Assembly: GCA_965649825.1 (NCBI GenBank) | Contig: OZ287705.1 | Span: 892,314 to 956,313, forward strand | From: Penicillus capitatus | Taxonomy: Eukaryota; Plantae; Chlorophyta | Direction of reading: 5' to 3' | DNA: 64,000 nucleotides | In this document: positions 1 to 64,000 of the stretch, one piece after another | How positions within the stretch are numbered: the first letter of the stretch is position 1 | How the letters are laid out: each line of letters starts with the position of its first letter | Program-made: the position numbers and the translations under genes | The notes under the pieces: model-generated | Seen by the model: only the letters and a program-made list of their open reading frames with translations | Database searches by the model: none | Told to the model about the DNA's origin: nothing

Positions 1-866
1 ATGTGAGAGTTTTTGATCCGTTTCTGAAATGTCTTGTAAAAGTAAGAACATCTATTGTTGAGGGTTTTGTGCGAGAAACATTTACATCATTAGCCAGGAA
101 GTGTCGCGTAGCAGCTGAAGAGGACATTGCTTTTCAAGCGTGCTGATCACTTGGCCTGTTCACTACATGTGGATCCCGACTGCTTTCATATACATACTCA
201 TGAGTTATATCCTATAGCTAAAAGAAAACACCTCTCGAATCGAAGTCGGAAAAAGAGACAGATCCTTGTCTAAAATGAGTCAGCAGTATTCGATCCTTCA
301 GCTATCCGAATTCTGCCAGCTTCACTTCGTTACTGTACTTAAATCAGATCTCCTACCTCTTCGTCTGGTTACGAAATCGTTGGTAACACGAACGAGGGTG
401 TTCGAATACTGCAATGGGTCATGCATGCTTATTCTTAGATGCCCGCTTAAGAGAATTAACACCAATGTCTCAAAAGATGCGGCAAATCAATTACAGTTAT
501 TTGAATTTAGATGTCGACGAGAGAATCTGACTCATCTTCTATACTGCGAACTCTTCTGCGCACTTTCGCAGAGTTGCAGTAACATGTCTGCTTTCCACGT
601 TCGCGTCAACATGGTGTTACAGCATTCTGTTGTGTAGGTCACGGAAGACGGAATGCCAATCTCTGGACGAAAAATTGTCCTCAGAGTCGCTGCCCGTGTC
701 GGAAAGTGGCGGAATCCGCGTCCCAGATTTTAACATTCAAGAAAGAAATCGACCAAAGCTTTTGCGTGTTGTCGCAAAAAAGCATAACATTGTCAACACC
801 AAGACGCTTGTCGCAGCATACAACTCCACGACGGATAAGAATGAGCGAAGTGTTCTCTTTGAATGG

Positions 867-1674
867 TGTCAGTGGACAGCTGTCCACCTTCGTGCAGCTG
901 CCACGGGACGCGTCAAATGTCACATCGACGCGTATAAAGACCGAACATTACTTGTCAGAACAGTCTTTTAAGCTTTACGCCTTCGTCGTTAACCCGTCCT
1001 GACGAACACGACATGGTTTCGGAGCGACAAAGATTCCGGCGATAGAATCCCGTCATCAAAGACTGAAGACTTTCCAAGACACGACCGTGGTGACAGCGTT
1101 TTACCTACCACCTGCAGTCTGTAGTTCGTTCCATCGTCCGAGCTGCTGTGTTTCAGTTCCACCGTCCGAGTTGCTGTGTTTCAGTTCCACCGTCCGAGTT
1201 GCTGCGTTTCAGTTTCACGCTGCGATAAGCGTGCTGTTGCGCATTGTTGTGTTTACGTTCATTGTTACTTTGTCCGTGTTTACGTTTTCTATCTGGGTCA
1301 CCACGGACGTGTTGTCGCTGTGAAGTACGGTTCGAATTTCCAGAGTCGGCGCTGAAGTCTCAGAGACGTAAGAGCTACAAAGCTGCGGCGAATGGGCCGC
1401 AGAGGGAGAAGCCACGTGACGATGGCCCTGGTTCGACTCCTGGCCAGCCTGATGACATCCCGACTATCGTGAAATGTGTTCCGTATACATTATTCGGAGT
1501 CTGCACAACGGAAAGGGGGTGGGCACATGTCAGTGGACAGCTGTCCACCTTCGTGCAGCTGCCACGGGACGCGTCAAATGTCACATCGACGCGTATAAAG
1601 ACCGAACATTACTTGTCAGAACAGTCTTTTAAGCTTTACGCCTTCGTCGTTAACCCGTCCTGACGAACACGACA
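867..1674 (+). mobile_element. Non-autonomous LTR retroelement (TRIM-like), 808 bp
   Basis: Identical 147-bp TG...CA LTRs at 867-1013 and 1528-1674. PBS-like TGGTTTCGGAGC at 1014-1025, polypurine tract GGAAAGGGGGTGGG at 1510-1523, 4-bp TSD ATGG at 863-866 and 1675-1678. No gag/pol in the 514-bp interior. Confidence 0.93.
1131..1214 (+). repeat. 28-bp tandem repeat x3 inside the TRIM
   Basis: CCAYCGTCCGAGYTGCTGYGTTTCAGTT units at 1131, 1159 and 1187. Confidence 0.9.
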
Positions 1675-4600
1675 ATGGTTAAGCAAATATGGCGAAAGAA
1701 GCGAAGACTGCCTCACACCGAAGGTCGTCCTTGAGTATGCAGAATTGGCCAAAGTCTTCCATGCGTCCGAACAAGATGCGGACTTTCTGAGGGAGTTGGT
1801 GTATGCCCTCGCTTCTCGAATCCGTCCAGGCGAATTTCTTAACGAGAACGTCGCAAAGGCTCTTTTAAACGCACTCACCTGGGTGGATGCGACCGTCTAC
1901 GATGACCCCGCACAGCTGATTGTCCTTGCCAAAAAACTACTGTTTAGTTTGTCCTCAGATCTAAGACTAACGAAGCACAACTTTGCAAAATACGAAGCGA
2001 ACTTTCTCGCACTCCATCATGTCTTTCTCCTCTTGCATAGCATCGGTCGTGGATATTTGCTTGAGGAAGAGAAAAAAGAGCTCCGCCGAGTAGTTGCACA
2101 AAAGAAAGAAGAGATGAAGCTATCCATTGCGTATTATCCTGTCTTCTTCCACTTCGAGCTTATACAACAAGCTGTTGAGCGGTTAGAAATCGAAAACGCT
2201 CCTTCTCGCTCGGCGCAAGTAACAAGATATGCCGCCTCTGGACTTTATGGTGGAATGCATGTCTTCCACTTTCTCAGAAAACTGGCAGGCGGTGACATCG
2301 ATCCTACATCTGTCGAGGACGCGTATAGAAAAGGTCGAGCAGCAATTGCCAATTTGGGAGTACTGGAGCATGAGTGGTATGACATACTTCAAATTCTAAC
2401 AGCTGCAAGGCTTAGCGCGCTGAAAGAAGAGAAAAAGTGCGAACTTCTTGCACTAGCGTACAACGTGACGATTGAAGGACAACGCAAAACGAGAAGAGCG
2501 AACGACCAGAAAACCTTGAGATTTGGCATCGTCCATGAAATGCGGCTTCTGCAAGTGACAGGGACTCTAATCAAGATAGCCGCAAAGAAGCGAGGACAAA
2601 GCTAGTTGAACTGGCAACAAATCAAGCAATTTCCGAGAACTGGATTCACGATGCAGATGTCCTTACCGAGATTTTAGACTCCTTGCACATTATTCACACA
2701 ATGAATGAAGGAAACCAAGACATCGCTGAAGCTCTTCAAAAGATACAACAATCATGCGATGAATGTGCCAAAGGGACGTTAAAAATTTGGCTAGATGGAA
2801 ATGATATGGAAGAGAAGCTTCAGATGCAACGCCGTGAAGACACGAATAAACAGCAAGAAGATTTGTTCGCCAAGACAGGTGCAACCGTTGGATTTCTGCA
2901 TCCATTTACTATTAGTTCCAACATCAAAGATCTCAAGGAAACATATCTACGCGATAACTTTGCTACGGTGAGTGCATGTGGTATTGTTTCGATTAAACAG
3001 AATTCGTACGTTTGTTGAAGGTGCCTTCCTTGTTTGAATCAGAAGTGCACAGACACGTGAAAGATATGGAACATCATGTTGTTGTGTACGAGGAAATAGT
3101 CGAGAACAAAAGACTTGAAAAAAAAGGAGAAAGGAGTAAAGAAGGAGAAGGAACGGAAGTGGGAAGTTCAACGCTTCAGGAAAGAGACGATCTAAGAGAC
3201 TTCTGCGAACAAAAGAGAAAGATCGCAACGCCCATTTCCATAGAAGACTTGTTTAAACCAAGATCGTCGAAGGCGGCTGTCGGCAGGAGCGATATCCGAA
3301 GAGTGCTGCTTTACGGAAATCCTGGTTCGGGGAAGACCTGCATCTCCAAAGCTATTGCACATAGATGGGCACTGGGAGAGATGTTGCAAGAGTTCGAAGC
3401 CATCTACATGATTCCAATAAGAAGAGTAAATATCACAAAAGCCAAAGGGGTACGGGGAGAGGCGCTGAGAGAAGTAGTCGCGAGTATATGTTTCGATCGA
3501 AAAGGAAGTGATGCCGAATTTGAAGAGTTGAAGACTCAAGTCAACGATGATCTTCATATGTCTAGTACATTGCTCATGCTAGACGGATTGGACGAAGCCG
3601 ATGAAGATGCCAGAGAACTCCTTCATGAGGCGGAGATGGGCGAATGCAGACTTCTGATATTGACACGACCATACAACCTTCAAGGGCTACAAAAAAAGGT
3701 CGACTGCCAGTTTGAATGCCTTGGATTCAATGACCAGCAGCTAAGAAACTACATAAACAAAGAACTACAACAAGATGAGGCTTCGAGACTTGTTCGTTCT
3801 TTGCATCAAGACCGAGGGATGTGGGAAACCGCACACCTTCCGGTAATGGCGCACATTCTCTGTTCTTTGTCGAGAGAACACGGTATCGCCATTGAACATC
3901 AGAGAAAAAGGGCGAGCATGTTTCAGATCTACGGCGACATGGCAAATTTTGTATGGAAGAGGTTCAAGGAAAAGCCCGAAAGAGGAATGGTCAACAAGGA
4001 TATGGTCTTCGGCGATCTAGAAAAGATCGCTTTCGAGGCACTTCGGAATGGACAAATATTAATCGAAGAACGGATCGTCGAAGAACACGCAACATCCACG
4101 AACACGACAAAAATCTTTAAGGAAAGTGGATTCCTTCTATTCGTTTTGGAGGGACAACACTATCAATTTCCACATCTTACCTTTCAAGAATATTTTGCCG
4201 GGAGGTTTATTTCCAGAAGCTTAATGATTAAACAATCAAGAGAAGAAAGACAAGTACTGCAGTTCATTCAAGAAGGAAAATACGTTCAGAAGTACGACTT
4301 GTCAATACACTTCGCAGCGAACGCACTTGCAAGGTGCACTGAAGAGAATGCTTTGCATAAAATGCTCTCGATTATTAACGACCAACCCATTGAAGTTCTT
4401 GGCGTACAACACTTTTTATTAAAAATGAGAGTTCTGGAGGCAATCCTGGAAGGCACAAATCAAGAAGATCTGGAAGACTTTTTAAGCAACGAAAAAGCAA
4501 CCAAGCTCGCTGAAGGTGCTCGGCAACTCCTCGAGCGCACCATTGACGATGTTCTAATCTGTGAAATCGTAATTGGAGAGTTCCAACATTTTTCTTGCAT

Positions 4601-4809
4601 TTTGGAGAATTTTCCGCGGATTCTCAATCAAACCATTGACGAAGTAAAAAGATTGGTAGCACATTCGCAGCAGTTAACATGGATGAAGATGGCCAAGATT
4701 ACAAACGCCTTAAAGCTCGCAAAGCACTCCTCCAAGCACAGTGACGAAATGATTCAATTCGTCTTGAAGTTAGCCGACAAAGTCGATAGTTGGTGCGATC
4801 CAATGGAGG

Positions 4810-6270
4810 GCATAAGGAGACTTGAGTCCATTGCAACACACGTGCCGCAGCACGCCGGCATGATTCTGTCGATGCTTGCGAGTTGGTGCGACAACGAAGA
4901 CACAGTTGTGCGTCGAGCAGCAATAGAAGCGGTTGGCCGCGTCGTCGCGACGGCGCCACAACACGCCGGCGATGTTCTGCCAACACTTTTGAACAGGTGC
5001 AGCGACGAAAGCTGGTCAGTGTGTCCATCGGCGATGGAAACCATCGGCCGCGTCATCGCGGCAGCTCCGCAGCACGCCGGCGAGGTTCTGCCAACGCTGG
5101 CGAGGTTCTGTGGCCACGAATATCCGGACGTGCGTCAAGCAGCGATGGAAGCCATCGGCCGCGTCGTCGCGGCGGCTCCGCAGCACGCCGGCGAGCTTTT
5201 GCCGACGCTGGAGAGTTGGTGCAGCGACGAACGCGGATCAATGGTGCGTCGAGCGGCAATTGAAGCCATTGCCAACGTCGTCGCGGAGGCGCCTCAACAC
5301 GCCGGCAAGTTTCTACCGATGCTGGAGAGTTGGTGTAGCGACGAAGACTCGGTCGTGCGTTGGACGGCGATGGAAGGCATCGACCGCGTCGTCTCTGCTG
5401 CGCCTTGGCACGCCGACAAGGTTCTGCCTACGTTTTTGAGTTGGTGCAGCGACGAAGACTCAGTTATACGAACAACGGGAATTGAATCAATCGAAGACGT
5501 CGTCGCGCAGGCAACGAATTACGCCGGCGATGTTCTGCCTATATTGGCGAAGACATGCGACGACGAAGACACAGTTGTGCGTCGGGATGCGACCGAGGCC
5601 ATCGGACGGGTGGTCGCGGCAGCTCCGCAACACGCTGGCGAGCTTCTGCATGTGCTTGCGAAGAGGTGCAGTGAAGATCATCGTATCGTGCGTCGGGCGG
5701 CGATTGAGGCCGTCGGTCGTATCGCCGCTGCAGCGCCGCAGCACGCCGGTGAGATACTGCCAGCGCTTGCTAAGGGGTGTAGCGACGAAGACGAGGACGT
5801 ATATCGGGCGGCGATCGAGGCCGTCGGCCGCGTCGTCGCGGCGGCGCCGAGGCACGCCGGAGAGGTTCTGCCGATGCTTGTTAGTTGGTGTTGCGATGAA
5901 GACTCAGCCGTGCGTCAGACGGCGATCGAGGCCGTCGGTCGCGTCGTCGCGGCGGCGCCGAGGCACGCCGGAGAGGTTCTGCCGATGCTTGTTAGTTGGT
6001 GTTGCGATGAAGACTCAGTCGTGCGTCAGACGGCAATCGAGGCTGTCGGTCGCGGCGCCGAGGAGGCGCCACGACAAGCTGGCGAGGTTCTGTCAATGCT
6101 TGGCAGTTGGTGCGGCGATGAAAGCTCAGTCGTGCGTCGGGCTGCGACGGAGGCTGTTGGCCGTGTCATCGAGGTCGTGCCGCAGTATGCCGGCGAGCTC
6201 CTGCAGACGTTGGCAAAAAACTGCAGCGACAAAGAATTGAGCGTGCGCAATGCCGCAAGAACGGCGATAA
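4810..6270 (+). repeat. 111-bp coding tandem repeats (HEAT-like), ~13 units
   Basis: Units start at 5811, 5922 and 6033 (111-bp period). Units 5811-5921 and 5922-6032 are nearly identical in DNA. Confidence 0.9.
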
Positions 6271-8229
6271 AAAACGTAAAACCTGAAAAGCTTGTACATT
6301 CTTCAATATCGTTTCTACCTACTTATAAAGGGGGGATTCTATTCTTATTTGTTCAAAACTCGATCACAGTGGATCCCTTTACGAAATCTGAAGCTGTTGT
6401 TCCCCTTGTTTTACATACAACTTCTTCTCAAGAAATTGGAAAACAAGATCGGTATTGTATTGATCGATACGTTGAGTTTTTGAAACAGGAGTTCGAGGAA
6501 ACATTTCCTAGGCTGTTAAATGAGCTTGGTATGTCAGAATTGATACAACCTCCATCCAGATATTCACAAAAGCTTAAATGGTGGAAAAGATCGCGCATTT
6601 AATTTTTTGTTACATTCGTTGAGAAGTTTCAATGATGTGCCTACGTTAAGCCCTGTGAAAGCACGTAAAGTGGATATCATTATTCAGGCTACGTTTTCCA
6701 AACTTTTGACTCGTTTTGCGTGAATCAGTTCTTTAAGGCATCGCGTTTAAACTATAGTGTACTGGAGCATTTCACGACAATTGTGAAAGCGACCGATTAC
6801 AGCGTTTGCGATCCACTACTAATCCTCGAATAGCCTTACCGTCAAAAGTCTTGATGAATACACAAGTAACATTGTCCACACACTGTGAACGGCGCGAGAT
6901 GAGACAGATGGGACCGAGGGAACCAGAAGCATCCAGAACCTTCTAATACGCTTTAAATCGACGTTGATAGATTGATACACGCATTTGAGTTTTGTTGACT
7001 CTCGAACATTCCAGGCTTTGTAAAGGATTCATACACATTGCCATTTCGTGTTCAAACGTGTTTACGCGAGCTGATGGGCTACGCCAACACCGACATGCAG
7101 CACATGATGAAAAAACCTCAAAAGAACTTTTCCAACGAAAAATGCTTCGAAGTACTGGTCGACAAACAACAAAATACTAAGAAGACTAACTCAATGCACT
7201 ATGAAAACATGCATTTAAAGAAATAAGAGAAAACTGTGACCAATAAAGAGAAAAAGTGTAAAACGAAAAAACCAGTTCTAAAGAATACCAACTAATAAAA
7301 GTGCACACAAAATACGATTAAACTTTAGTAAATCTCTCAATTTGGATGCGTGCCAGACATGCAGATGTGAGTCGCCTGCCGAGCCACCGGAGACTGTTGG
7401 GTCGGCGAAGAACCACCCTGGCGTGTTGACCATCGCTCGCGACGGGTGTCCGACTCCGACCTAACTGTTAAATAACCATCGGGCGATGGATACGGACTAA
7501 GGCTTGAAGTTCGCAGCCGTTATTACTTAAGGTCAGGCAATCTCCAACCGTCGCGAGTATTTAACGGCGACAGCATCCTGTAATTAATCTCGTATTCTAT
7601 GGTGCCAAGTCCGAGCGTTCGTTGTCGTCGTGTTCGCGCGTCTTTCGACTCCGAGTTCTGGAAAGTGTTTACACTATCCCGACAGACAATGATCCAACAA
7701 ACCCCGCATGTTGTGTTTCACTGAATCATCGGATCTTGTTGTTCTTATCGTAGTTGGAATGATGAATGTATTACAAACGATGAAAAGTTGAGGTTTTTTT
7801 GTAAACGCAAGGATACTACGTTTGTCAAAAGGACAGGGCCGTTACATCGTGACTGTCTTGTTGTCCAAGGGTTCTGTCTCTGAAGGGGCGCTTACATGAG
7901 GTTTACGTCAACCCGTGGGTCCTTTCCCGCATGGTCCTTGATAGACCGGTGACTCATCTGTCATGTCACCTCTGGCATACAAATACACGAACGTAGTCCC
8001 ATGTATACCTTTTGCTCTGTATGCTTGAAGTCTTCCGCTGTGTAGTCTCTTTAGCGTGGCAATTCCGCGTGACAACAACGTTAGAACATGCGTCACCATT
8101 TAAAGTCATGATGGAACCCCATCCCTTTCAGTCCATATTCACCTTCTACAGATCTCCTCCTACGCCTTGAAAACAGATAAAGCATATAGAAACATAATTA
8201 TCAATGCTCTCGTAACTAAAAATTGATTC

Positions 8230-8980
8230 TGTTGATCTCTGGCTGGTTTGGTGGGCCTTCGTGTTCGAGTATTGGGTCGAGTTGTTGTTCCTCTTCGACT
8301 TGTTGCTCCCGAGGGCTCACAGACGGAATGTCTTCAGGGGGGGACGGTGTCAGTGAACAGCTGTCCACCTTCGTGGAGCTGCCACGAGACGCGTCGATGT
8401 GACATTTGACGCGTACAAAGTCCGAACACTAATTGCCACAACAGGCTTCTGTAACGATATGCCTTCGTCGTTAGCGCGTTTCAGCACGTAACAAACGACG
8501 AAAACACGACAACGGCCACAACGTTGACGCTCCCGTCCTCGGAACTCCGGCGCGTGTCGTACAGACCAACGTTGTGAATCACTTGCTCGGCTCCCCTCTG
8601 TAGGAGTTCTTCGAGTTCGCCTTGGCGAAACCGATTGAGAGATTCCTGAAATGTCGAGTACAGCGGGGGTATGGAATTGTTGCTCGTCGAACGAGTTGCT
8701 CGTCGTCGGCCAGAGTGATAAACGCAAGGTAAAGACGTGGATTAACGAAGCAAGTCAGGCACACTCGAAGTGTTCCTTTTTTCCCTCTTATCCTCGCATC
8801 GTGACAAGACCCTCCCACTGTAGGTGAGTCGGCAACGTAGCGGATCCACAGAAGTTTGCCTCTTCAAGATATAGTATCCCTTTTGACACGACAGGGAGTG
8901 ACCCTTGACACAATGAACCCCCGTCCAACTAGACAGTCACATCGCCCATCATTCTGTAAATCTAGTCAACAGTTTCAATA
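8230..8980 (-). repeat. Decayed copy A of an unclassified coding repeat (homologous to ~16500-16950)
   Basis: Frameshifted translation TLADDEQLVRRATIPY/PLYSTFQESLNRFRQGELEELLQRGAEQVIHNVGLYDTRRSSED matches copy B. The solo LTR is inserted into it. Confidence 0.6.
8348..8511 (+). mobile_element. Solo LTR related to the TRIM LTR
   Basis: TGTCAGTG...CACGACA, 164 bp, clearly alignable to 867-1013, flanked by 4-bp TSD ACGG (8344-8347, 8512-8515). Confidence 0.88.
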
Positions 8981-9192
8981 CACGCACGCGGTTATGCATT
9001 CCATCACCCACCGTGCCACTTGTCAACCCAAAATGCGCACCGCAAACGTGACCTTATTTCTTATTCTCGACTTTCTTCGTTTACAGTATTCAGTCCTCCT
9101 AATTAACTTATAGAAATCTTTAAAATGAGGATCCGAAAAAGCAATAATCTGGAACTGCGCCGAGCAGAAGGTCCTTGCGTCGATAATATAAG

Positions 9193-12100
9193 TTAATCCA
9201 GATCTCTTATTTCTTGATGTAGTTGCGTGAAATCGCTCCATCCATGCTCTTTTGCATCTCTGAGCTCCTCACGTCTTACCTGGATATCGACGAGGCGTCC
9301 TTCCCAGTCTGTCTCTTCCAGTTTCGATTGGAAATTTGGTACCAGAATATGAAGATAGGGATCGATCTTATCACTAAACAGTAAACACATGATACTTGAC
9401 ACGCATCGTATGACACGCACTTTATCTCTTTCTTTCTTTTTTGCGACAGGCCCATCTCCATGTCTTGAATAACGGCTGCTCTTTTCTTAAGAAAGAGTGC
9501 TTTCCCGTGGTTCTTTACACGGTTGAAACTATCGCCCATGATGGCAATCATTAGATTCAGGAGGACGGCGACAGCTGCAAGGAAGATAAACATCATGGTC
9601 AGTGCCAGCACTTGCGTTCCTTCTTCAATGTCGCTGTTGTAGATGGTATCCATAATATCACCGATGTCACTGAGCATCACTCTGAAGACCATCAAGAGAG
9701 AAGCGATTGGATTTCTGAAGCCAAGGCTTCTCTTTTCATGCAGACTGCTGTTCACAGCTTTCAGCATTTTAGCTTGTACGTTGTAGGCGCAGAAACTAGA
9801 GTTATAGTTGAATCCATCGTCGCTTCGGGATGGAAGTGCAAAGTCTTCGAATTCTCCATAGCCGCTTTGGGATGAAATGACGGATTCTTCCAGCTCTCCA
9901 TTGTCCTCTGTAGAGAGTGCTGGCATGCTGGCCGCAGAGGATGAGGACAAATCGGGTCCTATTGGATGCAATGAGTATTCACTAGTGTCCATGTCGGCCA
10001 ACAGTATGAAGAAAGCCATATCAAAGCTGACGAGAAATGCCACCAGGAAGAAGAGAAACCGACGAATGTCCTTTACAATCTCTAGGATCATAATAACCAT
10101 AGGGCCTGTCGATTTGAAGGCTTGGGCATAATACAGAAGCTTGACCCAGAGCAGCACAGATGCTGTTGCCATGAAACCGATGACCAGATGCGATTCTTCC
10201 CCGTGTCGCCAGATACTGGCCAATGGGAGAAATGCAACGACCACAATATAGGAACTGAATTCGATCCACTTCATGTAATCTGTCATGTAATAGCTGATTC
10301 CAGTATACTGACGTTCCATCCAGAGGGTGTGAAATTGCTTGAACAGACGAATGAGATTGCCCGTTCCGACGCTGACAACTAAGATCAGAGATGCGATCGA
10401 TCCATTCGTGTCGAAAAACCGACGGTTGTATCCGGTGTAATTGCAGCAGCTGGTGAAGGAGATCAGTAGAATGAGATAATGGAATAAATCTTCCAGCAGC
10501 AAACGGCGTGCGTAGGTCTGGAATTTAAAGTTGATGACGCCCATAACCAGATCCGAGCCAAAAATGCTGTGCGGTGCACGATCAAAGAGCAATGGCTGCA
10601 GAATGCCTTCTCTCGACATCTTGGCAATATTGGGATATGGCACGACCTAATACAGCACACATGACTCTGTCGCATGGCGACGGTCATCACACAATTGTCT
10701 GCGATTACCTTTGCCTCTGCCGAAATGCAGGAATTGAGTAACTTGTCTGGAAGATTCTTCATTGTCTGATGTTCTGTGTTCTTCCACATCTCTTGGATGT
10801 ATTGTTGCGAAGCGACCAGTCTTTTGTCGGTAAACACGCCGAGGTAGTCATTCTGTTTTCGCAGATATCCTTCAGAGACACTCACCACGCCAAGAGACTT
10901 GATAAATTTGCGGCTCTTGAAGAGATACAACACCAATGCCGGATATTTATAAGACAATCGGATCAAGGAACTCTCCATAATCATTGCGAACGCAGTATCT
11001 GTCGTCGCACCATCCATCAGGGCTTGAAGCAGAACCTAAAACATCGACATCGAAACAACAGACCCGACCTGAGTGCCATCTCACTTCAAGGACGTCGGGG
11101 GAACGAATGTCGACTGCCAAATCGATGATATTGGGCGTTGGGTCCTCTGCGACACTGCTGAGGGTGTGTTTAGTGATGGAACCCCGAAAGGCAAGTTTAA
11201 CCTTGAACTCCAGAGCCCATGCGATCAAGTGCTTCAGCATCTCTGTCCTCTTCTGATTCACACAGGCCGTGACAAGTGTCATACCATGCTCGTAGGGGTG
11301 ATTCAGCAACGATGGTCCATACTCGTTCAGTTTGGCATAGATAAATTCTCGACTGGGACAACAGGGACCGTCCAGAAGAGCCCTTCTTTGTTGAATGACG
11401 CTCTTGTAAGTAAAATGTGTTCCCCAGACGACGAGTTGGTTCTTGTTGTTAAGCGCTGCGCACTTGCAGGTTTCCGGCGACAGCGCGGTGAACTTCTTGT
11501 CTTCCAATTTAAAGGGCAATCGCATTTGTTTCGATGTGCGCTCGCCTCTCACATGCACGATCTTCCACGTCTGCTGTCTCTTTATCGTGTCGTTGCCACA
11601 TCTCGCGTCGGTGTTCGGAGGATCTTCTCTGAAGTCGATTTCTGGGTAGTCACTGGATGGCTGAGGATCATCGTTGATGCACTGGTCGAATACTGGCACG
11701 CGTCCCTGCTTCATAAACATATCATCGGTGTTCTCATCCACCATTCCCGACATGAGAATCCACTCACTATCCGCCGAGAAGATAAAGGTCTCGGGATACC
11801 AGATCGAATCGAGATTCAGATCTTCTAACGTTGTCTGCGGATGAGCAGTGATTGGCTGTCCCTCCTTCGTGAAGCCGACGATGCAGTAATCTCCTCTCGG
11901 TGCCAGCAGAGGATAGAATCCGCTTCCAGGTGCTTGGAAGATCGGGATCTTGTAGTCTAGTGTACGGATCTCTCTTCGGTACATGACATCCCAGATTCTG
12001 ACGTGATGCATATTGGTCATGAGCACGGCAATCTTGCCGTCTTCTGAAAATCTGCAGCTTCTGTTGCTCCGCGTTTCTTTCCGATCCACGATCATCGCAC

Positions 12101-14377
12101 TCGAGATATCGATCCACACAAGGATGCCTTGATCTTGGCAGACCACGACCATGGAACGGCCGCTGGCATCGACAGAGAAGCAGATATCCAGACATGGGCA
12201 GTAATAGGAGGTGAGGGTGGCAATGTGACGGTAGACACAGACATTCTCGAGCTTCCAATGCAGCACGGACAAGTCTCCCATGCAGGTCACGATGCTGAGG
12301 CCATCCTCTGAGAGAGCAAAGTGATAGAAGCGATTCTTAGCGCTCTCAACCTTGAAGTAATTGGACGGTTCTGTCTGCCGAAGATTTCTGCCTTCCTGTC
12401 GTGCGCTCATACGGTTCAGGACATACTGACGCTGTTGAGACAGTTTCCAGACAGCCGTGCATTCGGAGTTGAAACGCATGACTGCGATGGTACTGCCATC
12501 GATTGAGAATTTGGAAATGCTCTTTCCGATGTGGATGTCATCATCTGCAGCTTTGAGGATGTAGTGCGATCGAAGGGCGGCATTGAATCCCCTCAGAACG
12601 GAGGGAGACCACAGAGACATGAGACTCTTGCCAACAAAGAGCAGTTTGGTGGCTTGCGTGCTAAAGCAGAAATCCATCCCCGAGAACTGCTCGACCTTGT
12701 CTTCCGGTATCTTGATACGCAAGACCTCCACGCCTTCACAGACATTCCAGATCACACCAGTACGACAGGCCGATGCGTAAACCCCCAGCCACTGGCCATT
12801 TTTCGACACCGAAATCGCCTCAACTCCATGAACGCTGTCGATTTGCTTCACATCGTCGCTCATCATTCTCATGGCACTAGGACAAATGTCTCGTCCGACG
12901 AATCCTGTATTCAGGACATGAATCGGCGTCTGCGTTTTGAGCTGCCAGACAATGACTTTGAGGGTATCGGTAACACAGCACGACACCAATCCCAACTGAT
13001 CTCTCAATCGAATGAAGTCGCAGGTATGGATGTTGCCTTCGTTGGGATCGCCAAGAATTATGGGCTCTGGCGACTGATAGTAAGGATGGTTCCATCTGGA
13101 CCTTCCCGGGTCAATGGGAGTTCTCCCCAAATTGTCCAAGTCCCATACGTAACAGTTGCTGTCGTTGATTTGCTCTCCCGAGGCCAACAGGCCGTGCCAG
13201 GTGACAAGGAATCCATCTCCCTGGCTGAAACGACCTCTGGTGCCCTGAAGCTGATAGCTGGCGACACCGCCTTCCTCAAGAGAGGGCCACAAAACCACAT
13301 ATCCTTGCACCAGTTCGTACACCGTCAGCAGCAGACATCGCGATGTACGACTAAACAGAATCAAATCCACCAGTCGTTCGGCACCGACCCACGGTTCGTC
13401 GATCTGAACCGGCAATACCAGCATGGGATCGACTTTGAGCGTGGCATCGTTAACAACGGCGTCTGTTTCAAAGATAAAGATAATGGAGTAGAGCTTGAAC
13501 GCACCGGAGCGTTCCTGTTGATGGCGACTGGGCGAAAAGATATCTGCATTGTCAGGTTCGACATAGGTATAGATGGGGAATCCCAGATAACGCCCATCCG
13601 ATGAGAGACGCGGCACGGCCAGCTCTTTCCCAACATAATTGCAATCGTCCCATGATGGAGCACAGTGTGATTCGGTGTAGCGCACGGGGTAGGTGTTGAG
13701 ATTCCACTTGACACAGTGGCCGTCCAGATCCACCGAAATCAGGATGGGAGGATTGTTCTGCAAGAAGGCCACATCCGCAATGCGAAATCCGTGAGGTCCC
13801 TTGAGTGTCATAGCCAGAGATCCACGAATGGCATCCCATACCAGCAGACTGCCATTTGACATTCCGCACACGACATAACGATCATCGTGTGAGAAAGTGT
13901 AACATGTCGTTTTGAGTTTTTCGATTTTGAAGCTCATGAGACGCTGAGGCGCCAGTTGACGGTTCTTGAGTATAGGAGGATCTGCCACATCTTTTGACCA
14001 CACTTCGCAACTGCTCAACCCTGGATGTCCCGAATCTCTTGAGATTTGTGCCCCGACGGTGTCTAATATGAAGACTGGACAGCCATTGATGATCTCATAA
14101 TCATCGCAGAACAACAGAGTCGTGTCCAAAGGAAGCTTCGCCTCGTAGTCTGCAGAAAATGAGAAGGGCATGTATGATCATAAAGTGCACTACCTGGTCT
14201 TCTTCGTTGTGTCTCGGCGGCCAAGCTGTGGTTGATGCGTCTCCTGTACATTCTGTTGACTTCTCGACGAAGCATCGTCCATAACTGCTCGATGTAGTAG
14301 CTGGCTTCCACACGAGCGGCATCGTAACGTTCATTGGCGTAGTCCAAAGCTGCGCCCAGTCTGCGCAGAGTCGGCAT
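9193..14377 (-). CDS. TRP-family cation channel with N-terminal WD40/beta-propeller region
   Basis: Exon 1 14377-14194, intron 14193-14150. Long exon with WD-like motifs (FSHDDRYVVCGMSNGSLLVWD). Six TM segments, S6/TRP-box LLNLMIAIMGDSFNRV, C-terminal WEGRL. Further introns near 11050, 10670 and 9400. Confidence 0.85.
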
Positions 14378-14785
14378 GGGATTCTACTACCGCACTGTAG
14401 AAACACGCTGCGAGTTTCTATTTGCAAACAGACAGGGCCTATTGCGAAACTGGGATCGTCTTTGCGGTAATACGATGGCGCAAAACCAGCGAAACGTGGG
14501 AAAGGAGTTTGTTCGTAACAGACAGAGACTGATATTCCGTTGCAGACGGAGCGCACAGAGAAAAGGGTATATATAGGGGACGTAGAATCTGTGAGAACAG
14601 GTTTCGTGGCAGTTTCCAAAGGTGGAACTATGCGTCAGACAACGCCTCTTTGGTGATGACGTCCCCCTACTTCCCCGAGTTGACAGTGAGAAAATGAGGT
14701 GTGGGAGTGTGTTGGCTCAGGTTCGCTGTCGCGTGTTTTGTAAATAAACCAAACGTCCCATCAATACGAACCCTGCGAGCAGGTA

Positions 14786-15809
14786 ATGGAGAAAGGGCTC
14801 ATCGCCTGGATCCAGGGTGAAGGTGGATATGTCCACCCGGCGATTGACCTTTTTGCCGAGAAGGCAGAGCGTCGAGATCGCGGTGTTGTTGCTCGTCAAG
14901 AGATAGAGAAGGACGAACAGCTGCTTCTGATACCGGAGAAATGCGCCCTGTACTTTCCTGACCGTCTCTCGCCGTTTCACACGGTTGTGAGTATAAGAAC
15001 GTGCGCTGTAGTTAAGGAAATGACCAGAGGGAAGATGCGTGTTGGATGCGAAGGCGAAGTCATGAAAGTTTTGGACGAGGAAGGATCTACACTTACACCC
15101 TTCCTCCTGACGCTTCTTCTGTTTCTAAGAGAAACGGCACAGGGATCGCCTTCCCATTTTGGCGGCTATATCCAGACACTACCTACCGAACCGCCTCCAT
15201 CGCTCATAACCTGGTCCATCAATGCGCGCAAACTGCTCCGTGGTTCATGCACCGAAAAACTGCTCATGGCTTGACAAGGCATACAGGGACAAGTTTGGAG
15301 AGAAATGCAGATCGTCAGCTTCTGGAAGAGAAGCCTTCGACAGTCAATTGTTGCCCCTGATGAAGAGACATCCTGATATGTGGCCCTTCGATATCTGCGA
15401 TATGGATCGGATGCGATCGGCAGCCGCAGTGATTCAGTCGCGGGTTCTTTCACATGAAAGAAGAGAACTGGATCACAAATACCGTACAATGACCTGCCTG
15501 ATGTGCAGCACTCAACATGAGTCGTGATCAGGTGCATGAAGGCACGATCCTCTATCTCATTCGCGGAATCGATATGTTCAATCACTCACACGACGACGAC
15601 GCCATCAACACAGAACTGATGAAGTGCAAGGACTGCACTTCGGTGGAGTTAGGGGACGGACGTCGAGTCGACGTCGAAGGCTATTTCGCCATGAAAGCAG
15701 GTGAATGTACGCGATCTCTGCACAGGTCGTGCTCATCCCACTGTGCGCTATAGACCGTGCGATCGAAGCAGGAGAAGAGATTTTGCACAGTTATGGAGAT
15801 CTGAGTCGT
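14786..15809 (+). pseudogene. SET-domain (Rubisco LSMT/SETD6-like) lysine methyltransferase, apparently disrupted and 3'-truncated
   Basis: RGVVARQEIEKDEQLLLIP, YIQTLP, VIQSR, IDMFNH, GEEILHSYG. Stop at ~15272 with frame changes; no continuation found after YGDLSR. Confidence 0.65.
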
Positions 15810-16489
15810 GTGTGTAAATGAATGCTTAAAGCCCTTCGCCATAGGCATTTGGGGCTGAGATACAATTGAAGTTCTGTATTCTTTCGGTCAATCAATGTAT
15901 AGACTTGTAGGCTAGCGTCGCGCATAGCGTCACGACAAGCTCGAGCAAATGCAGGACGGCCATCGTTACAAAACAGAATGACCGATCACAAGAAAATGTC
16001 AACATTTATGCCTTATTTCGACAAGACTGGAGGCTGAAACCTCTCGTTAAGGGTCCGAAAACAATCAAACAATCAGGGATTAGGCAAAACATAAACAGAG
16101 AAAATGCGGCAAGAAGACCCAGGCGTGATTCTTCTTCAAGAACAATTGCTTCCACTATGAGAATGCTCGATGAGATTCCCTCATGGCAGGATTCTCCAAT
16201 GGGACCTGCGTACTCCTCCGGTTCCCCGGGCCGGGTTACGTGGTGTCCCCGCTGGTTTATACTTTCCATGCAAAGAGCTGACCATGTCATAGCTTCTGAG
16301 CGGTTCCCAGGGCGACGGGCCAGCTGCTTTCCGTCAGCTGGATAACCGTTAGGGCCTACCCAGATGAATGCCTAGGCGGCAACGCTATGTGGAATTCTAC
16401 ACCAGGACTGTTGTGAACTCCTCATGGTGTGGAACCATGATAGTTACATTGGTGACAAGGGACCAGGCGAGTCGGATTTAGTTGCCTCG

Positions 16490-17010
16490 CCATTGTCGCC
16501 AAGATTTTCTATGGTGATGGGACTGTCTTGTTCTGTGGGGGTCATGCGTGCCAAAGAGCACTGCTTGTCATGTCAGAAGGGTCTTTGGTCAGTGAAGGGG
16601 TCTTTTTCTGGCTCTGAGGCTCGGCTGACTCATCTACCTAGGAACGTCACGTCACCTAGACTGGATAAGAGGCTGAGGACGTATTGAGAAGGATCCTTTA
16701 TTTGTTCACTGTAAGGTTTTGATTTTGGCACCATCGGCCACTCTGGATAACGACGAAGCTGAGCGAGACATCCCGCGCGCCCACGTGCCTTATGCACCGC
16801 TATACCCTACCTTTCAGGAGAGCATCGATCGCTTCCGGCAGGCAGAACACTCGGAAATCCTCCTCCGGGTGCAGACCAGGTTATTCATAACGTAGGACTC
16901 TGCGACACCCGAAGAAGCTCGGAGGATCTCAGCTTGAACAGTTCCACCCCGGAAGAACTCGTAACCCCGGACCCCGGAGACGCACGTAGAGGAAGAGGAA
17001 GAAGAAGAGG
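16490..17010 (+). repeat. Decayed copy B of the unclassified coding repeat
   Basis: TLDNDE...VPYAPLYPTFQESIDRFRQAEHSEILLR/GADQVIHNVGLCDTRRSSED (1-nt frameshift). A second block at 16500-16675 aligns to the reverse complement of 8790-8960. Confidence 0.6.
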
Positions 17011-17016
17011 AACGGA

Positions 17017-18130
17017 TCATCCAACCGAACGGCGACAGCCATCATACAAGGACACTAACACTTCTGGTTCGTATTTGGTTCTCAAATATTTGCTCCTGTT
17101 CACAATGCACATCACTCTATTCTAAAGATCAATGCGTACCTGATTGGTAAATGATGGACGGGATCCAACTGAGGAGTCTTGGTAGACGTTCCAGTGCTGC
17201 TTTTAGCCTCGGAGGAACCGAGAGTGAAGGTGACGTAATGATTAACCGTTTCGGCCTAAAAGACAACCATGGTTCAAGCGACATTTCATTCATCGTGTTT
17301 TTGTTCGGTTATAATCTCACCTTGGTGGTACTTGTCAACTTAATTTTCTCGAGAGTGATTTTGAAGAAACCACTGTATGCTGTCGTGGCCACGTCACTAG
17401 ACGGAAAAAGATCTTCTAACAGCTGTATCCGAATTGGAGCAGCTTACTGGGAGATATAAAGAACTCTACCATCATTTGTCGTATGGTCCCAGAACCCATC
17501 TAGGTTTTTGTCCTCCGGAGTCTGGTAAGCTTCTTGGGCGAATCTGCAAAGACTGTAAGCGGCTTGCGCGATGAAGATGGAATTGGTGGTTTGTCCATCG
17601 GAGGATTGGTTCGCATGTCCGTTTGAGATTTGGTTTGTCTGTCCGTTAGAGGACTGATTTTTCTGTCCATCGGATGATTTGTTCTTCGTCGGCAAAAAGG
17701 GCTCGAAGGCTTTCATGAGCATGGTTGTGCCGTCCGAAATTGCGGGTTCTGGTTGACAGCAAAGTCACTAGGATGTTTGCTGTGTATGCCTTCGGAGAAT
17801 CGCCTTAAAGACGGAGCGTTCAGCTCTGTCGAATCCGTCGAACTGAAAGTCTGAGAAACTCCAGACAGCACGCAGAAAATACTCGACTGAACTTGCATCC
17901 AAGAGCATGGTCCGTCCCTTAAATAAGATTAAGAATAGCTTCGAGGCTTTATTTGGTCTGTCTCGTTTCTTCGTCTCGTGCGGCAAAAGGTCAGTGTTCG
18001 CATCTCTGTAGCGCAGCATGTGGTCTCGACTACATGTGCGCGTGATCGTGCTGTGGATACTCATCAAAGTCATGTCCACATTTATTAGCACCGCAAGACG
18101 TACCTTGTTGGCCTCAAAAAAACTAAACAT
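17017..18130 (-). pseudogene. Truncated paralog of the C2-lipase gene (N-terminal part and start of C2 only)
   Basis: YSLCRFAQEAYQTPEDKNLDGF, AYSGFFKITLE, YVTFTLGSSEAKSS...PVHHLPIR and VLVSLYDG parallel segments of the + strand lipase gene. It stops at the repeat relic. Start position uncertain. Confidence 0.55.
17588..17680 (-). repeat. 24-bp coding tandem repeat x~4 (SSDGQxNQ-like)
   Basis: SSDGQKNQ SSNGQTNQ ISNGHANQ SSDGQTTN in ORF 17444-17722. Confidence 0.7.
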
Positions 18131-19299
18131 GTTGGCCTGCGGACTATGAAGGCGTCACTGGTGCTGTCTTGTCATAAGAAAAACAGCCACACAAAGACTC
18201 CTCAACTTGGAACTCCCTAGAACCAACGAGGCAGGTCCACACGAGACACAAGGCACGGCCACCAACAGACAGATAGCTCCAAAATGTAAAACAAACCTGC
18301 TGAACAGGCATGGACCTTAAACTACAGACGACTAGCCCTTTTTATCTAATCCTCAGAAGACCTATATTTGTCAAACAAAGGATGGCACCACTGTTTGTTC
18401 TAGAACAGAACAGAATCTGCTTTTAGAATGGACGAGCCCGTGGACAATAAAAAGCAGTTCCTAGGGAATAAGCCTAATGAATGCATCAACACAAAACAGA
18501 TAGACAGCACAGCACATTTGTCTGTCAGGCAGATGACGCATCGAGGGCCTGGACACACTCCTCGCAAGTGCTTCGATGCGAACAAGACAGTCGACAGCCT
18601 GAGGTCGCTACCGATCCTCACCCGTCATTTCTGGAGCTCCACTCCGTCCTCGCACATTCCCAATCGACACGACTATCTCTTGTATCCAGTCCTTTGCTAC
18701 GATCTGACGTGCATCCTGAGATAACAAGACAGCTCGTCAAGTACATGACACTGAATAGTAATCGAATGAGTGTGATACTCTAGAATGAGACGAATCGAGT
18801 GAATGGTGCTATGGAAACAAAGCAAAAGTAGACCAGATATGATCGAAAAAACGAACAGGTAATAGACTGCCAACGCCCAATAGCTCAGTACTTCCCACTC
18901 GCATGATAAGAGCGCTGACTGCTTGATGAATCGTTGGCAGCCAGCCTTCATTATCCCAGTCCTACAATGCATCCTTTGTACGTTCCAGTGTTGCATTCAC
19001 GCGTTTAACATGCCCGCCACGACAGCGAAACCATGCACCTTGAGTGTTAACCCCACAGCACACAGTATCGATAGGCGTCGAAACAGTCGCTGTTTCCACG
19101 ATACAAACGGTCGCATCTCAGAGGAAGAAGACGCGTTTAGAAGGCCGCTCGTCGGCAGGACATGGTTGGGCAGATCGAACACAACTTTTTCGCAGTCTCA
19201 TATCCGCGAGCTGCCAGTCGGCTTCACTCCGCCGCACTTAAACCGCCAACGCTCGGATAGCATCATTCACTCGCCACGTTCGAATTTGAATTTGTTACT

Positions 19300-21402
19300 A
19301 TGGGAACACTTCCGGAAACACATCGACAAGGTGGACTCGCACAGAGCGTCTTTTTTCCAGAACGGGCGAGAACGTTCTCTGTTGCTCAGGGAGCATCGAG
19401 CTAGAAACCGCCCGAAGCGGGAGGCTACTCGAAGGGTTCCAACGCCTCTTCCCGCTCACGGATTCATCAAAGATAAAGAGTCCTGAGCTCTCTGGAATTG
19501 TTCTGTCGATATGCAGTATGGTCCAGTACGCGTTCAAGGCGTACGAGGATCCCGAACTACCGGGCTTTACTGAACAGACATTACAGGGCCAGCAAATCCA
19601 CCACCTAAACTAGTGCGGCCCCCCATCTGATGAACTCGACGAGAAAGCGACGTTGTCTCCAGCGGATTGACAAACGACGCCGTGGATGGCGTGTTAAAAA
19701 TACGTTTGAGTGAGGCGCGGAATGTTGGGAATTCTGACGTAAGAAGCTTCGCGCTTGGGCAGTCTCTGTGTGCGGACTGAGCTTCTACAGGTCTGGCGGC
19801 TTTTTCGCAGTGACCCCTTCGTTGCATTCTCGGCAGGATCTTCTTGTGTCAAGAGTCATGTTGTTCGCAATGCGAAGCATCCAGTATGGAACTCCACACA
19901 TTACCTTGTCCTCAGGTACAGCGTCTCTCTGGGCACTCATGCTTTCCACAACATCGGATGCTTTGTAGAAAACACCATCTGAAAACTGGTTGTGAGGGGA
20001 AGCTTTACATCTCTCTTCTGGATGACGACTCGTTTAGAGGATTCGGATTTTGGAAAATAAAGACCAACCGAATAAACAAACCGGATTTTCTGGGATCCGC
20101 TGAGATTGATCTGGATGAGCTGAAACAACCAGGGGTGCATGTTTACGATCTCAAGATGAATAAGGCAACACGATTTTGGAGAGATCCGGCATCCCTTCGG
20201 TTCACTGTCGAGTACATTTCGTTTAATAGTGAGCGTTTCTACAGCAACAAAAATCTGGAAGGACTTACTTTGATTGTTTCAGAGGCATGCCAGGAAATGG
20301 ACGTCACTTTGGATGACTCTAAATGGACATTCGGAATCGGTGCACAGGATCATCCCTCGCCCGTCACCTCCAATTTGAGCTGGCTTTCAGATTTCGGGTC
20401 ACTTCATATGCATCCGTTCGCTTTTATCAATGTCCCTGACACAGATACTCAGGTCAGCATCCATCTCCATCGCTACCATGTCTTGCAATATCGAATTTAC
20501 TATAGGCATGGCTCCTTGTCAATCACAGCCTCAAGACATTGCTTGTATCGTTCCGAGGCACAGAAATACGAAAACTGCGAGACATCATAACGGATATCCG
20601 TATCTATCGTGAACAACTTCGATCGATGGCTCACGACCATTACATCATCAGAGCAGCAGATGCACTGAAAGACGAAGAAATCAAAGTGCATAGTGGTTTT
20701 CTAAAGAGTTACGAATCGATTCGTGAAGCCATTCTGCAAGTGATGTACGATGTCACGGGTTGGGCAGAGGACTGGAATATCTGCCTAACGGGGCACTCAC
20801 TTGGGGGAGCCCTGGCCACTCTCTGCGCATTCGAATGCAAAAATCGAAAGTATGCCATCATCGTCCAAAACACCACCATCACCCGACACATCTCACACTT
20901 TCTGCCGCAGGAATAAGAATGGCAGTGGCCCCATGGTCGGGATGATGAATTTTGGCGCTCCTCGTGTTGGGAACGCCGATTTTGCACGCATCTACGACAC
21001 GACCGTCGCCGATAGCTTTCGTGTTGTCGACAAGAATGACATCGTGCACTTTCTTCCTCCGACATATGTACACTCCGCAAGAGAGATTTGTTGCTTTCAA
21101 AGCGGCGAGATTTATGTCGATGGGGCACTCTTAGACGAGTTGGATCCATTGACACTACTACGCAAACAGACACGCATTCGTGTACGTTCTCTCTCACTCA
21201 TCTCATGTCCTCGATGATCGGATCTCTGTAGAGTGGGGTTCCGGAAACCTTAGATACTGACGAAGACCTCTTCGAAAAGCTTGGCGAGAAACCGGACAAT
21301 ATGTTTCAGAGCCATTTCCAAGAAAACTATCTGAGTATTACCATTGAAGCTGCGAAGAGGTTCTTTGGTGGACACCGAGAGAATCCAGTCCCGAATGTGT
21401 GA
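19300..21402 (+). CDS. C2 domain + class 3 lipase (multi-exon; start uncertain)
   Basis: C2-like KSHVVRNAKHPVWNSTHYL and DFLGSAEIDL. Lipase motifs VHSGF, TGHSLGGALA, NFGAPRVGN, RVVDKNDIV, SHFQENYL. Confidence 0.85.
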
Positions 21403-21721
21403 GAGACGTTGATCCGTTTTCACTCCGAGATTCACCCGTTTTGTTATTTCATTCATTCGCTGACGATTTCCTTCAGTAGATCGATCACCCAATCCTTTTA
21501 CTCTTGTCTGTACAGTCATTACTTAGCTGCCGTCAAAAGTAGACACAGCTTTCAGTTGACTGAACTTGATCCCTTTCTGCTAAATACTCAAACTCATGTA
21601 CGAACATCACCCGTGTTTACATTTGTTTAGTGTTCTAAAATCAATACTGATGTGACGTTCCGGATACCTGGCGTCATCCGTTGCGTTCTGAAACGGCCAT
21701 CGAGTTCCGTGTCTTGGCGTC

Positions 21722-24700
21722 ATGTATCTCTACGCCGTCACCTTAAGTCGACCAACCGGCATACAAGTCAGCATGCGCATGAAGGCGTTTTTCGGATGAC
21801 CTCTTCTGTCGTCAGTTTGCGATCTATGGCAACTTTTCGTCATCCAAGGCGCAGGAGCTCGTGGTATCGAAGGGACATGTGTTGGAACTGATTCGGCCCA
21901 ACGACGCTAACAAGCTCACGGCCGTCTGTGCCATAGAAGTCTTTGGATGTATTCGGTCTCTTCACCCATTCCGTCTGACGGGAGCACCAAAAGACTATAT
22001 CCTGGTCTCTGCATCATCTTTCTACGAGCAGCATAACTGTTGGGCACTGAACGCAGGTCGGGACAGATTCAGGCCGACTAGTGATTCTGGAATTCTCCGA
22101 AGAAAGAGGAAGCTTTGTCAAAGTCCATCAGGAGACCTTTGGCCGTTCTGGATGTCGACGCATCGTCCCAGGTCAATTCCTGGCGAGCGATCCTAAAGTA
22201 CTAACGAAAGAGAGATGAATGGCGATCTAAGGTTGTTCGTGACGTGACAGGGACGAGCATGTATGATCGCGGCCTGTGAAAAGAACAAGTTCGTCTATGT
22301 CCTTAATAGAGACAATGCGGCGAATTTGACGATCTCTTCTCCCCTTGAAGCACATAAAGCACGCCATGTGGTGTTTGCCGTCTGCGGCGTAGACTGTGGA
22401 TTTGAGAACCCTGTCTTTGCTGCGATCGAGCTAAACTATGAAGATGCAGATCAAGTAGAGCATTCATCTTGCCCCTTCCAAAATGTGTGCTTACCAGATG
22501 TTCGTTTTTGCACATTTAGGATACAACAGGCGAATCGGCACGGCAGGCGCAGAAGCACATTACGTTCTATGAACTCGACCTGGGACTCAATCATGTTATT
22601 CGCAAATCCTCAGAGCCTATTGACAATGGTGCGAATCTGTTGGTCACGGTTCCCGGCGGGACGGATGGACCGGGAGGCGTTTTGGTCTGCGCGGAGAATT
22701 TCATTCTTCACAGGTTGGATCGCCTTTCTGACACTAACTGCAGCTGCTAGCGTGCAGGAATATGGAAACGGTCGAAGAAGTGAGAACGATCATCCCAAGG
22801 AGGTCAGATCTGATTCCGGAACGTGGAGTCCTCATTGTGGCAGCCACGATGCATCGGCGCAAGAACATGTTCTTCTTTCTCCTTCAAGTCTCGTCTGCAT
22901 TTCAGTCCTGCAGCCTCTCACACATTCTGTTACAATAGAGTGAGTATGGAGATATCTACAAAGTGACGTTAGAGTATCAGGAGGAGACAGTGACGGAAGT
23001 GAAGATCAAGTATTTCGATACCATTCCACCCTGCGTTTCTATCTGCGTCCTCAAGACGGGATACCTCTTCGCCGCCTCTGAGTTTGGAAATCATGCGCTC
23101 TATCAGTTCCTGGTCATATCTGCGATCTTACTGGCTAAACAGAAAGCGAGAGATTGATTCAGGGAACGGGTGATGATGGAGATGACGTTGAAGCGAGCTC
23201 CAGGAGCGTGATCCAAACAGAAGGCGGTTTTCATCCAGTTTTCTTTCAGCCTCGGAAATTGAAGTATCTCCTGATGGTTGATGAGCTGAAGAGCCTCATG
23301 CCAATCACAGATGCCAAAGTACGATGGATTCGATGCCATTCGCGTTACTAAGTTCTGCTGCAGGTGTCCAATTTGTTGAAGGAGGAGATTCCGCAGATCT
23401 ATGCTCTATGCGGACGTGGCAGTCGAAGCTCGATGAAGATTCTGAGACCGGGACTCGGTGTCACAGAGTTGGCAGTCGCACCACTTCCTGGTTCTTCATT
23501 CTGCAGATCTCCCATATCTTGATAGTTGGGTGTATCCAGGTCAACCCACGGCCGTTTTTACGGCGCGGCTGAACTCAACCGACACGTTTGATGCGTACAT
23601 TATCGTTTCTTTCCCCAATGCCACGCTGGTCTGTGCCTAATATCGTGGAGATGACATGATGGCGAGATTGTCGGTTAGGTGTTTTCCATTGGCGACGAGA
23701 TTAAGGAGACCAACGACAGTGGGTTCTTGGCAACGAGTTCGACGTTGTGTGTCCAGTTGCTGAATGATAATTCTCAGCTGCAAGTGCATCCCAATGGTCT
23801 TCGACACATTCGACCAGATCGTCGTATCAATGAATGGAGAACACCGGGACGTACAACCATCGCCAAAGCGACCACGAACGAATGCCAGGTGCTCCTAGAG
23901 ACCAAAAGAAGACTCTTATGCTCCCTTATGCATGTGTGGCTCTGTAGGTCATCATCGCTTTGTCTGGAGGAGAGGTGATCTACTTCGAGCTGGATGCCAT
24001 TGGGCAACTGATCGAGACAGAAAAACAGGATATGAATGCAGAGGTGGCATCTTTGGCCGTCGGTCCAGTTCCGGAAGGACGCCAGCGAAGTCGCTTCTTG
24101 GCCGTTGCGACGTATGACTCGACTGTCCGTGTGCTGTCTCTGGATCCCACAGATTGTCTCCACGTTCTGGCTCTCCAGGCCGTGCCTGCCGTTGCCGAAT
24201 CTTTGCTTTTCCTTCCTTCCAGTGGCGCCAATTCGTCGCCTCTGTTTCTGCAAATGGGTCTTTCCAATGGTATTTTGCTCAGAACAGAGATCGGACAGAC
24301 GACAGGGACATTGACGGACACGAGAACGAGATTTCTGGGAACCCGATCTCCAAAACTCTTCGCGGTTCGAGTGAAGGGAGAGAACGGAATGCTGGCACTG
24401 ACCAGTCGTCCTTGGCTTGGATTTTCAGATCTTGGACGATACACTCTCGTCCCTCTCTCTTATGAAGTCCTGGATCACGCAGCAAGTGCGCGTTTCTCTC
24501 TATTCTGTTAAATATCAATATTTTGATGTGACACACCTTTTAGGTTTTGCATCGGATCAGTGCCCTGAAGGATTCGTGGCCGTCTCACAGAACACGCTCA
24601 GAATCGTCAGCGTTGAAAATACCGGCGAGACGTTTAACCAGACCAGCATGAAAGTGATACTCGTTTCTCTATTCTAGAAACAGCACAGCATTTGCGTTTA

Positions 24701-51603: not shown

Positions 51604-51922
51604 GGAATGTCGAACTTAATGATCACCAATGTTCGTAACGTCGTTAATGGATCGTCAGTAGTAACTGGCGTTTTCGCTCAAGGCGCGCCACGACAACGAC
51701 GGCAACTGAGTCAATCGCTTTTTACTCTTGTCGCACGAAGAGGCAAAGAAAGACGATCGTTTTTGACGTGCCCCCACTCACAACACCGCACTTGCATACC
51801 GAGGTTGGCCGATCTGTTGACAGCCAGACGGAATCTCTTCGCTGGAACGACAGTGGCGATCGGAGAGCGGTGGTTTGTACATAGAAAGCGTTCGCTAAAC
51901 GGATCATCGGACTGAGTATTGG

Positions 51923-54900
51923 ATGTATCGTCCAAGACGTGGCCGTAGACCTTTGACACGACAAGCACTGCCGCCATCATCGGCAGAGGAGCATCCGAAA
52001 GGACATTCGATTGACGAAGGTGAACGAACGATATCGTCCGCCGAAAAGCAGTGGGCAGAAGACATATCGTCACAGCGCAAGCGCATGCACGATGTTCGAG
52101 TGGATATTTCCCAAGGACAGGAATCTAAAGGCCGTGATGGACACCATTGTCCTTCCGAGACGCACTCTCGTTTGGAAGCATCCAATTTCCGGCCACCCAA
52201 AGCGCACGGTCCACCCCAAAAGACAACAGTCCGTCCAGTGCTGCTCTCTTGTGTGCTGTATGCTTGGTGTGTAGGGGGAAGAGAGTCGTCGCAAGAGATC
52301 GAGATATGAAAAGACAGCATCCCAGCGTCCGTTGAGAGATGCTCCATCTGATCCTTCGATGACACTCAGTGATTATCTGCCTGAGGACATTGTTAAGCAG
52401 TATCTGTCTCTGGGCAAGAGCCAAGCGTTGTTTGGTTGGCAAGCGGAATGCCTAAGATCACCTGGTGTGCTCGATGGCAAGAGTATTGTTTACTGTGCAC
52501 CCACCAGTGCTGGAAAGAGTCTGGTGGCTGAGATTCTGATGCTTCGAAGATTATCGTCGACATCGAGTGTTGGCATGTTGGTGCTGCCATTTGTGGCTCT
52601 CTGTTCTGAGAAGGCCAATCAACTGGAATCCTTGCTGGTCCCTCTACAGAAGAAGATTCGTCGCTTCTACGGTTCAAAGAACAGTCCTGTCATTTTCAAA
52701 CGCGACACTGGCATTCTTGTCTGTACAATTGAGAAGGCCAATATCTTGATCAACCGCATGATGGAAGAGAACATTCTGGATCGGCTGGGAATTGTCGTCG
52801 TGGATGAGTTGCACATGGTGGACGATCCTTATCGAGGCTATCTTCTTGAGCTGATGCTCACAAAGCTTCGTTACATGTCCCTCAGAGGGACGCCTGCTGA
52901 TGGAAACCTGCAGATTGTGGGAATGAGTGCAACGATGCCGAATGGTCATGAAGTGGCACAGTGGCTGGGCGCTGAGCTCTACATTACAGATGTTCGACCA
53001 GTGCCTCTCAGACTGTTTCTCAAAGTGGGGACATCTGTGTTGGATGTGACGGGAACAGAGGTACGGCAGCTGGAGCCGCCAGCCGATTGGACAGGAGATC
53101 CGGATCATGTGGCTTGGTTGACAAAGGAAACGGTGGATCAAGGGCATTCTGTTCTTATTTTCTGCTGCAGCAAGAAGGCCTGTGTGATTTGTGCCGAACA
53201 AATCTCTAAACTCATGACCATTCCGGTGCGTGACGTGAAGGGCAGTCGAAGACGGTCGTCACTGACCCGCGAATTGGGCCATGCTTTGGGAGAGCATCAG
53301 CAAAAACTGTTGGAGCTTATTCCGCAGGGAATCGCATTTCATCACGCTGGATTATCATCTGAAGAGCGTCAGTTGGTGGAGAAGGCCTATCGAAGTGGTG
53401 CGATCTCTGTTTTGACGGCAACGTCGACATTGGCTGCTGGTGTCAATCTCCCGGCAAGACGCGTTATATTCCGAGAACCCTACGTTGGTCTGACCACAAA
53501 TGTACTGGATCCCACAAGCTTTCGCCAAATGGCAGGGCGTGCCGGTAAGCTAAGGGCATACATCCCTCTTTGACACTGGATTTCAAATGCCTTTGGCGTA
53601 GGGCGTGCCGGAATCGATGATGAAGGTGAAGCCTATCTGCTGGAATCGAAGTATGTCAAGACTGAGATACTTCAGAATCTCATTAAACGCGATGCGGACC
53701 CTGTTTCCAGCTGCTTGAGCAAAGAAAAGAATGGCATGATCCGTTTGTTACATGAAGTACCCTCATCGACGATAGATCCATGCACATTGATCTCAGAATT
53801 CCGGTATAGGTCATTTCGACAGGGGCTGTGAAGACTGGCAGTGATGTGGAGCGACTCATTCAAAGCACGCTTTTGGCTCAGACACCCGGCAATGCAGAGA
53901 TCGTATCATCTACGGCAAATGACGGCTTGACCTGGCTCAGCAATCACAAACTGATTATGTGGCATCCAGCTCATTCAGGAGCACCTGGTGTCTGGATATG
54001 CCGTTCCCTCAGCAAAGCCATTACCGCTTCAGGAATGGATCCACGTGAATGTGCCCTTGTCAAGAAAGATCTTCTAAAAGCACAGGAACATTTGATCTTG
54101 GCTACCGATCTGCATCTCGCATACTTGACAACACCGCATACCGTTGAGCTGTCTGTTGACTGGGAGAAACTCTATTACTTAATCAGCAGACTCACTGTGC
54201 TGGATACCACTGTGACAGAATTGGTGGGTGTGGACATGCTCTTCCTTCAGAGGAAGTGTCAAGGGAGTCAGTGTTCAGGAAGTCAGGAGAGAGAACGCAT
54301 TGGTCGACGATTCTATGCTGCTCTTATTCTTAGAGACATCGTCAGTGAAACGCCTCTACCCAAGATCTGCCAGAATTTCAATCTCTCCTTGAGCGCTGTC
54401 GAAGATTTGAGAGAACGATCTCTGCGTTATGCGAACATGTCTGCCATCTTCTGTGGTGTTCTTAGATGGGCATATCTGCACGTCCTGATCGAAGAGTTCC
54501 AAAAACGGATCTATCGTGGGGCACGGCCTGAGATTATTCAGTTGACAGAGATTCCTTATGTGAAGGCTCATCGTGCTCGACTTCTGTATGAAGCTGGATT
54601 CCGCAGCATTGAAGAAATCGCAGAGCTGCATTCGGTCGATAAACTGGTAAAGACATTGACAGCGGAGCAAGGTGTGGATGGTCGCCAAGAAGGTTTGGAG
54701 TTGCAGATCGCTCGAAGGATCATCAAAGGAGCTCAGTCCATTGTAATGAAGCGCACGGAAGTTGCCGCGATTGAAGAAGACATTGTCGCCGAAACGGAGA
54801 GCCTTTATGACGGCAGTTGTGCCGATGAGATCACAGAGTCATTTCCTGAAGACATGGACTCCTCCTCTCATCAACTCCCGACGCACGAGCTTCATCATTC

Positions 54901-56993
54901 TGTTCCAGAAATGGAGCTCTCTGCCAGTCTGCGTCGCCTATCCGTGAAGCCATCGAAACCTGACTGGATCTCTGAGGGAATTGCAATTTTGAGTTCCGTT
55001 GCAGAGATGCAATCGCTCGTTCAGTATGTGTTGTCGGCAGATGTCTGTCACATCTCTTTCCAATCACATTTCTCAGATTCCTGTCAGGAAGTGCCATCTT
55101 ACCTCGCGGGCGTAGCTCTGTGCTTCTCCGACATGTCGGTTACTTATGTGGCCCTGTCGGATGAGGCACCTGAGATTCTGTGCTGTCTGGTGGATGTCAT
55201 GCAGAAAGCAGAGATGCAGAAAACGACCTTTGGCCTCGGAGACAGCATGCATTGGATTAAAGGACTGCTACAGCGATCTGCTCTTGCAGCTTTTCCTTCT
55301 GTGATCGATGTCCAGGAAGCTGCAAAGTATCTGGAAGGTCAATCCTCTGCAACAAACGACCTGGAAGGTCTGTTTCAACTTTTTCAACTCGAAGAGGAGT
55401 ATCAGTCGATCAAAGAATTCTATGCCAACGCATCAGAGGGTCTCCCGAATCGATTTGTCCTACGTTCCTGCTGCTCTGCGGCAGCTCTGACGCGAAAGCT
55501 GTGGATTGTTCTGCAAGAAAAGCTACAGAGAGAGGGTCTATTGGATGTCTTCCAAGACATCCAAATGCCGCATGCGCAGATTTCAGAGACTCTCAGTCAG
55601 AATGGTCTCTTTCTCGACAGAAAAAGAACAATGCAACAACTCGCTTTGATCGATGAAATACAATCCGATCTCCAAAGCATGAGCACATCCATCGCTGGGA
55701 CTGTCTTTGATTTCAGTAACAGCGATCAGATAGTCGAGAACCTCGTTGATGTGCTGAAACTGAATCACCCAATGGAAGTTGTGAACAGCCAAGATAAAGA
55801 GATTGCTCTTAGGGCACTGCAAGATCAGCATCCACTTCCGGCCATCATTCTGCAGTTGAAGAGATGGTCAGTCCTTCGTGAGAGTCTCTCTTTTGCCCTC
55901 AATGAGTTGCCACAAGAACAGAACAGGTGACATCTCCCTGATGATGTCCATGTGTGACGCTGAGCTTTGCATTGCAGTGTTTGGTTAAGAGCTGATCTTT
56001 TTGAACGTACGGTTCAGAGTTGGGAAGAGAAGGAAAAGGAATTCTTGCAAAGCCTGCCTTTGCACCGAGTGGATCGGTCAGCCGACGGAAGCCTACTGAT
56101 GTCTCCCCTGGAGGCCCAGCATCAGAATACAGCCGTCATTTGCCACTGTCTTGAGCATTACGATGGGTCATTTCACACATCATGATCTGTTCACCCGTGA
56201 GGACGGTGGATGTAGGAAGGAAAGAGTGATCGCAACATATCAGCATTTGGATGTGTGGTTATTAGCACACTTCAGTCAAGACCGGGCACTTATCAATGCA
56301 CTTATTCAAGAAGGGATCGATCCATTCAGGGCAATCGCTGGTGCCATAAGTCGAAAGCCACTTCATGAAGCACGCACAGTAGGCTGACAGAAACGCCTTC
56401 TTGAAAGGGCAGGTGAAAACTCTGCTTCATGCATTTGCAGACTTCACAGTCGACAGCCGATTACTTTGAGCGCTTTCTCGCCGGCTTCCTCTGCGGCGCC
56501 AGTTCACTTCTCAGTGCATATATCCTTCGAGTCGGTGAAAAACGAGCTCAGGAATGCTACAGGGAGTTCTCAGCTTTCTTTACAGGTATCATATATATTA
56601 GTGACATAACAGAGCAATAGATGCGTTTCTCTTGCATTAGGTGTGGAATCCTGGATTCAACGAATGGTTGAGTGCACAAAGCAGGGATTGTCTATACGGA
56701 CACTGTTTGGCCGAGGCTTGAAGATCAAAGAAGGAAGCGATATCGAGAGATGCTCAGTGCGATGGGCGATTCAAGGATCTCTCGATGAAATCCTCAAGCG
56801 CGCGACAATTCAACTGCATCAGCGTGGAGCTTCATCTGATCAATGGGATCTCCTATTCCGACACCATCACGGTTTTCTGCTCGAGATCCCACAGTCGCAG
56901 CGAGAGATGGCTGAGAAGGCGATTCAGGAGATCATGTATGATGTGACGTCTCTACCTTATCCCGTTCAAGTATGCATCACACCGACAAGGTAG
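51923..56993 (+). CDS. POLQ: DNA polymerase theta/TEBICHI-like: intact SF2 helicase + degenerate family-A polymerase domain
   Basis: APTSAGKSLVAE, VVVDELHMV, GMSATM, AFHHAGL, TSTLAAGVNLPA, QMAGRAG. C-terminal LLAHFSQD and AIQGS but no catalytic Asp residues. Confidence 0.8.
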
Positions 56994-57030
56994 AAGGAGT
57001 ACTCCGCACGTCACATCACTTGTAGCTTCA

Positions 57031-59649
57031 ATGGTAAAGGCATACTTGCGTTACCGTCATGACATCGCGTTCGGCATCGTCGCCTCACATGGCAACGCTC
57101 TTTACGATTCGACGGGGGAATTCTTTGTCACTGCGTCGTTGGAGGGAGTCGCGGTTTGGAAATCGCGAACTGGAGAGCGCATCGCCCTTCTTCTGGACGA
57201 AGAGGCGACTTCGGCGCAACGTCCCATCGAAGTCAAGACGCTTGCACGTTCGAGGCAAGAACACTTGACCGCGGCGGGTTACTCCGATGGGTCCATTCGG
57301 ATCTGGGATCTGAGTACCTATCAGATGCGAACGTCCTTCCATGGACACAAACGACCCGTGAGTCGTCTCTGCTTCTCAGCTTCTGGGGAGCTTCTGGCTT
57401 CCGGTTCACAAGATACGCAAATCTGTCTCTGGGATGTGATTGGAGAAACGGGCCTTTTCAAGCTACAAGGCCATGGTCACGAGATCACAGGTCTCTGTTT
57501 CTTGAAAGATCGTCAGCTGCTTGTATCTGTCGCCAAAGATGGGCAACTGAAGTTATGGGATTTGACGTCTCAGCATTGCTGCCAGACAGTGCTGCATGAC
57601 AAGGGTGTCATCTGGTCTCTTGCTCTGCATCCTCGTCAGTGTCATGTAGTGATCGGATCTGTGGATGCCTCACTCATCGTTTATGAGCTCAAAGAGGGAG
57701 AGATGCCATCTCTTGATGTACGGATGAAGATGCAGCGCCGAGAAGAGAACCGTGTTCGCTCTTTAGCGTTTTCGGAGAATGGAGAGTATCTCGTCTGTCA
57801 AGGGAATACAACGAGTGCGGAGATCTTTGAGGTATTGACGGAAGAGGTCGCTCGACAGAGATATGAAGAACGGCGCCAAAAGGCAGAGAAGGTCCTCCGC
57901 GAACTTGAACGTAAGAGAGCCAAGGAGGGATCCCTGAACAAGAAACTCGACAAGAAGCAGCGCAAAAATGAAAAGATCTTACAGGAGAGGCTGCAAGATG
58001 TCGTTCTCTATCAGAGTCTAACAATTTATCAGGCCTCCAGCAAGCTGCTCTCTATCGATTTCCGGCCAGGAATGCGTTGTGAATTGGGAATCGCGCTAAG
58101 TTCCAATGCCTTTGAAATGGTCGGCTTTGAGCATTCATCAAACAACAGGAAGGTTTTGGAATACACCCAGAGATTGGAGGTTTACCGCGAAGGGCATCGA
58201 TCAAGCATTCGATCCCTATGTCTCTCTTCAGACAATCAGTTCTTGTTGTCCCTCAGCGAAAAAGAAGCGAAGATCTGGAACACAGAAACTGCGTTCTGTG
58301 TCCATACGCTTTCCTCTGGTTACGGTCTTTCGGGGATCTTTGCTCCAGGAGACAGCGTTGTTGTCGTGGGGACCAAGAGTGGGGCATTGGAGCTCTTCGA
58401 TCTCTTGTCAAGCACCAAGATCGAGTCTGTCCCTGCACATGAAGGTCCGGTGTGGTCCATAACGCCTATCAAAGATGACAAAGGTTTTGTGAGCGGTGGA
58501 GCCGACGGCGCCATCAAAGTTTGGAATTGGGGATTGACGACAGGAGAGGGAGATGAGATCAAACGTGTGACCATCCAGGAAAATGAACAGTCTTTGAGAT
58601 TAGATACCGATGTTCTGTGTGTGGTGCTATCTGCTAATGGCAGATTCTTGGCAGTGGCTTTGCTGGATGCAACGATTCAGATCTACTATGTGGATTCGTT
58701 CCAAATTTTCCTGACACTGTACGGTCACAAACTCCCTGTCCTGTCGATTGACATCTCGGCCGATAGTCAGCTCATTGTGAGCGGCTCAGCCGACAAGAAC
58801 ATCAAGATTTGGGGATTGGATTTTGGAGACTGTCATAAATCCATCTTCGCGCACAAAGATTCTGTCACACAAGTTGCTTTTGTGCACACAACACATTATG
58901 TCATGTCGGTCGGAAAGGATGGTATGCTTAAGTACTGGGATGCCGACAAGTTTGAGCTCCTGCTCGAATTGTCTGGTCATCATGCAGAAGTCTGGTGTCT
59001 TTCTATGAGCCACGAGGGCGGCCTTGTCTTCACCGGCTCGAGTGATCGTTCCTTGCGCAAATGGTCGAGAACAGACGAACCTTTCTTCCTGGAATACGAG
59101 AAAGAGAAACGCATGGAGGCACTGTTTGACGAAGACCCCGTCGAGGATTCAGTGCCCCAAGCACAGGGACTTGCCGGAGAGAAATCTCAGACGACTCTCT
59201 CTGCAGCCGATTCTATTCTGGAGGCGCTGGAACTGGCATCGTTTGAAGCCCGGAGAGGAAGTGCCGATCCACCGAACCCATTGCTATGTGGCCTTGAACC
59301 CGCTGCTTTTGTTCTGCAGGCGGTGCAAAAAATCAAACCCAGTGATCTGGAGGTGGCCCTTCTGTCTCTTCCCTTTACGGATGCCCTGCAGCTGCTCACA
59401 TATTTGGCGGATTGGCTCAAAAAAAGGTGCAGTCAGACAGAGGTCATTTGCCGTGTCCTTCTGCATCTCCTGCGACTCCATTACCGTCCATTATCCACCA
59501 GTCTGCATGTCCGATCTCTTCTGCAGAATCTCCAGTCGTCACTGCGGATAGTTATTGGTGAAATGAAAGATACAGTTGGGTTCAATCTCGAGGCGGTGCG
59601 GTACATCCGCAGCCTGACCCAGAATGATGAAAAGACAGCTGCGTTGTGA
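57031..59649 (+). CDS. UTP12: U3 snoRNP WD-repeat protein UTP12/DIP2/WDR3, intronless
   Basis: Starts MVKAYLRYRHDIAFGI; LYGHKLPVLSIDISADS, WGLDFGDCHKSIFAH; C-terminal Utp12 domain ending VGFN. Confidence 0.95.
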   Translation: MVKAYLRYRHDIAFGIVASHGNALYDSTGEFFVTASLEGVAVWKSRTGERIALLLDEEATSAQRPIEVKTLARSRQEHLTAAGYSDGSIRIWDLSTYQMRTSFHGHKRPVSRLCFSASGELLASGSQDTQICLWDVIGETGLFKLQGHGHEITGLCFLKDRQLLVSVAKDGQLKLWDLTSQHCCQTVLHDKGVIWSLALHPRQCHVVIGSVDASLIVYELKEGEMPSLDVRMKMQRREENRVRSLAFSENGEYLVCQGNTTSAEIFEVLTEEVARQRYEERRQKAEKVLRELERKRAKEGSLNKKLDKKQRKNEKILQERLQDVVLYQSLTIYQASSKLLSIDFRPGMRCELGIALSSNAFEMVGFEHSSNNRKVLEYTQRLEVYREGHRSSIRSLCLSSDNQFLLSLSEKEAKIWNTETAFCVHTLSSGYGLSGIFAPGDSVVVVGTKSGALELFDLLSSTKIESVPAHEGPVWSITPIKDDKGFVSGGADGAIKVWNWGLTTGEGDEIKRVTIQENEQSLRLDTDVLCVVLSANGRFLAVALLDATIQIYYVDSFQIFLTLYGHKLPVLSIDISADSQLIVSGSADKNIKIWGLDFGDCHKSIFAHKDSVTQVAFVHTTHYVMSVGKDGMLKYWDADKFELLLELSGHHAEVWCLSMSHEGGLVFTGSSDRSLRKWSRTDEPFFLEYEKEKRMEALFDEDPVEDSVPQAQGLAGEKSQTTLSAADSILEALELASFEARRGSADPPNPLLCGLEPAAFVLQAVQKIKPSDLEVALLSLPFTDALQLLTYLADWLKKRCSQTEVICRVLLHLLRLHYRPLSTSLHVRSLLQNLQSSLRIVIGEMKDTVGFNLEAVRYIRSLTQNDEKTAAL

Positions 59650-59705
59650 ACGTCTTTCTCAACAGCATTGTACTGTTTGCGTTGGCCGATCGCAGAATCG
59701 ACAAA

Positions 59706-60822
59706 ATGTCGCAGGAGGAGGCGGCAATGACGGCAGAGGGTCCATCTACGGCCATCCGAGAGCATTTGCCACGTTGTCGACGGAAAACAGTGTTCTACGA
59801 ACCCGACGTTCCTGCCGAGAAAGAGGCTTTTCGCGTTCCGAAAGCATGTACTTCGAATAGGAGACGTCTTGTTGAAATGTTTGATGTACAGGGCTCGGGT
59901 ACACGACTGCGAGATATTCCTGCGAGTAAGGGACTTTGTTCTATCTGTGTCATATGACTGCCGAGCAGTTTCAGCGTCGTTGGCCAAGAGTCGGGCAGAG
60001 GAACCTCTTCTGCAAGATATTCACAGAATACTGTTCAAAAGAACAGGAATTGTACGCAACACGTTCGGAAATGCTAACCTGATGAGAGCATCGTGTAGAA
60101 AACGAAACGAAAACGGGACATTGGCGATTTCTCAGGGTTTAGTTTTGCTAGGAGTGAAAAGGTGAAGAGTGAGCATGTCTTACTTGATTTACGACAGATT
60201 GGACGGTAGGAAGCGGAAAAGGAGAAACTTAAAGAGCGCATCCTTCATTCAAGAGGCGTGCGGAAACTGGTGGACTTCTTCGACATTCCTGTGAAAACGG
60301 GCAAAGAAAAAGTGTGTGACAGAGGGTGTGTCTTTATCAACAGGGTAATCTGAGTAGATGACGGATGCAATCGTCGACTTTCTGATGAAACCAGTAGATT
60401 TGAGCGAAGAAAAGAAAGAGCCACCGCCCAGCAAAGTATAATAGCGTCACATCGATCCACAATCTTAGAGGTAAGCTTTGTGATCATGATTTTAGAAGGA
60501 GACGCCAAAGAAAAGAGTAGCTAAGAAAGCGACAGTTTCGCGGAAAAGAAAATCTGATGAGATCAAAAGAAAACCCGAAACCAGTGCAAAAGTGTGACTT
60601 TCGCTGTTTCTGTGCCTACAGCTTAACAGTGGTTTCCAGCGTCCGACGAAGAGAAGTGTGAAAAACAGTGAGAAATCCAAAGAAAATCCAAAGGCGGTGG
60701 CCGGGGAGAACGAACAGCAGGAAAGTGCAGCAACAGATGCTCCAGAGGTAAATGAAGAGGAAGAAGATACACAACCCACAGAGGCGAAGGAGGAAGACAA
60801 AGAGGCAACCGATCACGCATGA
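59706..60822 (+). CDS. DEK-like chromatin protein
   Basis: GSGTRLRDIP, LQDIHRILF, LVDFFDIPV, IVDFLMKP, Lys/Glu-rich tail; multi-exon. Confidence 0.7.
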
Positions 60823-61002
60823 TCCTTGGTACCTGTGTTCTCGAATGGACAGTTTTGTCTGTTAACGAGTGACGGATAATACCGCATGTAACACAAACCA
60901 CACCTTTCATTGACAAAATACATCTGCAAGTCTCGTGACGCCGCACAGAAATCGTTCGTGAAATGCGCCAAGTGTTCTTGAATATTGATATGGGCGATGT
61001 GG

Positions 61003-62451
61003 CTACCACAAAATGAAGTTCTCACTGGCGTTTCCTTTTGAACACTCCAGACAGGGATTCTGCTCGAATCCAGACTTGTTTAACAACTGGCGCACCTAGT
61101 GGAAAAGTGATCAAGGTATGTGATTCGACTAAAGTAAATGGTGTCGTACTTTCACCACCAACTCGTAATTGGTAATTTTGCCGTCTTTAACCTTCTTCTT
61201 ATGTCGACCCACAATTCGCACGACGCTGTGTGAAAGGGCCCCAAATGAACGGCCATCCATTCCTGCAGGGCACGCATTCATCCTCCTATCCTATGGTATT
61301 CGATGTAAGGATGTCCAGACCTGTAACATCGGCAGATGTCTCGTGAGATTGACATCCCGTGATCAAAATTCCTAGGAAAGAGATATGAAGTGTAATAGCT
61401 GTGCTAAGACCGAGAAGCTGTCACCTTTGTTGGGATCCGTCTGTTCAGCTTCCGGCGGTTTTGTACCTGGTGCCACATAGTGAATGTGTGCACTCTGCTG
61501 GGGATCCAAATCTCGTTTCTTTACAGCCAAAGCAGCATTACTTGCATCGTCGCCATGAATGTCCAGCAAAGTGGATCTGAAACTCATGGTTTTCCTGTAA
61601 AACACGCATACGTTGTATAAGGGCCCAAAATATAAAGAGTCAGCAGTTTGAAAGTCATGGACGGGATAGGGGCAAATGACAACGGGGCTTGCCTGATGTT
61701 CTGCGGATTTGCAGGTTTAATGTCTGGCTTCTGTTCCTGCATCATCCCAGCCATTGTATCTAAATCGATTGAACGATTCTTCTTTTCTTTCGCATTCTTC
61801 AAGACGTCGGACTCCGCTAACACTTCGTCGACAGAAATGCCACGGTCGCGAACTTTCATCCTACGACTTGTTGCTGTCCCATGTTCCCCAGCGATAACAA
61901 TCTCCTGGTGATCCAGCATTCCTCCACTATGGCAGCAATCCGACACCATTGTAAATTTCACCTCTGTCCACAGCAATGAATCATAACGGCAACAGAGCAC
62001 ATGTAAACGAACGTTCATTGAGGTGTGAGAGAATATCACGCAAATCGTCATCAATAATGAGATTAAGATCTGTTGGACACAGAGCCTCGTCCATGCCATC
62101 TTCTTCATAGTCTCCATCAGGATCTGCAGGTACTTGCACACCATGTCCACTGAATTGAAAGAAAACGATGTCTCCAGGTTTGGACATGCGGACGATGCGG
62201 ATAAGTTCTTTTTTGATGTTCTTCCCCGTGGGACGTGCATACCCTTCGCCCGTGTCCACCAGAATCTTAATATTTGCTTCGTCAAAACCGAAATGGCTTG
62301 TCAGCAACTCTTTCCAATTCTGAACGTCGTTGGCGCAGCCAGACAGCTCTGCTTTCGTGTTGGGGTAGTTACAGCCAACAAGTAAAGCGCGTTTCGTCCC
62401 GTTGTTTTTTGCATGTGACGGAACATGCGTCTTGGAATGTCCTCCGCCCAT
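61003..62451 (-). CDS. Type II metacaspase
   Basis: KRALLVGCNYP, LSGCANDV, catalytic FSGHG and SDCCHSGG, long linker, p10 ILITGCQSHETSAD, GALS, QNPCL. Confidence 0.93.
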
Positions 62452-62857
62452 TTGAGCGTTTTGAAAACGACAGACGCAGCTGTGGGAGTATCGTGACAAA
62501 TGGCAAAAACGGTCGCCTGTGCTGTAACATCCACGTTTTCTACGTTGACAAGACAGGATATGCTGTCTGAGCTTTTTTTTCAATACTGTATCAAAGTATA
62601 AAGCATCTGTAAGCATCGTGCGGTTCGCGAAGATGAAATAGTAGAGAGGAACATGGCGACAATAAGAACAACAGAAGATGCTGCTGTCTCTACAACAGAC
62701 AATACCAATCCATAGTTCGGACGCTCTTGTAGACACGGAACGTCCACAGGTGTTTCCTGTCTCACCAACACGAACCTCGTTCGTCACGTTCGTCACTTCA
62801 CGCTACGGTTCCGACTTGGGCGACATCCTTTCTCTCCATGCAGAAAGATACATTTAA

Positions 62858-62997
62858 TCTGACAATAGAAACGAAACGGCGAATTCAGTTGCGTTTCGTT
62901 TCTCAGCGATTCTGTCCGTTCTCGGAATGCAATAAACGGACGAAATGATTGAGAAACGAAACGCAACTGAGTTCGCCGTTTCGTTTCTATCGTCAGA
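62858..62997. repeat. 140-bp foldback/MITE-like element with 48-bp inverted arms
   Basis: 62858-62905 is the reverse complement of 62950-62997 with 2 mismatches. Confidence 0.85.
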
Positions 62998-63038
62998 GCC
63001 TAGAGTTTTGTCGAATCGCTTTCTCGCTACAGCTGATC

Positions 63039-64000
63039 ATGTCGACGTCACAGGAGATTGCTAGTGCTGCGCCATCTCGTTGTGCATGCTGTGGCCGACA
63101 GATCCGAAGCGCACGCTTCACGTTCTGTCAAATGCATGCCATGTGCCGCAAGATCGCCAACACGGCACTGCACTTCGACGGTCATCGTGTCGTGCCCTGC
63201 GCGAACGTTCTCGAAGCCATGCACACTTTCTATCGATCGGGCGTCCTCAGTCAGTCCACGGCGGCGGAAATCGCAAGACGTCATCCGCAAGAATACGACA
63301 GTGCGTTCGCATCCAGGTAAACTCTTCTATTCTTTTCTCTTCTCTTACGTCGCTTAACTAACCGTTTTCCTGTAGATTAAACCAAAACGCCAAGACGCTA
63401 ACCCCGTCCACTGGCGTGACGAATCGAAGAGAAGAGTGCTTCGTGTGCAACATCGTAGGTGACGATCCTTACGTCGCGCTCGGCTTCGACCATCTGGATA
63501 TGGCCATCCATGCATTCAGGTAAGTGTGTCTTGTGTGTGCGGTTACTAATGTGTGTTTGTTTGCAGATACGCGTTATACTCAGCAGCGAAGCTGGCGGTC
63601 GGAGAGAGAGTCGCTTCGTTAGGAGAGCTGGTGGAGAGAACGGGAGATGGCGACAGTCGTGCAGCGATACCGAGAGGACCAGTCCTGGAGAGCGACAACA
63701 TGCTGGTGGCCAACATGCCACAGCACGCGGGGATCGCGGTTGACTTGAGGGGAGGCGCGGAAATAACTTCGCGTCCTAACCTGAGGTCGCTGGTTCCCCT
63801 TCCAGTGCCATACGAGACGCCGTCGCCGTGACATTACCTATCGACGCGGTCCATTGATCCGCGGATGTCGCTTCTGGGAAGCAATGGACGCTGTCGAAGA
63901 AGCTGCCGATGCAGCCGAGATCGGCACAGGGCGGCGTCAAGATCGACAGACACCGACATGGATACTGCCTAACAATGAACATGCCCACTTGCGGAACAAC
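63039..64000 (+). CDS. Hypothetical multi-exon protein, Cys/His-rich N-terminus; may run off the window end
   Basis: MSTSQEI...RCACCGRQIRSARFTFCQMHAMC; GT-AG introns link ORFs 62949 and 63553. Confidence 0.45.

What the first reader, a model, noticed from the sequence alone, without database searches (positions are those of the whole stretch)
56221..56993. POLQ-like protein whose polymerase has lost both catalytic aspartates
Seen: motif A reads VIATYQHLDVWLLAHFSQD (Thr codon ACA at 56235-56237) where POLQ has AADYSQLELRILAH. Motif C reads FRHHHGFLLE (56862-56873) where POLQ has LHDELLYE. Motif B is also degenerate. All helicase motifs are intact and the domain is still in open, spliceable frames. 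Known: these acidic residues are essential in family-A polymerases, and Pol theta performs microhomology-mediated end joining. Inference: a helicase plus pseudo-polymerase, either a neofunctionalised paralog or a lineage with altered TMEJ.
Basis: partly seen in the sequence, partly recalled or inferred. Interest (0 to 1): 0.7.

Follow-up and report, generated by a model that had tools for sequence, protein, structure and literature searches.

The report
Polymerase-dead POLQ in a green alga
A green alga carries a Pol theta (POLQ) gene whose helicase half looks fully working while its DNA-polymerase half has lost every residue needed to make DNA; that half is still kept under strong selection in at least three related species, so it probably has a job other than DNA synthesis.

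Summary
An eight-exon gene on the + strand (51923-56993, 1568 aa) encodes a POLQ-type protein. It has an intact Hel308/Mus308-type helicase (E 1e-143 to human Pol theta helicase), a short linker, an exo-like domain and a family-A polymerase fold (Pfam DNA_pol_A E 6e-27; model TM 0.72-0.76 to Pol theta and Klenow).

The polymerase active site is dismantled. The motif A Asp is Thr (56235-56237). Motif C HDE is HHG (within 56862-56873). The motif B Arg, Lys and Tyr are gone. Motif 1 (TGR) and the C-terminal tail are missing.

This is not decay. A sister species (87% nt) and a distant relative (47% aa) keep the same exons, the same splice sites and open frames, and both lack the carboxylates. dN/dS is 0.18 for the polymerase-like domain and 0.10 for the three exons in the finding. 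The helicase diverges at the normal POLQ rate; the polymerase-like half diverges faster.

The organism is a chlorophyte; its nearest named relatives are Caulerpa and Bryopsis. I read the gene as an active helicase/annealing motor with a non-catalytic, probably DNA-binding, pseudo-polymerase. I could not test whether the genome also holds an intact POLQ.

The parts
51923..52237 (+). Exon 1: start codon and a basic, low-complexity N-terminal extension (105 aa)
   Evidence: This is the first ATG of the frame and is conserved in L001. The ATG at 52359 is not conserved in L001, so the start must lie upstream.
52238..52274 (+). Intron 1 (37 nt, GT..AG)
   Evidence: L001 has a 1-nt indel here, and the frame is kept only by splicing.
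52275..53544 (+). Exon 2: helicase core (RecA1/RecA2) with Walker A 52497-52520, DExH 52797-52814, SAT 52920-52943, and the start of motif VI
   Evidence: Pfam DEAD and Helicase_C. E 1.1e-143 to the human Pol theta helicase-like domain 5A9F/5AGA, with all motifs aligned.
53602..53756 (+). Exon 3: the rest of motif VI (GRAGRAGID..GE) and the start of the winged helix
   Evidence: Splicing restores QMAGRAGRAGIDDEGE. The junction is conserved in L001 and L003.
53810..55926 (+). Exon 4 (706 aa): winged helix, ratchet (POLQ_helical), HhH/DUF7898, ~60-aa linker, exonuclease-like domain (no DxE), thumb
   Evidence: Pfam HTH_61, POLQ_helical, DUF7898 and the start of DNA_pol_A. The AF2 model and Foldseek match cover the exo-like and thumb regions.
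55978..56166 (+). Exon 5: remnant of motif 1 (TGR lost; 'EKEKEFLQSLP' in place of 'TGRLSS.EPNLQNIP') and an insert-2-like segment
   Evidence: MAFFT against intact POLQ and Pol I. This is the lowest-confidence part of the model, pLDDT 27-47.
56167..56215 (+). Intron 5 (49 nt). Its position settles the exon model.
   Evidence: It is 50 nt in L001 and 46 nt in L003, at the same phase-2 Gly codon. The alternative 43-nt intron at 56077-56119 is rejected.
56216..56378 (+). Exon 6: ex-motif A, VIATYQHLDVWLLAHFSQD (56226-56282). The catalytic Asp is Thr at 56235-56237.
   Evidence: This is the best-conserved 15-mer of the C-terminal half between the window and L003, at 73%.
56441..56585 (+). Exon 7: ex-motif B / O-helix, ADYFERFLAGFLCGASS (56456-56506). 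The Arg, Lys and Tyr are lost.
   Evidence: The segment is 60% conserved against L003.
56641..56993 (+). Exon 8: 'ERCSVRWAIQGSLDE' (56745-56804); ex-motif C LLFRHHHGFLLE (56850-56885, HHHG at 56862-56873); truncated C-terminus; stop codon at 56991-56993
   Evidence: dN/dS of exons 6-8 is 0.096.

Best explanation
This is a functional nuclear gene of a chlorophyte green alga. It encodes a POLQ-family (Mus308/TEBICHI-type) protein in which only the helicase half is still an enzyme.

Shown:
- The N-terminal Hel308-type SF2 domain keeps every ATPase/helicase motif and diverges at the normal POLQ rate.
- The C-terminal half keeps the exo-like plus thumb/palm/fingers fold of a family-A polymerase.
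- That half has lost both metal-binding carboxylate positions, the O-helix Arg/Lys/Tyr that hold the incoming dNTP, motif 1 and the C-terminal tail.
- This state is old (shared across about 47% aa divergence) and under purifying selection.

Inferred:
- The protein cannot polymerise DNA.
- It acts as an ATP-driven ssDNA translocase/annealing motor, as the Pol theta helicase domain and HELQ do (RPA/RAD51 removal, pairing of microhomologies).
- The pseudo-polymerase serves as a non-catalytic DNA-end or primer-template binding and positioning module.
- Any fill-in synthesis is done by another polymerase.

The former active-site strands and O-helix are the best-conserved parts of the dead domain, so the old pocket probably still binds something, most simply a 3' DNA end.
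For: Gene model:
- Eight exons, seven GT..AG introns, an open 1568-aa frame.
- In the sister species L001 (86.7% nt) every splice site is kept. Exon indels are multiples of 3; intron lengths change by non-multiples (57>58, 51>60, 49>50, 55>62). Introns are 65-81% identical against 83-90% for exons.
- L003, a distant relative (47% aa overall), has a complete 1527-aa ortholog. All six of its introns sit at positions shared with the window; it lacks only the window's 5'-most 37-nt intron.

Domains: Pfam DEAD, Helicase_C, HTH_61, POLQ_helical, DUF7898 and DNA_pol_A in both the window and L003.

Helicase: E 1e-143 to human Pol theta helicase with motifs intact. It is 42-45% identical to Viridiplantae POLQ helicases, the same as those are to each other.

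Polymerase loss:
- Motif A D->T (window, L001, L002) or D->R (L003).
- Motif C QVHDE -> RHHHG (window, L001, L002) or EHNGS (L003).
- Motif B R..AK -> D/E..ER.
- TGR absent and the C-terminal tail absent.

Fold kept: AF2 pTM 0.71, with palm/fingers pLDDT 80-91. Foldseek top hits are human Pol theta polymerase domain, Klenow and Bacillus fragment, TM 0.72-0.76 over ~600 residues.

Selection: dN/dS is 0.12 for the helicase, 0.18 for the polymerase-like domain and 0.096 for the last three exons (bootstrap 0.056-0.157; Fisher p 1e-23 against neutrality).

Domain-specific acceleration: the polymerase-like half scores 86-96 bits and 22-28% identity to intact POLQs, which score 190-324 bits to each other. 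Helicase core identity to L003 is 64% against 33% for the polymerase-like domain.

Ex-motif A (73%) and the O-helix (60%) are among the best-conserved C-terminal segments between the window and L003.
Against: - There is no transcript or protein evidence; the exon model rests on comparative genomics only.
- No biochemical test was done. Lack of polymerase activity is inferred from the roles of these residues in family-A polymerases (Klenow D705/D882/E883, R754/K758/Y766; human Pol theta D2330, D2540/E2541), which I cite from knowledge.
- DNA binding by the dead domain is inferred, not shown.
- The AF2 model has only moderate confidence (mean pLDDT 67), and the alignment behind it was shallow.
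- Selection was measured on one close species pair.
- It is unknown whether the same genome has a second, intact POLQ, which bears on what the protein is for.
Confidence: 0.75

Rival explanations
1. The polymerase-like exons are a decaying, neutrally evolving tail or pseudogene remnant, and only the helicase part is expressed and functional.
For: The polymerase-like half diverges much faster than the helicase: 33% against 64% identity to L003, and about one third of the bit score that intact POLQs give each other. Catalytic motifs are lost wholesale.
Against: dN/dS is 0.18 for the domain and 0.096 for the last three exons, p 1e-23 against neutrality. There are no stops or frameshifts in three species. 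All splice sites and intron phases are conserved across about 47% aa divergence. Pfam still scores the whole domain at E 1e-26 to 1e-27 in both lineages.
Confidence: 0.03
2. The gene model is wrong: alternative or missed exons, or RNA editing, supply canonical motif A, B and C residues, and the real protein is an active Pol theta.
For: No transcript data were available. One junction had two in-frame solutions.
Against: Introns are only 37-62 nt (41-46 nt in L003), too small to hide exons. The stop codon lies 37 nt before the next gene's ATG. The same substituted motifs sit in the same exons in L001, L002 and L003 and are under purifying selection. The ambiguous junction is settled by a 1-nt indel in L001 and by L003. 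No other ORF in 46000-57200 carries DYSQ or HDE motifs.
Confidence: 0.03
3. The domain is still catalytic through a non-canonical site, either a re-wired polymerase or a new activity (for example a His-based nuclease or lyase). The HHH cluster, or the conserved Trp/His/Glu-Arg replacements, would form this new active or ligand-binding site.
For: The former active-site segments are the most conserved parts of the dead domain. Clade-specific replacements are conserved across the clade (Y-x-H-L-[DE]-x-W, E-R-F-L). dN/dS is lowest there, at 0.096.
Against: The His cluster is not conserved: RHHHG in the window against EHNGS in L003. No acidic residue replaces the lost carboxylates at either position. 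The dNTP-binding Arg, Lys and Tyr, and motif 1, are all gone. Core strands and helices are often the best conserved for purely structural reasons.
Confidence: 0.07
4. It is a neofunctionalised paralog: the same genome also has a standard, catalytically intact POLQ that carries out TMEJ, and this copy has specialised as a HELQ-like helicase with a vestigial polymerase domain.
For: Intact chlorophyte POLQ polymerase domains exist (P0182). No Caulerpa or Bryopsis protein appears among the 120 best helicase hits, although their WDR3 is 47-52% identical to the window's. So this gene may not be the universal POLQ ortholog of that group. Viridiplantae lack HELQ (PMC5472330), which leaves a niche.
Against: The helicase domain is exactly as distant from other Viridiplantae POLQ helicases (42-45%) as they are from each other, as expected for an ortholog rather than a fast-evolving duplicate. 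No second copy was seen, but only 64 kb plus three ~20-kb loci could be read. This rival concerns origin only and is compatible with the main mechanism.
Confidence: 0.4

Closest known systems
DNA polymerase theta (POLQ / Drosophila Mus308 / Arabidopsis TEBICHI / Chlamydomonas POLQ)
   Same: Same architecture and order of domains: Hel308-type helicase with POLQ_helical and HhH, a linker, an inactive exo-like domain, then a family-A polymerase fold. An extra segment sits between motif 1 and motif A, where POLQ has insert 2. The best sequence and structure matches are Pol theta.
   Different: All polymerase catalytic and dNTP-binding residues are lost, motif 1 is missing and the C-terminus is truncated. 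The linker is very short (~60 aa) and the protein is only 1568 aa. The polymerase-like half evolves about twice as fast relative to the helicase as in intact POLQs.
HELQ / archaeal Hel308
   Same: What remains enzymatically (a Hel308-type ssDNA-dependent ATPase/helicase) is what HELQ is. Green plants and algae lack HELQ (PMC5472330), so the protein may work like one.
   Different: HELQ has no polymerase-fold domain. The helicase here groups by similarity with POLQ helicases (43-45% to TEBICHI and algal POLQ) and not with Hel308 (E 1e-60 against 1e-143 for POLQ).
Split POLQ of kinetoplastids and other lineages (helicase-only and polymerase-only genes)
   Same: Another way in which evolution has uncoupled the POLQ helicase from polymerase activity (a UniRef entry named 'helicase domain only'; split POLQ noted in PMC5472330).
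   Different: In those lineages the polymerase survives as a separate active gene. Here the polymerase stays fused but is dead.
C-terminal inactivated polymerase-exonuclease module of DNA polymerase epsilon (family B), cited from knowledge and not tested here
   Same: A polymerase fold that lost its catalytic residues and is retained for a structural or assembly role: a pseudo-polymerase under selection.
   Different: It belongs to a different polymerase family, sits next to an active polymerase in the same protein, and has a known scaffold role in the replisome.

Membership tests
POLQ / Mus308 family (helicase-polymerase fusion) | N-terminal Hel308-type SF2 helicase-like domain with Walker A, DExH, SAT and motif VI, plus winged helix, ratchet and HhH | tested here: met
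   Pfam DEAD, Helicase_C, HTH_61, POLQ_helical and DUF7898. E 1.1e-143 to human Pol theta helicase 5A9F with all motifs aligned.
POLQ / Mus308 family (helicase-polymerase fusion) | C-terminal family-A polymerase fold preceded by an inactive 3'-5' exonuclease-like domain | tested here: met
   Pfam DNA_pol_A E 5.8e-27. Human Pol theta polymerase domain E 1.3e-19. AF2 model plus Foldseek, TM 0.72-0.76 to Pol theta, Klenow and Bacillus fragment. The exo-like region has no DxE motif (and the sequence itself).
POLQ / Mus308 family (helicase-polymerase fusion) | Both domains in one polypeptide | tested here: met
   A single open spliced frame, with all splice sites and phases conserved in L001, L002 and L003. 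This is comparative evidence only; there is no transcript.
POLQ / Mus308 family (helicase-polymerase fusion) | Six conserved polymerase motifs with key catalytic residues intact (the criterion used in PMC5472330 for POLN/POLQ calls) | tested here: not met
   Motif A Asp is Thr or Arg; motif C Asp-Glu is His-Gly or Gly-Ser; the motif B Arg, Lys and Tyr are lost; motif 1 TGR is absent.
POLQ / Mus308 family (helicase-polymerase fusion) | POLQ-specific insertion loops in the polymerase domain (inserts 1-3) | tested here: inconclusive
   A segment of POLQ-like length lies between ex-motif 1 and ex-motif A, where insert 2 sits, but it has no sequence similarity. No long insert 1 or insert 3 is present.
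POLQ / Mus308 family (helicase-polymerase fusion) | DNA polymerase / theta-mediated end-joining activity | not testable with these tools
   Requires primer-extension and end-joining assays.
HELQ / Hel308 | Helicase-only protein without a polymerase-fold domain | tested here: not met
   A ~600-aa exo-like plus polymerase fold is present and under selection.
Catalytically active family-A DNA polymerases | Two metal-binding carboxylate positions (motif A Asp, motif C Asp/Glu) and the O-helix Arg/Lys/Tyr | tested here: not met
   In contrast, nearly all of the 146 nearest library representatives keep them.
Pseudoenzyme (dead-enzyme domain retained by selection) | Fold retained, catalytic residues lost, purifying selection on the dead domain | tested here: met
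   Fold. Residue loss. dN/dS 0.10-0.18 with conserved exon structure in three species.

The most novel reading that the evidence does not exclude
This is the only POLQ of a clade of ulvophyte-like green algae. In that lineage Pol theta has become a helicase with a non-catalytic polymerase-fold DNA clamp. Theta-mediated end joining would then either run with a different polymerase doing the synthesis or have been replaced. The dead domain, with its ex-active site the most conserved part, would reveal a selectable, synthesis-independent function of the Pol theta polymerase domain, such as 3'-end capture or synapsis.
Probability: 0.3. Interest if true: 0.75.

Novelty: new variant of a known kind. 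Interest (0 to 1): 0.6.

Why it matters
Pol theta is defined by its polymerase, and polymerase-dead alleles made in the laboratory abolish theta-mediated end joining. A natural POLQ that has lost catalysis but keeps the whole polymerase fold under strong purifying selection is a natural separation-of-function allele. It argues that the polymerase domain has a role that does not need DNA synthesis, such as DNA-end binding, synapsis, or positioning of the helicase.

It also offers a sequence set for finding which surfaces serve that role. The result bears on how green algae repair breaks and integrate foreign DNA; in Chlamydomonas both depend on POLQ (PMC8495919). I found no report of a polymerase-dead POLQ in the literature searches, nor in a 2023 survey of family-A polymerase subfamilies. 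That is absence from what I could search, not proof of novelty.

Tried and rejected
- **Alternative exon model.** A model with a 43-nt intron at 56077-56119 is in frame. I rejected it because 56167-56215 carries a 1-nt length difference in L001, and because L003 splices at the same phase-2 Gly codon.
- **Start codon at 52359.** It is not conserved in L001, so I replaced it with ATG 51923 plus a 37-nt intron.
- **More clade members.** The word-based protein search and the exhaustive phmmer against 1.84 billion representatives found only three species. Two scans of JGI metagenome contigs found nothing: one with peptide patterns from the clade alignment, one with a degenerate DNA pattern for HL[DE]xWLLxHFSQD.
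- **A fourth relative by synteny.** The WDR3-bearing contig L004 has no POLQ-like gene upstream.
- **Naming the samples.** A literature search for the four run and assembly accessions found nothing.
- **Rfam scan of the window.** No matches, so no rRNA to name the organism.
- **Algal 'helicase-only POLQ' entries.** I considered whether these (Auxenochlorella POLQ1, Astrephomene, Scenedesmus) show a general loss of the polymerase in green algae. I rejected this as evidence: at least one is marked partial, and a chlorophyte-type POLQ with an intact polymerase exists (P0182).
- **A His-cluster metal site in motif C.** Not conserved in L003.
Full report
**What is in the sequence.** The window is eukaryotic nuclear DNA, about 49% G+C, gene-dense, with very short GT..AG introns. 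Three-frame translation of 46000-57200 shows a helicase ORF, a 706-aa ORF and several short ORFs. Together these read as a POLQ-type protein once six obvious introns are removed.

Comparison with a sister species adds an upstream exon and a 37-nt intron. The final model has exons 51923-52237, 52275-53544, 53602-53756, 53810-55926, 55978-56166, 56216-56378, 56441-56585 and 56641-56993. It gives 1568 aa; all seven introns are GT..AG and 37-62 nt long.

**The observation.** Pfam finds DEAD, Helicase_C, HTH_61, POLQ_helical, DUF7898 and DNA_pol_A. The last scores E 5.8e-27 and covers profile positions 12-371 of 381.

- **Motif A.** phmmer against PDB puts the human Pol theta polymerase domain first (E 1.3e-19). 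It aligns 'IATYQHLDVWLLAHFSQD' with 'aADYSQLELRILAHLSHD'.
- **Motif C.** The last exon aligns without gaps to Bacillus Pol I: 'LLFRHHHGFLLEIP' against 'LLLQVHDELILEAP'. So Asp becomes His and Glu becomes Gly, at 56862-56873.
- **Further losses.** I aligned the domain with intact eukaryotic POLQs (a chlorophyte-type P0182, a plant TEBICHI P0233, and three others) and three bacterial Pol I. Motif 1 (T-x-T-G-R-L-S) is absent. The Arg of D-Y-S-Q-x-E-L-R is Trp. The O-helix R-x-x-A-K...Y-G reads D-Y-F-E-R...C-G. The Asn of 'ERQAxN..QGSAAD' is Arg. The last ~10 residues are missing.
- **Helicase.** The helicase half matches the human Pol theta helicase-like domain at E 1.1e-143. Walker A, DExH, SAT and motif VI are all in place.

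**Is it a real, functioning gene?** Two protein searches found only three related sequences in public data. I fetched their contigs.

- **L002** (ENA) is 99% identical in DNA and is the same species.
- **L001** (ENA) is 86.7% identical, a sister species.
- **L003** (a Logan assembly) is distant: 64% aa in the helicase core and 33% in the polymerase-like domain.

All three have the WDR3/Utp12 gene immediately downstream.

In L001 every splice site is conserved. Exon length differences are multiples of three, while intron lengths change by 1, 9, 1 and 7 nt. Introns are 65-81% identical against 83-90% for exons.

In L003 I could build a complete 1527-aa ortholog with six introns of 41-46 nt, at the same positions and phases as in the window. 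It has the same Pfam architecture. This also decides between two in-frame solutions for one junction, in favour of the 49-nt intron at 56167-56215.

**Selection.** Nei-Gojobori dN/dS between the window and L001:

| Region | dN/dS |
|---|---|
| Whole gene | 0.15 |
| Helicase | 0.12 |
| Exo-like domain | 0.13 |
| Polymerase-like domain | 0.18 |
| The three exons in the finding (56216-56990) | 0.096 (bootstrap 95% 0.056-0.157) |

For those three exons the Fisher test against pN = pS gives 1e-23. The tiny introns, and the 37 nt between the stop codon and the next gene's ATG, leave no room for alternative exons.

**Is the dead state shared?** L001 and L002 have the same Thr and HHHG. L003 has 'LIEARYLHLELWLLLHFSQD' (Asp becomes Arg), 'EYMERFLQSFFNGAGS', and 'LVYEHNGSFVIEV' (no acidic residue, and the motif C His is also gone). 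So the carboxylates were lost before these lineages split, and the positions have drifted since.

Among the 146 nearest representatives from the exhaustive search, almost all keep the motif A Asp and motif C HD[ED]. The few exceptions are unrelated bacterial-type proteins.

**Fold and rate.**
- An AlphaFold2 model of the C-terminal 607 aa has moderate confidence: mean pLDDT 67 and pTM 0.71. Palm and fingers reach 80-91; the ex-motif 1/insert region is 27-47.
- Foldseek places it on human Pol theta polymerase domain, Klenow and Bacillus fragment, at TM 0.72-0.76 over the whole exo-like plus polymerase fold.
- The helicase is 42-45% identical to green-algal and plant POLQ helicases, the same as those are to each other.
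- The polymerase-like half gives only 86-96 bits (22-28% identity) to intact POLQ polymerase domains, which give each other 190-324 bits.
- The acceleration is therefore specific to the dead domain. Even so, within the clade the best-conserved 15-mer of the whole C-terminal half is the former motif A (73% between the window and L003). The former O-helix is also high, at 60%.

**Organism.** The downstream WDR3/Utp12 protein is closest to Caulerpa lentillifera (52%, a EukProt entry) and Bryopsis sp. (47%). Land plants, Chara and other chlorophytes follow at 39-51%. A one-helix LHC-like (Chloroa_b-bind) gene lies head to head with the POLQ-like gene at 51229-51603 on the minus strand. The window therefore comes from a chlorophyte green alga, probably near the siphonous ulvophytes, with no close named relative in the databases I could query. 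This placement rests on one marker.

**How it most likely works.**

Shown: an intact Hel308-type ATPase, a retained polymerase fold, loss of every residue known to be needed for nucleotidyl transfer in family-A polymerases, and purifying selection on the dead domain.

From established knowledge:
- The motif A and C carboxylates bind the two catalytic metals.
- The O-helix Arg and Lys hold the dNTP phosphates.
- Mutation of the equivalent residues (human D2330, D2540/E2541) gives polymerase-dead Pol theta.
- The Pol theta helicase domain and HELQ translocate on ssDNA, displace RPA/RAD51 and anneal complementary strands.

Inferred: the protein cannot synthesise DNA. It works as a helicase/annealing motor whose C-terminal pseudo-polymerase binds or positions a DNA end or primer-template. 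Another polymerase does any fill-in.

Green plants and algae lack HELQ (PMC5472330), so a HELQ-like role is plausible. Chlamydomonas POLQ is needed for random integration and for most Cas9-induced editing outcomes (PMC8495919), which shows what is at stake if this lineage's only POLQ is polymerase-dead.

**What stays open.** I could not search the rest of the genome, so I cannot say whether an intact POLQ coexists with this gene.

- For orthology: the normal divergence rate of the helicase.
- For a clade-restricted or paralogous gene: no Caulerpa or Bryopsis protein appears among the 120 best helicase hits.

There are no expression data. Literature searches, and a 2023 reclassification of family-A polymerases into 19 subfamilies, gave no report of a polymerase-dead POLQ.

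**Verdict.** The finding is real. It is a functional POLQ-family gene with a thoroughly inactivated but selected polymerase domain, conserved in at least three algal species. It is a new variant of a known kind and of good interest to DNA-repair biology. The limits are the obscure host, the lack of expression data, and the untested question of a second intact copy.

Noticed in passing
window 51229-51603 (-): A 124-aa ORF with the signature 'FGFVDNAERLNSRAAMIGFIGILIVEL'. It matches Pfam Chloroa_b-bind just above the cutoff (23.7 against 22.3 bits), so it is a one-helix LHC-like (OHP/HLIP-type) protein. It is transcribed divergently from the POLQ-like gene, with about 320 nt between the two start codons, which suggests a shared bidirectional promoter. 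The stretch 51400-51900 is well conserved in L001.
   Followed up: partly
window 56993-57031: Only 37 nt separate the POLQ-like stop codon from the ATG of an intronless 872-aa WDR3/Utp12 gene (57031-59649). This adjacency is kept in L001, L002 and L003. The intergenic spacing is extremely tight, and the UTRs may overlap.
   Followed up: no
window 3012-6602 (+): A single 1196-aa ORF combines an N-terminal NACHT NTPase domain with a long run of HEAT repeats. This is an NLR/STAND-like architecture in a green alga.
   Followed up: no
window 52238-56640; L003 11484-14472: Introns are unusually short and uniform: 37-62 nt in the window and 41-46 nt in L003. The 5'-most intron (52238-52274) is absent in L003, where the N-terminus and helicase core form one ORF.
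   Followed up: partly
window 56477-56479 (codon of ...FLCGAS...): The residue at the second motif B Tyr position varies: Cys in the window and L002, Tyr in L001, Asn in L003. This fits loss of the dNTP-stacking role at that site while its neighbours stay conserved.
   Followed up: partly
proteins P0161 (845 aa) and P0267 (685 aa): Two unrelated bacterial-type family-A polymerases among the nearest library representatives also have degenerate catalytic motifs. P0161 reads 'CATYPHIELR' with no TGR motif. P0267 reads 'TAYSHPIMR' and 'AHNE'. Natural inactivation of PolA domains may recur.
   Followed up: partly
proteins P0024, P0025, P0030: Several green-algal POLQ entries (Astrephomene, marked partial; Scenedesmus; Auxenochlorella 'POLQ1', 965 aa) end just after the helicase domain. 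They may be truncated gene models or real helicase/polymerase splits; I did not resolve which.
   Followed up: partly
window 48262-48585 (+) and 44957-46813 (+): Upstream neighbours are a dual-specificity phosphatase exon (motif VHCTAGINRA; DSPc in the syntenic loci) and a 618-aa AAA ATPase. Both are syntenic in L001 and L002 but not in L003.
   Followed up: no
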